Below are positions 1-64,000 of a stretch of DNA of 64,000 nt, piece by piece. The notes under the pieces were generated by a model that was given only the letters and a program-made list of their open reading frames with translations, did not search any database and had not been told where the DNA came from. The number at the start of each line of letters is the position of its first letter. Within the stretch, counting starts at the first letter, position 1. The position numbers were made by a program, and so were the translations under genes. This stretch comes from Candidatus Omnitrophota bacterium (GTDB lineage Bacteria > Omnitrophota > Gorgyraeia > Gygaellales > Profunditerraquicolaceae): positions 12,275 through 76,274 of the forward strand of contig JAHIKK010000112.1 of NCBI GenBank assembly GCA_018897555.1. Direction: 5' to 3'.

Positions 1-394
1 AATAAATTTAATAAAAATCCTGAGAATATCAGCATCAGAATTAGCTATTTCAATATGTTGATTTCCGACAATAGACGATTTATTCCCTTCTCCCGCGTAA
101 AGCATCAATCCGGCCACCCAAAGGTCTCTTAGGGAAAAAGGTATTATCTCTTCTCTACACACACGAAATAATTCATCCTGCCGAAGAGCAATATTGTTTA
201 AACGGGTCTTTCGGGCCTTCTCCCGGCCCATCAGACACTGATTATTAATATTAACCAATACTTCTTTAGGCAACACTATGTCTCTTACCCAATTACTTAC
301 AGAACCTTTAGATACATTCAATGAAACAGCAATCTGTTTCATTGAATGCCCCAACATTCGAAATTTCCTTGCCTTATCCTTTTCCGCTAATTTC
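1..394 (-). CDS. Partial ORF running off the window start: N-terminal helix-turn-helix protein with a LAGLIDADG-like motif (WVAGLMLYAGEGNK); possible homing-endonuclease-like protein
   Basis: Reverse-strand translation from GTG near 392: VKLAEKDKARKFRMLGHSMKQIAVSLNVSKGSVSNWVRDI... (HTH-like), then ...IPFSLRDLWVAGLMLYAGEGNKSSIVGNQHIEIANSDADILRIFIKFI, open to position 1. Not in the ORF track because it is truncated. Confidence 0.35.
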
Positions 395-443
395 ACAACA
401 TTAGTATATCAGAAATTTAGAGTGTGCGCAATAATAGAAAGGA

Positions 444-1019
444 TTAGGTTGCGGTTTTTTTAGCAAGCATATCGAATTCTACGTTTAATTTATCCGAGGG
501 ACCCTTAAAACTTAAAGTGGTATTCTTAAGAGTATGTGGAATGATATTAACACTGATAACACCGGCACGCTGGTTAGCTAAAGTTAAACTTACCCCATCC
601 AAAGAGATAGACCCTTTAGCAAGACAATACTTCATAAATAAAACTGGAATAGCCACGGCGAGTTCCAAATTTCCATTACGTAAAACTTTCCTGCGTATCA
701 GGCCCAGGCAATCAATATGGCCGGAAACAAAATGCCCGGAAATCCTGTCTCCTACCTTAAGGCTGCGCTCCAGATTAACCATCTGTCCAATTCTGAATAA
801 CCCCAGATTAGTATTTTTAAGCGTCTGCTGCATAACTTCAAAACTAAAATAAGCATCTCCGATGGCTACGGCCGTAAGACAGACGCCGTTTAAGGCAATG
901 CTATCTCCAATTTTAGTATCGATCAATGTCTGCTTAGCGCTAATCTCTAACCGGGTTATACCTGAGCGCTGCGTTATTTTTTTTACCTTACCTAACTCTT
1001 CCACAATTCCCGTAAACAT
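444..1019 (-). CDS. ribE: Riboflavin synthase (alpha subunit)
   Basis: MFTGIVEELGKV... N-terminus and lumazine-binding repeat typical of riboflavin synthase; sits in the rib operon. Confidence 0.85.
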   Translation of the reverse strand: MFTGIVEELGKVKKITQRSGITRLEISAKQTLIDTKIGDSIALNGVCLTAVAIGDAYFSFEVMQQTLKNTNLGLFRIGQMVNLERSLKVGDRISGHFVSGHIDCLGLIRRKVLRNGNLELAVAIPVLFMKYCLAKGSISLDGVSLTLANQRAGVISVNIIPHTLKNTTLSFKGPSDKLNVEFDMLAKKTAT

Positions 1020-2114
1020 CTACTTTACCCTCGCCTGGACCAACAGGTCTTCGCCAAAACGCCGGATCTTTAAATCCTGCAATTTAACCGCCTGATCTAC
1101 GCGCTTGACCCCGTTACCCATTACCGAGGAAACAGCGTCTTTACCTCCGATAATCTTGGGGCTGATAAAAAATAAAACTTTATCTACCAGCTTTTCGTCG
1201 AATAACGAACCGATAAGGGTCCCGCCGCCTTCCACAATAATATTGCTTATTTGTAATTGGGCCAACTTCTTTAAGGCATCACGTAAATTAATCTGGCCGG
1301 CTTTTTCCTTGACCTCAAGAATCCTGGCTTTGGCGGCCAACTTTTTGCGATTCTCCGTTTCCTGTCCGGGCCGGCTGGGTAAAGTAATAATAATCACCTG
1401 GCTATCTCCGGCAAAGATATTGGAATTTTCCGATATACTCAAATTACTATCAACAATGACCTTAATTAACTTTTTTTCAGAAAACCAGGCATTCAGGCTG
1501 GGATTATCACGTAACACGGTATTTACCCCCACCATAATCGCATCATAATCTTTACGTATTCTATGGGCAAAGGCCCGTGACTTATCCGAGGTAATCCACT
1601 TGGAATCACCGGTGCGGGTAGCAATCCGTCCATCCAGAGATTCAGCAACTTTTACCGTAATTAAAGGAATTCTGGTAGTGATATATTTAATAAAGCTTTC
1701 GTTAATTTCTTTTAATCGCTCTTCCAGAACCCCCACCTTGACTTTAATATTACCCTGCTTAAGCAACGTAACGCCTTTACCGTTATTTAAAGGATTAGGA
1801 TCAATCATCCCTACCACTACCTCTTTAATACCGCTTCCGATAATACGATTAATACAAGGTGGAGTGCGCCCCGTATGCGCGCAGGGCTCAAGCGTAACAT
1901 ACAAAGTTGCACCGGCGGCCTTTTTGCCCGCTGCATCCAAAGCAACAATCTCCGCATGCGCAAACCCGGCTTTAGCATGAAAACCGCGGCCGATAATTTT
2001 ACCCGCTTTTACCACTAATGCGCCCACTAAAGGGTTAGGAGAAGTTTTCCCTTTAGCCTTAAGCGCTAATTTTAAAGCCAACCCCATGTAATATTCATCA
2101 AGCGGTTTAATCAT
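1020..2114 (-). CDS. ribD: Bifunctional diaminohydroxyphosphoribosylaminopyrimidine deaminase / 5-amino-6-(5-phosphoribosylamino)uracil reductase
   Basis: Cytidine/dCMP deaminase zinc motif (HAEIVAL...PCAHTGRTPPC) followed by RibD C-terminal reductase domain. Confidence 0.9.
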   Translation of the reverse strand: MIKPLDEYYMGLALKLALKAKGKTSPNPLVGALVVKAGKIIGRGFHAKAGFAHAEIVALDAAGKKAAGATLYVTLEPCAHTGRTPPCINRIIGSGIKEVVVGMIDPNPLNNGKGVTLLKQGNIKVKVGVLEERLKEINESFIKYITTRIPLITVKVAESLDGRIATRTGDSKWITSDKSRAFAHRIRKDYDAIMVGVNTVLRDNPSLNAWFSEKKLIKVIVDSNLSISENSNIFAGDSQVIIITLPSRPGQETENRKKLAAKARILEVKEKAGQINLRDALKKLAQLQISNIIVEGGGTLIGSLFDEKLVDKVLFFISPKIIGGKDAVSSVMGNGVKRVDQAVKLQDLKIRRFGEDLLVQARVK

Positions 2115-2926
2115 TTTTTAGCGAGCCTTAGTTTTTCTACTAACTCCAGCGGTATTTTAATCATACCTAATTTTATCTGGGGTTTTACGCTGCCGTGAAA
2201 ATCCGTTCCTCCGGTAATCAAAAGATTAAGCTTTTTAGCTAAATCTAAATAGAAATTAACCATCGCTTGGGAATGCTCGGGATAATACACCTCTATCCCC
2301 TCTAACCCATAACCTGCGAATTCCGCGATCAATGCGTCATTATAGAGCATATACGGATGCGCTAAAACCGCTACACCGCCGGCAGCCTGAATTAATTTTA
2401 TTGCCTCCGGCACAGAAAGGCGAAACCCCAAAACATAGGCCGGAGATTTGTCCCCAATATACCTGCGAAACGCTTCCGCGGTAGAGCCGACTAAACCCTC
2501 TTTCACCAGGGCCCTGGCAATATGCATCCGGCCCACCGTGGCCTTCCCGGAAATACTAAAAACAGCCTCCGGGTTAAGCTTCACCCCTAATCCCTCTAAA
2601 TTCTCTACTATTTTATAAACCCGTTGAATACGGTTAAGTTGTACTAATTTTAATTTTTCAAGCAACTCTTGATTCCGATAATCCAGAAAATACCCAAGTA
2701 GATGTATCTCCTGATACTCGTGCTGAGCAGTTAATTCAATGCCCGGGATTATCTCTAAATCCGTACCTTCTGCTTCGGCTAATGCTTCAGTAAGCGCTTC
2801 TGTCGTATCATGATCAACGATCGCCAGCGCAGAGATCTTCCGGGCAACACCCTCTCTGACCAATTGCGCGGGTGTATATGTGCCGTCGCTGCAAGCGGTA
2901 TGCACATGCAAGTCAGCATATTTCAT
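2111..2926 (-). CDS. PHP-domain metal-dependent phosphoesterase
   Basis: N-terminal DLHVHTACSDG motif of the PHP (polymerase/histidinol phosphatase) family; embedded in the rib operon between nusB and ribD. Confidence 0.6.
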   Translation of the reverse strand: MKYADLHVHTACSDGTYTPAQLVREGVARKISALAIVDHDTTEALTEALAEAEGTDLEIIPGIELTAQHEYQEIHLLGYFLDYRNQELLEKLKLVQLNRIQRVYKIVENLEGLGVKLNPEAVFSISGKATVGRMHIARALVKEGLVGSTAEAFRRYIGDKSPAYVLGFRLSVPEAIKLIQAAGGVAVLAHPYMLYNDALIAEFAGYGLEGIEVYYPEHSQAMVNFYLDLAKKLNLLITGGTDFHGSVKPQIKLGMIKIPLELVEKLRLAKK

Positions 2927-3339
2927 TTTTCTTTCTCAATTTTTACCTGATCCAGTATGGCGTTAACAAACTTACCCGACTCCAGGCCGGAATATTTCTT
3001 GGCTAACTCCACTGCTTCATTAATCGCTACTTTAGGCGGAATATCCGCACGAAACAAAAGTTCAAAACAGCCCAAGCGCATGATATTACGGTCTACAAAG
3101 GCCATACGCTCAAGCTGCCAATTCGCGGCATATTTGCTGATTTTTTTATCAATCTCCTCCAGATGCTCAATCACGCCCCCCAACAGTTGGGCGGAGAAAT
3201 CTTTAAGTTCACCGGATAAATCTTGCCGATCGTTACTGGCGCAAAAATTTTCTAGAATTTCCTGCCAATCACCGTGGGTAATATCAACCTGATAGAGCAT
3301 TTGCAATACATATTCACGCGCCTTAGTCCGTTTTCTCAT
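2923..3339 (-). CDS. nusB: Transcription antitermination factor NusB
   Basis: 138 aa, NusB-like sequence (YQVDI..., ...LAKKYS); conserved ribH-nusB adjacency. Confidence 0.85.
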   Translation of the reverse strand: MRKRTKAREYVLQMLYQVDITHGDWQEILENFCASNDRQDLSGELKDFSAQLLGGVIEHLEEIDKKISKYAANWQLERMAFVDRNIMRLGCFELLFRADIPPKVAINEAVELAKKYSGLESGKFVNAILDQVKIEKEK

Positions 3340-3346
3340 GAGATTA

Positions 3347-3814
3347 TTATTTTAATTGTCCTGACAAATTAACCATCTCAATAGCCGAAAGAGCAGCATC
3401 TTTGCCTTTATTGCCATCCTTAGAACCTGCGCGTTCTACTGCCTGTTCAATACTGTCAGCAGTAATTACGCCAAAAATAACCGGCAGGCCGCTATCCAAA
3501 GAAACCTTTGCTACCCCCTTAGCTACTTCCGCAGCAATATAATCAAAATGCGGAGTTGCTCCCCGGATAATCGTACCTAAACAAATCAAGGCATCAACGG
3601 ATTTAGCTTTAGCCATTTTCTGGGCAACCAAAGGAATCTCAAATGCCCCGGGAACCCAAACCACGGTAATATCTTTATCTTCTGCGCCGTGCCTGACCAA
3701 AGTATCAATACAACCGCTTACCAGCTCCTTAGTCATAAAATCATTAAACCTGGAAGCCACCAGGCCAAAGGTCTGTCCTTTTGCTAACAGTTTACCTTCA
3801 ATTACTTTCACCAT
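3347..3814 (-). CDS. ribH: 6,7-dimethyl-8-ribityllumazine synthase
   Basis: [24 protein letters not shown]... lumazine synthase signature; start moved to the internal MVKV Met. Confidence 0.9.
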
Positions 3815-3873
3815 ATTTCCTCCTTGTTTACGAAACAACACCCGCGCAATTCCAATTAGCGCGGGGTGCCTGT

Positions 3874-5082
3874 TTAGAGATCCAGATGATGCCCTAGTTT
3901 CTCTTTTTTTGTTTTAAGGTATTTATAATTCTGAGCGTTAGGCTCAATCTCTAAGGGTACCCGCTGTGAAACTCCTAAGCCATAACCTTCCAGGCCGACA
4001 ATCTTGCGCGGATTATTCGTTAACAGCCTGATCTGCTTAATCCCTAAATCTACAAGAATCTGGGCGCCAATACCGTAATCGCGTAAATCCGCCTTATGCC
4101 CCAATGCTTCATTGGCCTCTACCGTATCCATTCCGTTATCCTGAAGGTTATACGCGCGCAGTTTCTCGACTAATCCGATGCCGCGGCCTTCTTGATGCAT
4201 ATAAAGGATCACGCCTTTTTTCTCCAGAGCAATCATCTGCATCGCCTTTTCTAATTGCCTTCCGCAGTCACAGCGCAATGAGCCAAAGACATCCCCGGTT
4301 AAACACTCTGAATGTACGCGGACCAATATTGATTCATCTAACCAGCTACCCATACACAAAGCAATGTGTGTCTGGCCATTGGTCTGATCGCGATAAACAA
4401 TTAACTTAAACTCACCAAATTTCGTGGGTAATTTGGTCTCTACAATTGCCTCCACCAGTTTCTCGCTCCTGCGGCGATATTCAATCAGGCTGGCAATCGT
4501 ACAAATCTTTAAAGTATGCTTCTTGGCAAACTCCCGAAGCTGCGGCAGGCGAGCCATAGTCCCGTCATCATTCATAATCTCGCAAATTACTCCGGCCGGA
4601 TAAAGCCCGGCCAGCCGCATTAAATCCAAGCTGGCTTCCGTATGCCCTGCCCTGACCAAGACTCCGCCGCGGCGCGAACGCAAAGGAAAAATGTGCCCGG
4701 GACGCACCAGGTCTTCCGGCTTGGTTTGCGCATTAATTAAAACTTCAATGGTTTTAGCCCGGTCGCCAGCAGAAATACCCGTACTCACCCCTAAAGCGGC
4801 ATCCACAGAAATCATCCAAGCGGTCTTAAAAGGATCCTCATTACCGGCTTGCAAAGTATTCTTAAGCATAGGATCAAGCTCCAATAAACGCAGCCGCTCC
4901 TCCTCCATGGGAACACAAATCAGTCCCCGCCCAAATTTAGCCATAAAATTAATGTCTGCGGATTTAACGCTGGAAGCGGCCATCACTAAATCCCCCTCGT
5001 TCTCCCGGTCTTCATCGTCAACGACAATGACCATTAATCCGGCTTTTAAATCTTCTAAAATTTCTGTGATGGAATTAAACAT
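3874..5082 (-). CDS. ribBA: Bifunctional 3,4-dihydroxy-2-butanone-4-phosphate synthase / GTP cyclohydrolase II
   Basis: [20 protein letters not shown] (DHBP synthase) plus C-terminal GTP cyclohydrolase II (HSECLTGD...CDCG). Start set at the MFNSITEIL Met, because the longer track ORF would run into the riboswitch terminator; RBS ggag lies upstream of it. Confidence 0.9.
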
Positions 5083-5089
5083 AAGTCTC

Positions 5090-5123
5090 CATAAAAAAAA
5101 TAAACCCGAAAACAATCTTCGGG
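5090..5123 (-). terminator. Rho-independent terminator/attenuator (FMN riboswitch expression platform)
   Basis: Minus-strand cccgaagattgttttcggg hairpin followed by tttatttttttt, directly upstream of the ribBA RBS. Confidence 0.8.
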
Positions 5124-5138
5124 CGTATTAATGTCAAT

Positions 5139-5272
5139 CTTTTCTCATCTGGACTTTCGCCGTAAAAAAAACGGCACCATCGGCCCTGGAATCTCACCAG
5201 ATCTGTCCGCCACAAAATCCATGGCTGACTCGCGGGCTAAACCGCCGGTAAGGAATTGCACCTTGCCCTAAA
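5139..5272 (-). promoter_or_regulatory. FMN riboswitch (RFN element) controlling the rib operon
   Basis: Minus-strand sequence GGGCAAGGTGCAATTCCTTACCGGCGGTTTAGCCCGCGAG ... GGTGAGATTCCAGGGCCGATGGTGCC ... GAAAGTCCAGATGAGAAAAG matches the conserved FMN aptamer core (GGGCAGGGTGAAATTCCCGACCGGCGGTA..AGCCCGCGAGC ... GGTGGATTCAG..GCCGACAGT.AAAGTCTGGATGGGAGAAG). Confidence 0.9.
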
Positions 5273-5342
5273 GATTAATTGTTATTATCTTAACAGAAAA
5301 ACGGGGCTTGTCAATACAATTAAAAACAACTATAATACATCT

Positions 5343-5813
5343 ATGCCCAATAAAATTCTAAAACAAATCCATAAAAAATTACTCCGCAAAGAAAAAACCG
5401 TTGCGGTTGCCGAATCCTGCAGCGGTGGGGAACTTTCCAGCCTCTTGACCAGTTTACCGGGATCTTCCGGTTATTTTCTTTTAGGCGTAGTTACTTATAG
5501 CAACAAATCTAAGGAAATGATCCTAAATATCCCGGCTAAAATAATTGCCAGATACGGCGCAGTTTCCCGCCAAGTGGCAATATTAATGGCCCGGAACATC
5601 CGTAAAAAAACACTTGCCGACTTTGGCCTGAGTATTACCGGAATTGCCGGCCCCACCGGAGCAACTACAACCAAACCCATCGGCATGGTATTTATAGCTT
5701 TAGCCAAAAAAAATAAAACCCTCTGCCGGTTATTTTTACTATCCGGAAAGAGGGAAGCTGTCCGTAAACAATCTGTTGGCGAAGCCCTGCGCTTATTATA
5801 CGCGCAGATATAA
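5343..5813 (+). CDS. CinA C-terminal domain protein (nicotinamide-nucleotide amidohydrolase PncC family)
   Basis: TVAVAESCSGGELSSLLTSLPGSS...ITGIAGPTG motifs of the CinA/PncC family; start trimmed to MPNKILK so it does not overlap the riboswitch. Confidence 0.7.
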   Translation: MPNKILKQIHKKLLRKEKTVAVAESCSGGELSSLLTSLPGSSGYFLLGVVTYSNKSKEMILNIPAKIIARYGAVSRQVAILMARNIRKKTLADFGLSITGIAGPTGATTTKPIGMVFIALAKKNKTLCRLFLLSGKREAVRKQSVGEALRLLYAQI

Positions 5814-6269
5814 CTTTAAAACCAGCAAAAGCACAATATTAGTATAAATACCGGCGATCAAGTCATCTCCCATTACCCCGATTGCGCCATGCCTATTCTG
5901 CAGCCTGGCTGCCGGATACGGCTTAAGTGTATCCAGAATACGAAAGATGAGAAAGGCCAGACAAATTATCTTAAAATCATTAGGCATAAAACTAAGCGCA
6001 ATGAGCATGCCTGCCACTTCATCAATTACAATACAGCCCGGATCTTTTTTATTTAACAATTTCTCCGTCCGGCCGCTAGTCACCAGGCCCAAGGCGATGA
6101 TACCGGCAATAAATAAAAAATAGGTTGCCCCGGGAGTGCCCTTAAGTAAATAATATACTCCTACTCCGGCGATACTGCCGAAAGTTCCGGGGACAAGGGG
6201 TAAATAACCGATAAAAAAAACAGTGCTAGAAGCTTTAACTAAAAAATCCCCCGCTCTTTCAAATTTCAT
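5796..6269 (-). CDS. pgpA: Phosphatidylglycerophosphatase A
   Basis: PLVPGTFGSIAGVGVYYLL and membrane profile typical of PgpA. Confidence 0.75.
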   Translation of the reverse strand: MKFERAGDFLVKASSTVFFIGYLPLVPGTFGSIAGVGVYYLLKGTPGATYFLFIAGIIALGLVTSGRTEKLLNKKDPGCIVIDEVAGMLIALSFMPNDFKIICLAFLIFRILDTLKPYPAARLQNRHGAIGVMGDDLIAGIYTNIVLLLVLKLYLRV

Positions 6270-6853
6270 AGGCGGGTAATTATTTTACGGTTGCTCCAAA
6301 GATAGGATAACCCGGAATAAAGAGTTAACCCTACGGTCACCAGCATCAGGAAAAATATTCCCTGGCGGAAGACCTTTTCCCAGGCAGGATTCCAATTATA
6401 ATATTTAAGCATAATTTCTTTAAACACAATAGAACATAAAATAACAAGAATAACTAACATCTGTAAAAATGTCTTGTGTTTACCAGCGCGCGCAGCAGAT
6501 AATACTTTACCTTTATTCAAAGCAAATAGGCGTAAAGAAGTAATTAATATTTCTCTAGAGACGATAATTATAAACATCCAAGCATCAATTAACTGCAATT
6601 GCACGAATGCCGTAAAAGCCGCCAGTACCAGAATTTTATCTGCGATAGGATCCATCAATCTACCAAAATCGGTAACCATGTTATCTCTTTTGGCTATAAA
6701 ACCATCAAGAAAATCAGAAACGGCAGCAAAAATAAATATAATAAGCGCTATTAGTTTTATCCACCAAATTTTATCGAGTCCTGGAAGAAAAAGAAAAGCA
6801 AAGACAAAAGCAAGAATGATTCGAAACATGGTTATTTTATTAGCAAGATTCAT
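6266..6853 (-). CDS. pgsA: CDP-diacylglycerol--glycerol-3-phosphate 3-phosphatidyltransferase
   Basis: NKITMFRI N-terminus and the D-G-x2-A-R (DFLDGFIAKR) CDP-alcohol phosphatidyltransferase motif. Confidence 0.8.
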   Translation of the reverse strand: MNLANKITMFRIILAFVFAFLFLPGLDKIWWIKLIALIIFIFAAVSDFLDGFIAKRDNMVTDFGRLMDPIADKILVLAAFTAFVQLQLIDAWMFIIIVSREILITSLRLFALNKGKVLSAARAGKHKTFLQMLVILVILCSIVFKEIMLKYYNWNPAWEKVFRQGIFFLMLVTVGLTLYSGLSYLWSNRKIITRL

Positions 6854-8094
6854 ATTTTTTCCCCCACTAAGTCATATTCTAAAGTATCTGTAATTTTTAC
6901 TTGGATAAATTTACCTATTTCCAGCGGCCCAGTTGTATTTATATACACCACTCCGTCTACCTCCGGGGCATCACCCTGACTGCGCCCGATATATGCACCA
7001 TCCTGCTTTTCCTCAACCAGCACAGTAATATTCTTTCCCAGGAATTTCGCATTTATACCGGCGGCTATCTCCCGCTGCGCGGACATAATTTTATCAAATC
7101 TTTCCTGTTTTAGCTGTAGAGAGATTTGCCCCTTAAAATTATAGGCAGGCGTGCCTTCTTCCCGGGAATAAATAAAAGCTCCCAGCCTGTCGAATTTGGC
7201 CTCTTTAACAAATTCCAGCAACTCACTAAATTCTTTTTCCGTCTCTGAGGGAAAACCTACGATTAAGGAGGTACGTAAATAAACCCCGGGAATAGTTTTC
7301 CTGATTTTTTTGATTAAAGCCATAATCTCTTCCTTAGCCATCGGCCGATGCATAGCTTTTAGAATACGGTTATTAATATGCTGAATCGGCAAGTCAATAT
7401 ATTTACATATCCGCTCTGAAGAAGCAATCAGCTTCAGCAGCTGGCTGGTAATCCGTTCCGGATGCAAATATAAAAGACGGATCCATCCGATATCCGGCGC
7501 ATTACTAATTATTTTCTGTAAAAGCCCGGTTAGCTGGCTTTTACCGGTAGTATCCATACCAAAACCGGTAATATCCTGGCCGATAATATTTAACTCTGAA
7601 ATCTTCTGGCGATTAAAACGCTCTACATTTCGGATTATGGCGGGCTCATCCAGGCTCTCCAGGCTGCCTTTAATCTTAGGGATTACGCAGTAACTACACT
7701 GGTTTACACAGCCTTCGCATATTTTCAGGTAAGCGTAATGTTTAGGGGTTAAAGCAAACCTTTTTGATTCGTGGTTTAATCCCAGTGTCCCCACGAAAGC
7801 ATCTACTTCCGGTAAATCCTTGGCTAAATTTTTATAACGCTGCGCCAGGCAGCCGTAAACAATTATTTTTTTAAGTTTCCCCTGTTTCTTTAGCTGGACT
7901 AAATCCAAAATTACATCGATGGATTCACGCTTTGCCTCTTGGATAAAAGCACAGGTATTCACTAAAACTACTTCTGCCTGAGTAATGTCATCAACAATAG
8001 AATAATCTTTAAACTTAAGCCGCCCGGCAAGAGCTTCGGCATCCACCAGGTTTCGGGGACACCCTAAGGTGATTATCCCTATTTTTTCTTTCAT
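6850..8094 (-). CDS. rimO: Ribosomal protein S12 methylthiotransferase (radical SAM MTTase, RimO-like)
   Basis: KIGIITLGCPRNLVDAE N-terminal MTTase domain, radical-SAM CEGCVNQCSYC motif, C-terminal TRAM domain; ~414 aa like RimO. Confidence 0.7.
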   Translation of the reverse strand: MKEKIGIITLGCPRNLVDAEALAGRLKFKDYSIVDDITQAEVVLVNTCAFIQEAKRESIDVILDLVQLKKQGKLKKIIVYGCLAQRYKNLAKDLPEVDAFVGTLGLNHESKRFALTPKHYAYLKICEGCVNQCSYCVIPKIKGSLESLDEPAIIRNVERFNRQKISELNIIGQDITGFGMDTTGKSQLTGLLQKIISNAPDIGWIRLLYLHPERITSQLLKLIASSERICKYIDLPIQHINNRILKAMHRPMAKEEIMALIKKIRKTIPGVYLRTSLIVGFPSETEKEFSELLEFVKEAKFDRLGAFIYSREEGTPAYNFKGQISLQLKQERFDKIMSAQREIAAGINAKFLGKNITVLVEEKQDGAYIGRSQGDAPEVDGVVYINTTGPLEIGKFIQVKITDTLEYDLVGEKI

Positions 8095-8873
8095 CTGGAG
8101 ATTTTTAAACCTTCTTTATTAATAACGATATTCTTTAAAGACTGTCCGTGCCGTCCAAGATTAGCAAAACGCTGGTCATTAACCTGCAGTTCTACTGCTC
8201 CGGCATCCCCCAGAGACAATTCCACTTTTTCGCGAGCCTTCCAGGTTTCAGACCGGCCGCGGCCAAGCACGCCATGAAAAACAACCTTCCCGTCAACTTT
8301 AACTGAAATCCAAGATTTACCACGCGCAAATATACCCAAAGCAAACTCCGGAGTCAGCTCTTTATTAACTTTAGTTGACGTAACCACAGCTTTAGGCACA
8401 GAAACAGGCATGGAAATTTTAGTCTTTTCTAACCGGCTCTTTGGCCGGGAAAAAACAAACTTAATTAAATTAACCCCTAAAAATATAAAAATTATCGCGA
8501 TAACCGCGAATATAATTATTTTCTTTAAGTTATCCGAGGGCTTGATCGCGCTCAGCTTGGCAGTAGCATCTTTAATAAAAGAAAATTTATTTTCAACCCG
8601 CGTTCCTATGGGCTTACCCACGATGGCATTTAAAGCCGGTTTCTGTGGCTGCGCGCTAGGGCCGATAAAATTTTTAGCATCCAGGCCCAGATAACCGCAA
8701 TAAATCTTAATAAAACCTTTAAGATAAATTGGGCTTAAATTCGAAATACTATCACCTTCAATTGCCCGCAAGACGTTAGGGTGAATTTTGGTCTTTTTAT
8801 GGATATCCTCTAAACTTAACCCCTTCTCCTGGCGAATCTTTTTTAGCCGGGGACCGGCTGTTTCAATATTCAC
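8091..8873 (-). CDS. rodZ: RodZ-like cytoskeleton protein (XRE-type HTH + TM + C-terminal DUF4115-like domain)
   Basis: LKKIRQEKGLSLEDIHKKTKIHPNVLRAIE HTH, central TM segment, C-terminal beta-rich domain. Confidence 0.5.
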   Translation of the reverse strand: MNIETAGPRLKKIRQEKGLSLEDIHKKTKIHPNVLRAIEGDSISNLSPIYLKGFIKIYCGYLGLDAKNFIGPSAQPQKPALNAIVGKPIGTRVENKFSFIKDATAKLSAIKPSDNLKKIIIFAVIAIIFIFLGVNLIKFVFSRPKSRLEKTKISMPVSVPKAVVTSTKVNKELTPEFALGIFARGKSWISVKVDGKVVFHGVLGRGRSETWKAREKVELSLGDAGAVELQVNDQRFANLGRHGQSLKNIVINKEGLKISR

Positions 8874-11050
8874 GTTTTCTCCACCTCCTTACCACTAGTC
8901 AGCTCTTTGAGCCAAGAATCCCGGTCAACTAAAATCCTACGCGGTTTACTTCCTTCAAACTGGCCCACTAAACCTTCCATCTCCATCATATCAATAATCC
9001 GCGCAGCACGCGTATATCCTAAACGCATACGCCTCTGCAATATAGAAACCGAGGCCTGGTTACTTTCCATGATTACCCGCACCGCTTCATCATAAAGTTC
9101 ATCTTTATCGCCGTTGGCTAAACTATTTTTCTGCTGCTCCTTAAGAATCTGGTCATCATAAACCGGCTCACTTTGAGCCTTAATAAATTCTACCACCCGC
9201 TCAATCTCGGCATCTTTAACCAAAGCCCCCTGAATACGGATTAAATCTTCTTTCCCGGGTTGCAAAAATAACATATCCCCCTTGCCTAATAAAGCCTCTG
9301 CGCCATTGCTATCGAGCACTGTCCGTGAATCGACTTTAGAAGCTACTTTAAAAGATACACGTGCCGGTAAATTTGCTTTGATTACACCAGTAATTACATC
9401 CACGCTTGGCCGCTGTGTAGCCAAAATCAAATGTATGCCTACTGCCCGCGATAGCTGCGCCAGGCGCGTAATCGCATTCTCAATCTGATCACGGGCCACA
9501 CTCATTAAATCCGCAAACTCATCAACAATAACGATAATATAAGGAATCTTCTCCTGCTTTTCATTATAAGCCTCAATATTTCTAACTCCGGCTTTAGATA
9601 AAAGCACGTAACGAGACTCCATCTCGGAAACCACCCAATTAAGCGCAACTGCTGCCTTCTTGGCGTCTGTAACTACCGGGCATAAAAGATGCGGCAGGCC
9701 GTTAAAAGGCATCAACTCCACCATCTTGGGGTCAATCATTAAAAATTTTAAATTATTCGGAGAGCCCCGGAAAAGTAATGACAAAATACAGGTATTCACG
9801 CAGACAGTTTTGCCGCTTCCGGTAGTTCCGGCAATTAATAGATGCGGCATATCATCCAAATCGCCAAATACGCTCCGGCCGGTGATATCCTTACCTAAAG
9901 CTATAGTCAAAGGTGATTTCTGCTTAGAATATTCCGCAGAAGTAAGTAAATCCCGGATACAAACTAAAGTGCTCTGCAGATTAGGTACCTCCACTCCTAC
10001 CCTGCCCTTACCCGGGATAGGAGCAATAATCCTGATCGACTGGGCTTTGATGGCCAAGGCAATATCATCACTTAAGGCCTCAATACGATTGATCTTTACT
10101 CCGGCAGCCGGTTCCAATTCATAACGCGTAATTACCGGGCCGCGGATAATATCCGTAACTTTTGCCGAAATACCGAAATCCTCTAAAGTATCTTCTAATG
10201 TCCTGGCGCAAGCCTCCAAGTCTTCTTTCATTTGCCTGGTATCCGCCGGAGGCGGCGCGTCTAATAAATCCACAGAAGGCAAATGATAATCACCGATTTT
10301 TAGCTCGCTAGGTTTTAACTTTATGGGTTCTGCCTGCGCCTTATCCTTAATCTGAATTTTCAATTTAGGCGAGACGCCTAAAGGCATAAATATTTTAGGT
10401 TTAGAATTAACAGGCTGAGGATCTTGCTTCTTAGAAAACAGGCTGCCTTTGTTAATAAGATTAGTTTTAACTTTAGCCGCCTTTTGTTTATTAGAAAAAA
10501 ACGGCAGCCAAGCAAAAAAAGATTTCAATTTCCCGATGAACTTAGAAAAAAGCGAGGAAATAAGCTCCTCATTAAAAAAAGCCCAGCCCAGAATTAAAAA
10601 AAGAGTAAAAATGATAAAAGCGCCTAAAGGAGCGACAGTTTTTGTTAAGTTCGAAGAGATAAGGGCACCAAAGAATCCGGAAGTTTGGAACCGCAACGGA
10701 TCATTATTTAAATTAAACATACCGATCAACGAGCTTAGGGAAACAAGTATGGCAAACACCCCAATGACCCGCGCAATGCTTATGTAAGGTTTATCCTTAT
10801 GGAAATATTTTATACCCAGCCTGATTGCTAAGAGGGGAATGATGAAACTAGAAATATTGCCAAAAAGCAATATGAGGATGCCGCCTAAATATGCGCCGAA
10901 AACTCCCAGGAGATTTTTCGTGGGGAAATTAGGGTGGGAAGTAAAAAAAACAAGGTCCAGGCGGTCAAAGCGAATAAGGCTGGCTAAAATCATCAGCCCC
11001 ACTGCTACGAGAATAACGCCTTTAACCTCATTAATTCTTCTTTCTCTCAC
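8870..11050 (-). CDS. ftsK: DNA translocase FtsK/SpoIIIE
   Basis: N-terminal TM segments, Walker A GTTGSGKT, FtsK motor domain and C-terminal gamma (winged helix) domain. Confidence 0.9.
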   Translation of the reverse strand: MRERRINEVKGVILVAVGLMILASLIRFDRLDLVFFTSHPNFPTKNLLGVFGAYLGGILILLFGNISSFIIPLLAIRLGIKYFHKDKPYISIARVIGVFAILVSLSSLIGMFNLNNDPLRFQTSGFFGALISSNLTKTVAPLGAFIIFTLFLILGWAFFNEELISSLFSKFIGKLKSFFAWLPFFSNKQKAAKVKTNLINKGSLFSKKQDPQPVNSKPKIFMPLGVSPKLKIQIKDKAQAEPIKLKPSELKIGDYHLPSVDLLDAPPPADTRQMKEDLEACARTLEDTLEDFGISAKVTDIIRGPVITRYELEPAAGVKINRIEALSDDIALAIKAQSIRIIAPIPGKGRVGVEVPNLQSTLVCIRDLLTSAEYSKQKSPLTIALGKDITGRSVFGDLDDMPHLLIAGTTGSGKTVCVNTCILSLLFRGSPNNLKFLMIDPKMVELMPFNGLPHLLCPVVTDAKKAAVALNWVVSEMESRYVLLSKAGVRNIEAYNEKQEKIPYIIVIVDEFADLMSVARDQIENAITRLAQLSRAVGIHLILATQRPSVDVITGVIKANLPARVSFKVASKVDSRTVLDSNGAEALLGKGDMLFLQPGKEDLIRIQGALVKDAEIERVVEFIKAQSEPVYDDQILKEQQKNSLANGDKDELYDEAVRVIMESNQASVSILQRRMRLGYTRAARIIDMMEMEGLVGQFEGSKPRRILVDRDSWLKELTSGKEVEKT

Positions 11051-11062
11051 TTCAAAATTTAA

Positions 11063-13150
11063 CTACTTTACCGCGGTATCTTCAGCCTGTTTTTTGCTTA
11101 AATTAATCCTGCCCAACTCATCTACGCCGATGACCTTAACTTTAAATTCATCGCCGACTTTGACCACGTCATCGATCTTCTTTATAAAATCTTTGGACAA
11201 TTCCGAAACATGCACCAATCCTTCTTTACGCGGAGCGATCTCCACAAAAGCGCCAAACTGCATAATCCTCTTCACCTTACCAAAATAAATTCTACCCACC
11301 TCTACTTCATCGGTAATCGCCCTGATCATTTTAATCGCCGCATCGGATTTAGCCGCATCCACTGAACCCACTAAAACCGTGCCGTCATCTTTAATATCAA
11401 TACTGGCGCCGGTAGCGGCAATAATGGCCTTAATCGTCTTTCCTCCCGGCCCAATAAGTTCTCCGATTTTTTCAGTATTAATTTTTAAAACATCGATACG
11501 CGGAGCAAAACTGGAAAGTTCTTCCCGGGGGCTATTTAATGCCGCGCTCATTTTGTCTAAGATAAATAATCTTCCTTCTTTAGACTGCAGCAAACATTCT
11601 TTAAGCAGTTCCAGTGAAATCCCGGCATTCTTAAGGTCTAACTGCACCGCAGTAATTCCGTTGCGGGTTCCGGCAACCTTAAAATCCATATCCCCGAAAT
11701 GATCCTCTAATCCGGCGATATCCGTTAAAATTGCCGTCTTATTAGCCTCCTTAACCAATCCCAAAGCCACGCCCCCTACTGCTTCTTTAATCGGTACTCC
11801 GGCATCCATCAAGGATAAGGTAGCCGCGCAAACCGAAGCCATACTGCTGGAACCATTGGATTCTAAAATTTCAGAAACTACTCTTACGGTATACGGGAAT
11901 TTCTCTTTTGACGGCATTACCGCCAGCAAAGCCTTTTCCGCTAAAGCGCCATGGCCAATTTCACGCCTGCCGGGTGAGCGCGCCGGCTTAGTTTCACCGA
12001 CACTAAAAGAAGGAAAATTATAATGCAGCATAAAAGACTTCTTTCTCTCTCCATCCAAAGACTCAATCAACTGTTCATCTTGCCCCGTACCTAATGTCGT
12101 CACGGCTAAACTTTGAGTTTGTCCGCGCGTAAAAAGACTGGAGCCATGGGTACGCGGGAGCACAGAAACCTCACAGCTGATCTCCCGAATCTGCTTAAAA
12201 GAACGCCCGTCGATACGCGTCCCCTCATCCGCAATCATTTTACGCACCTGTCTTTTCTCCACTTCATGCAGGCCAGTATGAATATCCGTCCCCGCAAAGC
12301 CTTCCGCCGTTAATTGATTTTCCAGCTCTTTAGTCAACAAGGCTACCTGCTCTTCACGCTCTTCCTTTTTACTTAATTTATAAACCTTGGCTAATTTCTC
12401 CTGAGAGAGCGCTTCAATCTTCTGCATTAAAGCCGGGTCAATTAATTTGAGGTCAACCTTAGCTTTTGCCTGGCCATAAAGCCGGGCAAATTCTTCCTGC
12501 AAAGCAAGAATAGGCTTTAAGCTATCCATCCCGAATTTCACTGCTTGGAAATACTCTTCTTCGGAGACCTCATTAGCTCTGGACTCCAACATTACTACGC
12601 CATTACTATTGCCGGCAACTACTACTTCTAAATCCGCGCTCGCCATCTCCACATAAGTGGGATTTAATACCAATTCATTATTTATCCTGGCTACTCTACA
12701 GCTAGCCAGAGGGCCATGAAAAGGAATATCGGAAATAGACAAAGCCGCGCTTGCGCCGATCAATGCCAGGACATTCGGATCATTCTCCCCGTCACTTGAA
12801 AGCACCATGGCCATCACCTGAACTTCATTTAAAAATCCTTCAGGGAATAACGGACGAATGGGCCGGTCAATAAGACGGCTCCCTAAAATTTCATTTTCTG
12901 AAGGCCTGCCCTCACGTTTAAAAAATCCTCCGGGAATCCTACCGGCGGCATAGGTTTTTTCCTGATATTCAACCGTCAGAGGAAAAAAATCCTGCCCTTC
13001 CCTGATTGAGCTAGACATGCAAGCGGTAACTAAAATAACGGTTGCCCCATAGGTAATCGTCACTGAACCATTAGCTTGCTTAGCCAATCTACCCGTCTCT
13101 AAAATAAGGTCATTTTTACCAAATTTAATTTTTAAACTTTTATTTTGCAT
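11063..13150 (-). CDS. pnp: Polyribonucleotide nucleotidyltransferase (PNPase)
   Basis: Two RNase PH domains, KH and S1 domains; 695 aa; downstream of rpsO. Confidence 0.95.
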   Translation of the reverse strand: MQNKSLKIKFGKNDLILETGRLAKQANGSVTITYGATVILVTACMSSSIREGQDFFPLTVEYQEKTYAAGRIPGGFFKREGRPSENEILGSRLIDRPIRPLFPEGFLNEVQVMAMVLSSDGENDPNVLALIGASAALSISDIPFHGPLASCRVARINNELVLNPTYVEMASADLEVVVAGNSNGVVMLESRANEVSEEEYFQAVKFGMDSLKPILALQEEFARLYGQAKAKVDLKLIDPALMQKIEALSQEKLAKVYKLSKKEEREEQVALLTKELENQLTAEGFAGTDIHTGLHEVEKRQVRKMIADEGTRIDGRSFKQIREISCEVSVLPRTHGSSLFTRGQTQSLAVTTLGTGQDEQLIESLDGERKKSFMLHYNFPSFSVGETKPARSPGRREIGHGALAEKALLAVMPSKEKFPYTVRVVSEILESNGSSSMASVCAATLSLMDAGVPIKEAVGGVALGLVKEANKTAILTDIAGLEDHFGDMDFKVAGTRNGITAVQLDLKNAGISLELLKECLLQSKEGRLFILDKMSAALNSPREELSSFAPRIDVLKINTEKIGELIGPGGKTIKAIIAATGASIDIKDDGTVLVGSVDAAKSDAAIKMIRAITDEVEVGRIYFGKVKRIMQFGAFVEIAPRKEGLVHVSELSKDFIKKIDDVVKVGDEFKVKVIGVDELGRINLSKKQAEDTAVK

Positions 13151-13188
13151 GATTGCTCTTTCTTTTTATGGATTGACTCTTCTTGGGT

Positions 13189-13458
13189 TTACTTTCTCAA
13201 GCTAAGCTTTCCCAGTATCTCTTCGTACTTCTTCATATCCTTATCCTTGAGATACTTGAGGAGTCTACGGCGCCTGCTCACTAATAGCAGTAATCCGTGG
13301 CGAGAATGGAGATCCTTCTTATGCGTTTTAAAGTGCAGACCTAAATCATTGATTCTCTCGGTTAAAATCGCTATTTGCACCACGGCGCTTCCAGTATCTC
13401 TGGCATGCACCTTAAAATCATCAATTAATTTTGCCTTTTGTTCCTTTACCAAAACCAA
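13189..13458 (-). CDS. rpsO: 30S ribosomal protein S15
   Basis: 89 aa, ...[25 protein letters not shown]... S15 signature. Confidence 0.95.
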
Positions 13459-13534
13459 TTTTCTACCTCCCTTTCTTAAAGATTATACGTTAATTATTCC
13501 CACAAGTCAACAGGTTAATCAACGCTAAATTAAT

Positions 13535-13660
13535 TTATTTCTTTCCTAACAGTGCGATTACTTTGTCCAGCTTCTGAATCACCAAAACGCTGAAACAAAC
13601 AAACCAAACCGTTAAAGCCAATGAAATTAAACCACCGATAAAACTTACGCTTGTTGCCAT
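13535..13660 (-). CDS. Hypothetical 41-aa single-pass membrane peptide
   Basis: MATSVSFIGGLISLALTVWFVCFSVLVIQKLDKVIALLGKK, preceded by GGGAGA RBS 8 nt upstream; not in the ORF track (below length cutoff). Confidence 0.3.
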   Translation of the reverse strand: MATSVSFIGGLISLALTVWFVCFSVLVIQKLDKVIALLGKK

Positions 13661-13675
13661 ATTATTAATCTCCCT

Positions 13676-13700
13676 GCCTGCCAGCCGGCAGGCTTTTTTA
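13676..13700 (+). terminator. Terminator-like hairpin (gcctgccagccggcaggc + T6) on the plus strand, opposing local gene direction
   Basis: Perfect 7-bp GC stem followed by tttttt on the + strand; no + strand gene upstream. Confidence 0.35.
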
Positions 13701-13769
13701 TATTTAAGTATTCTAGCATAAGAAAATATTTATGCAACTTCAATTTAAGGATAAATATATCCAGCGGCC

Positions 13770-15419
13770 TTACGCCTTACGAGGTTTATTTTTAGCTGTT
13801 TCAATCTCAATCAGTACTTTAATGATCTTCCGGTCAAAATGCCACCCCGCCTCCTGGCGCAGAATTTTAAACGCTCCTTGCTTAGAATATGCCTTGCGGT
13901 AGGGCCGGTCAGAAATAAGCGCCTGATAGGCATCGGCGATGGCGATGATGCGGGCACATAAGGGGATTTCTTCATCACACAAGCCTAAAGGATATCCCAG
14001 GCCGTCAAGCCTCTCGTGATGATGCATAACTATGGGTACAACCTCCTTTAAAAAATGCACAGTGCGGATAATCTCTGCCCCGATCTTAGGATGCGCCTGA
14101 ATTATCTTGTATTCTTCGGGAGTAAGTTTACCTTTTTTCTGCAGTATAGCGTCACTTATTCCGATTTTGCCGATGTCATGTAAAACCGCGGCCTTTTCCA
14201 GATTATTCAGGGCGTTTTCATCTAATCCTAATTTTTTACCGATAGACAAAGCAATCACGATCATGCTCTCGGCATGCTCGGCGGTATAAGAGTCCCTGGC
14301 CTCTAAAGACTTAGAAAAAGCGTACATCGATTCCAGAACTACCTGATCCACTCTTTTGCCTAACTTGGTTAATTTTCTTTTTAAGTTTTTTGCCTCTTCC
14401 TTATAATCCGTCCTGCCATTCTTATGCCGGATATCTTTATGCACATGGCTATAGACCACTGCCCTGTTTCCGCCGGCTTCTTTAGCCTGCTGCAGAGCTT
14501 TATCCACAGCATCAAGCAGGCTTTTAGCGGTAATCAATCTATCCTGCCAGCCCAGCAAAAGCTCAGCTACGCCGATACTGATCTTAATCTTGATAGAATG
14601 ATTTTCTATCTTAAAAATATTTGTTCCTACTTTATTAATGATCCTCTCTGCCACATACAAGGCATCACGCCTCTGCGTTTGCGGCATGATGACGACAAAT
14701 TCTTCGCCGCCGTACCGGGTTAAGATGTCACTTTTCCTTAAAAGGCCTTTGGTAAGATTAACAAACTCCAATAACAACGCATCCCCTACCTGATGGCCGT
14801 AAACATCATTGATGGATTTAAAATAATCTATGTCTATAATCAAAATAGCCAGCGGCAAAGCATGCCTTCTGGAAAGTTCAATTTCAACAGGCAGGCGCTC
14901 CATAAGATAACGGTAATTATACGCCCAAGTATGCGGGTCACGCAAGGTAAGCTCGCGCAATTTCTCAAAATGCCTTCTGTTTTCTTCTTCCTGGCGCCTT
15001 GGTTCCGTAATATCGCGTGATAAATGCACCACTGCCTCAACCTCGCCTTTACTGCTTAATATAGGTTGAGCAATAACTTCGACGTTATACTCCTTTTTAT
15101 CCTTATCATAATGAATATGCTCGGCCTTAACCACTTTCTTAGTCTTTAGGGCTTCCAGCATCGGGCAGCGATCATGCGGCGCAAGACAGCGCGTGGCCCT
15201 CTTATGGGTAATTTCATAACACTTTTTTCCTTTGATTTGGCTTAAAGAAAACCCCTCTTTTTCCAGGCATTCTTTATTTGCCGTAAGAATGGAATAATCC
15301 TTAGGGTTAATAACCATTAAAATATCCGGGATGTTATTAATGATCTTTTCAAAAAGAGGTTTGTCTATCGCTGATTTCTTCATCCTATTTTTAGCTTTGC
15401 TAATCTTTTTCATCTTCAT
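13770..15419 (-). CDS. PAS-GGDEF-HD-GYP protein (diguanylate cyclase fused to c-di-GMP phosphodiesterase)
   Basis: N-terminal PAS-like region, RYGGEEF GGDEF motif, C-terminal HD (HAE...HDIGK) and HHERLDGLGYP (HD-GYP) motifs. Confidence 0.8.
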   Translation of the reverse strand: MKMKKISKAKNRMKKSAIDKPLFEKIINNIPDILMVINPKDYSILTANKECLEKEGFSLSQIKGKKCYEITHKRATRCLAPHDRCPMLEALKTKKVVKAEHIHYDKDKKEYNVEVIAQPILSSKGEVEAVVHLSRDITEPRRQEEENRRHFEKLRELTLRDPHTWAYNYRYLMERLPVEIELSRRHALPLAILIIDIDYFKSINDVYGHQVGDALLLEFVNLTKGLLRKSDILTRYGGEEFVVIMPQTQRRDALYVAERIINKVGTNIFKIENHSIKIKISIGVAELLLGWQDRLITAKSLLDAVDKALQQAKEAGGNRAVVYSHVHKDIRHKNGRTDYKEEAKNLKRKLTKLGKRVDQVVLESMYAFSKSLEARDSYTAEHAESMIVIALSIGKKLGLDENALNNLEKAAVLHDIGKIGISDAILQKKGKLTPEEYKIIQAHPKIGAEIIRTVHFLKEVVPIVMHHHERLDGLGYPLGLCDEEIPLCARIIAIADAYQALISDRPYRKAYSKQGAFKILRQEAGWHFDRKIIKVLIEIETAKNKPRKA

Positions 15420-15813
15420 TAATTTTTCTACGCACCAACTTTTTTTGCGCGTGGCGCCGTTTATCCTCTAAGATCTTTATTTTAATACTTTTCGGCTTTT
15501 GGCGGTTCCGGCGCATAACCTTAGCCTTAAACGACTGCCTCTGCAAATTATCCTGTTGAATTTTATGCACAATTTTACTCAAAAGTATATGCCTGGCTAA
15601 AGAACGATTCAATAGCTGCGAACGCTGGCGCTGGCATTTTACCTCCAGGCCCGTAGGCAAATGTTTTAAATAAACACAGGTGGAGGTCTTATTAACATTC
15701 TGCCCGCCGGGGCCGCTGGAGCGGATAAAGCTTTCCACAATATCCTCTTCACGTACTCCCAAAAGAGCCATCCTTTTTTCTAGTGTCAGGTGGTTCTCGG
15801 CGATAACCGGCAT
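15400..15813 (-). CDS. arfB: Alternative ribosome-rescue factor ArfB (peptidyl-tRNA hydrolase, RF-1 domain)
   Basis: SSGPGGQNVNKT GGQ motif, ~137 aa with basic C-terminal tail. Confidence 0.75.
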   Translation of the reverse strand: MPVIAENHLTLEKRMALLGVREEDIVESFIRSSGPGGQNVNKTSTCVYLKHLPTGLEVKCQRQRSQLLNRSLARHILLSKIVHKIQQDNLQRQSFKAKVMRRNRQKPKSIKIKILEDKRRHAQKKLVRRKINEDEKD

Positions 15814-15820
15814 TTCTAAA

Positions 15821-16477
15821 TTACTCCTTAATCTCTTGATTGATATTTTTAATGAGATTATCCAGATCTTTAATCAACGGCACAGGAAGCAGTTTTAATA
15901 CCGTAACCTCCTGCTTAAGCAAGCGTAACTGGCCAAGCAGCCTCTTTAAAACCGCATTTCTTTTCTTCTCCTGAGCAGCTTCCGGATCCAGCTCCTGCCG
16001 CTGACGAATAATCACTCCTAAATTTTTTTTAAGCTCAACAGCGTCCCGGCCTTTTTCAAATATCTCTTTCTTTAAATTGTGATAATCATCTTCATCCAGC
16101 CCCTTATTATTTTTAGCCTGGCGTAAAATATCAACCGACTCATAACTAGGGATATGGGCAGGCTGGGCGGAGGAGGCATATTCATTTTTTAAATACTGCG
16201 GCTCCTCTTTCTCCAGGAAATAATATGACTTAAGCAGTTTCATCGCCGTTTGCTTGCGAATGCCGATCTCCCGGCTGACATAAATATCAAAACTCATATA
16301 CCCCCACTCCTTATACATCTTATCTTTCCAGACTGAATACAAAGAACGGCCCAATTCAATCCAAGAGCATTTAAAATTTTTAGCGCTCTCTAAAATATGA
16401 TAACGTAAAGAATTGCTGTCTAAATTCTCCATTTTTGCTTGGATATTCTTAAGTGATTTTGATTTAATCTCTTCCAT
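15821..16477 (-). CDS. Hypothetical protein (possible HTH near N-terminus, coiled-coil C-terminus)
   Basis: 218 aa ORF, no recognised family. Confidence 0.4.
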   Translation of the reverse strand: MEEIKSKSLKNIQAKMENLDSNSLRYHILESAKNFKCSWIELGRSLYSVWKDKMYKEWGYMSFDIYVSREIGIRKQTAMKLLKSYYFLEKEEPQYLKNEYASSAQPAHIPSYESVDILRQAKNNKGLDEDDYHNLKKEIFEKGRDAVELKKNLGVIIRQRQELDPEAAQEKKRNAVLKRLLGQLRLLKQEVTVLKLLPVPLIKDLDNLIKNINQEIKE

Positions 16478-16482
16478 CTGGT

Positions 16483-17547
16483 TTATTGGCCAAAGATAGC
16501 TTTTAGCTCCTTGCCTAATCCTTTATATTGATCAATAACATTAGCTACCTTATCCATTAACTGCTGCGGCGACTGATGAGACAAATTCTTCATCGCCGCC
16601 TTTAAGATTATACTTTTGATCTTTTCCTGGCTTAAAGCCGGGTTATCCAGCAAAGTATCAATCTTAAACTCTAAACGTAAATTACCTTTGGGATCAGTAA
16701 ATAGATCCAAAGCGTTTTTCATCAAATCCAGCTCCAACTGCTGCTCTTGCGCTTGCGCCTGATAAACCAAATCAGAAAGATTAAACCTGGTAACAATCTC
16801 TAAAGCATTATGCTGAGCCTTAAAGAACGAGCTTAAATCCAACCTGGCTGAGGAAAGCTTGCGATTGGAAATAAAATTACCGTAATAAGCAGAAAACTTA
16901 GTCACGTCCAGATCCTTAACCTCTAATTCTGCGTCCAGGTCTTTGGCCAGATAATCCAACCAGCCGCTAAATGTAATCTTGCCGAAGGACTCGGCCTGAT
17001 GGCTAAGCAATTGGGCACTTACGCTAAAATTTGTCGCTAGAGACGTAATCGGCAAAGCAACTTTAGCCACTTTTATATTCAGCTTATTTACAACCATCTG
17101 AAAACCTCCGGGAGTTACTTTCTTATCCGTAAAAATTATTTTACCATCACGCAGATTAAGGCTGGTAAAATAAATTTCCGGGGCTTTACCTTTTTGCTCA
17201 AGAGTTGGCAGGTTGAACTTACCGCCTGCTGACCGCTCCAGGTTAATCACCGGCTCGACAATATTTAGGCTGTGAATAACTATTTTCCCAAATAACAAAG
17301 CCACCAGGTTAGGCGACAGCGATATTTTCTTAATACTCGCTAAATCTCCGATCTCTAATTTTTCCAGAGTAATCGTAAAAGGCAGGCTTAAACTTATTTT
17401 ACTCAGGCTGGCCTTAAGTTTTAAATTCTGCTCTATCTGCTCCTGGATGATCCTGGGAGCATACGTTCCTAACAGAATATTAGCCGCCACAAAAAAAACA
17501 AAAATAATCCCCAAGAACAAGAATAAAATTTTATACCTTTTTTTCAT
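16483..17547 (-). CDS. Membrane-anchored hypothetical protein (AsmA-like/DUF748-like)
   Basis: N-terminal TM helix MKKRYKILFLFLGIIFVFFVAANILLG then beta-rich periplasmic region. Confidence 0.35.
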   Translation of the reverse strand: MKKRYKILFLFLGIIFVFFVAANILLGTYAPRIIQEQIEQNLKLKASLSKISLSLPFTITLEKLEIGDLASIKKISLSPNLVALLFGKIVIHSLNIVEPVINLERSAGGKFNLPTLEQKGKAPEIYFTSLNLRDGKIIFTDKKVTPGGFQMVVNKLNIKVAKVALPITSLATNFSVSAQLLSHQAESFGKITFSGWLDYLAKDLDAELEVKDLDVTKFSAYYGNFISNRKLSSARLDLSSFFKAQHNALEIVTRFNLSDLVYQAQAQEQQLELDLMKNALDLFTDPKGNLRLEFKIDTLLDNPALSQEKIKSIILKAAMKNLSHQSPQQLMDKVANVIDQYKGLGKELKAIFGQ

Positions 17548-17550
17548 CGA

Positions 17551-18279
17551 TTACTCCAATTGCAGCGCCTTTTGAATCCTAGAACGGATAGTATCCCTGA
17601 GTAAGGCAAAATCACCTTGTCCATAACCATTGGTTGCAACCGGCTCAAGTACAATAACTTTTGCCGCAACAACTTTAGTTTTAAAAATCCAACCCCCCTT
17701 AGGGATGGCCGCGTGCGTACCCTTTAAACAGATCGGCAGGATGGGCCTCTTCTCCTTGATCGCCAGCTTAAATGCCCCGTTTTGAAACTCACCCATTTCA
17801 TCGCTGCTGCTGCGGGTGCCTTCAGGAAAAAATAACACCGACATATCTTTTTGCAGCCAGCGGCTGGCCTCCTGATAAATCTTTTTGATGCTGGAAAAAT
17901 CACCCCGGGTAAGCTTAATATGTTTAATTAAACTCAAGCACCAACCGATAAAAGGAACCTTAAACAAACTGGCCTTCGCTACCCATTTAAACTGCATCCT
18001 GGTCTGATAAAGCGCTACAATATCCGCCAGGCTCTGATGATTGGCAATGACCACGTAGGCCTGTTTATGGTCAATATGTTCCAGGCCGCTGATTTTTACC
18101 TTCCAAAAGGGATTTAAGCCGATCACCGCATCCGACCACCAGAAACACTGCGCATGCGTAATCTTCTTTTTCTTATCAAACGGAAAAAGCAGGATATTTA
18201 AGGCAAAAACTACCAAAAAAAGCAGAATTGTCAATAACCCGCTGCCCACCCAAATAAATACAGAAATAATCGCTTTCAT
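17551..18279 (-). CDS. plsC: 1-acyl-sn-glycerol-3-phosphate acyltransferase
   Basis: NHQSLADI (HX4D) and FPEGTRS motifs; start trimmed to MKAIISVF so it no longer overlaps the helicase gene by 128 nt. Confidence 0.7.
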   Translation of the reverse strand: MKAIISVFIWVGSGLLTILLFLVVFALNILLFPFDKKKKITHAQCFWWSDAVIGLNPFWKVKISGLEHIDHKQAYVVIANHQSLADIVALYQTRMQFKWVAKASLFKVPFIGWCLSLIKHIKLTRGDFSSIKKIYQEASRWLQKDMSVLFFPEGTRSSSDEMGEFQNGAFKLAIKEKRPILPICLKGTHAAIPKGGWIFKTKVVAAKVIVLEPVATNGYGQGDFALLRDTIRSRIQKALQLE

Positions 18280-18324
18280 ACTCTTTAAGTGACTATAGCC
18301 CAAATACCGAGGGTTGTCAACTTC

Positions 18325-18347
18325 AAATAAAGGGGACGGTTTATTTT
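18325..18347 (-). repeat. Member of the dispersed 'aaaatagaaacggtccc' repeat family (single copy, variant aaataaaggggacggtttatttt)
   Basis: Nearly identical to the left arm at 55261-55284; overlaps the stop codon of the helicase gene. Confidence 0.5.
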
Positions 18348-21247
18348 GCTGCTTGGGGACAGATTTGATTATAGGCGCAATAGGCGCAAGCCTTGTATTC
18401 GGGTTTAGCCGGATAATCTTGCTGGCGAATCCCCGCGGAAACCTCCAGGATATCCTCTTGAACATCATCTAAGTCCTCTTCGGCTAGCTCATGCCTGCCG
18501 ATAATCCCGGATTCCAGAAAATATAGCTCCACCGCTGCCGGCAAAACCCCGAAAATATGCTGGTAAGCTAAAGCATAAAGCGATAACTGCTTGCTTTCTT
18601 TGACCCGCTTATCCGCATCCTTCTGGGCCTTAATCGCTGAAGTCTTAAAATCCATAATCACCGCTCTATCCTTTTCCATATCTATACGATCAAACCTGCC
18701 AATGATCTTATTGTTGCCAATAACAAAAGAAAATTCTTTTTCAATGAATTTAGGAACCGAACCGCGTTTTTCTTCATCCTTATAAAACCTGACTAAAGCC
18801 TCCCTGCCGATGCGGAAACGTTCCTCTTGATGCTTAGCATCCAGAAACCCCTGAGGATCAAAATTAGCTTCAAAGCAATCCAGGAGTTGATCCAGGGTAA
18901 ACTTACTGCCATCAAGCTTACGCAGCAAATACTGGCTTACCGCCTCATGCATGGCCCGGCCGTAGATAACCGTATGATGCTCCATAATCGGCACGCGCAG
19001 AATATTCACATATTTATATTTTAAAGGGCAGGTCAGATAATCATCAATCTGATAATAACTTAAGGAGAGTAACTTATCTTCGGCAATTTTGGGAAGAACG
19101 GATCTGGGCAACTCCTTAAACGGAGCAAAACGCTGGATACTCTCCAGGCTGGGAGTCTTTTTCTTTTCCGCGGCCTCAGGCTGTTTACCTAAAGCCTCCG
19201 GCACAAACTGGCTCACCTTGCGTAAACGCTTGCCGCCATAATCATCAGCACTGGTCAGATATAATTCCTCTTTAGAACGCGTCATCCCCACGTAAAAAAG
19301 CCGGCGCTCCTCCTGCGTATGAAAATCTCCGGTAGGAAGAACTTCTTTAATCAGAGCATCCGGCAATTCAATCTGCTGCGAACGTTTCGGCAGCGGAAAT
19401 TTACCCTGCACCAGGCTGACTAAAAATACCACTCTAAATTCCAGGCCTTTAGCTTTATGAATAGTCAGAATATTCACCGCATCCTGGTCTAAGTCCGCCT
19501 CCACTGTCGGCGGGTCATCTCCGGAATCAATCAACAGATTAAGATGCTGGATAAAATTAATTACCCGGTCCTCTTTGGCGATCAATTCATAATTACGCAC
19601 CTGATTAAAAAATTTAGCAATATTCTGAATTTTAGTTTCTTTTTCTAAAGTAGGGTCGTACGTTAAATATTTAAGATAACCGGTATCAGTAAGAAAACTG
19701 TAAAGCAGCCTGCCGGTAGTCTCATCACGGGAAACCTGCAGAAATTTTTCAATCTCAAGAAGTATCTGTTTAATTTTATCTTTAGTTTGATCCTGCACGC
19801 CCGATAACTCCGGGATTTTTTCTAAATCGCTAAACACCGCATAAAGCGTACGGTTCCTGCGCCGGGCAAAATGATTGCATAACGCCAAATCCGCTAAATT
19901 TACTTTATAAATATCCGAGCTTACCAGGTAATATAAACTTAATGAATCCGAAGGATTGGCAATTACGCGCAGAAAATTAATACACAACTTAACCTCGCCC
20001 CGGGCATATAAACCCTGATTGCCGCTAAACTGCCAGGGAATATTCTGCATATTTAACGACTGGATAAAACTTTGCGCATCGGAATTGGAGCGCACCAAAA
20101 TGGCAAAATCCCTATACTTAAACTTACCTAAACTTACTTTATCTTGTATAATCTTACTTACATTATCAGCTTCAGCGGAGTGGGTGTCAAAGTGTAAATG
20201 CACTGGCTTTGCGCCATCCTTAGTCAAACTAATCAGATGTTTATCGATTTTGGCTTTTACCTCAAAACGCTCCGGATTATTATTTTGAATTAATTGATAG
20301 GCACTATCTAAAATTACCTGGGTAGAACGATAATTCTGAATCAGGGTAATTTTTGCCGCGCCAGGATACTCTTGGTTGAAATTTACCAGATTACTATAGG
20401 CAGCTCCGCGCCAGCGATAGATGCACTGATCATCATCTCCGACAACGGTAACATTTTTTAAACTGCCGGCAAGAAGTTTTACCAGCTGAAACTGCGCAAA
20501 GTTGGTATCCTGAAACTCATCGACTAAAATATATTTAAATTGTTTCTGATAATTTTGCAAAACCAAAGGATGCTCACGCAATAGCTGTAAGCTTAAATAA
20601 AACTGATTGCCAAAATCCACCAGGCCTTCTTTAGCCAAAAGTTCCTGATATTTAACATAGACCGAAGCCACCTCCATCTGCTGCGCTGCCAACTCTGCAT
20701 TGGCTAAATCCTGCGGATCAGCTTTAGCCTGAATTAAAAAATCCTGGGCATATTTTAAATACTCCTGAGGCGAAATATCTTCATCTTTGGCCCGGCTAAA
20801 AAATGAAATCAGCGCTTCGATAAAACGGGTAGGTTCAGCCAGCGGCCGGTAATAATCAAGCGTAAATTCAAAGAGGTGTTCGCGGAAAAATACGGCGGCT
20901 TCCGGCTGAGCCAACACCTTAAAATCCGGATTTAATCCGGCGACTAAAGCATTCTCGCGTAAAATACGATCACCAAAAGCATGAAATGTAGAGATCCAGG
21001 TATCGGTATAACCGTAAGGCATGAGAATATCCACCCGCTCCTGCATCTCTTTAGCTGCCTTATCCGTAAAAGTAAGCGCTAAGATTTCATCGGTCTTCGC
21101 CAGCCCCTGGTTGATCAACCAGCCGATGCGCTGAGTAATCATGCGCGTCTTGCCGGTTCCGGCGCCGGCAATAATCAACAGCGGCCCGTCTTTATGCGTA
21201 ACCGCCTGCGCCTGCTCCCGGTTTAATCCCTCTAATACTTTATCCAT
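18341..21247 (-). CDS. UvrD/PcrA-type helicase with C-terminal PD-(D/E)XK nuclease domain (AddA-like)
   Basis: Walker A AGAGTGKT, UvrD helicase motifs, C-terminal Cas4/AddB-like nuclease with Cys cluster (C...CAYCAYNQICP). Confidence 0.8.
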   Translation of the reverse strand: MDKVLEGLNREQAQAVTHKDGPLLIIAGAGTGKTRMITQRIGWLINQGLAKTDEILALTFTDKAAKEMQERVDILMPYGYTDTWISTFHAFGDRILRENALVAGLNPDFKVLAQPEAAVFFREHLFEFTLDYYRPLAEPTRFIEALISFFSRAKDEDISPQEYLKYAQDFLIQAKADPQDLANAELAAQQMEVASVYVKYQELLAKEGLVDFGNQFYLSLQLLREHPLVLQNYQKQFKYILVDEFQDTNFAQFQLVKLLAGSLKNVTVVGDDDQCIYRWRGAAYSNLVNFNQEYPGAAKITLIQNYRSTQVILDSAYQLIQNNNPERFEVKAKIDKHLISLTKDGAKPVHLHFDTHSAEADNVSKIIQDKVSLGKFKYRDFAILVRSNSDAQSFIQSLNMQNIPWQFSGNQGLYARGEVKLCINFLRVIANPSDSLSLYYLVSSDIYKVNLADLALCNHFARRRNRTLYAVFSDLEKIPELSGVQDQTKDKIKQILLEIEKFLQVSRDETTGRLLYSFLTDTGYLKYLTYDPTLEKETKIQNIAKFFNQVRNYELIAKEDRVINFIQHLNLLIDSGDDPPTVEADLDQDAVNILTIHKAKGLEFRVVFLVSLVQGKFPLPKRSQQIELPDALIKEVLPTGDFHTQEERRLFYVGMTRSKEELYLTSADDYGGKRLRKVSQFVPEALGKQPEAAEKKKTPSLESIQRFAPFKELPRSVLPKIAEDKLLSLSYYQIDDYLTCPLKYKYVNILRVPIMEHHTVIYGRAMHEAVSQYLLRKLDGSKFTLDQLLDCFEANFDPQGFLDAKHQEERFRIGREALVRFYKDEEKRGSVPKFIEKEFSFVIGNNKIIGRFDRIDMEKDRAVIMDFKTSAIKAQKDADKRVKESKQLSLYALAYQHIFGVLPAAVELYFLESGIIGRHELAEEDLDDVQEDILEVSAGIRQQDYPAKPEYKACAYCAYNQICPQAAK

Positions 21248-21267
21248 AATCTCTAACTTTGTTATAT

Positions 21268-22305
21268 TTAATCTTTATTAATCACCTGGATCATTTCACA
21301 AAGCCGGCCAAAATCACGCAGATTAAAGTTCATCACTAACCGTGGTAAATTAAGAAATTCTTTTTCCTGGATTTCTTTGGAGGTGGGAGGCGAAACTTTA
21401 ATTTCACCGCTGGTCAAAATATCTTTAAATTTTTTATTTATAAACTTCAGCGTCTTTTCAGAGATCTGGCGGTTTAACCTTATTACCGCCAGGCCCAAAA
21501 CATACCTTATCGAGTGATATACCCGGTAAAAATCCTCGATATAGCTGACTGCTTGATCCGCAGTTTTTACAATCGCAAAAAGGCTAAGATCTTCTTTATT
21601 AATAAATCCTTTTTTAACCAACTGGCTCTTTACAAAATGCATCCAGCTGGTCCAATAGGTTGATCCTTTCGGCTCCATTAAAACTATCGGCCGGGGGCGG
21701 GATTTACCGGTTTGCACCAAGGTAATCATTTCAAACCCCTCATCCAGCGTGCCAAATCCCCCCGGAAAAAGAGCAGTGGCATCCGTCTCTTTAACAAAAA
21801 TCAATTTTCGGGTAAAGAAATATTTAAAGTTGATCAATTTTTCTTTTTCGTCAATGTAGGGGTTGGGTTTTTGTTCAAAGGGCAGGCGGATATTCAGCGC
21901 AAAATCCTTGCTGCTTCCGGCCCCCTTATTCCCGGCCTCCATTACCCCGGGGCCTCCGCCGGTTACAATCATATAACCTTTTTCGGTTAACTTCCGGGAG
22001 AGCTCTTCTGCCATTTTATATTCAGCAGAATTATTTTTTGAGCGGGCTGAACCAAAAATAATTACCTTTTTAATAGCCCGATACGGAGAAAATACCTTAA
22101 AAGAATAACGCAGTTCCTTAAGCGTATTATTTGCCAGCTTCAGGTCTCCTCGATCGATAGACTCCTTGCCCAATTTAACACTGGTAGTTAATATTTCGCG
22201 TAATAAATGCTCCGTTTCCAGGGAACCGGATTTCCTGGCAAGTTCAGCAATCAAGTTATCCATAACCTGATCCCCAACTTCATAATCTTTTAAAAACCTA
22301 TCCAT
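21268..22305 (-). CDS. LOG-family (TIGR00730) nucleotide 5'-monophosphate nucleosidase, long PpnN-like form
   Basis: IFGSARSK...GGGPGVMEAGNKGA...PGGFGTLDEGFE LOG motifs with N- and C-terminal extensions. Confidence 0.7.
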   Translation of the reverse strand: MDRFLKDYEVGDQVMDNLIAELARKSGSLETEHLLREILTTSVKLGKESIDRGDLKLANNTLKELRYSFKVFSPYRAIKKVIIFGSARSKNNSAEYKMAEELSRKLTEKGYMIVTGGGPGVMEAGNKGAGSSKDFALNIRLPFEQKPNPYIDEKEKLINFKYFFTRKLIFVKETDATALFPGGFGTLDEGFEMITLVQTGKSRPRPIVLMEPKGSTYWTSWMHFVKSQLVKKGFINKEDLSLFAIVKTADQAVSYIEDFYRVYHSIRYVLGLAVIRLNRQISEKTLKFINKKFKDILTSGEIKVSPPTSKEIQEKEFLNLPRLVMNFNLRDFGRLCEMIQVINKD

Positions 22306-22333
22306 TATTTACCCTCCCATCCACCTGCCTGCT

Positions 22334-22570
22334 TCAATAATTAAAAAGATCCTTTAATACATACTGTTTACCTGAAACCTTATTCAAAGCATTAAGCAGC
22401 CGGTATTGTATTTTCAAATTCAAACGCCTGCCCCTGGCCGCACGCGAAACCATTTTATGCGTAATCTGCTCAGTGGAATTACTTACCAGATCATGAGACT
22501 TAAACCCATGTTCAGCCATGATTCTGGCAATCGGCTGCTCCCCAAGGTCTCGTTGGATTTCGTTATTCAT
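22334..22570 (-). CDS. Hypothetical 78-aa protein
   Basis: ORF whose ATG overlaps the TGA of the upstream Bro-N gene (ATGA) and lies inside repeat copy R1. Confidence 0.4.
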   Translation of the reverse strand: MNNEIQRDLGEQPIARIMAEHGFKSHDLVSNSTEQITHKMVSRAARGRRLNLKIQYRLLNALNKVSGKQYVLKDLFNY

Positions 22571-23208
22571 GATAAAAATAGAAACGGTCCCATTATTCCT
22601 TCACGTTTTAACCGTTTTATCTTCATATATTGACTAGGCGTAACTCCAAAGGTAGCTTTGGAGATTTCTGCTGTTAAAATTTCGTAATCCTTTTTCTCTT
22701 GTGCCCCGCGTTTCTGCCATTCATCCGTAAGCTCTTCACGAATAGCAATACCCCGCATTCTTTTCTCAATCCAATCATCAGGATAACCTTTAAGCTTGTA
22801 AAGCATCCTTGTTCTTTTTGTAGCAAGCTCAGGATTTTCAATCTCCTGAATACGTTCATAGCCAACTTTCGCTAACCAACGTTTAAATAGCTCAGCTTTA
22901 GGAGATGGCACTGACTGAACAATACGAAAAATACCTTCTGTATTAGCGCAATCGGTCTCGTATTTTTTGCCGTCAGACGCTTCTAATTTGAGTCCGTGAC
23001 AAAATGTCACGACCTCGCTACCTTCCTCTCTTAATCTTTGTTTTAATTTACGCCAATAAGCGCCCGCATCAATACTGTCCGTTAATACTCCGCACACATC
23101 CGCAACGGAAAACCACCACTCATTCTTATGAATGGTTTTTCGTACCTTCTTACCTTTAAATATCGCTATCTTTGTCTCCATACTCCCCTCCTTTTCCTGC
23201 GTTATCAT
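22567..23208 (-). CDS. Bro-N domain protein (DinD / phage antirepressor-like)
   Basis: KIAIFKGKKVRKTIHKNEWWFSVADVCGVL matches the BRO-N fold; its last 8 codons (MGPFLFLS*) are encoded by the repeat element itself. Confidence 0.6.
   Translation of the reverse strand: MITQEKEGSMETKIAIFKGKKVRKTIHKNEWWFSVADVCGVLTDSIDAGAYWRKLKQRLREEGSEVVTFCHGLKLEASDGKKYETDCANTEGIFRIVQSVPSPKAELFKRWLAKVGYERIQEIENPELATKRTRMLYKLKGYPDDWIEKRMRGIAIREELTDEWQKRGAQEKKDYEILTAEISKATFGVTPSQYMKIKRLKREGIMGPFLFLS
22571..22599 (+). repeat. Repeat family copy R1 (gataaaaatagaaacggtcccattattcc)
   Basis: 24/24 identity with 23483-23506; same family as 55304-55327 and 57065-57090. Confidence 0.7.
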
Positions 23209-23221
23209 TACTTTCTCCTTA

Positions 23222-23461
23222 CTATAACTGACGCAGAAAAGGCCAAAATCTAACAGAAATTATCGTTACCGTAGCTAAAACAACTAAAAATATCCCCATT
23301 ATTTTATTATTGCGAATTTCTTTTTGCATAGAGATAGGTTCAATCCGCCAATTGATCCTTTCATAGAATTTCTTTTGGATTTCAATAGTCAGTTCTGGCT
23401 TAAAGAAAACGAATAGACCAACTATTATGCCAATCACAGAAATTAAAATTGGGGCAAGCAT
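23222..23461 (-). CDS. Small membrane protein (2 TM helices)
   Basis: 79 aa, two hydrophobic helices, GAGGAG RBS upstream. Confidence 0.4.
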   Translation of the reverse strand: MLAPILISVIGIIVGLFVFFKPELTIEIQKKFYERINWRIEPISMQKEIRNNKIMGIFLVVLATVTIISVRFWPFLRQL

Positions 23462-23482
23462 ATTGATCTCCTCTCAGGAATA

Positions 23483-23519
23483 GATAAAAATAGAAACGGT
23501 CCCATTGTTTCATTATTTC
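23483..23519 (+). repeat. Repeat family copy R2 (gataaaaatagaaacggtcccattgtttcattatttc); direct repeat of R1
   Basis: Direct-orientation copy; R1/R2 bracket the Bro-N gene and the 79-aa membrane protein gene. Confidence 0.7.
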
Positions 23520-23588
23520 GAAGTATCGCTCTTTTCTTATGCCCAAAAAGTGCCCAATTTATTCAATAATTTTCCTTAATGTATATTA

Positions 23589-23655
23589 GCGGGTGACGAT
23601 GGCTGGATTCGAGGACGCTTCAGGCGGCCGAGAAACAGGCATCGGCAGGACCCGC
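23589..23655 (+). other. GC-rich structured element A (gcgggtgac...ggcaggacccgc closing stem), candidate small RNA or structured repeat
   Basis: ~67 nt at >60% GC in an AT-rich intergenic region; 6-bp closing helix gcgggt/acccgc plus internal cgatg/catcg pairing; 23666-23695 then forms atcct-tc-gggcc-tac-ggccc-tc-aggat. Confidence 0.3.
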
Positions 23656-23703
23656 ATAAACCGAGATCCTTCGGGCCTACGGCCCTCAGGATGACAGTAT
23701 ATC

Positions 23704-23731
23704 TTGACAACGCCGGAATTTCAAGTATACT
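23704..23731 (+). promoter_or_regulatory. Sigma70-type promoter for rpmB (TTGACA-16nt-TATACT)
   Basis: Consensus -35 and near-consensus -10 about 40 nt upstream of the rpmB AAGGAG RBS. Confidence 0.6.
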
Positions 23732-23770
23732 TAATAAAATTAAAGAATAAATCTATAAGGAGTTCTAAAA

Positions 23771-24025
23771 ATGCTTAGAAAATGCGTAATCTGCAAAAAG
23801 GGTGCACTTCAAGGAAAAGTATTGGCCAGAAAAGGCCAATATAAAGCCAAGGGCGGTACAGGCTCAAAGATCGCCCGCTGGAGCAAACGTAAATTTTTCC
23901 CAAATCTACAAAAAGTAAAAATTTTAGTTGATGGTACATCGCATCGGGTATTCATCTGCACCAAATGCATCAAAAAAGGTGATTTCAAAAAAGCCACTCC
24001 CAGAAAACTTAAAATCACTACTTAA
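23771..24025 (+). CDS. rpmB: 50S ribosomal protein L28
   Basis: CxxC...KFFPNLQKVKILVDG...CTKCIKKG zinc-ribbon L28 signature. Confidence 0.85.
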   Translation: MLRKCVICKKGALQGKVLARKGQYKAKGGTGSKIARWSKRKFFPNLQKVKILVDGTSHRVFICTKCIKKGDFKKATPRKLKITT

Positions 24026-25706
24026 AAAATATATCCTTAGCCTCCAGGATCATTGATTCTTCCTGGCGCCAACTATCTATTTTAGGGGTATAGACCAGGT
24101 CAAAAGAATCTGCCTGTAATAAACTCTCTCTTAAACTACTCATCCCAAAAGCAATTACCTCCAGAGTAGTCTTTCCATCCGTTGCCCAGAATTTTAAAGT
24201 CCCGCGGTTTAAAAGTTGCACCTGGCCTTTAAGCTTGAGCGCGCGGGTATAAAACAAAGGCTCCGGATTAGCCATGCCAAACGGCTCCAACAGCTCTAAC
24301 TCCTTAACCAGTGATTCATTTAAATCACTTAAAATCAGCTCCGCATCAATATCTCTGCTCGGAAGTAAATCCTCTAAAGTCAACCGGTCGCTGGCCAGCT
24401 TATTAATACTCTTTCTGAATTCATCGATATTATCTTTAGTAATTAACAACCCGGCAGCATGGGCGTGGCCGCCAAAACTATTCAAGAGCTCCTTAGAGTC
24501 CATTAACGCGTCAAAAAGATGGAAATTCTTAATTGAACGCGCCGACCCCTTACACAAATCTTCTTTTATGGAAATCACAATCGCCGGCCGGTAAAACCTA
24601 TCTGCCAGCTTGGAGGCCACAATCCCTAAAACACCCTGATGCCAATCTTCTTTGGCAATCACAATAACCTTATTCTCTTTAAAATTCATCTGCTGGTTAA
24701 TCAACTCCTCGGCTTCCTCCAAAATCTTACTTTCAATCTTCTGGCGCTGGCGGTTAAACTTCTCCAGCTCTAAAGCGAGATCTTGCGCATCTTGAGTATT
24801 CTGACACATCAAGAGCTTGAGTGACACTTCAGCATAATCCATGCGGCCGGGAGCATTTAGCCTGGGAGCAATAATAAAACTGACATAGGTAGAATTGAAT
24901 TTTTTATTTTCAATTCCCGCATTTTCAATGATCGCCCGCAGCCCCAATCTTTTGGTTTGCGGCAGCCTGGCCAGCCCCTCTCTGGCAATAATCCTATTTT
25001 CACCGGTTAAAGGCACACTGTCAGCGATCGTACCTAAAGTAACTAAATCCAAATCATCAACTAATAAAGAACCGGTTACTGCTTGGGCGAATTTATAAGC
25101 TACTCCCACTCCGGCCAATTCCCTATAGGGATAACCTGAATGCTTAACCTTAGGATTAATAATGCTGGAGGCTGCAGGCAGATTGGAATCCTGCGGCTCA
25201 TGATGATCCGTAACAATCACATCAATGTTTGCCTGCCGGAGAGCCTCTATTTCTTTATGGTTGGCGATGCCGCAATCAGCGGTCAGGATAAGCTTTACTC
25301 GGTTTTCCCTGGCAAACCGGACAATCTCCGGATTTAAACCATAACCTTCATTAACCCGATGCGGAATATGATGCAGGACTTCCAGGCCCATGCCCATAAG
25401 CGCGTTTTTAAGTACGACCGTACTGGTTATCCCGTCAACATCATAGTCGCCAAAAACCATTACCTTTTCTTTATTCTCTTGCGCCTTCTTCACCAGGCTA
25501 ATGGCGCCAGGCATATCCGAAAACAAGTGCGGACTGAACAAATCACTAATGGTATCTTTGAGAAATTTTCCGGCGGCGGCAATGGTAGTTATCTTACGGT
25601 TAATCAAAATCTGAGCCAATACTTTAGAAATGCCCAATTCTTTAGAAAACTGATTTTGTAAGGAAATATTAGGAGTGGCTAATCTTAGGATGGAATGGCT
25701 GGACAT
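24018..25706 (-). CDS. recJ: Single-stranded-DNA-specific exonuclease RecJ
   Basis: DHH motifs (VFGDYDVDGITS, DHH) and DHHA1 domain; 562 aa; 3' end convergently overlaps rpmB by 8 nt. Confidence 0.9.
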   Translation of the reverse strand: MSSHSILRLATPNISLQNQFSKELGISKVLAQILINRKITTIAAAGKFLKDTISDLFSPHLFSDMPGAISLVKKAQENKEKVMVFGDYDVDGITSTVVLKNALMGMGLEVLHHIPHRVNEGYGLNPEIVRFARENRVKLILTADCGIANHKEIEALRQANIDVIVTDHHEPQDSNLPAASSIINPKVKHSGYPYRELAGVGVAYKFAQAVTGSLLVDDLDLVTLGTIADSVPLTGENRIIAREGLARLPQTKRLGLRAIIENAGIENKKFNSTYVSFIIAPRLNAPGRMDYAEVSLKLLMCQNTQDAQDLALELEKFNRQRQKIESKILEEAEELINQQMNFKENKVIVIAKEDWHQGVLGIVASKLADRFYRPAIVISIKEDLCKGSARSIKNFHLFDALMDSKELLNSFGGHAHAAGLLITKDNIDEFRKSINKLASDRLTLEDLLPSRDIDAELILSDLNESLVKELELLEPFGMANPEPLFYTRALKLKGQVQLLNRGTLKFWATDGKTTLEVIAFGMSSLRESLLQADSFDLVYTPKIDSWRQEESMILEAKDIFFK

Positions 25707-27377
25707 TTACATCTTTTCCGGTTGAGTTATCCCTAACAACCCTAATCCGCTTGCTAAAACAATTTTTACTCCTTTAATCAAGGCGAGCCGGGCGCCGGTT
25801 AAGGCGTCATCCTGGCCTAAAACGCGGTGTAGATCATAAAATTTATGGAAACTTTCAGAGAGCTCCTGAAGATACACTGTAAGCATATACGGATCAGAAG
25901 TAACCAAACAAATATTTAAAGTCGCCTCAAACTCCAACAATTTTTTAATCAGGCTCAGCTCTTCCTTCTCGCCAAGCACAGAGAGATCTAAATCATCTTT
26001 AATGGTTACCGAACTGCTGCGTAATATGCTGCAGATTCGCGCATGGGCATACTGGACATAATAAACCGGGTTTTCTGAGGATTGTTTTTTGGCTACCTCT
26101 AAATCAAAATCCAAATGGCTCGATGTCCGGCGCATTAAAAAGAAAAATCTTGCGGCATCCGCGCCCACTTCATCTAAAACCTCCCGCAAAGTTATATATT
26201 GTCCGCGCCGCGTGGACATTTGAATCTCCTGTCCATTCCTAAAAATAGTCGCTAACTGGACGATAACTATGGAGAGATCATCCTTCTTATGTCCAAACGC
26301 CTCAATCGAAGCCTTGATCCGGTTAATATAGCCGTGATGATCCGGGCCCCAAAGATTAATTAACCAGCTATAACCCCGTTTAAATTTATCCTCGTGATAC
26401 GCAATGTCCGGAGCTAAATACGTCTGGCTGCCATCACTTTTAATAATTACCCGGTCTTTATCATCGCCAAAAGCCGTGGATTTAAACCAAAGCGCTCCGT
26501 CCTGCTCGTACAAAAATCCTTTTTGCTTTAATTGCTCAAACCCTTGCTCGACTTTGCCGCTTTTAGCCAGCTCCTTTTGCGAATACCAGCAGTCAAATTT
26601 AACCCCGAAATCATCCAGCTCCTGTTTAATTATCTTCAGGATATGGCCAGCGGCAAAATCACCCAGATCTTCTTCTTTAATTTTCTTATTATCCGCTTCT
26701 TGGGCGATATCTTTAATGTAATCACCCTGATAATAGTTCTGTGGAAACTCGATACTTTCGCCCTTTAATTCTTTAAGCCGTAACTGGACAGACTTGCCCA
26801 AAATATTAATCTGATTGCCTTCATCATTAAGATAATATTCCCGGCTAACCTTAAAACCGATAAAAGACAAAACATTGGCCAGGCAATCCCCGACTGCTGC
26901 CTGACGGGCATGGGCAACCGATAAAGAACCGGTGGGATTGGCGCTGACAAACTCAATTAAGACTTTTTTGCCTTTTCCTAAATCTATCTTTAATGCCTCT
27001 TTGCCTTGAGTGATTATTCTGCGCAGCTTTTCATAAAAGTAATTTTCCTGAAGATAGAAGTTTACAAACCCGGCGCCCTCCACTTTTACCTGGGTGATTA
27101 AATCTTTTAAATCTGCGTTGTTTTTTATTTCCTTCCGGATAGACTCAACCAACTGGCTGGCAATAACCCGCGGCGGCTGCTTTAGCTCTTTACTTAATTT
27201 TAAAGCAATGTTGGTGGTAAAGTCGCCGAAGCGTTTATCGGTAGGAAGCTCAAGAAAAATATCATCCTTATAATCAGCGGCCAGGCCTGAATGCGCAAGG
27301 CTGGCGTTGACTAAAGCAATAAGCTCTTGCTGAATATCATTCTTCATTTTTTTATTTATAAATTGCGGTTGGTGCAA
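25707..27377 (-). CDS. argS: Arginine--tRNA ligase
   Basis: N-terminal Arg_tRNA_synt_N, class I HIGH-like (PTGSLSVAHAR) and DALR anticodon-binding domain. Confidence 0.95.
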   Translation of the reverse strand: MHQPQFINKKMKNDIQQELIALVNASLAHSGLAADYKDDIFLELPTDKRFGDFTTNIALKLSKELKQPPRVIASQLVESIRKEIKNNADLKDLITQVKVEGAGFVNFYLQENYFYEKLRRIITQGKEALKIDLGKGKKVLIEFVSANPTGSLSVAHARQAAVGDCLANVLSFIGFKVSREYYLNDEGNQINILGKSVQLRLKELKGESIEFPQNYYQGDYIKDIAQEADNKKIKEEDLGDFAAGHILKIIKQELDDFGVKFDCWYSQKELAKSGKVEQGFEQLKQKGFLYEQDGALWFKSTAFGDDKDRVIIKSDGSQTYLAPDIAYHEDKFKRGYSWLINLWGPDHHGYINRIKASIEAFGHKKDDLSIVIVQLATIFRNGQEIQMSTRRGQYITLREVLDEVGADAARFFFLMRRTSSHLDFDLEVAKKQSSENPVYYVQYAHARICSILRSSSVTIKDDLDLSVLGEKEELSLIKKLLEFEATLNICLVTSDPYMLTVYLQELSESFHKFYDLHRVLGQDDALTGARLALIKGVKIVLASGLGLLGITQPEKM

Positions 27378-27388
27378 ATAGGGGTAAG

Positions 27389-27754
27389 TTATTTCTTAGG
27401 GGACAGGACTCTTACCTTTTTAGCGTCAGACCAAAGCCCCTCTAAAGAATAAAACTCTCTCACCGGTTTATAGAACGCATGCGCGATTACTGAAACGTAA
27501 TCCAGGGCTATCCAGCCCGATTCATCGTTCGGAGAAACCTTAGAGAGAGTTTTTATTTTTTGTTTTTCCAGATCTTCCTGAATTGCCTGAGCAATCGCGG
27601 TAGCCTGCCTTAAGGAATTACCGCTGGCAATCACAAAGTAATCGCAAAACCCGGCTACCTTGGAAACATCAAGAATAATAACCTTTTCGGCTTTTTTAGA
27701 TTTGGCAACCCAGGCGATACGTTGCGCTAAAGTCTTTGAGTCTATTTTTTTACT
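27389..27754 (-). CDS. rsfS: Ribosome silencing factor RsfS (Iojap family); start codon uncertain
   Basis: Track ORF starts at GTG 27634 (81 aa), but the open frame continues upstream and encodes the conserved RsfS N-terminus (...VIILDVSKVAGFCDYFVIASGNS...) with no in-frame ATG/GTG/TTG; an AGGAG RBS sits 8 nt before an in-frame ATA at 27743-27745. Confidence 0.55.
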   Translation of the reverse strand, partial: SKKIDSKTLAQRIAWVAKSKKAEKVIILDVSKVAGFCDYFVIASGNSLRQATAIAQAIQEDLEKQKIKTLSKVSPNDESGWIALDYVSVIAHAFYKPVREFYSLEGLWSDAKKVRVLSPKK

Positions 27755-27770
27755 CCTATTCTTTAAGCAG

Positions 27771-27923
27771 TTACTTGTCTTTTCCTAAAATCTTGTACAT
27801 CCCGGTGTTGCATTCAGGGCATTTACCTTTCATTGCCGGGCGGCCGTTTTTCATGGTAACCCTCTGTTCATCCTTCATTGTTTTCTTCCCCTTGCATTTT
27901 ACGCAATATCCTGTTTCTGCCAT
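27771..27923 (-). CDS. Small zinc-ribbon protein (50 aa, CxxC...CxxC)
   Basis: MAETGYCVKCKGKKTMKDEQRVTMKNGRPAMKGKCPECNTGMYKILGKDK with AAGGAGG RBS 6 nt upstream; below ORF-track cutoff. Confidence 0.5.
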   Translation of the reverse strand: MAETGYCVKCKGKKTMKDEQRVTMKNGRPAMKGKCPECNTGMYKILGKDK

Positions 27924-28020
27924 TTGTTTCCTCCTTTAAATGATCCCGCCGAATAAGTGTAAGGCGAGACTAGGTTATCATTTTCACTATTCTTAATTTT
28001 AACATAGGAAAATTTTGATG

Positions 28021-29028
28021 TCAAATTATTAATGCTTTTCCTTTCATCGAATGTTTTTCTTCTATTTCACCGACAATCTCTTCCAGTAGATCCTCCAAGG
28101 TGACTAAACCTAAAGCCAACTTATTCTTATCCACAATAATGGCGATCTGCATCTTCTCGGCTTGAAACTTCCTGAGCAGCTCGCTCACCCGCATGGAGCC
28201 TGAAACAAAACAAGCCCCGTGAAGCAGGTCTTGCAAGAGAAATAAGCCTTTCTCGCGCAAGATATACAAAAGATCGCGGGCATAAACTATGCCCACGATA
28301 TTATCCTTGCTCCCGCTATATACCGGAAGCCGGGCATGCCCTTCCTCCACAAAGATATTCAGCAAGTCATCGGAATTAGTATTAATGTTTACCGCGATGA
28401 TTTTATCCTGGGAGACCATGACATCGGTAAGTTTAGTCTCTCCGAATTCAAAGATACGGTGGAGCATCTTGCGTTCCTCTTCGCTTAAAACCCCCTCTTC
28501 CTGGCCCATTTCAATCATGGTTTTTAGTTCTTCCACCGTAATCAGAGGAGACCTCTTAATGCCCTGTGCCCCGAATATTTTTAAAATAAAATTACTGATC
28601 CCGATAAAAAATACGATGAAAGGCTTTAAAATTATTAGCACCACCTCCATCAAGGGCGCAGTAAACAGGGAAACCTTTTCCGCGTGCTTGGCGGAAAGTA
28701 TTTTGGGAGTCACTTCGCAAAAAATAAGTAAAAATAAAGTTGTCACAAAAGTAGAGGCCACTACGCCCCAACGATACCCATAAATCTGGACGAATATCCC
28801 GGTGACAATCGATGAAACAGCAATATTCACCAGATTATTGCCGATAAGTATGGCGGCGATCACCTTGTCCAATTTCAGCACTAACCGCTGGACACTCTGG
28901 GCGCGCTTGACCCCCTGCTGCAGCATATGGCGCAGCCGGATCTTACTTAATCCGATAATCGCCGTCTCCGACGCCGAAAAAAAGAAAGAAAACACCGCTA
29001 AAATTAATAAAATTAATAAAATGGCCAT
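28021..29028 (-). CDS. CNNM/CorC-HlyC family transporter-associated protein (DUF21 + CBS pair)
   Basis: N-terminal 4-TM DUF21 domain, tandem CBS domains. Confidence 0.7.
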   Translation of the reverse strand: MAILLILLILAVFSFFFSASETAIIGLSKIRLRHMLQQGVKRAQSVQRLVLKLDKVIAAILIGNNLVNIAVSSIVTGIFVQIYGYRWGVVASTFVTTLFLLIFCEVTPKILSAKHAEKVSLFTAPLMEVVLIILKPFIVFFIGISNFILKIFGAQGIKRSPLITVEELKTMIEMGQEEGVLSEEERKMLHRIFEFGETKLTDVMVSQDKIIAVNINTNSDDLLNIFVEEGHARLPVYSGSKDNIVGIVYARDLLYILREKGLFLLQDLLHGACFVSGSMRVSELLRKFQAEKMQIAIIVDKNKLALGLVTLEDLLEEIVGEIEEKHSMKGKALII

Positions 29029-29030
29029 CT

Positions 29031-30299
29031 TTATCCTAAATTCAGTTTACCGTAAATCTGTTTTTCGCTTTTCTGCAGCGGACCGATAAGGGCGAGGTTA
29101 ATAATTTCATTCTTAAATATTTGCCCGGCTATTGCCCGGACATCCTCCGGGTGAACCTTATTTACCTCTTTAATAATCTGCTCTAAAGAATACACTTTAT
29201 CTAAACAGGCAACACTCTCCCCCATCCAGAGCATATACTCCATAGTATCCTCCAGCGCCAAACTCAACTGCCCTAAGTAAAACTCTTTTGCCCGCTTAAA
29301 TTCATCCTTAGTCACCAGGGATTTTTTGATCTTACCCAATTCCTGAAAGATTAATCCCAGGCAATCCGAGACTTTATGATTATCAATCCCGGCGTGCACT
29401 AAGAATACTCCGGTATCTTGATAGCGCTTAAGCCCGCTGCCGATCTCATAAGCTAACCCTCTTTTTTCCCGGACTTCATTAAAAAGCCGGCTAGACATAT
29501 TTGCGCCTAAAATTATATGCAAAATTGCCTGGGCATGCCTTAAAGAGTGATCGCGCTTTAAAGCATGGAAACCTAAAGCCATATGGGTCTGCTCGGTATC
29601 TTTAGGGAAAATCTTTAGCTGCGGTTTATCCTGACACTGTTGAGCTTGAGGAAAGGTATTTAATTGGTTGCTCTCTAGCGGTGAAAAAATAGCCGAAACC
29701 TTCTTTACCAACAGATCATGATCCAACAAACCTGCCGCGCTAATTACAATATTCGCCGGAGTATAGTGATTGGATTGAAAAGATTTTAAAACATTCCGGC
29801 TAATATTATTTACGGTTTCCACCGTCCCGATTACCGGTGAACCCAAAGCCTGGCTTGGCCAAAGCAGTTCATCCAGTAATTCATAGACATAACTTTGCGG
29901 AAGATCCCGGTACATTTTTAATTCTTCCAAAACTACCGTTTTCTCTTTTTCGATATCCGCCGGCGCCAAACACGGATTATTTACCATGTCCGATAAAATA
30001 TCTAAAGCGCTTACCAAATAACGATGGGGAATCTTAACCAGATAACAAGTGTGTTCCTCAGAAGTAAAACCATTTAATAAGCCGCCTACTCCTTCGATTG
30101 ATTCTTTGATCGCCCGGCAAGAGTATTTTTTACTGCCCTTAAAAAGTAAATGTTCCAGAAAATGCGAAATACCTTTTTGCTCGCCCGGCTCATAACGGCT
30201 GCCGATATTAATCCAGATCCCCAAAGATACGGATTGCACGTTGCTTGAACGTTTAGTGATTATTCTTAACCCATTATTCAACTTCTGCCTTTTATACAT
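29031..30299 (-). CDS. M16-family zinc peptidase (pitrilysin-like)
   Basis: HFLEHLLFKG inverted HxxEH zinc-binding motif. Confidence 0.8.
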   Translation of the reverse strand: MYKRQKLNNGLRIITKRSSNVQSVSLGIWINIGSRYEPGEQKGISHFLEHLLFKGSKKYSCRAIKESIEGVGGLLNGFTSEEHTCYLVKIPHRYLVSALDILSDMVNNPCLAPADIEKEKTVVLEELKMYRDLPQSYVYELLDELLWPSQALGSPVIGTVETVNNISRNVLKSFQSNHYTPANIVISAAGLLDHDLLVKKVSAIFSPLESNQLNTFPQAQQCQDKPQLKIFPKDTEQTHMALGFHALKRDHSLRHAQAILHIILGANMSSRLFNEVREKRGLAYEIGSGLKRYQDTGVFLVHAGIDNHKVSDCLGLIFQELGKIKKSLVTKDEFKRAKEFYLGQLSLALEDTMEYMLWMGESVACLDKVYSLEQIIKEVNKVHPEDVRAIAGQIFKNEIINLALIGPLQKSEKQIYGKLNLG

Positions 30300-31077
30300 T
30301 TAACCTTCCTACAAAGCTGCCTACTCTTTGTACTAAATTACGTTTGCCTATATTTTCTTTGATCTTGGCGACAATCGCGCTGCCGATAATTACTCCGTCA
30401 GAAATCTTCGAAACTTCTTTTACCTGGGCCGCGCTGGAAATACCAAATCCTACGCAAACCGGTTTAGAAGTTAATTTTTTTATCCTTAACAGATTAGCTT
30501 TAAGGTCCGCGCTTAAATTATCGCGGCTACCGGTTACCCCTGTCAAAGAGACATAATAAATAAAACCTTTGCCGGCTTTAGATATTAATTTGATCCGCGC
30601 GTTGGAACTGGTTGGAGCAACAAAACAAATATTAGCCAGGACTTTTTGGTTAGCGTAACGAATAAAATCTTTTGCTTCCTCAAGCGGTAAATCCGGGATA
30701 ATTACCCCGTCAACTCCGGCGGCTGTGGCTTTATCAATGAACCGCCTGTCTCCGAAACAAAAAACAGGGTTGTAATAAGTCATTAAACATATCGGCAGGC
30801 TGACCTGCTTACGTAATTTCTTCACTAAATCTAAAATCTTAGGCAGGCTAGTTCCCTTTTTAAGTGAATATCCGGAAGCCTCCTGGATTACCGGGCCGTC
30901 AGCCAGGGGTTCTGAAAAAGGCACCCCCAATTCAATTATATCTGTGCCTCTTTTTTCAAGTTCGATCATTAGTTTAGCGGTTGTCGGTAAATCCGGATAA
31001 CCCGCAGTTATAAAAGCAATGAATGCTTTCCTGCCCTGTTTCTTTAATTGAATGAATTTCTTATCAATGCGATTCAT
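30292..31077 (-). CDS. trpA: Tryptophan synthase alpha chain
   Basis: TrpA fold, [17 protein letters not shown] motif. Confidence 0.9.
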
Positions 31078-32275
31078 GCAGATCCTTATCCCCTCTTCCG
31101 GAGAGGCACAGAATAACTATAGCGTTCTTCTTAATCGACCTTCCGGCTTTTTTCAAATAGGCAATCGCATGCGCGGATTCCAATGCCGGAATTATCCCTT
31201 CCACCTTAGATAACAACTTAAATCCTTCCAAGGCTTCCTTATCCGTAATGGCGACATAATCCGCCCGCTTTATTTCTTGATAATAGGCATGCTCCGGGCC
31301 AACCCCCGGATAGTCCAGGCCGGCGGCAACAGAATGAGCATTTTTAATCTGGCCGAATTTATCTTCTAAAATTTTTGACTTGGAGCCATGCAAAACTCCG
31401 ATAGAGCCATACTCCAGGCTGGCGGAATGTTTTCCCGAAGAGATCCCTAAGCCCGCAGCTTCCACCCCGATCATTTTTACCTTGGAATCATTAAAAAAAG
31501 GATGGAATAACCCCAGGGCATTACTGCCGCCGCCAACACAAGCAACCAGATAATCCGGCAGGCGATTTTCCTGCTTTAAAATTTGAGCCCTGGCCTCATC
31601 TCCGATCACGCGTTGAAAATTACGCACCATTTCCGGATAAGGATGCGGCCCGGCAACTGTGCCGATAACATAATAGGTATCCCGCACATTGGTTACCCAA
31701 TCGCGCAAAGCTTCAGTCATCGCGTCTTTTAAGGTCCGGGTTCCGCTTTTAACACTGATTACCCGCGCCCCGAGCAATTTCATACGCATAACATTTAAAG
31801 CCTGGCGATGAATATCCTCTTCTCCCATATAAACATCGCACTTTAATCCGAATAAAGCAGCCACCGTAGCCGTAGCTACTCCATGCTGGCCTGCCCCCGT
31901 CTCGGCAATCAATCTTTTTTTACCCATCCTCACCGCTAAAAGCACCTGGCCCAAAGTGTTATTAATTTTATGCGCACCGGTATGCAAGAGATCTTCTCTT
32001 TTTAAATAAACCTTCTGAATGCCTAAATACCGGCTTAAGTTTTCTGCCAGATAAAGCGGGGTAGGCCGTCCGGCGTATTCACGCAAATAAAAAGCAAGCT
32101 GGCTGGCAAATTTTTTATCCTGCTTAGCCCGGGAATATTCTTTAGTTAATTCATCCAAAGCATAAATCAGTGTCTCCGGAACAAACCTTCCGCCAAAAAC
32201 ACCAAAGTGCCCGGTTTTATCAGGCAGTTTATTTTGCCTTAAGTATTTTTTTTGAATAAAAATAGATTTTTTCAT
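31064..32275 (-). CDS. trpB: Tryptophan synthase beta chain
   Basis: PLP-dependent Trp[10 protein letters not shown] motif. Confidence 0.95.
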
Positions 32276-32889
32276 ATTGATCTTACCGCTTGCATAAACC
32301 TTTTGATCTTCTGGTGGTTCTTTTTCCCGGGCCTTGATTCTAAGGAGCTAGAGGCATCCACCCAATCAGGTTTTAATAATTTAACTGCTTTACGGACATT
32401 CTCCGCGGTTAACCCTCCGGATACAAAGATAACAGGCTCCATTCTAACCGCTTGGGCAAGTATTTTCCAGTTAAATTTATTTCCTGTTCCGCCAAGTTTG
32501 GTTCTGGAAAAACTGTCAAATAAATAAGCAAAAGTTTTATATCTGGATATGCCCTCTAAATCTTCTTTAGCCTTTATTCTAAAGGCCTTGATTACTTTAT
32601 ACCCTTTAAATTTCTGACAGTATTCGGGCGATTCCTGGCCGTGAAACTGCAGAATATCTAAATTACAAAGCTTAGCGATTCTTTTTACTTTCGCCACCTC
32701 CGCATTCACAAAAACTCCCACCCGCTTAATTTTTCGCGGTAAAATTCGCGATATATTTTTTGCTTGCTGCGGGCGGATATAACGCGGGCTTTTATCATAG
32801 AAGACAAATCCAATAGCCTCGGCTCCAAAGAACAATGCCGCCAAAGCATCCTCTAAATTAGTAATCCCGCAAATTTTTACTTTTACCAC
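32272..32889 (-). CDS. trpF: Phosphoribosylanthranilate isomerase
   Basis: [11 protein letters not shown]-terminus typical of TrpF. Confidence 0.85.
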
Positions 32890-33671
32890 CCCATTACCTC
32901 TTCTACTTTATTTTTAATATCCGCTGCCTCCATAAAAGCAGTGCCGATTAATACCGCGCTGGCCCCGAGAATCTTTAAGAACAAAATATCCTGAGAATTT
33001 TTGATCCCGCTCTCCACCACCACTATCTTTTCTTTAGGGATTAAAGTAAATAATTTTTCCGTAGTTTTAAAATCAATCTCCAGCGTGCGCAGATTACGGT
33101 TATTGATTCCGATTATCGGGACCTTTAAACTAAGGACCTTCTTAAGCTCCTTCTCATCATGCACCTCCACCAGATAATCCAGGCCTAAGCTATCGGCAAT
33201 CTGCATTAATTCCAGGAGCTTGTCCTTGGTCAATAAATCCGCAATCAATAAAATTGCATCCGCTCCAAAATAACGGGACTCATAAACCTGATAGCTTTCT
33301 AAAATAAAATCTTTTCTCAAAATCGGAACACTGATGATATTCTTTACCTGGTTTAAATAAGCCAGATTCCCGCTAAAGAAATCCTCCTCCGTTAATACGG
33401 AAACTGCCTGCACCCCCGCCTCCTGGTAAAGCCGGGCAATCTCCTCTAAATTAAAATTCTGGCGGATAATCCCCCTGGAAGGTGAGGCCTGCTTAATTTC
33501 AGCAATCAAACAGATCTGCTTAGGCTTACTGATTGCCTCTTTAAACGGCCGCGTTGCCGGCAAACCGGCTAATTTAGCGATTAAATCTTCCGGGCTAAGC
33601 GCCTGCTTGGCCAAAAGAATTCTTTCTTTCTTTTTTGCCACAATTTGTTTTAAGATATCAGTTTTAGACAT
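32883..33671 (-). CDS. trpC: Indole-3-glycerol phosphate synthase
   Basis: IAEIKQASPSRG and TIM-barrel IGPS signature. Confidence 0.9.
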   Translation of the reverse strand: MSKTDILKQIVAKKKERILLAKQALSPEDLIAKLAGLPATRPFKEAISKPKQICLIAEIKQASPSRGIIRQNFNLEEIARLYQEAGVQAVSVLTEEDFFSGNLAYLNQVKNIISVPILRKDFILESYQVYESRYFGADAILLIADLLTKDKLLELMQIADSLGLDYLVEVHDEKELKKVLSLKVPIIGINNRNLRTLEIDFKTTEKLFTLIPKEKIVVVESGIKNSQDILFLKILGASAVLIGTAFMEAADIKNKVEEVMGW

Positions 33672-33680
33672 ACTAAAGTA

Positions 33681-34688
33681 TTATTGTGAATATTCCTTTA
33701 AGAGCTTAAGTTTTTCCAATGCTGCCCCGGAATCAATGGACTCCTGTGCTAGTTTTATTCCCTTGGCAATCGTATCCGTTTTATCCGCCGCATATATAGC
33801 GCAACCGGCATTAAATAAAACAATATCCCTGCAGCTGCCCGGCTTACCCTTCAAGAGCTCCTGAGTAATCTTTACATTCTCATCGATTGAACCGCCTAAT
33901 AAATCATTTGGGCTTGCCCTCTTAAAACCAAAATCCTCCGGGACAATTTCGTAATCTTTGAGTATCCCGCCGTTAACCTCGGTAACAAAAGTTTTATCCG
34001 TAGTCGTGACTTCATCCAGGCCATCGGCGCCATGTACCACTAAAATATGCTTTGAACCTAAATTGCGCAGAACTTCTGCCAGCGGCCTAACCCACTGCCT
34101 GGCATATACCCCGATTAACTGATTAGTGGCCCGCGCCGGATTAATCAACGGCCCTAAAATATTAAAGATGGTTTTTTGCGCGATTTGTTTTCTTGCCGGC
34201 ATAACATAGCGCATGGCTAAATGTAAATTTGGCGCAAATAAAAAAGCAATCCCTATCTGGACAAGGCATCTTTTAATCTTTTCCGTATCCATGTTAATAT
34301 TAACGCCTAAAGCTTCCAAAATATCCGCGCTGCCGCATTTACTGGATACGGAACGATTACCGTGTTTAGCCACCGTCACCCCGGCGCCGCAGGCGACCAA
34401 CGCGCTAAGGGTTGAAATATTGAATGTTCCTTTTTTATCCCCCCCGGTTCCGCAGGTATCCAGGATGTTGGGTTTATCTACGATAATCGGCTCAACATAT
34501 TTGAGCATGACATTTACCGCCGCCGTTAATTCCGCGACTGTCTCGCCCTTAGCATTTAAAGCCGTTAAAAAAGCGACGATATCCGCGGTAGCAGCCGTGC
34601 CGCTTAGAATCTCCCGCATTACCTGCTGCATCTGCAAGTCAGTTAGATCTTTTTTGCTAAGTAATTGTTTAGTTGAATCTTTGATCAT
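33681..34688 (-). CDS. trpD: Anthranilate phosphoribosyltransferase
   Basis: [17 protein letters not shown] motif. Confidence 0.9.
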
Positions 34689-35266
34689 TTAATTTTAATA
34701 AAATTATCCAGTATGGCTTTACCGCTTTTAGTGAGTATAGATTCCGGGTGAAACTGCACCCCCCAGAGAGGGAATTTTTTATGTTTTAACCCCATGATTT
34801 CAGATTCTTTTGTCCAGGCGGTTATCTCCAGGCAATCCGGTAGGCTTTTCTTCTCCACCAATAAAGAATGATAACGCGTGGCCAAAAACGGATTGGGAAT
34901 ATTTTTAAAAATTTCTTTTTTATTATGATAAATTTTGGAGGTCTTGCCATGCATCAGCCTCTTCGCCTGCACGATTTTGCCGCCAAAAACATAACCGATT
35001 GCCTGATGCCCCAGGCAAACTCCCAAAATAGGAATTTTTCCGCAAAACTCTTCTATCACCGCGCAGGAAATACCCGCGTCTTCCGGCCTGCCTGGCCCCG
35101 GAGAAATAACTATTTCCTGCGGATTAAGTTTCTTAATCTCCTTAAGCGTTAGCGCGTCATTCCGGTAAACCAAAACCCGCTGCCCTAATTCTCCTAAATA
35201 CTGCACCAGGTTATAAGTAAAGGAGTCATAGTTATCGATCATTAAAATCATTCTTCTTCTCTCCAA
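34685..35266 (-). CDS. trpG: Anthranilate synthase component II / aminodeoxychorismate synthase glutamine amidotransferase
   Basis: Class I glutamine amidotransferase (GVCLGHQ catalytic Cys). Confidence 0.85.
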
Positions 35267-36510
35267 ACTTTAGCGCCCAAATTAATCAACTTTTTTTCGA
35301 TAAATTCATATCCCCGCTCCAAGTGATAAATCCTGGAAATGGATGTCTTCCCGCGCGCCGCTAACCCGGCTAAAACTAAGCCGGCAGAAGCCCGCAAGTC
35401 GCTGGCCATTACCGGAGCGCCGGATAAACTTTTTATCCCCTCCACAATAGCATGCGGCCCTTCTCTCTGAATATGCGCGCCCATACGATTAAGCTCGGCA
35501 ACATGCATAAACCTGTCCGGATAAATTTTTTCGGTAATTACGCTGATGCCTCCGGTGACTGACATTAAGCTCATCATCTGCGCCTGCATATCCGTGGGAA
35601 ATCCCGGATAGGGAAGCGTAGTAATATTTACCGAGTTTAATTTTTTATTGCCTTTAACCCTTAGCGCTCCATCTACGCGTTCAAAATGCGCGCCAGCTTC
35701 ATCTAGTTTATCAATTAAAGCTCCCAGATGCTGGTATTGCACGTTTTTAATTAATACATCTCCACCGGTAATTAAAGCCGCTAAAATTAATGTTCCGGCC
35801 TCGATTCGATCGGGAATTATTGAATGCACTGCGCCATGTAAATGTTTTACCCCCTCAATTTCAATCACCGGTGTGCCCTGGCCCTTAATTTTCGCGCCCA
35901 TCTTAATTAAAAACTCCGCCAAATCTACCACTTCCGGCTCGCAGGCCGCAGACTCAATTATCGTTTTACCGGACGCCAGCACCGCAGCCATCATCACATT
36001 ATCCGTAGCTAAAACTGATGAGCCGTAGACTCCGCCCAGATAGATATAAGCGCCGTGCAATTTATTTGCCTTGGCAATCACATAACCTGAATCAATACTA
36101 ATATCCGCGCCCAAAGCCCGGATACCTTTAAGATGCAGGTCCACCGGCCGCACGCCAATCACGCAGCCTCCCGGAAGAGAAACTTTGGCTTTTTTCAATT
36201 TACCTAAAAGCGGGCCCAAAACACAAAATGAAGCACGCATGGTCGAAACTAATTTGTATTCAGCGATATAATTTGTAGCCTTACCCGCGGTAACGTTAAC
36301 CCTGCCTTTATCAAACTCCGCAATCTTGCCTAGGGCGCGTAAGATCTTCAGCATACTATGGGTATCACGCAGATTCGGCACACCTTTAATTACACACGCC
36401 TCATCCGTAAGCAAGGTCGCCGCCAGAATCGGCAACACAGCGTTTTTTGCCCCGGAGACCGTAACCTCGCCTTTTAATTTTGCCCCGCCTTCAATAATCA
36501 GTTTATCCAT
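35248..36510 (-). CDS. murA: UDP-N-acetylglucosamine 1-carboxyvinyltransferase
   Basis: [16 protein letters not shown]... EPSP-synthase fold MurA. Confidence 0.95.
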
Positions 36511-37292
36511 TTATCCATTCCTTTTTTGGCCAAAACTGCGCGTTGGATATTATTATAATCCTTAATTATTTTTATATCACTGAAATTTTTCTCTTCCAGC
36601 ATCACTCTCACCGCTTTAGCCTGCCCGGACCCTACCTCAAAAGCCAATAAACCGTTATTGCGCAAATGAACTGTTGACCGGCTGATTATCGAACGATAAA
36701 AATCCAAACCATCAATACCTGCCGCCAGGGCCAGAACCGGCTCAAAAGATATCTCTTTAGCCAAACCCGCCAACTCTCCCGCGGATATATAAGGAGGATT
36801 ACTGATAATTAAATCAAATTTTTTATTTTTAAGCCCGCTAAAAAGATCCATGCGTAAAAATTTAACCTCTACTTTATTTAAACGGGCATTCTCGCCTGCC
36901 AGCTGCAAAGCCTCATCCGATATATCGATAGCCCAAACAAATGCCCGGGGCAATAGCTTAGCGATGGATACGGCAATACAGCCTGAACCTGTGCCCAGAT
37001 CAAGAATCTCGGGAGACACTTTATCCTCTGCCTTTAATTCTGCTATAGCCGACTCAACTAAAATCTCTGTTTCCGGGCGGGGAATCAACGCACGCTGATC
37101 AACCTTAAACTCCAAGCCCATGAATTCGCATGATCCTAAAATATACTGCAACGGCTCACCCATTATCCTGCGCTTTAATATCCGGGATACTTGGGCGGAT
37201 TTATCTCTATCTAAACGCGCCTCTTTATTCAGATATAAAGATAGCCGGCCGCAATTTAAAACATGGCTATAAACTAACTCCGCTTCATTCAT
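36498..37292 (-). CDS. prmC: Release factor glutamine methyltransferase
   Basis: NPPY motif (IISNPPYI) and SAM-binding [10 protein letters not shown]. Confidence 0.85.
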
Positions 37293-38358
37293 TCTTTTTC
37301 TCTGATTCTGCTTTTAATAAAGCCTCAAAAAGCTCATCCATCTGCCCCTCTAAAACCGCCTCTAATTGATGCGCGGTAAAATTAATCCGGTGGTCCGTAA
37401 CCCGGCGGTCCGGAAAATTATAAGTCCGGATCTTTTCGCTGCGGTCTCCGGTGCCAATCTGGGTTTTTCTGGCGCTGGATAATCTTTTTGCCTCCTCCTC
37501 GACTTTTACCTCTAAGATCCGGGCGCGTAAAACTCTCATCGCCTTGGCTCTATTCTTGATCTGTGAACGCTCATCCTGGCAAGCAACTACCGTGCCGGTA
37601 GGAAGATGGGTAATCCTTACGGCTGAATCCGTCTTCTGCATATGCTGGCCACCCGGGCCGCTGGAGCGATAAGTATCAATCCTTAAATCTTTTGGTTCGA
37701 TAACTAAATCGATCTCTTCCGGCTCCACCAATACTGCCACCGTAGCCGTAGAAGTATGAATCCGGCCTTGCGCCTCAGTCGTAGGAACCCGCTGCACGCG
37801 ATGCACGCCGCTTTCGAATTTCAAACAACGAAAAGAATCCTTGCCCTTTACGCTAAAAACTATCTCTTTAATTCCGCCGGCTTCGTTAATACTGGAGTAC
37901 ATCGGTTCAATTACCCAGCCTTTATAATCAGCATATTTGGAATACATCCGATAGAGTACCGCCGCAAAAAGCCCTGCCTCATCCCCTCCGGTGCCCTGCC
38001 GGATTTCAACAATGCAATTACGGCCGGCGTCTTTATCTTCACCGGCCAGGATTTTTTTTAATTCCGATTCTGTATCTGTTTTTTTGGCTTGCAGGTTTTT
38101 AAGTTCTTCCTGCGCCAACTCCAGAAAATCCTGTTCATGCTTTCCGGATAACACACCCTCTAAGTCACTTATCTCTTTAAGCAAATTTTTGTAGCCGCGG
38201 AATATAGAAACTACGTCTTTGATATCAGAAAGCTCTTTGGCCAGTTTATTATATTGCTGGCGGTCAACAATCTGTTCGTGGCTGCCTAAAAGATACTCCA
38301 GCTCCTGATAACGCGCAGTTAGTTTCTCTAACTGCTCATACATTTTATTTTTTACCAT
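37285..38358 (-). CDS. prfA: Peptide chain release factor 1
   Basis: GGQ motif ([23 protein letters not shown]) and RF-1 PxT-type domain; precedes prmC. Confidence 0.95.
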
Positions 38359-38545
38359 ATTTCTTGATGAATTTATCCACGCGGCCGGCAGAATCCACTA
38401 ACTTTTGTTTTCCGGTAAAAAATGGATGGCATTTTGAACAAATCTCAACCCGGATACTGGGCTTCGTTGACCTGGTGTGCACCGTCTCACCGCAAGCGCA
38501 AACAATGGTACTCTCTTTGTAATTGGGATGAACCTTATCTTTCAT
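38345..38545 (-). CDS. rpmE: 50S ribosomal protein L31
   Basis: 66 aa, HPNYK...CxCG...[11 protein letters not shown]31 signature. Confidence 0.9.
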
Positions 38546-38560
38546 TTCTTTTCTCCTTTT

Positions 38561-39820
38561 TTATTTCTGATTCATACTGTTTAAGAACTCTTCGTTATTC
38601 TTTGTCTTTCCCAGCTTTTCAATCAATAACTCCATCGCCTCCACATTATTTAACTCATTTAAAACTTTGCGTAATATCCAGGTTTTTGACAACACATCCG
38701 GTTTGACCAGGAGTTCCTCATGGCGGGTATTGGAACGCTTAATATCAATAGCCGGATAAATCCTGCGCTGAAAGAGATTACGATCCAGCTGGATTTCCAT
38801 ATTCCCCGTTCCTTTAAACTCTTCGAAGATAACTTCATCCATCCGGCTTCCCGTATCGACTAAAGCCGTAGCAATAATGGTCAAGCTTCCGCCTTCATCT
38901 ACCGCGCGCGCCGCCCCAAAGAATCTCTTGGGTTTCTGCAGGGCATTAGAATCAATACCTCCGGAAAGAACCTTGCCGCTATGCGGAACCACGGAGTTAT
39001 AGGCCCGGGCTAAACGCGTGATGCTGTCTAAAAGGACGACCACATCGCGTTTATGTTCCACCAGGCGCTTGGCCTTCTCTAAAACTATCTCGGCAACCTG
39101 CACGTGGCGTTCCGGCGGCTCATCAAAGGTAGATGAGATTACTTCACCTTTAACATTACGCTGCATATCCGTAACTTCTTCCGGCCGCTCATCGATCAAC
39201 AGGACAATTAGAATTACATCCGGATTATTACTGGTAATGGCATTAGCGATCTTCTGCAAAAGAACAGTTTTACCGCTATAGGGCTGAGCAACAATCAGGC
39301 CGCGCTGGCCTTTACCGATGGGAGTAAGCAACCCCATGATGCGCATAGATAACTCATCCGGTTTAGTCTCCATATTAAACGGCTCACGCGGATAAACCGG
39401 AGTAAGATTGTCAAAAAGCACCTTTTCTTTTACCTCCTCGGGATTCTCAAAATTCACCGCCTCCACCTTAAGTAAAGCAAAATATTTTTCTCCTTCCTTA
39501 GGCGGACGGATCTGGCCGCTGACCGTATCCCCCGTGCGCAATTCAAATTTCCTGATCTGCGACGGAGAGATATAAATATCATCCGGGCAGGGAAGATAAT
39601 TATAATTCGGGCTGCGCAGGAAACCAAATCCTTCAGAAAGGATCTCCAGCACCCCTTCCCCGAACATCAACCCTTCCTTTTCCGCCTGAGCCTGAAGTAT
39701 TTTAAAAATCAGATCCTGCTTTTTTAAACCGCTGGTACCGCTGGCATTTAAATCTTTAGCCAGCTTATTCAACTCACCAATCTTCATCTCTTTAAGATTT
39801 TTAATATCTAACTTTTCCAC
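38561..39820 (-). CDS. rho: Transcription termination factor Rho
   Basis: N-terminal domain, CSD RNA-binding, RecA-like ATPase (GKTVLLQ). Confidence 0.95.
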
Positions 39821-40416
39821 AACTGCCTCCGTATTTTAGAAACTTGTTTCTGGGTTTTGGTTACCTGGCCGCTATTATCTATGATAAAATCCGCAAAGCG
39901 CGATTTTGCTTTTTGCGAAATCTGGGATTTCATTCTCAAAACTACCTGTTTTTTTGCCAACCCTAAACTCTTCTGGCTGCGTAAAATCTGCTGCTGCCTA
40001 CTGGCAGTTACTACAATCAACTTATCCACCATCCGGGTTAATCCTGCCTCAATAATTAAAGCCGCATCCAGAACGATAATTCTCTTTTTTGTTTTACGGA
40101 TACGCCGCTTGATCTGCCGGATTAACTCCGGATGCACAATACTATTCAGCTTAGTTAAAGCGGTTTTGTCGGTAAAAACAATTTTTGCTAATTTTTCCCG
40201 GTCAATGGAATTATCCGGCTTAAGGATTCCCCGGCCGAACGATTTTATGATCTTCCTATAAACTCCGGTGCCGCTTAAGATAAGCTCATGCCCCAGGCAA
40301 TCCGCATCAATCAACAGGCAATCTTTATCCTTAAACATACCGGCTACCGTGCTTTTACCGCAGCCGATACAGCCGGTAACCCCTAAAATAAATTTATTTT
40401 TTCTTGGCTTTGCCAT
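39808..40416 (-). CDS. coaE: Dephospho-CoA kinase
   Basis: [14 protein letters not shown]-loop; start trimmed to MAKPRKN. Confidence 0.8.
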
Positions 40417-41782
40417 ATAACTGGATATATTTATCCGCCGAGACCTTCCAGGAAAAATTACATTCCATGGCATACTTGATCAAAGATCGCCATTTATTTT
40501 TATCTTTAAATACCAGCGTGGCTTTTTTAATTAATTTTAGCAATTCTTCTTTGGTGTATTGGCTAAAAATAAAACCATTATTCCTGCTGATGGTATCCGC
40601 CAAGCCGCCGGTTTTAAAAACCAACGGGATTGTTCCGTAATGTAAACTAATTAATTGCCCCAATCCACAGGGCTCATATTGAGACGGCATCAGGAAAATA
40701 TCGCTGCCGGCGTAAATCTTATGCGCCAGGGGATCATCAAATTTTAAATTTAATGAAATAACTTTTGGATATTTCAGGGCGGCGGACTTAAGAATTTTTT
40801 GATACTTCAGGTCTCCGGCTCCCAAAATAACTAATTGCACATCCAGCTTACAAAGATCATCTAAGGCTTCGGCAAAAATATCCAGGCCCTTCTGCTCGGC
40901 CAGGCGGGAAACCATTCCTAAAACGGGAATATCCTTATTCAGCGCTAGGCCGCATATTTTCTGTAAATCCTCTTTATTCAAGGCTTTATCTTCCGGGTTG
41001 GCTAGAGAAAAATTCTGCGCGATAAATCTGTCCGTATTCGGATCCCAAACAGAATAATCCACCCCATTTAAAATGCCGCTTAAAACCTCCTTACGCTGCC
41101 TTAAGAGCCCATCTAAACCAAATCCCAGCTTTTCGGTCTGAATCTCCTGAGCATAAGTGGGGCTAACCGTGTTGATAAAATCCGTAAACACCATTCCCCC
41201 TTTTAACAGGTTAACCTTATTGAAAAATTCAAAACCATCAATATCAAAAAGCTCCCAACCCAGGCCCAGCTTGGGAAATTCTTCTTTAGCGAAAATCCCC
41301 TGATAACCGATATTATGCAGAGTGAGAACGCAGCGCATCCGGCTATAAAAACTCATCTTTGCATACAAGTTCTTCAAATACCCCGCCACCAGGCTCGCCT
41401 CCCAGTCATGTAAATGCAAAATATCCGCGGGAAAATCTATCTCTTTTAATAAATCCAGCGCCCGGCGGCAGAAAAAAGCAAACCGCTCTAAATTATCCGG
41501 ATAATCACCGTTTTTATCCCCATACAGCCCATCACGGTTAAAATAAGCCTTATTTTCAATAAAGTAGACTTTAATATTTTTACCCATAACGCAAGTGGTT
41601 ACATCCTGGGCCACCCGGCTAATTTTAAACTTCGCCTCCGTAATACATTTATAACCGGGCATGATCACAATTATTTCATGCCCGCAATACTCCAAAGCTA
41701 AAGGCAAAGCTCCCGTCACATCCGCCAGCCCTCCGGTCTTAGCAAAAGGCACAACCTCCGAAGCCACCATCGCTATCTTCAT
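40394..41782 (-). CDS. glgA: Glycogen synthase (ADP-glucose type)
   Basis: KIAMVASEVVPFAKTGGLADV N-terminal signature; start trimmed to MKIAMV. Confidence 0.85.
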   Translation of the reverse strand: MKIAMVASEVVPFAKTGGLADVTGALPLALEYCGHEIIVIMPGYKCITEAKFKISRVAQDVTTCVMGKNIKVYFIENKAYFNRDGLYGDKNGDYPDNLERFAFFCRRALDLLKEIDFPADILHLHDWEASLVAGYLKNLYAKMSFYSRMRCVLTLHNIGYQGIFAKEEFPKLGLGWELFDIDGFEFFNKVNLLKGGMVFTDFINTVSPTYAQEIQTEKLGFGLDGLLRQRKEVLSGILNGVDYSVWDPNTDRFIAQNFSLANPEDKALNKEDLQKICGLALNKDIPVLGMVSRLAEQKGLDIFAEALDDLCKLDVQLVILGAGDLKYQKILKSAALKYPKVISLNLKFDDPLAHKIYAGSDIFLMPSQYEPCGLGQLISLHYGTIPLVFKTGGLADTISRNNGFIFSQYTKEELLKLIKKATLVFKDKNKWRSLIKYAMECNFSWKVSADKYIQLYGKAKKK

Positions 41783-44343
41783 TAAAGCACCTCTTCCCCT
41801 TCTGAAAATACGGACATCTTCAGCCAATTGGCTCCTGTTTTCATATCTACTTTTATCGGCACGCCTAATTTCATGACATTCTCCATTCGATCTTTAACTA
41901 ACCCCGTAAGTATATTTAATTCGGAAATCGGCAGGTCAAAAACCAATTCATCATGAATCTGTAAAATCATCTTGGCGGCTAAGCCCTTGTCTTTAATTTG
42001 CGCGGATATCTTAATCATTGCCAGCTTAATTAAATCGCTGGCTGTTCCCTGGATAGGGGTATTTACAGCTTGACGCTCAGCAAACTGCCGGATCCCCATG
42101 TTTTTATTATTAATTTCAGGGATATACCTTCTTCTTCCCAAAAGCGTGGTAACGAATCCTTCGCTTTTAGCCTTTTTTATCTGGGCATCAATATATTCTT
42201 TCACTTTAGGATAACGTAAAAAATAAGCATCGATAAAATCCTGCGCTTGATTGACCGGGATATCCAGATCCTTGCTCAAGCCATACGCGCTCTGGCCATA
42301 AATAATACCGAAATTTACTCTTTTGGCTACCTCGCGCATCGAGGATTCAACTTTTGATTCGGGGAGATTATAAATTAAAGAAGCCGTCAACCGGTGCACA
42401 TCCTGATCGCGGCTAAAGGCCTCAATCAGCGTAGGATCACCACAAAGATGCGCCAACACCCTTAATTCTATTTGTGAATAATCACAGGAAAGCAGGCAAT
42501 TCTTTTCACCGGAAGCAATAATCGCCTGCCTGATCTTACTGCCGATATCCGTCTTAATCGGTATATTCTGTAAATTAGGATTACTGGAACTTAACCTGCC
42601 TGTTTCGGTACCGGCCTGATTAAAAGAGGTATGCACCCTGCCGCTAGAAGGGTCTACTAGTTTAGGCAGAGCGTCGACATAAGTATTTTTTAATTTGGTC
42701 AACTGCCGATACTCCAGCAATAGAGCGGGTAAAGCATGTTTATCGCTTAAGCGCTTTAACACCTCTTCATCCGTAGAGGGCCCGGTTTTAGTTTTTTTAA
42801 TTACCGGAAGGCCCAACTTAACAAACAAAACCTCCCCCAGCTGTTTTGGCGAGTTGATGTTAAATTGCGTTCCACTTGCCTCATAAATATCCGAAATTAA
42901 CTTAATTAACCTGCGCTCAATATCAACGGAAAGATTTTTAAGCAACTCTAAATCCAACTTTATCCCGTCTTGCTCCATCTCTGCCAGAATGCTTACCAAG
43001 GGCATCTCCAGATCAAAGAAAAGCCTGGATAAATCTTTTTCTTCTAAGGCCTGCAAAAGAGGCGGCTTTAATCTGATGACCAAAGCCAATGCCTCTTTGG
43101 CTTCCAAAGACCCCTGGCGGATAAATTCACCTAAATTTTCCAACGCCAAGTCCTCCAGCGCATAACTTGTTCGCGATGGATTTAACAGATACGCGGCGAT
43201 CATAACATCAAAATCCAAGCCGTTTAAAATCAAGCCTTCCCTAAAAAGAGCGACTTTTAGTTTCTTAAGATCATGGCCTGTCTTCTTGATCCGAGGATCA
43301 GAAATTGCCAGGCGCAGGCCTGCTGCCTGGGCAAGCTTACCGCTAAAGAATTTATCATCGATGGCAAAAAATAGATCCTCAGCGCTTGATCCGTAAATGG
43401 CAATTTCATCGCAATGTTTAAGCATGGCGGTTAACTCCGCCTGATTACAGCTGCACAGGCTGGTTGGCGCGATTTTATCCGCCGCATCCGGAAGTTCACC
43501 GAGCAGCTTTTTAAACTCCAACTTCTTAAAAATGCCGGCGAGGCGGGAGTAATCCGGCTGTCCGGTTTTAGCCTTTTCTAAATCCAAATCTAAATCCAGC
43601 TCTTGATCCAGGCTGATCAACTCCCTATTTAATTTTATGCGCTGGCTATTGCTCTGGATCATTTCTTTAATTTTTTGAGGCTTTACTTTTGAAATATTCT
43701 TCAACAGCTTATCTAAAGAACCAAATTCTAAGATCAGTTTTTGGGCAGTTTTATCTCCAATCCCCGGAACCCCCGGGATATTATCCGCAGTATCGCCCAT
43801 CAGCGCGATAATATCTACCAGCCGCTCCGGAGCAACCCCGAAACGCTCCTTTACTTTAGCCAGGTCATAAAACACTCCGCTGTCTTTATTCGGGCTAAAT
43901 ACCGAAATACGTTTACCCACTAATTGCAGGATATCTTTATCGCTACTCACAATGGTCACCGCCAATGACCGCGAGGCGGCATCTTTGGCCAACTGAGCGA
44001 TGAGATCATCGGCTTCAAAACCTTCTTTTTCAAAAATAGGAATTCCGTAGGCTGCCACCACCTCTTTGATCAGAGGAATCTGGCTAATCAGGCTATCCGG
44101 CATTGCCGCCCGGTGCATCTTATATTGCGCGAATTTCTTCAGGCGGAAAGTGTTCCGCGATAAATCAAAACAGCAAACCAGATAATCCGGCTTCTGCTCT
44201 TTTAATACTTTATTCAGAATATTTATAAATCCATAAACCGCGTTTGTCTTCTGGCCGCTGGATGTGCTCAACTCCTTTAAGGCATAAAATGCCCGATAAC
44301 AAAATGCAGTGGCATCAATTAAGATTAAACTTTTTTCAGCCAT
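41782..44343 (-). CDS. polA: DNA polymerase I
   Basis: 5'-3' exonuclease N-terminus, polymerase A family motifs (RRxAKxxNFGxxYG, HDEL). Confidence 0.95.
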   Translation of the reverse strand: MAEKSLILIDATAFCYRAFYALKELSTSSGQKTNAVYGFINILNKVLKEQKPDYLVCCFDLSRNTFRLKKFAQYKMHRAAMPDSLISQIPLIKEVVAAYGIPIFEKEGFEADDLIAQLAKDAASRSLAVTIVSSDKDILQLVGKRISVFSPNKDSGVFYDLAKVKERFGVAPERLVDIIALMGDTADNIPGVPGIGDKTAQKLILEFGSLDKLLKNISKVKPQKIKEMIQSNSQRIKLNRELISLDQELDLDLDLEKAKTGQPDYSRLAGIFKKLEFKKLLGELPDAADKIAPTSLCSCNQAELTAMLKHCDEIAIYGSSAEDLFFAIDDKFFSGKLAQAAGLRLAISDPRIKKTGHDLKKLKVALFREGLILNGLDFDVMIAAYLLNPSRTSYALEDLALENLGEFIRQGSLEAKEALALVIRLKPPLLQALEEKDLSRLFFDLEMPLVSILAEMEQDGIKLDLELLKNLSVDIERRLIKLISDIYEASGTQFNINSPKQLGEVLFVKLGLPVIKKTKTGPSTDEEVLKRLSDKHALPALLLEYRQLTKLKNTYVDALPKLVDPSSGRVHTSFNQAGTETGRLSSSNPNLQNIPIKTDIGSKIRQAIIASGEKNCLLSCDYSQIELRVLAHLCGDPTLIEAFSRDQDVHRLTASLIYNLPESKVESSMREVAKRVNFGIIYGQSAYGLSKDLDIPVNQAQDFIDAYFLRYPKVKEYIDAQIKKAKSEGFVTTLLGRRRYIPEINNKNMGIRQFAERQAVNTPIQGTASDLIKLAMIKISAQIKDKGLAAKMILQIHDELVFDLPISELNILTGLVKDRMENVMKLGVPIKVDMKTGANWLKMSVFSEGEEVL

Positions 44344-44527
44344 TAATTAAATATTCAAGGAATTCAATATAAGGAAAGATGTTTTAGTGAGCCCGGCAAA
44401 AAAATAAACAGATAATGTTGCAATTACAGTAATTATGAGTTTAGGCGGGAAGAGATTATTCATTTAGCTGTTAACTATTATATACAATTAGCTGTATCCG
44501 TCAAGTAAAAAGCAAGAAAATTTTCGC

Positions 44528-47092
44528 CTAAATGATCGAATCCATGGTTAATACCGGATGCGCTACCTGTTTTAAAAAAACGAGAAGTTCTTCCAAACTA
44601 GTAGCTACGGATTCATCGGCAATCTTATCCAATAAATCCTCTTGCCCAATCTCCTGGGCCCTGGATTTTAGTTTGTCATGCAAAATTTCCTTTAACTCCT
44701 TGGGCATCCAGACCACTCTGGTTAGGCCGCCTTCAGCTGAAATAAATTTCTTACTTAAAATATATAACTTACCCACCCCCAAGAACCCCGGAGTCTGCAC
44801 CCCGCCGCCAACCAATCCGGCTAAAGTTGTAAAACTCATCCCACAAGGAGTGTTGCCGGAATAATCGCGGTGCACCAGCATTACCCCGTTGGCTTCCGGG
44901 AGAATAGCCACAATGCATTCAAAACATCCGCAGGAAGATTGCGGACTATCCATCAGCGAATACATACTTACCGCACTAATGGTTTGATTAGATTTTTGCT
45001 GGACGAATGCATTTATATTATCCCATTGGCCAAGCCGGGCATCCAGGAGATTACCTTTGAGAATAGGTTGATTGGGGCCGGTAGGGATAATTTCAAAAGA
45101 AGCTTTGGCATCCAGCCAGGAATATGCCCCGCATAAACCTAAGCGCTCCGGAGTAACCACGCAAACATGATTCGGGGCAAAGGATTGGCATAATAAACAG
45201 GAATAAAATGTATCCACGCTCTCATCAGTCATGCCGGCTAAGCGCTCATCGCGTTGATTATAAATTTGCTGTGCCTGGAGTGAAACTCTGGCTACATCCT
45301 CCTGCTGAGTATAAAGCTTAACCTGCACCTTATCCACAATCGCGCTGTACTCCGCATGTAACATCGCATGTAAAATAATCCCCAAATGTTTTAGCCGGAA
45401 ACCTTTACTATAAGCATCCTGGGATATTCTAATCCAGACCCTGTCGCGCTGGCCCATATGCATCAGGCCCATGCCATAATTAATAAAACGATGGATCTGC
45501 CTCTCTAATATTGACTCAAAATCTTTTTGCATTTTACGGCCAAAAACATCTACGACTATCGCCAAAGGTAAAGATTTAGTCCCTGGCGGCAACTGATCAA
45601 TATCCGGGCCAATCAATTCCACGCTACCATCAGTAATACTAACCTCATCACCGGAACTTAAAAACTCAATCGCCGCTCCGGCCTTACCTCCAAACTCCGC
45701 CGCCAATTGCTCCTTAAGCACACGCTCGCCTTCAAAGGCAGCAGCATAAGGCAGGGGAACAGGCACCTGCAACATTTTGACTTTAATCCCACGCGTCAAA
45801 ATACATTTAGAAGGTAATTTTCGATAATCCTTCTCCGTAACTAAGGCCTCAAATAAGGTGGTATCAATTTTACCTAATTGCGGCACATCCAGATCCGTAA
45901 TCACGGGCAGGCCAAAAGCCAGGGCCCCTAAACCTGTGGCCACTGAGAGTTCATCCACCTGGCCAAGCAGAAGGACAAATGCCAAAACACGATTGCGGAT
46001 ATAATCCGCTATCCCTTCCCACTGTCCGGGCTTATTACCACCGTAAATTAAGGGAACGCGGACCGCAAAATTAATCGCGTAAATCGCGGAAAGATAGTCA
46101 TCTCCTAATGCCACGATATAATTTTCTAAACCTAATTCCACCCCCTGATTTTGAAGTTGCTGCTTAAAAGTATTTCCCTTAATGTTGCCCGCCAGAAAAC
46201 TAACAATGCTTTTGGATTGAAAATCACGAATTAATTCCACAGCGGATTGATCATCCTTGGCCGGGCCCAAAATTACCGCAATTCCCGCGATCCTTCCGTC
46301 AACTAATTGCAGACCCAGCGACCGCAAAATCTTATCCGGAATAAAACCCCATCCCTCGGCAGGATGCTCTTGATTTAACACGGCTATGGCGGCTAAAATC
46401 TCCTCGCATATCAAAGTAGCCATACCCTGGTTTAATAAACCCCCTAAACTATTAATGAACAAACCGCTGGAGGCAGCCTGCTGATTAGCCAAAGCCTCTG
46501 CCTGATTAAAAGCCGCTAAACAATCTTGCAGGTTTTTTACCTGGATATTCAACAGGGCATTAATTAAAGGCAGGTAATAATTGGTTTCCGGAAACTCAAT
46601 TTTTACATTCTGGCCTTTTTGGCTGATTGCCCTATCCAGGGATTGACGCGTAAGATTTAATACGGCGAGAGTTCCTTTTGTCCCAAGTTCCGCGAGTAAT
46701 GGAGGCACTTGGCCTGCTTTAACCTGCCTTAAAGAGAGATCCGGCATGGCTTTATCTACAAAGATAACTAAACATACGCCGACGGCTTTGCCGTCTTTGA
46801 ATTTAACCGCTTCGGCTCTGCCCTCGCCGACAATCTCCTGGATCGGGTTAGGCATTACCTGAATATCCGCCGGTAACTGGCCGCTAAAGCTCTGCGTGTT
46901 GATAACCTTAACCGCAACCTTATATTTTTCACAAATTAATTTGGCTAATGGGAATACTACGCCGGTGGGCCCGTCAATGCAGACAGTATCGTTAATCAGA
47001 TAAGCGTCTAGCTTTTTTAAGTCATCTTCGGAGCTGATGAAAACAACGCCCTTTTTTCTTGCGCCGGGTATCTGCGGTAAGTTAAGCGCCAT
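44528..47092 (-). CDS. acsB: CO-methylating acetyl-CoA synthase catalytic subunit (AcsB/CdhC family), long form
   Basis: C-terminal half aligns closely to AcsB including the A-cluster ligand motif TDESVDTFYSCLLCQSFAPNHVCVVTPERLGLCGA ... SSCGCFECIVAILPE; 854 aa with a ~110-aa N-terminal extension. Confidence 0.85.
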   Translation of the reverse strand: MALNLPQIPGARKKGVVFISSEDDLKKLDAYLINDTVCIDGPTGVVFPLAKLICEKYKVAVKVINTQSFSGQLPADIQVMPNPIQEIVGEGRAEAVKFKDGKAVGVCLVIFVDKAMPDLSLRQVKAGQVPPLLAELGTKGTLAVLNLTRQSLDRAISQKGQNVKIEFPETNYYLPLINALLNIQVKNLQDCLAAFNQAEALANQQAASSGLFINSLGGLLNQGMATLICEEILAAIAVLNQEHPAEGWGFIPDKILRSLGLQLVDGRIAGIAVILGPAKDDQSAVELIRDFQSKSIVSFLAGNIKGNTFKQQLQNQGVELGLENYIVALGDDYLSAIYAINFAVRVPLIYGGNKPGQWEGIADYIRNRVLAFVLLLGQVDELSVATGLGALAFGLPVITDLDVPQLGKIDTTLFEALVTEKDYRKLPSKCILTRGIKVKMLQVPVPLPYAAAFEGERVLKEQLAAEFGGKAGAAIEFLSSGDEVSITDGSVELIGPDIDQLPPGTKSLPLAIVVDVFGRKMQKDFESILERQIHRFINYGMGLMHMGQRDRVWIRISQDAYSKGFRLKHLGIILHAMLHAEYSAIVDKVQVKLYTQQEDVARVSLQAQQIYNQRDERLAGMTDESVDTFYSCLLCQSFAPNHVCVVTPERLGLCGAYSWLDAKASFEIIPTGPNQPILKGNLLDARLGQWDNINAFVQQKSNQTISAVSMYSLMDSPQSSCGCFECIVAILPEANGVMLVHRDYSGNTPCGMSFTTLAGLVGGGVQTPGFLGVGKLYILSKKFISAEGGLTRVVWMPKELKEILHDKLKSRAQEIGQEDLLDKIADESVATSLEELLVFLKQVAHPVLTMDSII

Positions 47093-47962
47093 CTATAATC
47101 CACTTGCCTTTAAAACTTCGGGCACAAGCTTATCCCAGCCAATGGGCATAATATGAATTCCCCGGCACAGCGGTTTTAATTGCTTAATTAAACGGCTGGC
47201 AATCTCTATGGAAGTAGCCGCCTTATCTTTACTTTGCTCCATCTCTAAAACCAAATCCTCCGGCACATAAATGCCGGCAACATTTTTATTCATGTAGCGA
47301 GCCATACCTGCGGACTTCAACAAAACAATACCCGCAATAATCGGAACTTTAACCTCTTTGATCTTGGAAATAAAGTTCTCAAAAATTTTTATATCAAAAA
47401 CTGCCTGGGTTTGGAAAAATTCAGCTCCGGCGGCAATTTTTTTCTCCAGCTTCATGATCTGCGGGGCTAACGGGTCTGAGCCGGGATTAACTACCGCGCC
47501 AATACAGAATTTTGGCGGATTACCCTCTAGTTTATTATCCTGCATATCAAAACCGGTTTCTAATTTCCTGGCCACCTGTAATAATTGCACTGAATCTAAA
47601 TCAAAAACCGGCTTGGCCTGCGGATGATCCCCTAAACTAGGATGGTCTCCGGTGGCAATGAGAACATTCTGAATTCCTAAAGCCGCCGCAGAAAGTAAAT
47701 CTGATTGCAGGGCCAGGCGGTTACGGTCGCGGCAGGTGAGCTGATAAATCGGCTCAAAACCCTTCTGCTTAAGCAGAAAGCTCACGGTTAATGACCCCAG
47801 GCGCATTACGGAGCTCTGTAAATCCGTAACATTAATCGCATCGACTTTGTTACGAATAAGCTCAGCATCCTGCAACAACCTCTCAGTATGGATCCCTTTG
47901 TCCGGGCCAACCTCAGAAGTAACCAAAAATTTCCCTGCCTGTATTTTTTCTTTAAAAGTCAT
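47093..47962 (-). CDS. metF: 5,10-methylenetetrahydrofolate reductase
   Basis: MetF TIM-barrel sequence; adjacent to acsB. Confidence 0.85.
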   Translation of the reverse strand: MTFKEKIQAGKFLVTSEVGPDKGIHTERLLQDAELIRNKVDAINVTDLQSSVMRLGSLTVSFLLKQKGFEPIYQLTCRDRNRLALQSDLLSAAALGIQNVLIATGDHPSLGDHPQAKPVFDLDSVQLLQVARKLETGFDMQDNKLEGNPPKFCIGAVVNPGSDPLAPQIMKLEKKIAAGAEFFQTQAVFDIKIFENFISKIKEVKVPIIAGIVLLKSAGMARYMNKNVAGIYVPEDLVLEMEQSKDKAATSIEIASRLIKQLKPLCRGIHIMPIGWDKLVPEVLKASGL

Positions 47963-47977
47963 TTAATTATTTTTCTT

Positions 47978-47998
47978 AACATAATACTACATTATGTT
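47978..47998. promoter_or_regulatory. Perfect inverted repeat aacataat-N5-attatgtt upstream of metF (candidate operator)
   Basis: 8-bp arms, 5-nt spacer, 16-36 nt upstream of the metF start. Confidence 0.3.
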
Positions 47999-48112
47999 AT
48001 ATTTTTATTGCAAGCTGAAGTAATTCAGAGTTACGTATACACGCGAACCCGTTCTCACGAGCGGGTTCTTCGCTTTCTAGAGACTAAATACCATCTCCCA
48101 AAATCGATATAC

Positions 48113-48460
48113 TTAAAATCCCATCGCCTTCCCAAGATTCTTTTGTACCTTCTGGAGGTCTTGCTGTAATAGAGCCCCTAATTTATGAATTATCATGCTA
48201 TCTTTTATTGTTCGCATAATCCCTGTAACCAAAGATGGGTAGATAAGTCCTGTCTCTTCCCATTTATCTATTTTGGTATCACCAAATAACACCCTTTTTA
48301 TATTCCCGGTGATAGCCGCAACGATTACCTCTTGTCGTCCATTATGATAATTATCACTACTTATTATTAAGGCAGGCCTTTTCTTAGATCCGATTCCTTC
48401 GGAAAAACCAAAATCAACGAGAACTATATCTCCCCGTTTATATTTTATCATACGCGGCAT
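48113..48460 (-). CDS. mazF: MazF/PemK-family type II toxin (mRNA interferase)
   Basis: RGDIVLVDFGFSEGIGSKKRPALIIS...GRQEVIVAAITG PemK/MazF signature. Confidence 0.8.
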   Translation of the reverse strand: MPRMIKYKRGDIVLVDFGFSEGIGSKKRPALIISSDNYHNGRQEVIVAAITGNIKRVLFGDTKIDKWEETGLIYPSLVTGIMRTIKDSMIIHKLGALLQQDLQKVQKNLGKAMGF

Positions 48461-48689
48461 CCTTTTCGTTATTCCATAATTCCTTTAAAATAGGATCTTG
48501 CTTTAAATTCATAGTTAAAGCTGATAATTCTTTCTCTTCTCCTTCTTGACGTAAACGCTCCAGCACGCTTTCCACGACATATTCCCGGATTGTTTCACCA
48601 TGAAGAGCCGCGTAGGCTTTTATTCTCCTATGCTCTTCAGGGAGCACATCAATGCTTAATCTCTCTCGCGCCATCTCTGCTTTCGCCAT
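48438..48689 (-). CDS. Ribbon-helix-helix antitoxin partner of MazF
   Basis: MAKAEMARERLSIDVLPEEHRRIKAYAALHGETIREYVVESVLERL RHH fold; overlaps toxin start by 23 nt; start trimmed from the longer track ORF. Confidence 0.65.
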   Translation of the reverse strand: MAKAEMARERLSIDVLPEEHRRIKAYAALHGETIREYVVESVLERLRQEGEEKELSALTMNLKQDPILKELWNNEKDAAYDKI

Positions 48690-48855
48690 ATTTAACACCC
48701 CCCTGGTATAAATATACACTATTTCAGTAAATGTGTCAAGACACAAATGTTGATTAATTAATCCTGCTGCTTTGACTAAAACGCCATTCACTCGAAGACT
48801 GCCAGATTCATTCTAAAACCTAGAAACATTTCTATAAGATAAGTATCGTGTCCCC

Positions 48856-48871
48856 AGAATTGCGCAATTCT
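48856..48871. promoter_or_regulatory. Perfect 16-bp palindrome agaattgcgcaattct
   Basis: Zero-spacer palindrome overlapping the stop codon of the 163-aa membrane protein gene, upstream of the TA promoter region. Confidence 0.25.
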
Positions 48872-49361
48872 ACCTACCAATAACTGTTCTATAAAATAAC
48901 ATATAACTAATAATAATATACGACGCAGTATTTGCTATCCAAACTGCTCGTTTTATCTTTATCTTATCTATTGGCTTAAAATATTTTTTCACTATAAAAT
49001 ATTCAATAAATACAGTTAAAAAATAAAGTACGACTAATTCTGGTATATAAATAACCCAATTATTTAATCCTGATCTCCATATAAATGCTTTAACAAAAAA
49101 AATGGGTACGCCAACTAATGTTGAGATAAAATTTGCAACAATCGATGGAAAAAAGGTTTCTTTAAACCTAATTTTTAATACCCATTTATATATAAAAGCC
49201 TCTAATAGCATTACAAAGACTAAAACTTGTAACATCAATAATGGAATATCAAGTAACACTACAGGAATTCCCGCATCTGCGTAAGCAACAGAGGTAATCA
49301 AAGTAAAACAAAAAAATATAAATATTATTTTATTTTTAACAAGATTTTTATAACTATCCAT
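48870..49361 (-). CDS. Hypothetical multi-pass membrane protein, very AT-rich
   Basis: 163 aa, signal/TM segments; local GC far below neighbours. Confidence 0.45.
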   Translation of the reverse strand: MDSYKNLVKNKIIFIFFCFTLITSVAYADAGIPVVLLDIPLLMLQVLVFVMLLEAFIYKWVLKIRFKETFFPSIVANFISTLVGVPIFFVKAFIWRSGLNNWVIYIPELVVLYFLTVFIEYFIVKKYFKPIDKIKIKRAVWIANTASYIIISYMLFYRTVIGR

Positions 49362-49397
49362 TCTCTCCTCTTAGTTAAGATTTTCGGCTTTTGCTGG

Positions 49398-49527
49398 AGG
49401 CACAGTTAGAAGATTTTCGGCAATAGTGTGCAAGGAATTACGTCGAGCGTAGGCTGTGTCCTTTTAGCGTAAGGAACATAGCCGGAGCGAGACGTAAGCC
49501 GCAGCACACGGCGAAAATCTTCGTGCC
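49398..49527. repeat. ~130-nt GC-rich imperfect palindromic element (MITE-like or structured RNA)
   Basis: Arms ggcac..gaagattttcggcaatagtgtgc and gcagcacacggcgaaaatcttc..gtgcc pair over ~25 bp; plus direct repeat of aagattttcggc at 49375 and 49409. Confidence 0.35.
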
Positions 49528-49557
49528 GGAAGCAAGAGCCGGAAATCGCAAGTACAT

Positions 49558-50355
49558 CTATTGCTGCGCGACAGCTGCCTCGACCAGGTTGCGCATAAGA
49601 ATAGCTACGGTCAAGGGGCCAACTCCTCCGGGTACAGGAGTAATGTAGCTGGCCTTTTTTTCCGCTGCTTCAAATTCCACATCTCCGACAATCTTATCGC
49701 CTACGCGGTTAATCCCGACATCAATGACCACCGCACCCTCCTTAATCCATTCCCCCTTAATTAATCCGGCTTTGCCTACGGCCACAATCAAAACTTCAGC
49801 GTGCCGGACATGCTCTTCTAACTTGCCCGCCTTGCTTGTGCCAATATGACAAACAGTAACCGTAGCCAATTTATCCAACAACAAAAATACCAAAGGTTTA
49901 CCCACTGTTTCGCTATGGCCCACCACCACCACTTCCTTGCCATATAAATCCACGCCGCTAGTTTTAATTAATTCCATCACCGCGGCCGCCACCGGAGAAT
50001 TCACCCCTTCAATATCTTTATTCCGCAAAATAAACCGGCGAATCGACTCACCATCTATTTGTTTAGGTAAAGGCATCTGAATGCTAATGCCATGCACATG
50101 CTTATCGTTGTTTAATTTCTGAATGAGTTCAACTACCTGGCTTTCAGTTGCCTCTTCAGGCAAAACGCGCAAACAATATTCAATCCCAAGTTCACCGGCT
50201 AACCTCTGCTGTGACTTTGCGTAACTCATTGCCCCGGGATTTTCACCGATCAGAATACTGGCTAAAACCGGAGGCTGTTTTAAACCGCGCACAGTGAGGC
50301 GTAATTCTTCCTTTATTTTTTCAGCGATAGGCTTACCCTCTAATAACTTTGCCAA
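49558..50355 (-). CDS. folD: Bifunctional 5,10-methylene-THF dehydrogenase / 5,10-methenyl-THF cyclohydrolase
   Basis: FolD signature (GHSETVGKPL, PVPGGVGP). Confidence 0.9.
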   Translation of the reverse strand: MAKLLEGKPIAEKIKEELRLTVRGLKQPPVLASILIGENPGAMSYAKSQQRLAGELGIEYCLRVLPEEATESQVVELIQKLNNDKHVHGISIQMPLPKQIDGESIRRFILRNKDIEGVNSPVAAAVMELIKTSGVDLYGKEVVVVGHSETVGKPLVFLLLDKLATVTVCHIGTSKAGKLEEHVRHAEVLIVAVGKAGLIKGEWIKEGAVVIDVGINRVGDKIVGDVEFEAAEKKASYITPVPGGVGPLTVAILMRNLVEAAVAQQ

Positions 50356-50896
50356 CTTTTTCCTCCATTTTGGCCCTGGCCTGCTTAACGAACTTAGCTT
50401 TCAACCCTAATTCTTTATTGATCACGCCCGTCAGTTTTTTATCATTGAGTATTTTTAAATTGATATCCACATTAAGACGGGCAGAGCAAAATGCCGACTC
50501 TAAAAATATTGCCGCTATGGCCATATCGCTGATTAAATTTACGTTTGTTTTTTTAATTAAAGGCGCCAGCATCTTTAACCCTTCGCAACAAAACCTGGCC
50601 AGCATTAAAGGCACATCCATTGCTTTCCGGGAATCCTTGCTCTTATATGCCAGAATATCTAAATCCACCAAATTTAAGAAATCATCTTTTAATTTATCTG
50701 ATTTTTTTAAAATCGTTTTGAGTTCTTTCTCATATTTAGAATATTTGGGCTTGCCCAAAGTGAAATTAATCACCATGCTCAGGAGGCTGGCACCCATAGC
50801 CGCATTCATTGCCGCGGCAGATCCGCCGCCGGGAGCAGGAAGCTTGGCGGAAAGGTCATTTAAGTATTTAGTTAAGCTTTGAGTTTTATATTCCAT
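50333..50896 (-). CDS. fchA: Methenyltetrahydrofolate cyclohydrolase / formiminotransferase-cyclodeaminase-family protein (FchA-like)
   Basis: LPAPGGGSAAAMNAAMGASLLSMV cyclodeaminase-domain motif; coupled to folD. Confidence 0.7.
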   Translation of the reverse strand: MEYKTQSLTKYLNDLSAKLPAPGGGSAAAMNAAMGASLLSMVINFTLGKPKYSKYEKELKTILKKSDKLKDDFLNLVDLDILAYKSKDSRKAMDVPLMLARFCCEGLKMLAPLIKKTNVNLISDMAIAAIFLESAFCSARLNVDINLKILNDKKLTGVINKELGLKAKFVKQARAKMEEKVGKVIRG

Positions 50897-50900
50897 GGTT

Positions 50901-51281
50901 TTACAGTGTAAAGTTTGCGTTTAATTCAAAAGCATCTTTAATTAAAGATATCTTCGGCAGATTATCCAAATACAGAAGCGACAACACATCAAAACGCGCT
51001 GAACGCTCCAGGAGATTATTGCTCTTCAAATAATAAATAGCGGCTTTGGAGATCTGCCTCTGTTTCCTGGCAAAAACCGCTTCTTCAGGAACCCCGAAAT
51101 TAGAGGAATGCCTGGCCTTAACCTCCACAAAACAAATAGTGCCCTTATCTTCTGCAATTATATCCACTTCGCCAAATTTAGTTCGATAATTACGCTGGAG
51201 AATCTTATAACCCTTAGTTTTTAGAAACTCCACTGCTGTTTTTTCTGCTTGCTTGCCAAACTCTATCCTTGTTTCAGGCAC
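50901..51281 (-). CDS. yraN: YraN-family (UPF0102) endonuclease
   Basis: GEVDIIA...CFVEVK motif; conserved rnhB-yraN neighbourhood. Confidence 0.8.
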   Translation of the reverse strand: MPETRIEFGKQAEKTAVEFLKTKGYKILQRNYRTKFGEVDIIAEDKGTICFVEVKARHSSNFGVPEEAVFARKQRQISKAAIYYLKSNNLLERSARFDVLSLLYLDNLPKISLIKDAFELNANFTL

Positions 51282-51877
51282 TTTAAAAAACTCTTTCTGT
51301 GAATAGCCGCAGGCCCAATTTGTCTTAAGATCTCCCGATGCCTTTGCGTGGGATAACCTTTATGCTGAATAAAACCGTATTGCGGATAAATTTTATGATA
51401 CGCATCCATAATCTGATCTCGCCGTACTTTAGCCAGTATGGATGCGGCGGCGATACTCAAAGATTTGCCATCCCCCTGAACAATACTCTGATAAGGCAGA
51501 TCCAGCTTAAGGCGCATATTTCCGTCAATAAGTACAAATACGCGTTCTAATTCTTGGGGTTTAAGCTGCTTGGTCAATTTAGAGATTGCCTTTTGCATGG
51601 CTAAGATTGTCGCTTGCAAAATATTAATCTGATCAATCTTAATATGGTTAACGGCGGCAATGGCATATAAAGATTTACTTTTTATTTCAAAAAACGCGTC
51701 TTTTCTTTGCGCCGGAGTTAATTTTTTAGAATCATCTATCCGATGAATAAATCGAAAATCCTTTAACCACACTGCCGCCGCTACTACCGGCCCGGCTAAA
51801 GGCCCTCGGCCTGCTTCATCCACGCCGATAATATAATCAAAACCCTTAAGCTTAAGCTTTCTTTCGTAGCAGAGCAC
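51263..51877 (-). CDS. rnhB: Ribonuclease HII
   Basis: GVDEAGRGPLAGPVV catalytic motif. Confidence 0.9.
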   Translation of the reverse strand: MLCYERKLKLKGFDYIIGVDEAGRGPLAGPVVAAAVWLKDFRFIHRIDDSKKLTPAQRKDAFFEIKSKSLYAIAAVNHIKIDQINILQATILAMQKAISKLTKQLKPQELERVFVLIDGNMRLKLDLPYQSIVQGDGKSLSIAAASILAKVRRDQIMDAYHKIYPQYGFIQHKGYPTQRHREILRQIGPAAIHRKSFLKCLKQG

Positions 51878-52234
51878 TTACTTAACTTTTTCTTCTTTGC
51901 TTTCTATTTTAGTGGCATGTTTGCCAATCTTCCCTCTTAAATAGTAAAGCTTAGCCCTTCTAACCTTACCAAAACGGATAATCTCAATGCGGTCAATAAC
52001 CGGAGAATAAAGCGGAAACACCCGCTCCACCCCCTCACCGGAAGAAACTTTCCTCACGGTAAAATTAATTTTGCTGCCTGATCCACTCTTCGCAATCACC
52101 ACACCCTCAAAAGGATGCAGGCGGAATTTATCCGGGCCTTCGGGAATTCTGGTAAGCACCTTAACCGTGTCTCCGACATTAATCGCCGGCATCTCTTTCT
52201 TAGTAAACCCTGCCTCAATTGATTTAATATCCAT
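51878..52234 (-). CDS. rplS: 50S ribosomal protein L19
   Basis: 118 aa, L19 signature (FKVGDTVKV..., RRAKLYYLR). Confidence 0.9.
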   Translation of the reverse strand: MDIKSIEAGFTKKEMPAINVGDTVKVLTRIPEGPDKFRLHPFEGVVIAKSGSGSKINFTVRKVSSGEGVERVFPLYSPVIDRIEIIRFGKVRRAKLYYLRGKIGKHATKIESKEEKVK

Positions 52235-52249
52235 TACTGTTGCTCCTTT

Positions 52250-54039
<1,790 letters not shown>

Positions 54040-54075
54040 TTATAATGAACTGTGGTGAAACTCATACGCGTCTGT

Positions 54076-54218
54076 CTTGTCTTGTTCCTCCGCGCACCGC
54101 TTGAGCCGCCCCAGCGTGGCGGCTCTACGCTCGAGCAGAATCTTGCGCTCCCCGCCAAGAATCGTGGCGGGACCGTGCCCGCGCAAGATTCTTAACGTGC
54201 GCTCCGGAACAAGCCAAG
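54076..54218. repeat. ~145-nt GC-rich rod-like palindromic element (MITE-like or 6S-like structured RNA)
   Basis: Closing arms cttgtcttgttcctccgcgcac / gtgcgctccggaacaagccaag (about 19 of 22 positions complementary) enclosing nested hairpins gagccgcc-N7-ggcggctc, agaatcttgcgc...gcgcaagattct, cccgcca-N7-tggcggg; the 60-aa track ORF inside (54040-54222) is probably not coding. Confidence 0.4.
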
Positions 54219-54310
54219 CCATCCGCTAAATCAAGAGTGTCCCCTTTTAAAACGTCCCCCGATTCCATACTGTTCTCCGCCAAAGCAACTATTAATTATT
54301 TTTATCGATC

Positions 54311-55102
54311 TTATTTAATTCTAGAAAAATCAATCGGTATCCGTTTCTCCTCGTTTTCATAAATAACCACAATTTCATACTTTGACGATAAATTAATATC
54401 ACTGTAATTGTATAAATGGCTAGGTTTCTGCACTGATAAACCGACAACGTCACTGCTATCTATCTTCAAATCTTTGCGATATTGTTCAGCGATCTTGTTT
54501 GCCATCTCCATTGTTTGCTTCACGACAGCATTAGCGGTTTCCTGCCAGTTGTTCTGGACACCCAACAGATGAGAGTAAGAATATGGGCTTTTGTCATTGT
54601 ATAATGGGTTCGATTCAGCTTCTTGAACTTTGATGCCATCTTTGAGCAAAACAAAATTTACTTTACTCTGAAATGCATATAATCCAGCGCCAACTGGGTT
54701 AACCTGCTCTACTGTCTCAATGTGAAATGTCGGCAGCGTTGCAAGAAAGTTAACGTAGTCCATATCTATTGCTTCATAATTCTTTGTTTGCTTGGCTGCG
54801 TAATCAGCAATCAAATAATAATTAGAGCAAATCAATATGTAGACTTGACGTATACCACCCAAGAAATTAGTAATGTTTTTTGAGTATATGAAAGCGTAAT
54901 TGATAACATCTGGCTTTAATCTGTTCTTCTTACCAAAGTCAATAGCTTCCTGTATCTGCTCTGGCGATAAACGAGCGATTAAGCCATTCTTATAATTCTT
55001 TAACGTTGCAGGACGCTGGCCTCTAATATATGTTTCCCTCATAGAAAAACCGCAGCCACTTACAAAAATGCTCAAGGTCACAATAAAAATAAGTCTCCTC
55101 AT
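54311..55102 (-). CDS. Hypothetical lipoprotein
   Basis: Signal peptide with lipobox VSGC; 263 aa, no recognised family. Confidence 0.45.
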   Translation of the reverse strand: MRRLIFIVTLSIFVSGCGFSMRETYIRGQRPATLKNYKNGLIARLSPEQIQEAIDFGKKNRLKPDVINYAFIYSKNITNFLGGIRQVYILICSNYYLIADYAAKQTKNYEAIDMDYVNFLATLPTFHIETVEQVNPVGAGLYAFQSKVNFVLLKDGIKVQEAESNPLYNDKSPYSYSHLLGVQNNWQETANAVVKQTMEMANKIAEQYRKDLKIDSSDVVGLSVQKPSHLYNYSDINLSSKYEIVVIYENEEKRIPIDFSRIK

Positions 55103-55260
55103 TTCTCCCTCTCTACAATTTAGTAGACCTCATTTAACACAGAATGAGGTTAGAATACCTTGCTCTACGCAAAAACTATAATAAAAAATTATCATTCTTG
55201 TAAATCTAAGTTCTGAAAACTTTTCTCCAAGTATCATAATTCCCAATTTTCCTCTTCTGA

Positions 55261-55327
55261 AAATAAAGAGACCGTTTCTATTTTTCTTGGGCCCGATTCT
55301 AGTAAAATAGAAACGGTCCCTTTATTC
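55261..55327. repeat. Inverted pair of the 'aaaatagaaacggtccc' repeat family forming a ~17-bp hairpin; probable bidirectional terminator
   Basis: aaataaagagaccgtttctatttt-[19-nt loop]-aaaatagaaacggtccctttattc; on the minus strand followed by a T-rich tract; sits 3' of the PH-domain protein gene. Confidence 0.6.
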
Positions 55328-55334
55328 ATTACTA

Positions 55335-55874
55335 TTATTTGTGCAATATATCAGAAATCTTTAGGTGGACGTCTTTAGGATTCTTTATGTCAATCCAAGT
55401 TAATTCTTTTACTGGTCCTCCAGCAGTATCAAATAGAATATTCCCGATTTTAGTGTTATACCATAAAACATTCACTTCGATATTCTGCACTTTGCTCAAG
55501 GGGCATTCTTTGTATGTCTTACCAATCATACCTCTTTGGGTAATAATTCTTTTATTAGTAATAGCATATATTGTGTTCTTCCATTGAGAGCGATTGATGA
55601 AAAAAGTTATAACCGTAATAACCCAAAACGGGGTCCAGAATAGGGAAATAATAGTAAATAATGATGTTGCGCCAAAAAAAGAACCCATAAATGGCCTTAC
55701 TTCAAAATACAATTTTTCTTCTGGAAGTAATGTGCCAAGGGACAATATTTTTGGAGTTATATAATGAAATTCTTTATGGATTTCCTTGGCTGAACCTTCA
55801 AGAGAACTTCCACAATGTTTACACTTAATGGCCTCATCCTGTATTTCTTCTGCGCAAAAAGGACATTTTTTCAT
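55335..55874 (-). CDS. Zinc-ribbon + membrane-anchored bacterial PH (bPH_2/YdbT-like) domain protein
   Basis: N-terminal CPFC...CKHC zinc ribbon, TM hairpin, C-terminal PH-like domain. Confidence 0.5.
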   Translation of the reverse strand: MKKCPFCAEEIQDEAIKCKHCGSSLEGSAKEIHKEFHYITPKILSLGTLLPEEKLYFEVRPFMGSFFGATSLFTIISLFWTPFWVITVITFFINRSQWKNTIYAITNKRIITQRGMIGKTYKECPLSKVQNIEVNVLWYNTKIGNILFDTAGGPVKELTWIDIKNPKDVHLKISDILHK

Positions 55875-55940
55875 TTCATATTCTCCTTTCTTAAATAATA
55901 TTAGAAAACCTCGCTCTACACCAATTAAATGTACTGCTTA

Positions 55941-56027
55941 GCGGGTGGCTTGGGTGTTTTCGACGCGCGTCAGCGCTAGAAAATACCCAAGACAGCCTGC
56001 CCGCCAATCTTTATGGCGGGGACCCGC
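55941..56027. other. GC-rich structured element B (gcgggtggc...ggcggggacccgc), related to element A; contains a cccgcc-aatctttat-ggcggg hairpin
   Basis: Same gcgggtgRc / gRcRgg(g)acccgc closing motif as 23589-23655; nested 13-bp stem cttgggtgttttc/gaaaatacccaag around palindrome gacgcgcgtc; lies in the queA 3' UTR and upstream of the PH-protein gene. Confidence 0.35.
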
Positions 56028-57019
56028 TAAATGATCAGCATTGCATCACCGTAGCTATAAAATCTATACTTCTTATCCACTGCTTCTTGATATGCCTTGG
56101 TCATTAAATCTTTGCCGCCAAATGCACAAACCAGCATGAACAGAGTAGTCATCGGAAGATGAAAATTGGTCAGCAGGCAATCTACTGATGCGAATTTGTA
56201 ACCCGGATAGATAAATAAATCTGTATTGCCTTCTTTACGGCCAGAGGCATAAGTTTCCAAAGCCCTCAGGCTGGTGGTGCCCACAGCAATAATGCGGCCT
56301 TTATCCGCTTTTACTTTAGCCAGCGCGGCAATAGTTGCATCAGGAACTAAGAAATATTCCGGCTCCATTTTGTGCTCAGTGATATTTTCGCATTTAACCG
56401 GACGGAAAGTGCCTAACCCCACATGTAATGTAACATAACCCAGATTAACGCCAACTGCCTGGATTTGTTTAAGCGATTCTGGCGTAAAATGCAGGCCGGC
56501 AGTAGGCGCAGCAAGCGCCCCTTCATTTTTTGCGTAAACCGTCTGATAATAAACTGTATCTAAATCCTCAGGATCACGTTTAATATAAGGCGGCAGAGGA
56601 ACAATCCCAAAGTTATAAATCATATCCGCATCCGTCTGCTTGAAACTAATCTGCCCCCGGCTGCTTAAAATTCCGGTAACCTTGCCGGAAGCAAAAATAA
56701 TCTTTTCACCGACTTTTGTGCGGCTGGGCTGAACCAGGCAGGAAAAAGTTGTGCCGTTAATCCGGCGGGTGAGTAAAATTTCAACTCTTCCGCCGGTTAT
56801 TTTATTCCCCATTAAACGACAGTGCAAAACCTTAGTATCATTAAGCACCAACAAATCATTTTTTCTAAAAAATCCGGCAATCTCCTTAAATACTTCGTGG
56901 CTGATCGTGCCGGTTTTTCGATTGACGATTAAAAGGCGGGCCTGGCCTCTATCTTCCAAAGGATATTGAGCAATCAGTTCCTTAGGCAGCGGATAATCAA
57001 ATTCAGTAAGTTTTAGCAT
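56027..57019 (-). CDS. queA: S-adenosylmethionine:tRNA ribosyltransferase-isomerase
   Basis: MLKLTEFDYPLPKELIAQYP canonical QueA N-terminus; the track's TTG-extended start lies inside the upstream hairpin repeat and is rejected. Confidence 0.9.
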   Translation of the reverse strand: MLKLTEFDYPLPKELIAQYPLEDRGQARLLIVNRKTGTISHEVFKEIAGFFRKNDLLVLNDTKVLHCRLMGNKITGGRVEILLTRRINGTTFSCLVQPSRTKVGEKIIFASGKVTGILSSRGQISFKQTDADMIYNFGIVPLPPYIKRDPEDLDTVYYQTVYAKNEGALAAPTAGLHFTPESLKQIQAVGVNLGYVTLHVGLGTFRPVKCENITEHKMEPEYFLVPDATIAALAKVKADKGRIIAVGTTSLRALETYASGRKEGNTDLFIYPGYKFASVDCLLTNFHLPMTTLFMLVCAFGGKDLMTKAYQEAVDKKYRFYSYGDAMLII

Positions 57020-57030
57020 ATTTAAAACTA

Positions 57031-57090
57031 GGGGACGGTTCTGTTTTTCCGAATACAATTTTAGAAAAACAGAACCGTCCCCATTATTTA
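57031..57090. repeat. Inverted pair of the repeat family (ggggacggttctgttttt / aaaaacagaaccgtcccc-attattta) forming an 18-bp hairpin between the GH gene and queA
   Basis: Perfect 18-bp stem with 16-nt loop; tail attattt matches family consensus. Confidence 0.6.
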
Positions 57091-58266
57091 ATTCAGGTAG
57101 CCGATAACTTGATCGGTTAAATCGTCAATGGAATAGAGGACTACGCCGTCGGGAGCCAGATCATTAATCAAACGAAGTTGATTAGAAAACAGGTCCGGAT
57201 TGTCTTTCATTAAGAACACCCCCATACCGACATAAATTTTCCCTTTGCCGCGATGGCCCAGGCTGCTCTTTACCACTTCTTTAGCAAACTGATTATCCTT
57301 AGTATAAGACATCAATACCACATAATCAATAATCCCCTCTTCTAACCAACCCGACCAATCCTGGAAGGCGTTGCTATAGGCGCGCTCAGTAACCGGAATA
57401 ACCGCGCAGGAGACCGCTAAACCGGGGGATTTAACTTTAACTAAACTGGTGATTTTACGCAATAAATCCGTAACCTGCTGGCGTTTCCAGTTATCCCAGG
57501 CCAAATACTCATCTTCATTGTTCAGCGTATCTAAAGCATTAATCCCGGTTTTATCGCGAAATCTCTCTATATTCATCAGCCCATAACCATAGGTTAAACC
57601 GAATTTATTAAACCTTGAACCCGGGACAAACGGAATAGGCGATGGATAACGCAGATAATCTAAGTGTATCCCGCTAAATAACGGATAACGGTTAATAATT
57701 TCATTAATAATCGTGAGTATGTACGTTTCTACCCTGGTGTCCCCCGGCTCTAAAAATATCATATCTTCTCTTAAATAATATTTATCCAACTCCGTGCTGG
57801 TAGAAATCTTCGAAGGCCTTTGATACTGATCGCGGGTAAGAATGGAACTGCCGTACTTATTCAGAATATCCGCTTTTTCGTTTTTCCCCAATCCTAAGAT
57901 GTTCACCCAGGCAAAAACTTTAATATTGTTCTGCCCGGCCTCTCTAAGCAATAAATCCAGCGTATCCAACCCGGCGGAGGCAACCATCTGGTCATATTTT
58001 GTTTTGTCAGCAATCCTCGAATCATAATAAGCATTACCCGACTGAAAAATCTGCAGATAAATCTCATTAATTTTAGCCTTATTACATTGCGCGATCAAAT
58101 TATGCACACCGGCTTCAGAATAAAGCATTTTTTTAGCGGAAAACACCGACACCCAAATACCTCGAGGAACAGCCGGCTTAACCGGAATCGGCTGATCTTC
58201 GGCTAAGGCCAATCTAAAGCTGAATAAATAACAGATTAGTAATAGAGTTAATGTTTTATGCTTCAT
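57088..58266 (-). CDS. Secreted glycoside-hydrolase-like protein (GHL10/DUF187-type TIM barrel)
   Basis: Signal peptide, conserved GIWVSVF...NEIYLQIF block. Confidence 0.5.
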   Translation of the reverse strand: MKHKTLTLLLICYLFSFRLALAEDQPIPVKPAVPRGIWVSVFSAKKMLYSEAGVHNLIAQCNKAKINEIYLQIFQSGNAYYDSRIADKTKYDQMVASAGLDTLDLLLREAGQNNIKVFAWVNILGLGKNEKADILNKYGSSILTRDQYQRPSKISTSTELDKYYLREDMIFLEPGDTRVETYILTIINEIINRYPLFSGIHLDYLRYPSPIPFVPGSRFNKFGLTYGYGLMNIERFRDKTGINALDTLNNEDEYLAWDNWKRQQVTDLLRKITSLVKVKSPGLAVSCAVIPVTERAYSNAFQDWSGWLEEGIIDYVVLMSYTKDNQFAKEVVKSSLGHRGKGKIYVGMGVFLMKDNPDLFSNQLRLINDLAPDGVVLYSIDDLTDQVIGYLN

Positions 58267-58798
58267 TTCTCTCCATAATCCGCGGCGGCATTGAGTATTT
58301 ACAACCGCAATATTTCTGGCGATAGATACCTTGACGCTTAGCTTCTATCTGCGCCTGCTTAAAACCAAGGCGGAAATCTTCATAATAAAAATCTATACCT
58401 ACTTCTTGGCCAATTTGACAGCCTAATTGTTTAAGCAACTCATGATTCTGATATGGACTGGCCAATAAGGTGGTACTAAATACTTTAAAACCGCCTTGCT
58501 TAGCCTGCCTGGCAGTTTTGCGCAAACGCAACGACCAACAGATTGCGCACCGGCCAAGCAGTAATTCCGGAGTATTAATTGCCTGAAAAAAATCGTTTTC
58601 TTCATGCTCCGGATACTCTACAACCAGGGAAAATTCCTGACTAAGAATCTTTAAGGCTTCAACACGCCGGTGGTATTCACTAACCGGGTAAATATTAGGA
58701 TTATAATAAAATCCGCTAATTTTAAATCCCTGATCTTTTAACCTGCTAAAAGGATAAATTAAACAAGGCCCGCAGCAGATGTGCAGCAGGATATCCAT
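58256..58798 (-). CDS. queH: Epoxyqueuosine reductase QueH (DUF208)
   Basis: MDILLHICCGPC N-terminal Cys motif and conserved C-terminal Cys pair typical of QueH. Confidence 0.75.
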   Translation of the reverse strand: MDILLHICCGPCLIYPFSRLKDQGFKISGFYYNPNIYPVSEYHRRVEALKILSQEFSLVVEYPEHEENDFFQAINTPELLLGRCAICWSLRLRKTARQAKQGGFKVFSTTLLASPYQNHELLKQLGCQIGQEVGIDFYYEDFRLGFKQAQIEAKRQGIYRQKYCGCKYSMPPRIMERNEA

Positions 58799-58805
58799 AA
58801 CTTTA

Positions 58806-59858
58806 CTAAAAGATCTCTTCTTGTTGCTCTTGATTGAACTTTAAACCAAAATGCTCAAAAGCCTTCCGGGTAGCTAAGCGGCCCCGCGAAGTACGTTTTA
58901 AATACCCCGCCATTAAAAGATACGGCTCGACCGCATCCTCAATCGTATCCACCTCTTCATTGAGGCTGGCAGCTAAAGACTCAATCCCTACCGGCCCGCC
59001 GCCAAATGACTCCAGAATTAACTTTAAAACCTTACGATCCAAATCATCAAAACCTGCCTGGTCAATACCCAGCTCATCAAGGATCTTGGAAGCTGCTGCC
59101 TGATCTACATTTTGAATTTTTAAAACCTGGGCGTAATCCCTCACCCGGCGCAAGAGCCGATTGGCGATACGCGGAGTCCCCCGGGAGCGTTTGGCAATCT
59201 CTAAAGTTGCCGCCGCATTAATTTTTACCGATAATAACTGGCTGGAATTTTTTATAATTTTAGCCAAATCTTCCAGCTTGTAGAAATCCAGGCTATAAAA
59301 TATGCCAAACCTGCTTCTTAACGGAGCAGCTAAAAGCCCGGTGCGCGTAGTGGCACCGATTAAAGTAAACGGCTTAAGGTTAAACTTGATGGTCTTAGCG
59401 TATGGCCCTTTATCAATAATAAAATCAATCTGGAAACTTTCCATTGCCGGATACAAAAATTCTTCCACCACTTTGGACATGCGATGTATCTCATCAATAA
59501 ACAGGACGTCTCCGCTCTCCAAATTGGTCAGTATACCGATTAAATCTCCGGCCCGCTCAATCGCCGGGCCGCTGGTGGCGGTAATTTTAGCGCCCATCTC
59601 ATGCGCGATAATATGCGACAGGGAAGTTTTACCCAACCCCGGAGGCCCGCTTAAAAGTACATGTTCTAAGGGCTCTTTTCTCTCTTGAGCTGCCTGAATG
59701 GCAATTTTTAAATTATCCACAATATCCTGATGGCCGACAAACTCACCAAACTTCTTGGGCCTTAAGGATATATTTAAAACTACATCCTCTTCGGATTCCT
59801 TGATATCCGTATTAATGGAATCAGCTTTCAGCAGTGTGTGCCTGGTCTCTTCGCTCAT
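58806..59858 (-). CDS. ruvB: Holliday junction branch-migration ATPase RuvB
   Basis: AAA+ Walker A GPPGLGKTSL, RuvB winged-helix C-terminus. Confidence 0.95.
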   Translation of the reverse strand: MSEETRHTLLKADSINTDIKESEEDVVLNISLRPKKFGEFVGHQDIVDNLKIAIQAAQERKEPLEHVLLSGPPGLGKTSLSHIIAHEMGAKITATSGPAIERAGDLIGILTNLESGDVLFIDEIHRMSKVVEEFLYPAMESFQIDFIIDKGPYAKTIKFNLKPFTLIGATTRTGLLAAPLRSRFGIFYSLDFYKLEDLAKIIKNSSQLLSVKINAAATLEIAKRSRGTPRIANRLLRRVRDYAQVLKIQNVDQAAASKILDELGIDQAGFDDLDRKVLKLILESFGGGPVGIESLAASLNEEVDTIEDAVEPYLLMAGYLKRTSRGRLATRKAFEHFGLKFNQEQQEEIF

Positions 59859-60594
59859 AAGGAATAATGTTTTCTTTGTTCCTGGACATAATTATATCTT
59901 CAAATTCCACGTCTTGACGGGCAATAATTTCTTTCATTTTGGCCAGCTCCAGGATGGCTAAAAAGATCACCACAATCTCCATCTTGCTTTTAGTCTTGGA
60001 GAATAGCTCCGAAAGCTTAATTTCTGTTTGTACCAGCAGCAGGTGCAGGATATCATGGACTTTTTGCTCAACCGTATACTGATCCTTGATCACCTCATAA
60101 AAAACTTCGCGGGGTATATCTTTTAAAGCCTGAGAAAAAGCATTAATCAAATCAAAAATGTTGGCCTCAAAATATTTATCCACCTGCTTATCGAACGCTT
60201 TACTCTGGGCCGCTTCTTCGGTTTTCGGGCGCTTAAAAACTTCCTGCTGGCTAGCTTCCCTTTGCTTTAAATTTTCAGCGATTTGTTTAAACTTTTCATA
60301 CTCTAGCAGCCTTTTGACCAACTCCGCGCGCGGATCCTCCTGTTCTTCTAAAACCGCCAACTCTTCTGCCGGAAGCAACATTTTGGATTTTATCTGCATC
60401 AGCGTGGCCGCCATTACCAGAAATTCTCCTACAATATTTAAATCCAAAAGTTGCATCAAATTAATATACTCTAAGTATTGTTGAGTGACTTTGGCAATCG
60501 GAATATCGTAAATATTAAGGTGGTCTTTTTTGACTAAATATAATAACAGGTCTAACGGACCCTCAAACATATCCAGGCGGATTTTATAGTTCAT
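59821..60594 (-). CDS. scpA: Segregation and condensation protein A
   Basis: FEGPLDLLLYLVKKDHLNIYDIPIA ScpA N-terminus. Confidence 0.85.
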   Translation of the reverse strand: MNYKIRLDMFEGPLDLLLYLVKKDHLNIYDIPIAKVTQQYLEYINLMQLLDLNIVGEFLVMAATLMQIKSKMLLPAEELAVLEEQEDPRAELVKRLLEYEKFKQIAENLKQREASQQEVFKRPKTEEAAQSKAFDKQVDKYFEANIFDLINAFSQALKDIPREVFYEVIKDQYTVEQKVHDILHLLLVQTEIKLSELFSKTKSKMEIVVIFLAILELAKMKEIIARQDVEFEDIIMSRNKENIIPYERRDQAHTAES

Positions 60595-61574
60595 ATTTTA
60601 AGCAATTCTCTTACTGTAAAAATAGTTTTCTTAGCCAATAGGGATGCCTTTTGCCTTCCGGCGGATAAAATCTCTTGAATGCGCCTTTTGTCTTTTTGCC
60701 AAGCGAGCCGTTTTTCCTGAATCGGCGCCAATAAATTAGTAAGCAGGACTGTCAATTCCTTTTTACATTCCGTGCAACCAATCATGGCTTTACTGCAACG
60801 CTCCTGAACCTGATCCTTAAGCAAAGGGGAAAACGCCGCATAATAAGAGAAAACATTGCATTTATCCGGATGCCCGCGATCAGCAACGTGAATACGCTCC
60901 GGATCTGTAAACATACTCTGCACCTTTTTACGGATAACCTCGGGCGCGTCAGTGAGAGCGATATAATTATTATAACTCTTACTCATCTTGCGGCCATCTA
61001 AGCCTAAAAGACGGGTAGTCTGGGTAAGCAAAGCCTTGGGTTCCGCAAAACAAGTTGTTTTGTAAAGATGATTAAACTTTCGCGCTATCTGACGGCACAA
61101 CTCTAAATGCGGCAGCTGATCCTCACCCACCGGCACGCTATCGGCCTTATAAAGTAAAATATCCGCGGCTTGTAAAACCGGATACCCTAAAAAAGCATAA
61201 GTACTTAAATCGCGATTAACCACCTGGCGCAGTTGTTCTTTATAGGTAGGGCAACGCTCAAGCAGCCCTAAGGGCGTAATCAGAGAAAAAATAAAATAAA
61301 GCTCCAGGTGTTCGGGAACTTGCGATTGAATAAAAATAGTGGATCTTTCAGGGTCAATCCCGCAAGAGAGCCAATCAATGACATTGTCCAACATGTTATC
61401 TTTAAGCAAGTCCGGATTTTCATACTCAGACATCAGCGCATGCCAATCCGCGACCATAAAGAAACAATCATATTCATCTTGCAACTTCGTCCAATTAGCC
61501 AAAGCACCAACCAAATGGCCCAGATGTAATTTACCCGTAGGACGCATCCCGCTCAATATCCGCTTTTTATGCAT
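60591..61574 (-). CDS. trpS: Tryptophan--tRNA ligase
   Basis: Class I HIGH (PTGKLHLGH) and KMSKS motifs. Confidence 0.95.
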   Translation of the reverse strand: MHKKRILSGMRPTGKLHLGHLVGALANWTKLQDEYDCFFMVADWHALMSEYENPDLLKDNMLDNVIDWLSCGIDPERSTIFIQSQVPEHLELYFIFSLITPLGLLERCPTYKEQLRQVVNRDLSTYAFLGYPVLQAADILLYKADSVPVGEDQLPHLELCRQIARKFNHLYKTTCFAEPKALLTQTTRLLGLDGRKMSKSYNNYIALTDAPEVIRKKVQSMFTDPERIHVADRGHPDKCNVFSYYAAFSPLLKDQVQERCSKAMIGCTECKKELTVLLTNLLAPIQEKRLAWQKDKRRIQEILSAGRQKASLLAKKTIFTVRELLKI

Positions 61575-61598
61575 ATCTTAGTCCGATATAGCTGTAAG

Positions 61599-63785
61599 CT
61601 ATAACTTCCTCGCTATCTTCTCTATATCATAAGCTTCAATAATATCGCCTTCGACTAATTGATCAAACCCGCTAACTGCAATACCACACTCAAACCCCTC
61701 ACCAACCTCGCGCACATCATCCTTAAAACGTTTAAGGCTGGCAAGCTTGCCTTCAAAAGCAACCGCACCATTGCGCATCACGGTAATCATGCAGCTACGG
61801 TTAATCTTCCCCTTGGTTACAAAACATCCGGCAATGATACCGGAACTGGAAAGCTTAAACATCTTCCTGACTTCGACCCTGCCTAAAAATACTTTCTTTA
61901 ATTTTGGATCAAGCATACCCTCAACCGCAGCTTTTATGTCATTAGCCAGCTCATAAATAATATTATATATTTTTACATCTATGCCTTCTTTGGAGATCAA
62001 CTCCTTAGCCGGCTCATCAGCAGAAACATTAAATCCCAAAAGCAACGCATCAGAAGCTACCGCTAAAATTACATCGGAAGTATTGATATTTCCCGCCCCC
62101 AGATGGATGATATTAATTTTTATTTCGGAAACATTCAACTTCTCCAAAGTATCTTTAATTGCCTCCAGCGATCCCTGGACATCCGCCTTAATAATTAAAT
62201 TTAGTTCCTTGATTTTACCGGCGGCAATCTGCAGATGCAACTCTTCCAAGCTTACCCTCTTTACCTCTTTAACCTGCTGAAGCTTTTCTTTTTCCACGCG
62301 GGCGGCAATTAAACTCTTAGCCTGCCTTTCATCTTCAATCACAAAAAACTGGCCCCCTACCTGCGGAATTCCGCTTATCCCCAAAATCTCTACCGGAGTT
62401 GCCGGGCCGACAGAAGTTACTCCCTGCCCCCGGTCATTGAGCATCGCCCTGACTTTTCCATATAAATTACCTACGATTATATTCTGGTTAAGATGTAATG
62501 TGCCGTTCTGCACAAGCAATGTCGCTACCGGCCCCCTGCCTTTAGCCATCCGGGCTTCCACGACTACTCCATAGGCCAGGCGGTCAGGATTGGCTTTTAA
62601 TTCCATAATTTCGGCTTGCAACAAAATCATCTCCAGTAAGCTGTCTATTCCCGCGCCGGTCTTAGCAGAGACCGGGACAGTAATCGTTTTACCGCCCCAA
62701 TCCTCAGGATTTAATCCGGCTGCAGCTAACTGTTTTTTAACCGTGTCTATATTTGCCTGCGCTTTATCTATTTTATTAATCGCCACGATGATCGTTACTC
62801 CGGCAGCCCGCGCATGGTCGATGGCTTCCTGAGTTTGCGACATAATTCCGTCATCAGCAGCTACGACTAACACCACAATATCGGTAATCCGGGCGCCGCG
62901 AGCACGCATCGCGGTAAATGCTTCATGGCCGGGTGTATCTAAAAAGGTAATCTCCCCCTGCGGAAGGCTGACCCGGTAAGCACCGATATGTTGAGTAATC
63001 CCTCCATGTTCTCCTTCTGTAACTTTAGTTTTACGTATGGCATCCAAAAGAGAGGTCTTACCATGATCAACATGCCCCATAAAGGTTACTATCGGTGAAC
63101 GGCTCTTTTGCTCTTGCGGCTTATCTATTTTTTGATGCGCCTGCAAAGCCGTTTCTTCGGCATTCAAAGCTTTCTTAACTCCAAAATTATATTTTAAACA
63201 TAATTTATTTAAAGTAGCCTCATCTAAAGACTGATTAATCCCGATCATTACCCCCATACCCATAAGATGCTTAATCAGAACCGAAGACTTCTCCTGTAAT
63301 TTTATGGATAAATCTTTAACCGTAATCGGAAGCTCCAGTTCAATCTCTTTTTCCGGGCCGGCTTCGGCCTTAACCTCAGGGATAAATTCTGATTTCACTG
63401 GAGGAGAAACTTCGACTTTTGCCTCTGGCTTATGGATAGGCTTAACTGCCACTTTTACTTCAACCTTGAGCTCAGGTTTTATTACCGGTTTAACTACCGC
63501 TTTCACTTCAACCTTGGCTTCAGGTTTTATTACCGGTTTAACTGCCATTTTCACTTCAACCCTAGGCTCAGATTTTGCTACCGGTTTAAGCATAGACTTA
63601 AATACCGGCTTAATTTTTTCCTTAACCTTGTTTACTGCCAATTTGAGCTTAAGCGGCTTAGCTAGAGGCTTAAACTTAACCGCCTCTTGCGCTTTAGCAA
63701 CCGGCTTCTTAGTTTTTACCTCCACTTTAACCTTAGGCTTAACTATTTTTTTTACTACTTTTTTTTCTTTTTTTATTTTTAGCAT
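61599..63785 (-). CDS. infB: Translation initiation factor IF-2
   Basis: G domain ([12 protein letters not shown]), IF-2 domains; lysine-rich repetitive N-terminus; start set at MLKIKK downstream of the GC hairpin. Confidence 0.95.
63440..63585 (-). repeat. In-frame ~39-nt tandem repeats inside the infB N-terminal region
   Basis: Encodes 3-4 copies of VKPVIKPE[AL]KVEVK; DNA repeats ggtttaactRccRctttcacttcaaccttggctYcaggtttt. Confidence 0.6.
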
Positions 63786-63801
63786 ATTTTTCTCTTTCTC
63801 G

Positions 63802-63822
63802 CCCGCCAATCTTTGTGGCGGG
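63802..63822 (-). other. GC hairpin cccgcc-aatctttgt-ggcggg between nusA stop and infB start
   Basis: Near-identical to the hairpins at 55999-56020 and 54151-54171. Confidence 0.5.
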
Positions 63823-63838
63823 ACTTTATATTAAAAAA

Positions 63839-64000
63839 CTACGACAGTTTCTTGGCCTTGGCGATAATTTTTTGAGCCTTCTTTTCTCCAATACCCTTAA
63901 TCTTGGTCAGCCCCTCCACCTGAAGTTTAATTACATCATCTACACTCTTGATGCCTGCTTCTTTTAAACTTTCGACGAGCTTCTCACTGACTTCTAGTAG
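63839..64000 (-). CDS. nusA: Transcription termination/antitermination factor NusA, C-terminal end (partial)
   Basis: Reverse translation ...LLEVSEKLVESLKEAGIKSVDDVIKLQVEGLTKIKGIGEKKAQKIIAKAKKLS* with HhH motif; conserved nusA-infB synteny. Confidence 0.6.
   Translation of the reverse strand, partial: LLEVSEKLVESLKEAGIKSVDDVIKLQVEGLTKIKGIGEKKAQKIIAKAKKLS

Follow-up and report, generated by a model that had tools for sequence, protein, structure and literature searches.

A predicted FMN-controlled riboflavin operon of Candidatus Omnitrophota with nusB and a PHP phosphoesterase of the RNase AM/pAp phosphatase type

The riboflavin operon and its leader

The window, which is the whole 64-kb stretch of DNA analysed here, contains on the minus strand six genes in the order ribBA-ribH-nusB-PHP-ribD-ribE. 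They encode the DHBP synthase / GTP cyclohydrolase II (ribBA, 3874..5082; NF006803, 603.9 bits, cut-off 569), lumazine synthase (ribH, 3347..3814; TIGR00114, 178 bits, cut-off 84.6), the transcription antitermination factor NusB (2923..3339; TIGR01951, 152 bits, equivalog cut-off 88.35; Pfam PF01029, E = 3.6e-41), a PHP phosphoesterase of the TrpH/YciV (RNase AM / pAp phosphatase) type (2111..2926), the deaminase/reductase RibD (1020..2114; TIGR00326, 367.7 bits, cut-off 156) and riboflavin synthase (ribE, 444..1019; NF006767, 213.9 bits, cut-off 155). For every rib gene, and for nusB, at least one NCBIfam model gives a score higher than its curated cut-off. The spacers are 59 nt between ribBA and ribH, 7 nt between ribH and nusB and 0 nt between ribD and ribE, and the nusB/PHP and PHP/ribD junctions are 4-nt ATGA overlaps. 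The profile scores and coordinates agree with the gene order and the tight spacing reported in an earlier note on this DNA. No second copy of nusB or PHP was found within the window. The pgpA gene also lies near the operon; a terminator-like site (5408..5396, minus strand) was considered as its terminator and was rejected, because it falls within the plus-strand cinA gene.

The operon is preceded, on the same strand, by a sigma-70-like promoter (5314..5287) consisting of TTGACA (5314..5309), a 16-nt spacer and a TG-extended TAAGAT that ends at 5287; in the promoter scan it matched the consensus at 10 of 12 positions, with the TG present. About 8 nt 3' of this promoter begins a full-length FMN riboswitch aptamer (5133..5279), which matched the covariance model RF00050 over model positions 1-138 of 138 with 98.1 bits (gathering score, 66.2; E = 1.7e-21) and was the sole Rfam match at the gathering score within the window. 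The aptamer is followed by an intrinsic terminator (5124..5091), namely the 9-bp hairpin GCCCGAAGA-UUG-UUUUCGGGU (5124..5104) and a U-tract (5103..~5091), just 5' of the ribBA Shine-Dalgarno sequence GGAG (5090..5087) and the ATG at 5082. Both the riboswitch and the hairpin with its U-tract before ribBA had been recognised earlier, at 5090-5272 with the aptamer at 5139-5272; these coordinates left the aptamer slightly short at both ends and were otherwise right.

The 5' strand of P1 together with J1/2 (UAAUCUUUAGGGCA, 5264..5277) can base-pair with the terminator 5' arm. In RNA folding, this antiterminator duplex has -14.8 kcal/mol, versus -7.1 for P1, and it is the minimum free energy pairing once the transcript ends short of the terminator 3' arm. 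Among the 15 relatives tested, all have a terminator 3' of the aptamer and 14 repeat the geometry of the antiterminator. Homologous FMN aptamers head 18 of 21 related operons, and RF00050 found none in some Omnitrophota operons (L075 and L102). The cluster of L075 and L098, in which PHP is linked to nusB in the absence of the riboswitch, was considered as a third phylum; this was rejected, since the cluster is another Omnitrophota lineage.

On the basis of these pairings, the leader is read as a standard FMN riboswitch of the transcriptional OFF type, and taken alone it is ordinary. Without FMN, the 5' strand of the aptamer (the P1 5' arm and J1/2) would pair with the terminator 5' arm, and RNA polymerase would proceed into ribBA-ribH-nusB-PHP-ribD-ribE. 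When FMN is bound, P1 and J1/2 would be held in the aptamer, so that the hairpin and U-tract could form and transcription would end before ribBA. The arrangement resembles the rib leader of Bacillus subtilis (RFN element, RF00050), which also has a full aptamer above the gathering score, an intrinsic terminator with a mutually exclusive antiterminator, and a multigene riboflavin operon behind it. Unlike in B. subtilis, the operon in the window also has nusB and the PHP gene, and the antiterminator is formed by the extreme 5' strand of the aptamer and J1/2, which reach across the whole aptamer to the terminator 5' arm.

A GC-rich hairpin (3839..3868, minus strand; -22.2 kcal/mol, z = -2.75), followed by UUGUUUCG, lies in the ribBA-ribH spacer. 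It is common to the window and its closest relative (L001) only; elsewhere among the relatives, this position has either no palindrome or an unrelated one. It was thus rejected as a conserved attenuator; it is a lineage-specific element, possibly a partial terminator or a stabiliser.

Fold, residues and family of the PHP protein

In a phmmer search of PDB sequences, the PHP protein matched RNase AM (7ug9; E = 3e-32, residues 4-255) and Cv1693 of Chromobacterium violaceum (2yb1; E = 8.5e-30), a 3',5'-nucleotide bisphosphate phosphatase, with about 30-33% identity to RNase AM and Cv1693 across the full length. The AF2 model (pLDDT 95.9, pTM 0.92) is a distorted (beta/alpha)7 PHP barrel with a helical insertion domain. 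Foldseek gave TM scores of 0.89 to RNase AM (9etk; rmsd 2.0 A), 0.89 to 3e0f and 0.84 to Cv1693, and just 0.34 to histidinol-phosphate phosphatase.

The trinuclear metal site has nine ligands, H7, H9, D14, H39, E64, H75, H190, D242 and H244, which were matched to H13, H15, D20, H45, E72, H83, H198, D255 and H257 of the Escherichia coli enzyme and are invariant in 36 of 36 aligned sequences. Equally invariant (36/36) are R99, R102 and R133 of the 5'-phosphate pocket and the stacking F153, corresponding to E. coli R107, R110, R141 and F161; the specificity residues were defined from the RNase AM structure paper. Thus, in fold, insertion domain, metal ligands and pocket, the protein is like E. 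coli RNase AM (YciV/TrpH; 7ug9, 9etk) and Cv1693. It also differs from them. In E. coli, the loop residue R201 makes a salt bridge with the scissile phosphate; the aligned residue here is M193, in a shorter loop, and this position is hydrophobic throughout the clade. The protein does not reach the equivalog cut-off of either NCBIfam model, pAp phosphatase (NF041577, 187.4 versus 400) or RNase RNM (NF047791, 166.6 versus 375), and its activity is a predicted one. Judged by these scores, it is a homolog of pAp phosphatase and RNase RNM but an equivalog of neither, and belongs to a distinct subfamily.

RNase AM acts on rRNA, maturing 16S, 23S and 5S at their 5' ends, and also hydrolyses pAp and short oligonucleotides. 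In the PHP protein, the buried pocket of three arginines would hold the 5'-phosphate of a nucleotide while the metal site cleaves the 3' phosphoester. Because the pocket grips the 5'-phosphate and the metals cut at the 3' side, the likely substrates are pAp, very short 5'-phosphorylated RNAs and the 5' extensions of rRNA precursors.

Association of the PHP gene with nusB

Across Candidatus Omnitrophota, the riboswitch and the order of the genes are retained, down to a PHP identity of about 41%. Among complete operons, 42 had the PHP gene together with the rib genes, and many partial ones had it as well, with PHP identities from 98 to 41%; the linkage of PHP to rib genes, which the earlier note had named for checking, was borne out in related genomes. 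The PHP>ribD junction (median -4 nt, 10 nt or less in 85% of junctions) is equally tight as the nusB>PHP junction. In all of the 70 linked loci, nusB is immediately upstream of PHP, and PHP stays with nusB where ribD and ribE are relocated or absent. One operon (L023) is rearranged to FMN-ribD-ribE-ribBA-ribH-nusB-PHP, in which PHP remains behind nusB and not ribD, and bin17 (L038/L022) has FMN-ribBA-ribH-nusB-PHP followed by hisG. A 45-aa PHP fragment after nusB in L038 was considered as a pseudogene remnant, since L022 has an intact copy; it was rejected as a scaffolding artefact, as shown by identical 136-nt contig ends beside N-runs in CP070780.1. Among the linked and unlinked loci examined, PHP never adjoins rib genes without nusB between them. 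The unlinked homologs were never seen with rib-gene neighbours; one of them adjoins RNase III (L100, 14 nt upstream of rnc) and another an APS kinase gene (L080). The two genes nusB and PHP form a conserved module inside the operon.

Furthermore, NusB and PHP are fused in single open reading frames in four of the loci (L052, L056, L057 and L061) and across the anammox Planctomycetota of the class Brocadiia (Brocadia, Jettenia, Kuenenia and Scalindua). Among the matches listed, both PF01029 and PF02811 were present in all of at least 120 fusion clusters. The fusion gene lies between ribH and ftsY, with ribH as the sole rib neighbour and ribBA, ribD and ribE elsewhere, and a scan of three metagenome fusion loci (L061, L052 and L057) with RF00050 gave no match. 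The ribH gene is always adjacent to nusB-PHP, the Brocadiia included. The AF2 model of the Brocadia fusion has a pTM of 0.65 and a disordered linker, so that no defined interface between NusB and PHP is predicted. A fusion of overlapping neighbours can come from the loss of one stop codon and does not necessarily prove a joint function.

The metal ligands, R99, R102, R133 and F153 are at least 95% conserved in nusB-linked and unlinked homologs alike, and no columns with a functional shift were found between 68 linked and 32 unlinked proteins; the differences are conservative (A4, I157/L, V263/L, T66/S, and M/L versus P at position 134).

The grouping of nusB with rib genes has precedents in Proteobacteria, where it is co-transcribed with them. 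As in the window, nusB is directly 3' of the lumazine synthase gene in E. coli (ribE(H)-nusB-thiL-pgpA), and it is grouped with rib genes in the nrdR-ribD-ribE-ribA-ribH-nusB operon of Vibrio cholerae. However, the proteobacterial ribH-nusB operons have neither an FMN riboswitch nor a PHP gene after nusB, whereas in the window the nusB-PHP module and then ribD-ribE all stand behind the riboswitch. The gene for E. coli RNase AM has trpLED/yciO as its genomic partner, in contrast to the adjacent or fused nusB described here. RNase AM paralogs also exist as fusions with RNase III. These fusions, which occur in some delta-proteobacteria (Jain 2020), are similar in that a TrpH-type PHP protein is physically coupled to a participant in the synthesis or processing of rRNA, but the partner in our case is no nuclease; it is the BoxA-binding antitermination factor NusB, fused in Brocadiia and encoded by an overlapping gene in Omnitrophota.

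Possible functions of the PHP protein and FMN control of nusB-PHP

The earlier note proposed the PHP enzyme as a candidate for a dedicated phosphatase of riboflavin biosynthesis, which would remove the phosphate from 5-amino-6-ribitylamino-uracil 5'-phosphate (ARPP/ARAPDP) and so supply RibH with its substrate. Such a role would account for the embedding and translational coupling of the gene in an FMN-regulated rib operon: the riboswitch heads most of the operons, a 4-nt overlap joins PHP to ribD in the majority of loci, and ribH, whose product uses the product of the phosphatase, is adjacent in the loci with a NusB-PHP fusion too. The PHP superfamily does contain phosphomonoesterases, and histidinol-phosphate phosphatase is a distant fold match. 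Like the known ARPP phosphatases, the enzyme would be a phosphohydrolase acting between RibD and RibH. These vary among organisms, and since none of them is universal or dedicated, a lineage-specific solution is conceivable. The premise of the note that this step has long been missing is partly out of date, however: HAD enzymes (YigB and YbjI in E. coli, YcsE, YwtE and YitU in B. subtilis and PyrP2 in Arabidopsis) and, in Aquifex aeolicus, a histidine-family phosphatase and an IMPase are now known, and the B. subtilis ARAPDP phosphatase is encoded outside the rib operon (2026 review). None of these has the PHP fold, and their mechanism differs. Moreover, the association of PHP with rib genes was never independent of nusB, whether in rearranged operons, shortened operons or the Brocadiia fusions, which are remote from ribBA, ribD and ribE and, in the three scanned loci, lack the riboswitch. 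The presence of nusB itself shows that a rib operon can stably harbour genes outside riboflavin synthesis. The arginine triad and stacking phenylalanine of RNase AM and Cv1693 are retained, with the same specificity residues as in the unlinked homologs, and so the protein shows no shift away from nucleotide 3'-phosphoester substrates. As the pocket would hold the 5'-phosphate away from the metals, a 5'-phosphomonoester such as ARPP would be mispositioned for hydrolysis. We found no paper that ties a PHP protein to this step, nor any earlier link between the FMN riboswitch, PHP and nusB. The PHP protein is probably not the ARPP phosphatase, and we regard that role as improbable; this tempting candidate can thus drop in priority before assays are invested in it. 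More improbable still is a flavin-linked role, either in deFADding, where the enzyme would strip RNA of its FAD caps, or in the hydrolysis of another flavin nucleotide, with FMN control coupling this activity to flavin status. RNase AM does take intact FAD off FAD-capped RNA in vitro, FAD-cap levels are altered in delta-rnm E. coli, and the gene appears to be FMN-regulated here, given the riboswitch and its alternative pairing. However, deFADding could not be told apart from the ordinary exonuclease activity on 5'-phosphorylated ends and seems general to 5'-3' exonucleases, FAD-capped RNA is very scarce, the riboswitch is missing from the scanned Brocadiia loci and from some Omnitrophota operons, and the riboswitch-linked homologs have no residue signature of their own.

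The proposed FMN control of nusB is physiologically odd, as NusB is a general factor, and statistically rare: one survey covered 651 FMN-riboswitch units and had nusB in just 5 of them, and nusB and FMN elements have been argued to be mutually exclusive. The apparent control of nusB-PHP(-ribD-ribE) could therefore be an illusion of annotation, owing to an internal promoter that escapes detection or to leaky termination, which may occur in this operon. Among the relatives, no junction in the operon is as loose as ribH>nusB, where the spacer has a median of 30 nt and reaches 670 nt. In L005, a promoter-like TTGCAA-16-TATGAT lies 26 nt 5' of nusB, and the hairpin 3' of ribBA in the window points in the same direction. 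On the other hand, an internal promoter separating nusB-PHP from the rib genes, which the earlier note had named as counter-evidence, was found neither in the 7-nt ribH-nusB spacer of the window nor as a conserved element among the relatives, and only weak 9/12 promoter-like matches, at about the chance rate, were found inside ribH. A conserved promoter in the longer spacers was rejected, because these are non-homologous palindromic insertions and the L005 match stands alone among the relatives. In addition, ribD and ribE, which are 3' of nusB-PHP, need riboflavin-responsive expression. Hence an escape of nusB-PHP from the riboswitch seems unlikely to us, although less so than either flavin-related function of the enzyme, and the six genes are presumably co-transcribed. 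Such an escape would in any case be compatible with the function that we prefer for the PHP protein. If nusB lies behind the FMN riboswitch throughout Omnitrophota, this is an exception to the mutual exclusion reported for rib operons, and poses the problem of how repression by a metabolite is tolerated for a general transcription factor.

We consider it rather probable that the locus combines an FMN OFF switch with a nusB-PHP module whose PHP protein is of the RNase AM/pAp phosphatase type and tied to NusB, not to the ARPP step. The synteny, the fusions and the conserved residues and fold suggest that the protein is most likely a NusB-partnered enzyme of this type, which would share the process of NusB, namely transcription and maturation of rRNA. 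The PHP gene is probably found in the riboflavin operon because nusB was anciently linked to ribH.

A further reading, put forward tentatively and with somewhat less than even confidence, is that NusB and a TrpH-type 5'-3' exonuclease/phosphoesterase form an undescribed functional module in the PVC group, as overlapping genes across Omnitrophota and as one polypeptide with a flexible linker across the anammox Brocadiia. NusB bound to BoxA, on the antitermination complex at the rRNA leader, would tether the nuclease near the 5' ends of nascent pre-rRNA, which could then be trimmed or cleared co-transcriptionally. In Omnitrophota, the FMN riboswitch over the module would link flavin status to the supply of NusB and the nuclease. 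The NusB-PHP fusion is a more interesting lead than the ARPP phosphatase, and together with the pairing in Omnitrophota it provides a testable hypothesis, that RNase AM-type enzymes have been recruited to rRNA transcription complexes. In addition, the finding of NusB-PHP puts right how hundreds of proteins from metagenome-assembled genomes are annotated; the Brocadiia fusions are at present annotated merely as 'NusB'.

Riboswitch, leader and gene arrangement of the rib operon

The earlier note had placed an FMN aptamer in the minus-strand leader of the rib genes. A scan with RF00050 located it there at 5279..5133 (minus strand; 98.1 bits, threshold 66.2, E = 1.7e-21, full model), with real ends lying a few bases beyond those noted on both sides. 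This aptamer is the sole Rfam match at gathering score in the 64-kb window, and as a riboswitch of its family it is ordinary. It is preceded by a sigma-70-like promoter (TTGACA-16-TG-TAAGAT; 5314..5287, minus strand) and followed, as had been described, by a terminator right before ribBA: a 9-bp hairpin (5124..5104, minus strand) and a U-tract that stop just short of the Shine-Dalgarno sequence GGAG (5090..5087), ahead of the ribBA ATG at 5082. The terminator 5' arm (GCCCGAAGAUUG) has its best partner in the 5' end of the aptamer (5277..5264), which comprises the 5' strand of P1 and the conserved AGGGC of J1/2. This antiterminator duplex has an energy of -14.8 kcal/mol versus -7.1 for P1 alone, and it is the minimum-energy structure when the transcript is folded up to before the terminator 3' arm. 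All of the 15 divergent relatives examined have a hairpin and U-tract after the aptamer, and in 14 of them the terminator 5' arm pairs best with the extreme 5' end of the aptamer. Since the arm pairs with the P1 5' strand and J1/2, binding of FMN should free it: without FMN, the antiterminator would form, and with FMN bound, P1 and J1/2 would be fixed, the terminator arm released, and transcription stopped. The rib leader is a conventional transcriptional OFF switch, whose ligand response we infer from these pairings.

All genes listed in the earlier note were matched exactly on the minus strand in the order ribBA (5082..3874), ribH (3814..3347), nusB (3339..2923), the PHP-family phosphoesterase gene (PHP, 2926..2111), ribD (2114..1020) and ribE (1019..444); for nusB and every rib gene, one or more NCBIfam models matched above their curated cut-off. 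The spacing from ribH onward is very tight, as claimed (7, -4, -4 and 0 nt). The ribBA-ribH spacer contains a GC-rich hairpin (3839..3868, minus strand; -22 kcal/mol, z = -2.75) followed by UUGUUUCG; it is common only to the window and a 98%-identical relative, and could be a partial terminator or an mRNA stabiliser. At the 3' side of ribE, where most relatives have a tRNA gene, the window has instead a partial open reading frame (1..396, minus strand) that runs past its edge, matches an HTH weakly at the N-terminus and has a motif of the form ...LWVAGLMLYAGEGNK...; no tRNA match was found in the whole 64-kb window.

A CinA/PncC-like gene (5343..5813, plus strand; PF02464, E = 3.9e-53) diverges from the rib operon. 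It has a strong promoter-like site (TTGTCA-17-TATAAT, 11/12; 5308..5336, plus strand), whose -35 hexamer overlaps that of the rib promoter on the opposite strand. Its 3' end overlaps convergently with that of pgpA, which belongs to rimO-pgsA-pgpA (5796..8094, minus strand), located just upstream of the rib operon and syntenic in close relatives. The presence of pgpA near ribH-nusB recalls the ribH-nusB-thiL-pgpA cluster of E. coli and Vibrio.

Conservation of the operon and probable FMN control of nusB-PHP

The nearest PHP homologs (97-71% identity) all come from Candidatus Omnitrophota MAGs, and genome contig JAUYBI010000075.1 is 98% identical. The six operon proteins were mapped on 38 genome and 80 metagenome loci. 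These include 42 complete and many partial operons with the order ribBA-ribH-nusB-PHP-ribD-ribE, among which PHP identity goes down to about 41%; the linkage of PHP to rib genes thus holds in related genomes. The cluster of loci L075 and L098 was rejected as a separate group, being another Omnitrophota lineage. Among the 21 operons with upstream sequence at hand, 18 have the FMN aptamer at their head (fifteen above the gathering score and three at 54-64 bits), and L075 and L102 are without it. The ribD match is limited to the deaminase domain (~140 aa) in several of the divergent Omnitrophota operons (L021 8921..9337, L023 4656..5075, L027 8565..8966, L030 8830..9261), where the reductase domain may have diverged, or be separate or missing.

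In the window, the 7 nt between ribH and nusB leave no room for a promoter, and promoter-like matches are just weak ones (9/12) inside coding sequence, at about the rate in shuffled sequence. With the RF00050 match, the linkage in relatives and no internal promoter splitting nusB-PHP from the rib genes in the window or conserved in relatives, the earlier finding stands. Co-transcription from the riboswitch promoter, which we infer, is the simplest reading, although physiologically surprising. Expression of nusB-PHP by an internal promoter or leaky termination is rather unlikely on these grounds, although one survey found nusB in just 5 of 651 FMN-riboswitch transcription units and argued for mutual exclusion (PMC5312566), and ribH-nusB is the loosest junction of the operon in relatives (median 30 nt, up to 670 nt). 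A promoter-like match occurs in this spacer of L005 only; the relatives' ribH-nusB spacers share no conserved promoter and consist of non-homologous, palindrome-rich insertions. The FMN-controlled rib operon with a nusB-PHP module, conserved phylum-wide, is a new variant, in contrast to the FMN units surveyed, where nusB is reported to be rare.

The insertions in the relatives' intra-operon spacers are strongly palindromic and REP- or MITE-like in look, both between ribH and nusB (L002, L005, L007, L008, L012, L015, L044, L045) and between ribBA and ribH (L004, L014, L020, L046, L049, L059). L028, L032 and L034 have non-coding gaps of ~600-670 nt (for example, L032 6915..7584) with no credible open reading frame and no Rfam match at gathering score.

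Association of PHP with NusB

In all of the 70 riboflavin-linked loci (L022 counted together with L038), nusB is immediately upstream of PHP. Three kinds of natural rearrangement were used to tell a partner of nusB from a riboflavin enzyme. In L023, the order is FMN-ribD-ribE-ribBA-ribH-nusB-PHP followed by tRNAs, so that PHP is kept beside nusB and not ribD. The true order in the chromosome of bin17, an Omnitrophota MAG (CP070780.1), is FMN-ribBA-ribH-nusB-PHP followed by hisG, with ribD and ribE absent. In L052, L056, L057 and L061, nusB and PHP form one uninterrupted open reading frame of ~427 aa, in which a linker of ~25 residues joins the NusB domain to the PHP domain (L061 5530..6813; L052 and L057 5527..6813; L056 3820..5190; also L120-L123 7001..~8300). 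A PHP fragment in bin17 was rejected as a real remnant, being a scaffold-join artefact: identical 136-nt sequences (8001..8136 of both L038 and L022) lie beside N-runs ~170 kb apart. The joins have duplicated contig ends, and therefore the segment order of this 'complete' MAG is unreliable here.

A database search found the fusion (422-475 aa) in Brocadia, Jettenia, Kuenenia, Scalindua, Hypogeohydataceae and other anammox Planctomycetota; both PF01029 and PF02811 were present in 120 of 120 clusters among the matches listed, with identity down to 51%. In an exhaustive search, the full-length fusions fell into about seven clusters at 50% identity, some just 35-45% identical; of the six looked up, one is labelled Candidatus Brocadiia and four have no taxon label. 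Their annotation reads just 'transcription antitermination factor NusB'. The fusion gene stands between ribH and ftsY in Brocadia, Kuenenia and Scalindua, with tatC on the opposite strand before ribH and no other rib gene nearby. A scan of three metagenome loci with the fusion (L061, L052, L057) gave no RF00050 match. The AF2 model of the Brocadia fusion has well-folded domains (pLDDT 88.8; pTM 0.65), a disordered linker and no positive evidence of a NusB-PHP interface; it points to flexible tethering and not to a rigid complex.

Our literature searches returned no account of NusB associated with, or fused to, a PHP protein or RNase AM. RNase AM trims the 5' ends of 16S, 23S and 5S rRNA, and RNase III-fused paralogs have been noted (PMC7261194); it also hydrolyses pAp and very short 5'-phosphorylated oligonucleotides (PMC11528712). 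NusB binds BoxA in the rRNA leader within the antitermination complex (PMC10250234). That nusB and PHP are adjacent, overlap or are fused is therefore in keeping with a joint part in the synthesis and maturation of rRNA. The module probably lies among riboflavin genes because of the ancient ribH-nusB linkage, which is also present in E. coli and Vibrio.

Predicted activity of the PHP protein

For almost all of its length, PHP is similar in sequence to E. coli RNase AM (7ug9, E = 3e-32), to 9etk and 3e0f, and to the pAp phosphatase Cv1693 (2yb1, E = 8.5e-30). Its AlphaFold model (pLDDT 95.9, pTM 0.92) superposes on RNase AM 9etk with TM 0.89 (2.0 A), on 3e0f with 0.89 and on Cv1693 with 0.84, but on histidinol-phosphate phosphatase with only 0.34. 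RNase AM has nine metal ligands, a buried 5'-phosphate pocket (R107/R110/R141) and a stacking F161 (PMC9410882). The window PHP has the metal ligands H7, H9, D14, H39, E64, H75, H190, D242 and H244, the pocket R99, R102 and R133, and the stacking F153, all invariant in 36 of 36 aligned sequences; R201 is the sole RNase AM residue of those compared that is not kept. Between 68 nusB-linked and 32 unlinked PHPs, no functional-shift column was found, all differences being conservative. In NCBIfam, PHP stays under the equivalog cut-offs of both named activities (RNase AM-type and pAp phosphatase), and it is therefore predicted to be a distinct subfamily working like RNase AM/Cv1693, equivalog of neither.

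The proposal that PHP is the ARPP phosphatase of the riboflavin pathway is weakened by these results, and we consider it improbable. PHP follows nusB in L023, bin17 and the fusions, and the embedded nusB itself shows that a gene of a rib operon need not act in the pathway, although PHP overlaps ribD as tightly as nusB overlaps PHP, and ribH, which would use the product of this dephosphorylation, is adjacent throughout. The unchanged pocket keeps the 5'-phosphate away from the catalytic metals. The phosphatase of this step varies between organisms; however, no PHP enzyme is among those characterised, which are HAD enzymes and, in Aquifex, a histidine-family phosphatase and an IMPase (PMC12051542, PMC13151069). 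A role in removal of flavin caps (deFADding), an activity of RNase AM in vitro, appears more improbable still. The testable lead in place of the ARPP phosphatase is a nuclease tethered to NusB.

Unlinked PHP homologs have mixed neighbours, never including rib genes: L100 (6001..7564) has RNase III 14 nt downstream, L080 (5114..6825) has APS kinase upstream, and L104 (3376..5524) adjoins a PIN-PhoH protein. The first two echo activities known from the family, and all three would suit roles of its wider membership in RNA processing and PAPS/pAp turnover.

Follow-up and report, generated by a model that had tools for sequence, protein, structure and literature searches.

How does a small group of accessory genes come to lie inside a conserved operon between two copies of the same short sequence? 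In the 64,000-nt stretch of DNA analysed here (the window), the 24-mer GATAAAAATAGAAACGGTCCCATT occurs exactly at 22571-22594 and again at 23483-23506, both times on the plus strand, as the original prediction had stated. The window scan returned no further match within three mismatches, and 100 shuffles gave no match to the 24-mer at all. On the right side the pairwise match of the two copies stretches to 26 of 27 bases. Such a pair might mark the ends of a mobile cassette, the target-site duplication of a transposable element, or something else altogether. Read in the sense of the bracketed genes, that is on the minus strand, the repeat is AATGGGACCGTTTCTATTTTTATC; the two copies are called R1 and R2 below, after the repeat family R to which they belong. 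The locus comprises the following features:

21268-22305, minus strand: LOG gene
22334-22570, minus strand: p78, a conserved 78-aa gene and the ancestral divergent neighbour of rpmB
22567-23208, minus strand: Bro-N ORF (Pfam Bro-N, E = 1.3e-12)
22571-22594, minus strand: R1, a solo arm of R, which abuts the p78 ATG and supplies the artificial C-terminal residues MGPFLFLS to the truncated Bro-N ORF
22595-22599, minus strand: junction GGAAT (gene sense), 5 nt from the Bro-N breakpoint to R1, matching RAAT, the loosely conserved outer flank of R copies
22600-23265, minus strand: fragment of a Bro-N/DinD-like/PDC-S13 unit, consisting of about 85 nt of conserved upstream region and codons 1-194 of homologs of about 275 aa
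23222-23461, minus strand: p79, a 79-aa two-helix membrane protein of an Omnitrophota family, with a weak DUF6199 match
23462-23482, minus strand: leader with ribosome-binding site TATTCCTGAGAGGAGATCAAT
23483-23506, minus strand: R2, a solo arm of the same polarity as R1, 21 nt upstream of the p79 ATG
23507-23583, minus strand: 77 nt found in the window lineage only; part of the insert, outside the bracketing repeats
23584-23699, minus strand: GC-rich structured segment in the 5′ UTR of p78, older than the insert
23696-23731, both strands: back-to-back promoter-like block conserved in all relatives (plus strand, TTGACA-16-TATACT towards rpmB; minus strand, TTGAAA-17-TATACT towards p78)
23771-24025, plus strand: rpmB (L28)

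A truncated Bro-N gene and a composite p79

The two repeats do bracket the minus-strand Bro-N and p79 ORFs, as had been proposed, but what they enclose is not a clean two-gene unit. The Bro-N ORF breaks off at its codon 203, the counterpart of residue 194 in homologs of about 275 aa, and thereby lacks about 72 C-terminal codons. It follows its homologs up to ..KRLKRE and then ends in 10 non-homologous residues (GIMGPFLFLS), most of which are encoded by R1. Profile matches stop at the same place: the PADLOC family PDC-S13 is matched (6e-88) over positions 4-199 of 286, with positions 200-286 missing, and phrog_15286 over positions 4-200 of 274. The phrogs matches of this ORF carry the description anti-repressor. 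At the other end, the real start codon is likely the ATG at 23181. It had also been proposed that the repeat supplies the end of the Bro-N ORF together with its stop and the start of the next ORF. R1 does encode the last codons (..I MGPFLFL S), but the stop codon and the next ATG lie just outside the repeat, where the Bro-N TGA (22569-22567) overlaps the p78 ATG (22570-22568) as ATGA.

Homologs of the Bro-N ORF number in the thousands, and the best 120 are 81-91% identical with source names spanning several phyla. At the DNA level, full-length copies in other genomes (L053-L057) are 85-90% identical over 22600-23259/23265. The shared DNA includes about 85 nt upstream of the start, and the neighbourhoods are otherwise unrelated. 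The break point lies 5 nt outside R1. For the exact truncated protein, no occurrence in another context is on record, and the truncated copy is probably non-functional.

The p79 gene is composite as well. It belongs to a family of about 200 proteins in which Omnitrophota account for most of the named members, and in the window the last ~12 codons derive from the upstream region of the Bro-N unit, which has overwritten the native 3′ end. The identical p79::Bro-N junction recurs in a second context (L105), where R, a similar leader, p79 and Bro-N follow a PspC gene; the identity of this junction indicates that the module moved as a small unit. The leader is also found behind R in front of an unrelated DUF6941 gene (L046), and in a further locus (L106) a strong promoter is followed by an R variant and then directly by a p79 homolog. 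In all four cases homology begins at the outer end of R, and the DNA upstream is unrelated. In yet another locus (L104), a p79 homolog is followed directly by a p78 homolog. Solo arms of R thus recur at junctions between gene modules.

Apart from Bro-N and p79 the bracketed segment contains no ORFs, and thus no recombinase or transposase gene, and it lacks terminal inverted repeats. Integrases and recombinases are also missing among the neighbouring genes (LOG, a UvrD-like helicase, L28 and RecJ). The junction strings of the locus are CGTGAAGGAATAATGGGACC and ACGATAATTTCTGTTAGATTTTGG. An assembly artefact was considered and rejected: the arrangement is seen in several assemblies that are independent of one another, and with k = 141, as given in the contig names, a repeat of 24 nt would not be long enough to mislead the assembler.

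R, a dispersed palindromic repeat of Omnitrophota

The original prediction had listed the repeat at these two places. It is not confined to them: the window contains two hairpins of the same kind, and other genomes contain dozens of copies. The 24-mer is one arm of a palindromic interspersed element, R, plus 3 nt on either side. R consists of an 18-nt core GGGACCGTTTCTATTTTT, a loop of variable length (usually 8-21 nt) and the inverted core AAAAATAGAAACGGTCCC, in total about 55-60 bp, with a loosely conserved AAT/ATT outside the arms. In a scan of one genome per species, the inner exact 20-mer was found in 37 stretches, 28 of which are titled Candidatus Omnitrophota and come from 8 assemblies; 13 copies are located in GCA_030693145.1, a sister genome without the insert described below. 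The 18-nt core is identical across several species. Among hairpins with conserved arms (n = 28) there are sub-families that are altered on both arms, amounting to 14 compensated positions, and because the same change appears on both arms we conclude that the hairpin form is maintained. The two hairpins in the window are:

55262-55326, no strand assigned: full R hairpin, 11 nt past the stop of a minus-strand gene (55335-55874); RNA fold -30.8 kcal/mol, z = -6.0
57022-57091, no strand assigned: variant R hairpin with arms GGGGACGGTTCTGTTTTT, between two co-directional genes; RNA fold -36.6 kcal/mol, z = -8.6

The core 9-mer occurs three times in the 64 kb. A weak arm-like match at 18330 has no partner arm and is attributed to chance. 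R1 and R2 themselves show no hairpin potential (z = -0.49 and z = +0.79, respectively), have no significant pairing with nearby sequence and are devoid of dyad symmetry. Both carry a loop-side GAT that is not part of the family core.

R hairpins typically follow a stop codon at a distance of 3-30 nt or separate convergent genes; both orientations relative to genes occur, and some copies are exceptions that lie inside ORFs. Their position and stability fit an intrinsic terminator, although stems (18-24 bp) and loops are atypical, and judged by these features they appear terminator-like. According to the original prediction, a repeat that proved to be a widespread terminator with no association to gene presence or absence would have spoken against a cassette. 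R is indeed a widespread terminator-like hairpin, yet its solo arms recur at module junctions.

One of the exceptions is a full R hairpin that is translated in frame inside PurSL (L018; ..GTVSIF..KIETVP..). In a comparison at the protein level, the closest PurSL ortholog found (P0241 and others were compared) lacks the ~20 R-encoded residues; the two proteins are 84% identical in a MAFFT alignment and 72% identical by BLASTP. The presence of R in this gene and its absence from the ortholog argue that R is insertion-polymorphic and able to sit in ORFs, and R is probably mobile. Candidate R arms were also seen inside long ORFs in L021, L024, L031 and L050, the in-frame case being verified only for L018.

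ORFs flanked by R in three loci (L025, L027 and L040) encode a YhcG nuclease, a protein of no known family and a SWIM protein, respectively. In the loci examined, no transposase was found among the R-flanked ORFs or adjoining any R copy. Other hairpin families occupy the same spacers as R. No Rfam family reaches its gathering score for R, for which there are only sub-threshold matches to generic hairpins, and a literature search on the motif and on palindromic repeats of Omnitrophota returned nothing relevant. R therefore is an apparently undescribed interspersed hairpin repeat family, of the REP/REPIN/MITE/RPE kind, in an uncultured phylum. An Rfam search of the window, with gathering and E-value thresholds, reported an FMN riboswitch elsewhere in the window.

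A lineage-specific insert between rpmB and p78

The island had been placed between LOG and rpmB. Since p78 intervenes, it lies between p78 and rpmB and not next to LOG. Contigs with identical L28 fall into two groups, one with the arrangement of the window (L001, L002, L006, L007 and L009) and a sister lineage (L003, L004, L005, L008 and L010) that has neither Bro-N nor p79. In the sister lineage the LOG protein is ~95% identical, and p78 is followed by an unrelated spacer of ~190 nt and then by the rpmB promoter. None of 44 metagenome loci with a p78 homolog (55-90% identity) contains Bro-N, p79 or an R arm. Overall, rpmB and p78 are direct divergent neighbours in more than 50 related loci, none of which has Bro-N, p79 or R, and a search for R arms with up to four mismatches in 168 kb of related loci was negative. 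Because the three components are missing from all these loci, the insert must be lineage-specific: the stretch is a derived insertion, and the novelty of the window lineage extends from 22571 to ~23583, including 77 nt past R2. This bears out one part of the proposal of a small integrated cassette or MITE-mediated insertion, namely that a derived insertion is present and that its repeat belongs to a dispersed MITE/REP-like family. The other part is not supported, as the insert runs past the second repeat copy by at least 77 nt and has neither inverted termini nor a recombinase. Aligning the locus to relatives had been suggested as a check for an empty site with a single repeat left. The insert is absent from the sister lineage and the 44 loci, but no single repeat copy remains in any of the more than 50 related loci; the immediate ancestor lies outside this sample. 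Likewise, neither a donor locus nor an intermediate state was found.

The far end of the insert is at ~23583, or at ~23699 by comparison with the shortest relatives. The first part of the GC-rich segment (23584-23658) is shared at the same place with L063, L068 and L076 and so is older than the insert, and for the hairpin GTCATCCTGAGG...GGATCTC that follows (about 23659-23697) a counterpart occupies the same position in L066. The segment 23584-23699 has no Rfam match. The block 23700-23780, in which the back-to-back promoter-like sites lie, is conserved in all p78 loci and in the shortest relatives abuts the p78 ATG. Two contigs of the window lineage (L002 and L009) carry a third R copy through an apparent tandem duplication of 119 nt, the second unit of which begins where R has its outer end; the upstream junction of this third copy, GGAAAT, is similar to that of R1.

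The p78 gene shows contrasting affinities. Its first 60 nt are 82% identical to the sister lineage and 92% identical to L059, L066 and L070, whereas over its last 57 nt identity to the sister lineage is 96-100%, which argues for a recombination breakpoint inside p78 in one of the two lineages. The promoter-proximal part of the p78 leader in the window also resembles that of L066. Native p78 leaders end T-rich (e.g. TTTTTATTATC-ATG and TTTTTAT(T)ATC/ACT-ATG), similar to the inner end of R1, and no Shine-Dalgarno sequence is visible for p78. Both sides of p78 are prone to insertion in relatives; in L066, a tyrosine integrase and an ORF6N gene flank it.

No complete hairpin is present in the insert, which separates p78 from the conserved promoter-like site on the minus strand. 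As solo arms are unable to form the hairpin, transcription from the ancestral promoter would still reach p78 and LOG. To judge from the arrangement of the genes, p79, the truncated Bro-N ORF, p78 and LOG can form one transcript, within which the ATGA overlap may couple translation of p78 to that of the truncated Bro-N ORF.

Origin of the insert

We lean, if only slightly, towards a block that owes its assembly and its position to recombination at R elements or close to them, and not to transposition. R copies would offer 21-27 nt of identical sequence at many sites and would be prone to breakage and recombination, so that modules could be joined there. In this scenario, one lineage took up a mosaic of ~1.0 kb into the 5′ UTR of its p78-LOG operon, which is conserved; there the mosaic is flanked by the p78 start codon on one side and on the other by the promoter block that the operon shares with rpmB. 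Read in the direction of the genes, the mosaic consists of the 77 nt, R2, the leader, p79, the first three-quarters of the Bro-N gene and R1. R, leader, p79 and Bro-N would have travelled as a unit, Bro-N would have been cut off along the outer edge of R1, whose inner end would have merged with the T-rich native p78 leader, the pieces being joined via short homology or by illegitimate joins. The direct repeat would then be a by-product of recombination and not a target-site duplication. Several points speak against the recombinational reading: no donor locus, intermediate state or R-moving enzyme was identified, the GAT common to R1 and R2 hints that one copy derives from the other or that both belong to the same subtype, and the breakpoint in p78 may reflect recombination in the sister lineage instead.

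A circle of 912 bp, made of R, leader, p79 and truncated Bro-N, might alternatively have integrated by a single crossover, through homologous recombination or a site-specific recombinase, into an R that already stood before p78, from where it could be excised again. The perfect 24-nt direct repeats and their flanks are exactly what such a Campbell-type event predicts, the module of R, leader, p79 and Bro-N is known from a second context, in several loci the outer end of R is exactly where a module begins, the apparent population variant with a third R has an R1-like upstream junction, and the rpmB-p78 spacer is an insertion hotspot with an integrase in L066. We nevertheless consider this route unlikely: not one of the more than 50 loci of relatives has an R before p78, the lineage-specific 77 nt are left unexplained because the insert is not bounded by R2, a recombinase is absent in or next to the segment, the solo arms are without the dyad symmetry usual for the core sites of recombinases, and there is no deletion variant among 14 contigs with identical L28. 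The circle or tandem junction expected for an excisable cassette is CAGGAATA-R-ATTCCTTC. More improbable still is a variant in which R is the recognition site of a dedicated Omnitrophota recombination system that cuts R exactly at its outer end and moves small modules headed by R from locus to locus, as a minimal integron- or pdif-like system, with the 912-bp segment from R2 to R1 as one mobile cassette.

The Bro-N gene itself invites the thought of a larger mobile element or prophage that decayed between rpmB and p78, with the R arms as incidental intergenic repeats. Bro-N is typical of phages and mobile elements, its phrogs matches are anti-repressors, relatives that are 40-70% identical lie on viral contigs, the gene is truncated, and the integrase and ORF6N genes around p78 in L066 would fit. 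Near-identical Bro-N genes, however, stand alone and outside phage surroundings, viral contigs contain neither the R 20-mer nor the R hairpin nor the Bro-N|R1 junction, and the p79::Bro-N junction in L105 points to movement as a small unit, which together make such a remnant doubtful. Even less can be said for the 24-mer as an operator or promoter element that was duplicated to co-regulate p79 and p78, a very improbable explanation. Although each copy precedes a start codon by 0-21 nt on the gene-sense strand, and in L106 a strong promoter is separated by R from a homolog of p79, most members of the family are hairpins after stops or within ORFs in either orientation, loop length is variable, no sigma-70-like promoter was found at R1 or R2, and 44 p78 homologs function without R. 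A target-site duplication from transposase-mediated (IS or MITE) insertion of both genes, to which direct repeats flanking a segment would be the first clue, is effectively refuted. Known target-site duplications are 2-14 bp long and 24 nt is too much, the segment has neither terminal inverted repeats nor a transposase, the repeat sequence pre-exists as a dispersed family, and no empty site with a single copy was found.

Comparison with known systems places R among small palindromic repeats without matching any of them in full. Like REP/REPIN elements, which are mobilised by RAYT transposases, R is a short conserved unit in inverted hairpin doublets, of which a genome has many dispersed copies that mostly follow genes closely; single units are found as relics, and repeats of several families share spacers, as they do in BIMEs. 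In contrast to REP/REPIN elements, the R loci examined showed neither a RAYT nor another Y1 transposase, the 18-nt core is identical across several species, and copies are also found inside ORFs. With MITEs, R has in common terminal inverted repeats, small size and multiple copies. Its in-frame position within the conserved PurSL gene, with the ORF unbroken, recalls Rickettsia palindromic elements (RPE), but R is shorter (about 55-60 bp versus about 100-150 bp) and mostly intergenic, with one verified in-frame case. Neisseria Correia elements (NEMIS) and inverted pairs of DNA uptake sequences, which function in termination or processing and indicate where rearrangement has taken place, are likewise small palindromic repeats by genes. 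No TA target duplication is known for R, and uptake sequences occur about once per kb, also inside genes, as against three R core 9-mers in 64 kb.

At the level of the modules, integron cassettes (attC) and pdif/Xer modules are similar in that a short recurrent sequence delimits small promoter-less modules, any one of which may reappear in different contexts. The R arms differ from these in having no attC or dif architecture, and no integrase or Xer-type site was identified and no array or empty site found. Of an att-core integrated element of the Campbell type, the identical direct core is present at both ends, but not the recombinase or, in the related loci, a single-core site. The likeness to DinD/Bro-N, the PADLOC candidate defence gene PDC-S13, extends along the first ~200 residues, with 83-91% identity to hundreds of homologs, the window copy being without the C-terminal ~72.

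The locus is thus best described as a recombination patchwork carrying a broken candidate defence gene. R is almost invariant across species, is able to sit in frame inside essential genes, and marks seams at which small accessory genes are joined into core operons. For the study of mobile elements, R and the widely transferred DinD-like gene represent two moving units. For annotation, neither the Bro-N ORF nor the last part of the 79-aa ORF should be taken for native protein, as both are chimeric.

The DinD-like Bro-N gene

The DinD-like Bro-N gene (PADLOC family PDC-S13; 22600-23265 in the window, with counterparts in six other loci, L053-L057 and L105) behaves as a single-gene mobile unit. 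Between unrelated neighbourhoods its DNA is 85-90% identical, and this similarity includes about 60-100 nt 5' of the ATG. At the protein level, the best 120 of more than 8,000 matches share 81-91% identity, and their source names comprise Omnitrophota, CPR, Brocadia, Bacteroidetes and Deltaproteobacteria. On viral contigs we found only relatives of 40-70% identity.

Neighbourhood and leader structures of p78

The flanks of p78, the conserved 78-aa gene beside rpmB and LOG, were compared across its relatives (L058-L101), in which the distance toward rpmB varies from 82 to 790 nt and that toward LOG from 24 to 1090 nt. These flanks contain SUI1-like, ORF6N-like and small secreted-protein genes, and in one relative, L066, a tyrosine integrase lies directly upstream of p78. 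In another Omnitrophota genome (L104, 2501-2978), a homolog of p79, the 79-aa membrane-protein ORF, adjoins a p78 homolog with an 8-nt overlap, and genes for a DUF6941 protein and an M48 peptidase come next. Possibly p79 and p78 form a natural pair.

Two structured regions on the minus strand of the window are as follows:
5133-5279, minus strand, FMN riboswitch (98.1 bits)
23584-23699, minus strand, two GC-rich stem-loops in the p78 5' UTR (MFE -49.9 kcal/mol, z = -4.0)

An Rfam search of the p78 stem-loops (23584-23699) returned no match. Their segment 23584-23658 is kept at an unchanged position in three relatives (L063, L068 and L076), and the GTCATCCTGAGG...GGATCTC hairpin of the same 5' UTR has a counterpart in L066.

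Repeat families in spacers and coding sequence

Besides the palindromic element R, the window carries a member of a second interspersed hairpin family:
55938-56007, CTTGGGTATTTTC..GAAAACACCCAAG hairpin (93-98% identity to copies in L038, L066 and L027, the last with two)

Members of this family lie 5' of genes or in intergenic regions, frequently close to R. In the sister lineage, the “empty site”, its rpmB-p78 spacer (L003, 5740-6000), carries a different palindrome, AGTAGAGGAGGTTTAAACCTCCTCTACT, close variants of which (AGTAGGGGAGG...) adjoin R copies in L035 and L051, both from the same sister assembly, JAUYBI01. Several families of repeats are combined in these mosaic spacers.

Repeat-derived sequence also occurs within a gene. 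The PurSL of L018 (4330-7308) has in-frame inserts in its linker and in one loop: a complete hairpin and a single arm of R, together with GGGGACAGTCCCC palindromes. A second PurSL protein, P0242, bears a different insert in the same loop.

An apparent third copy of R, present in two assemblies, stems from a 119-nt tandem duplication, either a polymorphism or an artefact, at about 5573-5691 in L002 and about 83-201 in L009 (corresponding to 23394-23506 of the window). The duplicated unit comprises R, the leader, p79 codons 1-23 and ATTTCC.

The rpmB 5' UTR of the sister lineage (L003, L004, L008 and L010) is longer than that of the window by a net 33 nt at the equivalent of about 23745-23760, with a 49-nt stretch (within GAACCCGGCGCTAATCGGTATTGCTCCGGTGTTGTGTCCGTAGAAA), absent from the window lineage, in place of 16 window nucleotides.

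Follow-up and report, generated by a model that had tools for sequence, protein, structure and literature searches.

Two bacterial acetyl-CoA synthases (AcsB, the A-cluster enzyme) serve as the reference points for the protein analysed here, namely AcsB of M. thermoacetica, which is the alpha subunit of CODH/ACS, and the monomeric ACS of C. hydrogenoformans (1ru3), which acts without bound CODH. In CODH/ACS complexes the N-terminal domain of AcsB touches CODH, and archaeal CdhC is without an AcsB-type N-terminal domain. Dehalococcoides mccartyi has an AcsB without CODH; it lacks metF, keeps fhs and carries acsCD beside acsB. Its incomplete Wood-Ljungdahl pathway is said, in work attributed to Zhuang et al. 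in 2014, to cleave acetyl-CoA for C1 supply. Closer to the present organism, PMC10066038 (Seymour et al. 2023) reports CODH-less AcsB-E sets for the Profunditerraquicolaceae (Omnitrophota) and a truncated carbonyl branch of the Velamenicoccus archaeovorus type, likewise with AcsB but without AcsA/CooS, in the same phylum and probably the same family. That study is a presence/absence survey, and the parts consulted describe no extended AcsB, FNOR relic or stepwise decay of the locus; the supplementary tables list neither this assembly nor its sister assemblies, and term searches of the supplementary files found no per-genome gene-presence table. A further related system is the CooS-CooF-FNOR module (Whitham 2015, Geelhoed 2016, Inoue 2019, PMC6344411), in which a FAD-dependent NAD(P) oxidoreductase (FNOR, a FAD/NAD oxidoreductase) is encoded next to a Ni-CODH; as of 2019 this type of FNOR had received no biochemical study (PMC6344411). 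Our literature search for a described FNOR-AcsB fusion returned nothing relevant.

The locus lies in a 64-kb window (the whole stretch of DNA analysed, 64,000 nucleotides) from an uncultured Omnitrophota bacterium, sampled from groundwater, whose closest named relative is Amyimicrobium silvilacustre (Profunditerraquicolaceae; L011). A fused ORF of 854 aa on the minus strand (44528..47092), with its ATG directly after the TAG stop codon of metF, is made up of an FNOR-relic domain, a linker and AcsB. We consider it probable that this gene is an AcsB with an N-terminal, non-catalytic relic of the NAD(P) domain of an FNOR, located in a locus stripped of its CODH module.

The AcsB part itself is ordinary, and CODH-less AcsB has been reported before from this Omnitrophota family. 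Residues ~136-854 constitute a full bacterial AcsB with every A-cluster ligand in place, and with the NCBIfam AcsB equivalog NF040764 the protein reaches 958 bits, where the cut-off is 800, with residues 139-854 on model positions 2-705. The best solved structure for the fused ORF is the C. hydrogenoformans ACS 1ru3 (E 2.6e-201), whose alignment (query 124-853 against chain residues 15-731) spans all three domains; the M. thermoacetica protein shares the same three domains, A-cluster ligands and full-length match. The domains, all on the minus strand, are the N-terminal domain (about residues 136-440, approximate limits, 45773..46687; Pfam CODH_A_N at 150-236, aligned to ACS structures from ~124), the middle domain (about residues 441-610, 45263..45772; Pfam CdhC at 445-600) and the C-terminal A-cluster domain (residues 611-854 and stop codon, 44528..45262; Pfam ACS_CODH_B_C at 611-854). 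The last of these contains the [4Fe-4S] ligand motif C632-x2-C635-x8-C644-x9-C654 (45131..45199, minus strand) and Cys721-Gly-Cys723 (44924..44932, minus strand), the nickel-binding motif for the two nickel sites of the A-cluster. The Cys ligands align with those in ACS structures and have Moorella-like spacing, which we take to be that of Cys506/509/518/528 in the Moorella enzyme. This supports the sequence-only reading, which had called the gene a long-form AcsB with the A-cluster Cys motif. The identical fused protein is present on four independent contigs. The gene encodes an acetyl-CoA synthase that is predicted to be catalytically competent; we infer its activity in this organism from sequence conservation, because acsC/D/E partners were not found for the genome. 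Like the C. hydrogenoformans enzyme, it could act without bound CODH. It differs from the Moorella and C. hydrogenoformans proteins in having about 135 extra N-terminal residues (relic domain plus linker) and in the absence of CODH, CoFeSP or methyltransferase genes within about 72 kb.

An extra N-terminus of ~110 residues had also been claimed in the earlier reading, with a mis-called start as a possible objection to it. The extension ahead of AcsB measures about 115-125 residues, and comprises the relic domain (residues 1-115; 46748..47092, minus strand) and a fast-evolving linker of ~20 residues (116-135; 46688..46747, minus strand) that contains Met116. NCBI annotates 854 aa in this genome but 739 aa, from Met116, in four sister MAGs. 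Were this the true start, the upstream 345 nt would lie outside the protein; the choice of the 739-aa start by the NCBI pipeline in four assemblies of the same species, the canonical AcsB length of 739 aa and the position of Met116 within a partly conserved DKAM motif all speak for such an annotation artefact. We nevertheless regard it as highly improbable. No stop codon separates residue 1 from AcsB, so any ribosome initiating at Met1 would yield the fusion, and SD-like pairing amounts to -6.1 kcal/mol at Met1 but is missing before Met116 (+0.4 kcal/mol). In the window protein the linker no longer has the Met at which the ancestral AcsB started. By our own arithmetic, the chance of a 115-codon in-frame open stretch at 43% GC is about 0.001. 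The product of the extension has conserved homologues, its predicted fold is a Rossmann domain, and the in-frame fusion occurs in 16 other species-level genomes despite indels in the linker, which across the 17 fused genes shows 23% amino-acid identity, a dN/dS of 0.3-0.9 and in-frame length variation. The relic domain has a dN/dS of 0.07-0.15 with third-position-biased change, similar to AcsB, for which the values are 0.03-0.11 (N-terminal domain, closest pairs), 0.04-0.06 (middle domain) and 0.04-0.05 (C-terminal domain). These ratios indicate that purifying selection maintains the relic domain, which is found in at least 17 species-level genomes (the window included). The extension is genuinely coding, and therefore the objection of a mis-called start does not apply. 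Internal initiation at Met116 may give an additional short-form AcsB. The result also corrects the inconsistent annotation of one gene, as 854 aa or 739 aa, across sister MAGs.

Residues 1-133 match no Pfam or NCBIfam family, and the homology of the extension is therefore drawn from a profile search and a fold search. Domain annotation was thus fruitless at the level of HMM families and productive at the level of profile and fold: the extension matches residues ~111-230 of Pyr_redox_2 proteins, among them an FNOR-AcsB fusion of 1024 aa (P0031), and a model of good confidence still shows the Rossmann fold of the NAD(P)-binding subdomain. In syntenic FNOR genes of full length, tblastn puts the homologous segment precisely in the interval from the FAD-N segment to acsB. 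In one such relative (L042) the Pfam order is Prismane (cooS), a 2x[4Fe-4S] protein, a Pyr_redox_2+Rubredoxin_C protein (FNOR) and then AcsB. Profile, synteny and motif alignment identify the extension as the NAD(P)-binding Rossmann subdomain of the FNOR whose gene stood ahead of acsB in the ancestral order, and the suggestion that it is a novel domain did not hold. A thioredoxin-reductase-like NADPH domain, our first reading by eye, was abandoned, since synteny and alignments give an FNOR parent of the NADH-oxidase/rubredoxin-reductase type.

The relic has lost the cofactor motifs of its parent. Full FNORs carry the motifs GNSAAG, GGGLIGL and AGD; forms of ~290 aa are without the NAD and GD motifs, and the window form has only VCIDGP. 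Its degenerate glycine motif VCIDGPTGVV stands against LGGGLIGL in full-length syntenic FNORs, with G41 as the single conserved glycine and a near-invariant proline substituting another glycine of the GxGxxG motif. Both FAD segments of the FNOR (N-terminal GxGxxG-type and C-terminal GD motif) are absent from the ORF, which begins right at the NAD-domain boundary and then continues into AcsB. Compared with the CooS-CooF-FNOR module, to whose FNOR NAD(P) middle domain the extension is homologous, the fused ORF is without the FAD segments and Rubredoxin_C, its NAD glycine motif is degenerate, the domain is joined to AcsB, and cooS and cooF are absent.

These losses bear on the idea that the extension is still a functional module that binds NAD(P)H or nucleotides and might, for instance, deliver or gate the electrons with which the A-cluster is reductively activated when CODH is absent. 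A CODH-free ACS requires some reductant for activation, the Rossmann fold is retained in the model with good confidence, and several lysines are invariant. But G41 is the sole survivor of the GxGxxG glycines, with a near-invariant proline at another, the entire FAD domain, which was the parent enzyme's only redox cofactor site, is missing, and there is no cysteine motif for a metal centre, so that a working module is a most improbable reading. The extension holds only three Cys, one of them near-invariant. MetV is the small Fe-S/zinc-ribbon partner of acetogen MetF; identity of the extension with MetV is ruled out by the Rossmann fold, the lack of a Cys-rich metal motif and the lack of a family match for residues 1-133.

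Comparison with relatives places this gene within a series of locus states. In related Omnitrophota the ancestral order at the site is (fhs)-fchA-folD-metF-(cooC)-cooS-cooF-FNOR-acsB-polA, and the FNOR is joined there to acsB, not to metF, by an 8-nt stop/start overlap. One relative (L111) has the full module at the same site with the same flanks, and two others (L090 and L098) have complete superoperons. Other relatives have lost cooS and cooF and kept an FNOR of ~290 aa with degenerate cofactor motifs, and in the window's clade only the ~112-aa FNOR middle domain is left; fhs, cooC, cooS, cooF and both FAD-binding segments of the FNOR are gone from the site in the window's lineage. The direction from full to reduced follows from the outgroups, which carry cooS-cooF-FNOR-acsB, and from an NJ tree of AcsB in which every truncated and relic form falls in one clade. 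Within that clade the tree does not clearly place the ~290-aa form ahead of the 112-aa form, nor does it show whether the latter had a single origin. Similarity among relic domains (52-80%) is far above that between relic domains and ~290-aa forms (30-43%), and this suggests that the 112-aa state arose once. The window gene is accordingly a fusion, specific to its clade, of AcsB with the relic of a pseudoenzyme, and the Wood-Ljungdahl locus in which it lies has lost its CODH module.

Upstream lies metF (methylene-tetrahydrofolate reductase, 289 aa; 47093..47962, minus strand), whose stop codon abuts the ATG of the fused ORF, and further upstream are folD (49558..50355, minus strand) and fchA, coding for a cyclohydrolase-type FTCD_C protein (50333..50896, minus strand), both identified by Pfam annotation. 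The ancestral fhs slot between fchA and the UPF0102 gene (50901..51281) is empty. Downstream, polA (41782..44343, minus strand) is the conserved neighbour that marks the orthologous site by ORF list, annotation and synteny. Besides acsB and metF, folD and fchA are the only Wood-Ljungdahl genes in the window. Gene-by-gene Pfam annotation and tblastn with seeds from complete clusters found no cooS/acsA, cooF, cooC, acsC, RACo, acsD, acsE or fhs in the 64 kb, and the 7.5 kb beyond the window end contain housekeeping genes only, with no Wood-Ljungdahl partner genes; a bifunctional CODH/ACS is not indicated at this locus, as the window and these 7.5 kb have no Prismane/CooS homologue. The earlier placement of acsB between polA and metF, and the lack of CODH and corrinoid genes over the 64 kb, are therefore confirmed, and the term orphan applies at the level of this locus (64 kb plus 7.5 kb).

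Searches beyond the locus relied on the accession series of the species (MCG27..., MBU4252...) for attribution, and 20 clusters were inspected. With an Omnitrophota AcsC as query, no AcsC assignable to the species was among the best 120 of thousands of homologues or in the inspected clusters, and with the CooS of a close relative as query, none attributable to the species was among the closest homologues, which is a weak negative. Three candidate contigs inspected for acsC/cooS all came from other organisms, and the genome collection that we scanned is without this species (best match 82%).

It could be argued that AcsB is a leftover of a decaying pathway or a redundant copy, with a complete CODH/ACS operon elsewhere or with ACS unused. 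The disappearance of fhs, cooC, cooS and cooF from the locus points that way, as do some close relatives in which the relic ORF occurs along with a complete cooC-cooS-FNOR-acsB set of clade-A type, either close by or within one sample, and other relic-bearing relatives with no acsB within 10 kb. In the L108/L110/L114 lineage a full cluster appears to have been acquired anew. On the other side, AcsB is intact, has kept all its ligands and is constrained by purifying selection no less strongly than any neighbouring gene, and the search for CooS and AcsC of this species, though a weak negative, found neither among the closest homologues. Position also speaks against it: the flanks of acsB (rnhB-UPF0102-fchA-folD-metF and polA-glgA-coaE-rho) are those of acsB of the complete clusters in relatives, and the gene, being at the orthologous and not a secondary site, is therefore not the paralogue that the earlier reading had allowed for. 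We judge the leftover reading very unlikely.

Fusions of the ~300-aa form to AcsB arose independently in three cases (L024, L069 and P0031), which argues for a physical partnership of FNOR and AcsB. The relic also exists as a separate ORF, unfused to AcsB, in four relatives (L007, L005, L108 and L110); its persistence there under purifying selection suggests a function that does not strictly require covalent linkage and may concern MetF. The relic might then be an accessory subunit of MetF, for example a stabiliser or a link to a redox partner, with the AcsB fusion an incidental result of gene order after deletion of cooS-cooF. The domain gene begins at the metF stop, or a few nucleotides from it, in all truncated and relic loci, the separate 131-aa ORF persists right after metF without an adjacent acsB and with a dN/dS of 0.11-0.16 (compared to 0.08-0.16 for the truncated FNOR), and no MetV-like partner adjoins the window metF. 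However, adjacency to metF is an automatic outcome of the deletion of cooC-cooS-cooF, the ancestral FNOR was coupled to acsB, and all three separate fusion types join AcsB and none MetF. A role as a MetF subunit is thus unlikely, and we tentatively propose a scaffold or adaptor role of the relic for AcsB, or possibly for MetF. The docking function suggested in the earlier reading is a guess.

Under this adaptor reading, AcsB was probably the docking site of the FNOR in the ancestral complex, and the dependence of AcsB (or MetF) on the contact would have outlasted the loss of catalysis, leaving the relic domain as a putative structural adaptor. As in the general concept of pseudoenzyme scaffolds, a recognisable fold is combined with lost cofactor motifs and purifying selection. 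A broader version, suggested by the repeated fusion to AcsB of FNOR in full, truncated or NAD-domain form, is possible but on balance doubtful. In it, CooS, CooF, FNOR and AcsB would make up a four-part machine with FNOR as a physical subunit, and in CODH-less Omnitrophota the contact domain would have been exapted, either as a non-catalytic but obligatory subunit of an ACS that stands alone or as an ACS-MetF bridge. If true, the four-part machine, in the many bacteria with this operon, would couple NAD(P)H straight to the reduction of CO2 and the synthesis of acetyl-CoA, and the locus would offer a traceable case of an enzyme pared down to a pseudoenzyme scaffold. FNOR accompanies many Ni-CODHs, and from the fusions one would expect its NAD domain to be the part that binds AcsB.

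Because the start ATG abuts the metF stop, translation of the fused ORF is likely coupled to that of metF. The AcsB part would function as an ACS without CODH, with a corrinoid Fe-S protein and a methyltransferase from other loci as its partners, either making acetyl-CoA from methyl-corrinoid, free CO and CoA, or cleaving acetyl-CoA, in which case MetF, FolD and FchA would bring the methyl groups into the folate pool. The cleavage direction agrees with the apparent loss of fhs and CODH from the locus. Such reverse use, feeding the folate pool as in D. mccartyi, is plausible here from the genes. The two cases differ in that metF is present and adjacent in the window, fhs is absent from its ancestral slot and acsCD are not in the window.

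What appears to be new at this locus is the parentage of the extra domain, the succession of states at one site (from complete cooS-cooF-FNOR-acsB, through a dead FNOR of ~290 aa, to a 112-aa relic fused to AcsB) and the selection on the relic after the loss of every cofactor motif. Surveys that score AcsB as present in these nanobacteria are in fact counting a modified enzyme.

The ORF at 44528..47092 (-) encodes 854 aa, in which about 115 residues and a linker of about 20 residues precede an intact and constrained AcsB part, in agreement with the extra N-terminus of ~110 aa noticed in the sequence-only reading. Pfam places CODH_A_N at residues 150-236, CdhC at 445-600 and ACS_CODH_B_C at 611-854; the NCBIfam bacterial AcsB equivalog scores 958 bits over residues 139-854 (cut-off 800), and the top solved structure is 1ru3, the monomeric ACS of Carboxydothermus hydrogenoformans (E 2.6e-201, query residues 124 to 853). 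The A-cluster Cys motif reported earlier is complete (C632-x2-C635-x8-C644-x9-C654 plus C721-G-C723), and by every sequence-level measure tested the protein is an AcsB.

Clear homologues of residues 1-125 (E 1e-48 to 1e-27) come exclusively from Omnitrophota, either as stand-alone ORFs (112-143 aa) or joined to the AcsB N-terminus. A profile built from these and searched against 1.8 billion representatives matched residues ~111-230 of ~300-aa and ~420-aa Pyr_redox_2 proteins, as well as a 1024-aa protein in which a ~300-aa flavoprotein-like sequence is fused to AcsB. Thus the extension is not the novel domain previously suggested as possible, and is instead a decayed domain of a FAD/NAD oxidoreductase (FNOR). 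In the alignment, full FNORs carry the cofactor motifs GNSAAG (FAD), GGGLIGL (NAD) and AGD; both the NAD and the GD motif are gone from the ~290-aa forms, and in the window VCIDGP replaces the glycine motif and the FAD segments are wholly absent. With the fold retained and the cofactor sites that define an FNOR missing, the protein should not be classed as an oxidoreductase.

The relic and acsB share one open frame in 16 other species-level genomes, with AcsB identity to the window down to 64% and linker lengths varying by up to about 30 residues, and the frame is never broken. By Nei-Gojobori on codon alignments, dN/dS in the two least-diverged pairs is 0.07 and 0.14 for the relic domain and 0.03-0.11 for the AcsB domains. 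The linker (23% amino-acid identity) gives 0.3-0.9, the ~290-aa dead FNOR 0.08-0.16 and the unfused 131-aa relic ORFs 0.11-0.16. The values of the relic show the extension to be a protein domain under selection, as opposed to an untranslated spacer. The ancestral AcsB start Met has been lost in the window, which reads ...GQVPPLLAELGTKG where many relatives have ...GEDMADLLIQLGTKG. Anti-SD pairing ahead of Met1 (47090..47092) amounts to -6.1 kcal/mol (window median -3.2), and none (+0.4 kcal/mol) is found ahead of Met116 (46745..46747). The conserved frame, the low dN/dS and the pairing at Met1 together dispose of a mis-called start, which had been raised as an explanation of the extension. Since no stop codon lies between Met1 and AcsB, initiation at Met1 necessarily gives the fusion; extra internal initiation alongside it is possible. 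NCBI annotates 854 aa in MCG2708523.1, whereas the records of four sister MAGs (MBU4252878.1 and others) begin at Met116, give 739 aa and leave the conserved relic domain unannotated.

With AcsB as query, a scan of a collection holding a single genome for each species gave 80 loci, nearly all from Omnitrophota. Mapping of the window proteins onto them gave a common backbone, fchA-folD-metF-[X]-acsB-(TPR)-polA, in which [X] differs. In one large group (state A), it consists of Prismane/CooS (635 aa), a CooF-like gene (145 aa, 2x[4Fe-4S]) and FNOR (421 aa, Pyr_redox_2 plus Rubredoxin_C), all three assigned by Pfam on one locus (L042) and by tblastn; this module is known from the Ni-CODH literature (PMC6344411). 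A second group (state B) lacks cooS and cooF and has a ~290-aa FNOR without Rubredoxin_C directly after metF, and in the window's group (state C) the FNOR middle domain alone remains. Every state B and C locus falls in a single clade of the neighbour-joining AcsB tree, beside cooS-bearing loci, and the tree gives no resolved order of events inside that clade. The direction of change is loss, because outgroups carry the full module. One relative, L111, bears it at precisely the same chromosomal site as in the window (rnhB-UPF0102-fhs-fchA-folD-...-metF-cooC-cooS-cooF-FNOR-acsB-polA-glgA-coaE-rho), and more distant genomes contain the whole superoperon fhs-fchA-folD-metF-(cooC)-cooS-cooF-FNOR-acsB-acsC-RACo-cooC-acsD-acsE.

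Relatives L110:717-4687, L108:6250-6645 and L005:10001-10399 carry a stand-alone relic ORF (131-132 aa) that ends in the first ~15 AcsB residues (...ELLMQLGLKGAES). The genes after it are fhs-cooC-cooS in L110 and, in L005 and L108, a moeA-mobA-nuoE-nuoF-fdhA block; L114:754-6552, from the same sample as L108, has a cooC-cooS-FNOR(443 aa)-acsB-TPR-polA cluster that belongs to the cooS-bearing clade. The stand-alone relics and the L114 cluster suggest re-insertion of a complete module into a locus that had already decayed, or recombination between the two. The blocks beside the relic ORF (L005:12367-18512 and L108:8661-14645) hold molybdenum-cofactor genes and encode a NuoE-like protein, a NuoF-like/Pyr_redox_2 fusion of 1003 aa and a NuoG-like/molybdopterin formate dehydrogenase of 904 aa, possibly forming a formate dehydrogenase linked to NAD(P)H or ferredoxin. 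According to Seymour et al. (PMC10066038), the V. archaeovorus-type pathway is without formate dehydrogenase. In the closest species representative (L060:4421-7034, 82% AcsB identity), tblastn recovers acsB as two segments that overlap (4856-5566 and 5520-7034); this frameshift may reflect either a pseudogene or a fault in the assembly.

FNOR is invariably the gene directly preceding acsB. ORF coordinates of three full clusters (L042:8734-12172, L040:9668-13103 and L114:3048-6552) show an 8-nt overlap of FNOR stop and acsB start, a translational coupling from which in-frame fusion by a small indel would be easy. Fusions exist in at least two forms, ~300-aa (L024, L069 and the 1024-aa protein) and 112-aa (the window's clade). 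By the gene-fusion argument, this constant order and repeated fusion point to a physical FNOR-AcsB contact that would have outlived catalysis, and the most economical reading of the relic is that it serves as a non-catalytic adaptor. One observation speaks against a bond with AcsB alone: in loci without a neighbouring acsB, selection still maintains the relic as an independent ORF right after metF, so that a role connected with MetF stands as a rival to the adaptor. Among the open-access papers and bioRxiv preprints searched, we found no description of the AcsB with this extension, of where the extension came from or of the stepwise decay of the locus. The main value of the finding is a testable prediction of FNOR-ACS interaction, with the corrected annotation of the fused acsB (854 versus 739 aa) as a further one.

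The fused ORF lies between polA (downstream) and metF (47093..47962, (-)), whose TAG stop directly abuts its ATG. Annotation of all ORFs >=150 aa and tblastn with complete-cluster seeds (CooS, CooF, CooC, FNOR, AcsC, RACo, AcsD, AcsE and FTHFS) agree that none of these genes is present in the 64 kb or the following 7.5 kb of the contig, bearing out the earlier observation of an acsB lacking CODH and corrinoid partners in the window; the CODH module is missing from this locus. Beyond the window, Omnitrophota AcsC and close-relative CooS queries returned thousands of matches, and none of the top-ranked clusters inspected had the accession series of the window's species, a weak negative; that species is absent from the collection scanned with AcsB. 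The fhs slot between UPF0102 (50901..51281) and fchA (50333..50896) is empty, as in most of the closest relatives, and is occupied in L111, L017, L022 and many other relatives.

CODH-less AcsB is already known in Profunditerraquicolaceae, the family of the nearest named relative, Amyimicrobium silvilacustre (L011). In PMC10066038, a CODH-free ACS is proposed for the AcsA/CooS-less 'AcsB-E' set of Velamenicoccaceae, Profunditerraquicolaceae and related families. The fused enzyme would likewise be a CODH-free ACS working with a corrinoid protein encoded elsewhere, either making acetyl-CoA from free CO or cleaving acetyl-CoA so that its methyl groups feed the neighbouring MetF-FolD-FchA chain. 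Loss of fhs and CODH, here an absence at the locus, would be expected under the cleavage suggested by the sequence-only reading.

The window's MetF is a divergent one, recognised by Pfam MTHFR and falling far under all NCBIfam MTHFR equivalog cut-offs (e.g., TIGR00676, 79.5 bits against 293.7), and no MetV-like gene accompanies it. Between folD and metF lie a MazF/PemK toxin (48113..48460), a ParD-like antitoxin (48438..48791) and a 163-aa multi-pass membrane ORF of no family (48870..49361). Because most close relatives (e.g., L005 and L010-L014) have folD next to metF or almost next to it, this stretch resembles an insertion splitting the methyl-branch operon. Nearly all ORFs >=150 aa, with a handful of exceptions, are on the minus strand, the ribosomal protein L28 gene being the sole annotated gene on the plus strand, and GC skew is below zero in all 2-kb bins; the window is thus a 64-kb block transcribed almost wholly one way.

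Follow-up and report, generated by a model that had tools for sequence, protein, structure and literature searches.

A dispersed, mosaic family of structured intergenic repeats in Candidatus Omnitrophota, with a full copy upstream of tgt

In the window (the whole 64,000-nucleotide stretch of Candidatus Omnitrophota DNA analysed here), a GC-rich stretch of high folding potential lies between the tRNA-guanine transglycosylase gene tgt and a lipoprotein-like gene. Is it an RNA gene, a regulator of the queuosine gene at its side, or a piece of mobile DNA? The preliminary description had placed it at 54076–54218 and had compared it both with 6S RNA and with a MITE. Structure is present over that interval, and the element reaches beyond it on both sides, to ~54065–54230 by comparison with its family (match to the covariance model R1: 54064–54232, minus strand). 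The ends were set where the flanks of the family members lose all conservation. The family is specific to a clade of Candidatus Omnitrophota and had not been filed before.

The element upstream of tgt and its folded strand

The element lies inside the 277-nt spacer upstream of tgt, among local genes that are all on the minus strand (Table 1), and its functional (sense) strand is likewise the minus strand of the window. Translation of tgt begins 31 nt downstream of the element's 3' end, and the gene order past tgt is trmD, rplS, rnhB. The GC content of the 169-nt element is 0.62 against 0.426 for the window, and no other 169-nt stretch in the 64 kb is richer in GC (top 0.05%). When a 221-nt stretch was folded, the plus strand gave -84.9 kcal/mol (z = -6.2) and the minus strand -96.9 kcal/mol (z = -5.0), and on neither strand did any of the 200 shuffles fold as well. 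The GC-rich, structured character noticed at first sight is therefore real. The description as fully palindromic does not hold, since the window copy scores 153.7 bits with R1 on the minus strand (E = 7e-45) and only 30.7 bits on the plus strand. The corresponding nhmmer match has E = 2.5e-41.

Table 1. Positions of the element, its parts, related hairpins and neighbouring genes in the window
Feature	Position	Strand	Remarks
Full-length copy of repeat family 'E'	54065–54230	-	Ends TTTA-GCG...CGC-GTA; R1 match
P1 5' arm of outer rod, GCGGAUGGCUUGGCUUGUUCC	54206–54226	-	Pairs with 54068–54088; sequence kept family-wide
P1 3' arm, GGAACAAGACAAGACAGACGC	54068–54088	-	Most sequence-conserved part; outer end, abuts neighbour genes
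P2 helix closing the three-way junction	54092–54202	-	GCGCAC 54197–54202 with GUGCGC 54092–54097
P3 hairpin	54137–54192	-	Basal helix 54181–54192 with 54137–54148
P3 asymmetric internal loop, GGGCACGGU	54172–54180	-	Opposite GA, 54149–54150
P3 tip helix, CCCGCC/GGCGGG	54166–54171 with 54151–54156	-	Hypervariable tip in family
P4 hairpin, GAGCCGCC / GGCGGCUC	54103–54125	-	7-nt loop ACGCUGG, 54111–54117
Small hairpin, AAUCGGGGGACG...GGGGACACUCUUGAUU	54231–54268	-	Directly 5' of element; different repeat type
Short rod-only relative	55935–56031	+	3' end overlaps queA stop codon; nested hairpin 55999–56021
Second short rod-only relative, UUAGCGGGUGACGAUGG...CAUCGGCAGGACCCGC	23583–23659	+	R1 26.3 bits, E = 2e-6 (filters off)
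Standalone small hairpin, GCCCGCCAATCTTTGTGGCGGG	63801–63822		Repeat family D6
tgt (tRNA-guanine transglycosylase)	52921–54033	-	Pfam TGT; homologs named Tgt
263-aa lipoprotein-like ORF	54311–55102	-	Variable cargo between two family members
179-aa zinc-ribbon/bPH_2 ORF	55335–55874	-	Variable cargo; Pfam
queA	56027–57058	-	Conserved gene on other side of variable block; Pfam Queuosine_synth

In overall shape, the folded sense strand is an outer rod that leads to a three-way junction from which two hairpins emerge. The closing helix proposed earlier between 54076–54097 and 54197–54218 is present, with 18 of the 22 positions complementary rather than about 19. It encloses a long hairpin (54137–54192), whose nested tip is CCCGCC-N9-GGCGGG at 54151–54171, and a second GC hairpin (54103–54125). 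The P1 arms of the window copy make 17 standard pairs over 21 positions, and the four mismatches among them (G.A/A.G, G.G and G.A) are conserved throughout the family. Family members begin with TTTA-GCG at the 5' end and finish with CGC-(G)TA at the 3' end, and the motif GAGCG stands at four helix boundaries.

A 60-aa ORF (54040–54222, minus strand) lies wholly inside the element and its immediate 3' flank. The lengths of the copies across the family fall into all three residue classes modulo 3 (34/28/22), so that there is no conserved reading frame for this ORF. These lengths argue against a coding role for the ORF, which had been suspected from the outset of being a GC artefact, and point to an element that is not coding.

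A mosaic family and its covarying fold

The 21-mer arm pattern GRAACAAGACAAGRCAGMCGC, taken from the 3' arm, matched 107 metagenome-contig stretches, where only a handful would be expected by chance (our rough estimate, for an assumed collection size); about 10 of the 107 are unrelated GC-rich sequences. About 100 full-length copies were recovered with an nhmmer profile made from seven copies, and the covariance model R1, built from 73 copies, returned 84 full sense copies in addition to short and long forms. Several contigs carry 2–3 copies, and many contigs terminate within one. The variants comprise rod-only short forms of 57–97 nt, long forms of 205–283 nt with extra hairpins, and lone 3' halves; optional extra stems are found in the copies at L107, L147, L152 and L138 (L numbers denote the loci collected). 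A distant full-length relative is present in a marine Omnitrophota genome (L043, 35 bits).

With filters off, R1 finds one full copy and two short forms in the window. The short form near queA is matched at 55935–56004 (plus strand, 27.4 bits, E = 1e-6, filters off), and the whole of it, 55935–56031, folds at -55.2 kcal/mol (z = -5.7). The same short form occurs in L004 without the nested hairpin. The additional copies on which a repeat reading of the preliminary description depended thus exist, two of the short forms being in the window itself. The small hairpin module GCCCGCCAATCTTTGTGGCGGG occurs alone at 63801, nested within a short form at ~55999–56021, and as the P3 tip of the full copy at 54151–54171. 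The kinship once proposed between the inner hairpin and those at 56000 and 63802 is borne out by identical 7-bp stems and 73% overall identity with the hairpins at 55999 and 63801 (repeat family D6). The small hairpin that adjoins the element on its 5' side (54231–54268) is shared by L006, L011, L018 and L024, with G-C to G-U changes. Subfamilies of the element have their arms in common and their inner hairpins swapped, so the family is a mosaic. Taken together, the matches describe a multi-copy, dispersed, mosaic family of ~170-nt elements.

No match to the family was found in viral contigs, plasmid records or phage records. Rfam models, among them 6S (RF00013), gave no match to the window at gathering score, to 53950–54350 on both strands at E <= 10, or to nine further copies. 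A full-text literature search brought up no report of a repeat like this one in Omnitrophota, an uncultivated and widespread phylum for which we likewise found nothing written on mobile or repetitive DNA.

Covariation was tested on an alignment of 84 copies fitted to the covariance model, with shuffles and with partners slid by 1–3 columns as controls. Standard pairs occupy 89.2% of the cells, against 75.9% in shuffles. Changes on both sides were seen in 32 of the 44 pairs (shuffles, 19.2 ± 1.7), and double-sided change affects 401 cells, compared with 93. Shuffling lowers the covariation score from 0.332 to 0.106, and with slid partners it never exceeds 0.107. The same covarying pair types had already been seen in a structure-blind MAFFT alignment. 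The rod (P1/P2) is paired at 93–94%. P2 covaries across subfamilies (GCGCAC/GUGCGC, GCAGGG/CCCUGC, GCAGCAUC/GGUGCUGC), with five of its eight pairs altered on both sides in the 84-copy alignment. The P3 tip helix is 99.4% paired and all four modelled pairs covary. P4, a 7–8-bp hairpin, has six of seven pairs altered on both sides, and reading the alignment by eye revealed about eight distinct stem sequences, every one of them paired.

Unpaired positions are conserved as well. The nucleotides of the P3 internal loop are invariant or nearly so among 73 copies; an invariant GGGCANGGU opposite GA makes up this asymmetric loop family-wide, and the P4 loop keeps NCGCNGG across the family. The family therefore has what is looked for in a stand-alone non-coding RNA, a covariation-supported fold with conserved unpaired nucleotides. 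It also has the hairpin expected of a REPIN/RAYT system, which is made of inverted halves and is conserved at the level of the single strand. A likeness to hammerhead, twister or K-turn motifs (GA tandems, a GAAAC stretch) was also considered and fails across subfamilies when the alignment is read.

The two strands are not equivalent. Sense matches to R1 score 88–185 bits and the same loci read antisense only 21–38 bits, a difference that sets the element well apart from a true palindrome. With the P3a helix left out, which is misaligned in one subfamily, G.U pairs outnumber A.C pairs 75 to 30. With the covariation, these comparisons show that a single-strand fold of the family is under selection.

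Placement of the copies and candidate explanations

Relatives' tgt loci were gathered by exact-protein look-up and genome scan. The cargo ORFs between queA and tgt are swapped for other genes in these relatives. The element also precedes tgt in a 98%-identical relative (L011), but there the upstream gene and the tip of the long hairpin are different. In relatives at 87–91% Tgt identity (L004, L013, L014, L007/8) the element is absent or other hairpins stand in its place: the queA–tgt interval contains a 70-nt rod-only hairpin in L004 and unrelated hairpins in L013 and L014, and in L006–L008 it holds a flavodoxin gene and short repeats. Full homologs were found by nhmmer in L009, L017, L018, L019 and L036, at varying distances from tgt, and the copies in L017 and L036 are inverted relative to it. 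The copies that occupy the orthologous site before tgt come from different subfamilies. The queA–tgt spacer, a variable block in this clade, holds about a quarter of the metagenome copies, and ~75% of the full metagenome copies are on loci without tgt or queA, many of these loci being only 1–3 kb long. Promoter and terminator consensus scans around the window element gave nothing beyond chance.

Because the element is absent or replaced in the relatives at 87–91%, inverted in L017 and L036, and mostly located away from tgt, we infer that the window copy is not a dedicated regulator of tgt and is carried passively in its leader. It would be co-transcribed into the tgt-trmD-rplS leader, where its highly stable fold would stand 31 nt ahead of the start codon, and it may form the tgt-proximal boundary of the variable queA–tgt block.

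Pairs of copies that are 94–96% identical have unrelated flanks on both sides. Together with the mixed subfamilies at tgt, such pairs argue for transfer or conversion of sequences from locus to locus, as opposed to local divergence. Apart from TTTA at the 5' end and (G)T(T)A(A) at the 3' end, the flanks are devoid of information, and no conserved promoter or terminator was found in 70 nt of flank on either side. The lengths of direct repeats at the ends are distributed as in a control with swapped flanks; the exceptions are two 8-mers, whose offsets disagree. TA is common at either end but also extends the stem, and a TA duplication would look the same as such an extension. No clean pair of a filled and an empty site came out of the loci compared.

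Clustering of 283 flanking ORFs yielded only housekeeping families and no recurring transposase; the neighbour proteins are QueA, Tgt, TrmD, L19, CrcB, TopA, a Xer-like recombinase, GreA and KdtA. In about 2 Mb around copies and tgt loci, no Y1/HUH enzyme, transposase or integrase recurs beside copies. A tblastn search with IS200/IS608 TnpA and IntI1 queries returned only Xer-like genes at one unrelated locus, a weak negative, and Pfam found no transposase among the cargo genes. The MITE comparison in the preliminary description holds in its essentials. The element is small and non-coding, has inverted-repeat arms, and occurs at many unrelated intergenic sites in both orientations. It departs from a textbook MITE in that no target-site duplication rises above the control, no autonomous partner was found for it in these searches, and its interior is structurally constrained, with covariation and invariant loop nucleotides.

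The gene context was assigned for 69 copies, of which 34 are co-oriented with and 21 antisense to the flanking genes, 12 have convergent neighbours and 2 have divergent ones. The bias to co-orientation (34:21) has p = 0.10; by a GC-skew proxy it is 40:18 (p = 0.005), and as GC skew mirrors coding-strand bias, this proxy does not separate a replication bias from a transcription bias. The conserved loops, the extra stems, the 2:1 gene-orientation bias and the scarcity in divergent regions (2/69) also fit a function at the RNA level.

The placement of the copies is polar. The median distance to a facing stop codon is 4 nt from the 3' end and 78 nt from the 5' end (Mann-Whitney p = 6e-5), and that to a facing start codon is 25 nt and 87 nt, respectively (p = 0.001). 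A shared 3' flank with differing 5' contexts was found in 10 groups, the reverse in 2, after leaving out one group that is merely another repeat family. Of ten pairs of neighbouring copies separated by less than 2.5 kb, nine face each other with their 5' ends and point their 3' ends outward (p = 3e-5); when only independent loci are counted, all five do so (p about 0.001). The pair in the window is arranged in this inward way as well, in the order queA, short form, two cargo genes, full copy and tgt. The genes enclosed by such pairs are SIR2_2, DUF4041+T5orf172, DUF5677, ORF6N, DUF3800, TPR, a PDZ lipoprotein, a crcB operon and unknowns. These distances and flanks indicate a polar element whose 3' arm abuts conserved genes and whose 5' side faces variable DNA. 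No ordinary model explains the polarity and the inward pairs, and they are the main reason to look further.

We consider the element to be probably a non-autonomous, structure-dependent mobile or recombinogenic repeat, of the same general kind as REPIN, ERIC, Correia and MITE elements. The family would spread and homogenise among intergenic sites through a process that reads the folded single strand, which may be single-stranded DNA or a transcript, the acting protein presumably being encoded elsewhere. Spread by such strand reading would explain why the fold is kept by compensatory changes in each subfamily and the arms are kept in sequence. The copy pairs with inward 5' ends may enclose gene blocks that can be exchanged, whether the copies act like the ends of a transposon or as handles for recombination. 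We attribute the constraint to propagation, and not to a host function served at the individual loci, because the subfamilies, each with its own compensated stems, are each dispersed, and because a third of the copies are antisense to local transcription while the tightest apposition is to opposite-strand stop codons.

A different account makes the element a cis-acting RNA, in which the rod and junction, transcribed as part of operon mRNAs, would act where genes meet by directing processing, stabilising the message or insulating translation, for example as an RNase III or RNase E target or as a protective 5' or 3' structure, the copies being kept for this role however they spread. The strong covariation and the excess of G.U over A.C on one strand are as such an RNA would have them, and so are the 2:1 bias to co-orientation with flanking genes and the near absence from divergent promoter regions (2/69). 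The 3' end of sense copies lies a median of 25 nt before the next start codon (31 nt before tgt here), and the queA–tgt spacer of the relatives always has some strong hairpin, even where the family is missing (L013, L014). However, about a third of the copies are antisense to local genes, and their conserved loops would then be read as complements. The tightest apposition (median 4 nt) is to opposite-strand stop codons, for which a sense-strand RNA role offers no explanation. Moreover, the element sequences fail to track the orthology of their loci, and a generic stabiliser would not require about 20 invariant unpaired nucleotides. We therefore regard a cis-acting RNA as unlikely.

It is quite unlikely that the element, rather than being a passive MITE, is the cis site of, or encodes the RNA partner for, a hitherto undescribed recombination system that reads structure and that installs and exchanges gene blocks at set chromosomal positions in Omnitrophota. 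The cassette of such a system would read core gene, 3'-E-5', cargo, 5'-E-3', core gene, with the 3' arm as the outer end, and the four GAGCG motifs on the flanks of the inner hairpins might be sites of recognition or cleavage, or traces left by nested insertion of hairpins. If this were so, it would be a new cassette platform that differs from integrons in having inverted rather than direct sites and no intI nearby, and it may feed the variable, partly defence-like queA–tgt gene block.

Alternatively, each copy might be a gene for a trans-acting RNA, such as a ribozyme, the RNA partner of a mobile-element enzyme, comparable to omega or bridge RNAs, or the scaffold of an RNP. Classes of functional RNA are usually recognised by features of the kind seen here, namely invariant nucleotides in junction and loops, stems that covary, and extra stems that are optional; the strong strand asymmetry and the distant marine relative (L043, 35 bits) agree with it. 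Yet within 70 nt of flank on either side there is no conserved promoter or terminator, no protein gene is recurrently associated, both orientations relative to local genes occur, truncated and rod-only derivatives are many, and no Rfam family matches. The copies have neither signals of their own nor a consistent position or orientation relative to one class of gene, their neighbours being diverse housekeeping genes. An RNA class acting in trans is accordingly a doubtful reading, which we hold to be quite improbable.

Two further readings are largely excluded. The first, an integron-type attC site or an attC cluster without integrase, would account for inner stems that keep structure more than sequence, for a folded single strand as the conserved entity, and for copies that adjoin short variable gene blocks, often directly after a stop codon; a few copies even have GTTRRRY-like ends (L011, L097, L183). 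But the consensus ends (TTTAGCG / CGC(G)TWA) are unfit for RYYYAAC / GTTRRRY in most copies, and neighbouring copies are inverted (9 of 10 pairs) rather than co-oriented. No integron integrase was found nearby, only Xer-like genes at one unrelated locus, and most copies are single between housekeeping genes. Known attC sites measure 57–141 nt, and the ~170 nt of the element exceed their usual length. We think an attC origin very improbable.

The second, a single-copy RNA of the tgt locus (6S RNA, or a preQ1/queuosine-related riboswitch or leader), is suggested by the position between two queuosine genes, queA and tgt, and by the GC-rich structured character within an AT-rich genome, and it is refuted by copy number and contexts: Rfam is silent for 6S, preQ1 and all others, the element is multi-copy with most full copies on loci without tgt and queA, and some close relatives lack it before tgt while others carry it inverted, which leaves this reading next to no credibility.

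Significance and comparison with known systems

The family shows that Omnitrophota genomes carry a complex structured repeat whose fold is kept by compensatory change and whose copies stand, with a fixed polarity, at the borders of variable blocks with SIR2-like, DUF4041/T5orf172, DUF5677 and DUF3800 genes. For annotation, R1 accounts for GC-rich 'RNA-like' islands between genes, for spurious small ORFs (60 aa here, 47 aa in L002/L003, 172 aa in L009) and for the breaking of contigs in Omnitrophota assemblies. The family also offers a tractable case of how structure-dependent repeats spread and of whether they drive gene exchange at hotspots.

6S RNA, with which the element had first been compared, is similar in length (near 170–180 nt) and in its long closing helix. 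The likeness goes no further: the element matches no model, even at E <= 10 in Rfam, has a three-way junction in place of a central bubble, lacks a conserved promoter, and is multi-copy.

REPINs are REP doublets that form hairpins and are thought to be mobilised by RAYT Y1 transposases. The element resembles them in being non-coding, multi-copy and intergenic, in having arms that pair into a long imperfect rod with conserved mismatches, in having the folded single strand as the selected unit, in showing no target duplication above the control, and in the lack of a transposase inside. It differs in being about twice as long, in arms that enclose a three-way junction, two hairpins and invariant loops, and in the absence of a GTAG-type REP head. 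No RAYT-like gene was found in the sequence around copies, a weak negative. Polar placement and inward pairs are, to our knowledge, not traits of REPINs.

ERIC/IRU and Correia elements are MITE-like palindromic intergenic repeats of enterobacteria and Neisseria, which are co-transcribed with flanking genes into long RNA hairpins, as copies of the present family would be. They share with the present family a length of 100–170 bp, inverted-repeat arms, intergenic location in both orientations, and the frequent TA at the element ends. In contrast, there is no sequence similarity, the interior of the element is strongly structured with covariation, and the host belongs to another phylum.

IS-derived MITEs are likewise small and non-coding, with terminal inverted repeats, many unrelated sites (84 full copies among the loci collected here) and truncated derivatives. 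However, no parent IS with the same ends was found and no duplication exceeds the control, and internal constraint is unexpected where a transposase binds double-stranded ends. Cut-and-paste MITEs neither need nor show a constrained interior, an observation that speaks against an ordinary MITE.

BIMEs and BOX elements are mosaic repeats of hairpin modules. The present family is a modular mosaic of the same sort, in which a small REP-like hairpin is found on its own, inside short forms and at the tip of P3. Its modules, however, are mounted on a three-way junction that stays fixed and whose junction nucleotides are invariant, and they do not form a linear string.

Gene content of the queA-tgt spacer

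The spacer between the queuosine genes queA and tgt was compared in the window (54034-56026) and in loci L004-L019, L036, L096, L132, L140, L174, L184, L191 and L196 from relatives and metagenome contigs. Its size ranged from 80 nt to >3.5 kb, and its genes encoded SIR2-like, DUF4041/T5orf172, DUF5677, ORF6N, flavodoxin, HTH, TPR and lipoprotein products as well as unknowns. Within the Omnitrophota clade sampled, this spacer is a hotspot where gene content varies. Several of these gene families are linked to anti-phage defence.

Hairpin repeats near the element

Several small repeats were found in and around the ~170-nt structured repeat upstream of tgt (the element; window copy 54065-54230 (-)). 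The small REP-like hairpin (consensus (G)CCCGCCA-N7-9-TGGCGGG) was observed in three settings: alone 3' of a gene, within the arm of short rod-only forms of the element beside TTAGCGG, and, in a subset of full elements, as the tip of the long P3 hairpin. This REP-like hairpin looks like an independent insertable module. A second palindromic repeat, GGGATATTGT..GCGTGCG...GCACGC..ACAATATCCC, was located a few nucleotides 5' of ~15 element copies with 12 distinct downstream contexts; the two families are frequent neighbours. The AAUCGGGGGACG...GGGGACAC(C/U)CU(C/U)GAUU hairpin is conserved, with G-C to G-U changes, among several relatives; L006 and L024 have it without a full element behind it.

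A separate repeat family consists of long AT-rich hairpins with a GGGACCGTTTC / GAAACGGTCCC core. L014 has related GGGGACGTTTCCC hairpins between queA and tgt, and L096, L104 and L180 have them adjoining elements. These hairpins may be terminators.

Repeats and RNA features in the window and in compared loci (L-numbers)
Feature	Location	Strand	Remarks
FMN riboswitch	5133-5279	-	Rfam RF00050, 98.1 bits (gathering score 66.2)
AT-rich GGGACCGTTTC / GAAACGGTCCC hairpins	22571-22597, 23483-23509, 55262-55326, 57022-57091		repeat families D3, I6, I7
Small REP-like hairpin	54151-54171, 55999-56021, 63801-63822
Small REP-like hairpin	L007/L008 825-845 and 1872-1892; L015 1848-1868
AAUCGGGGGACG...GGGGACAC(C/U)CU(C/U)GAUU hairpin	54231-54268	-	immediately 5' of the window element
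Same hairpin, relatives	L006 2337-2386; L011; L018; L024 8337-8395
GGGATATTGT...ACAATATCCC palindrome	L169, L124, L200, L150, L171, L108, L192 and others		5' flanks
Same palindrome	L013 2436-2478		sole occupant of the queA-tgt spacer
48-nt-period tandem repeat, three copies	63409-63589		75-76% identity, repeat family D1

Coding sequence at the repeats and the riboswitch

Public gene calls over element copies (47 aa, L002/L003 932-1075; 172 aa, L009 1453-1971 (-)) are probably spurious ORFs arising from the GC-rich repeat, comparable to the 60-aa ORF over the window copy. The 48-nt tandem repeat probably lies within a coding region. Immediately downstream of the FMN riboswitch is a 413-aa ORF (3874-5115, minus strand), inside which the second most GC-rich stretch of the window (4513-4731) is found.

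Genomic neighbours and reach of the element

In L190 (744-900 (-) and 959-1132 (-)), two co-oriented tRNA genes follow 59 nt downstream of an element copy (~69 bits apiece with Rfam tRNA), so RNA genes are also among the neighbours of the element. A weak full-length match (L043 188-361 (+), 35 bits, E ~1e-7) was detected in a marine Omnitrophota genome in which Tgt identity was only 55%. GAGCG motifs in this match occupy places comparable to those in the element, which suggests that the element family or a sister family extends past the clade sampled.
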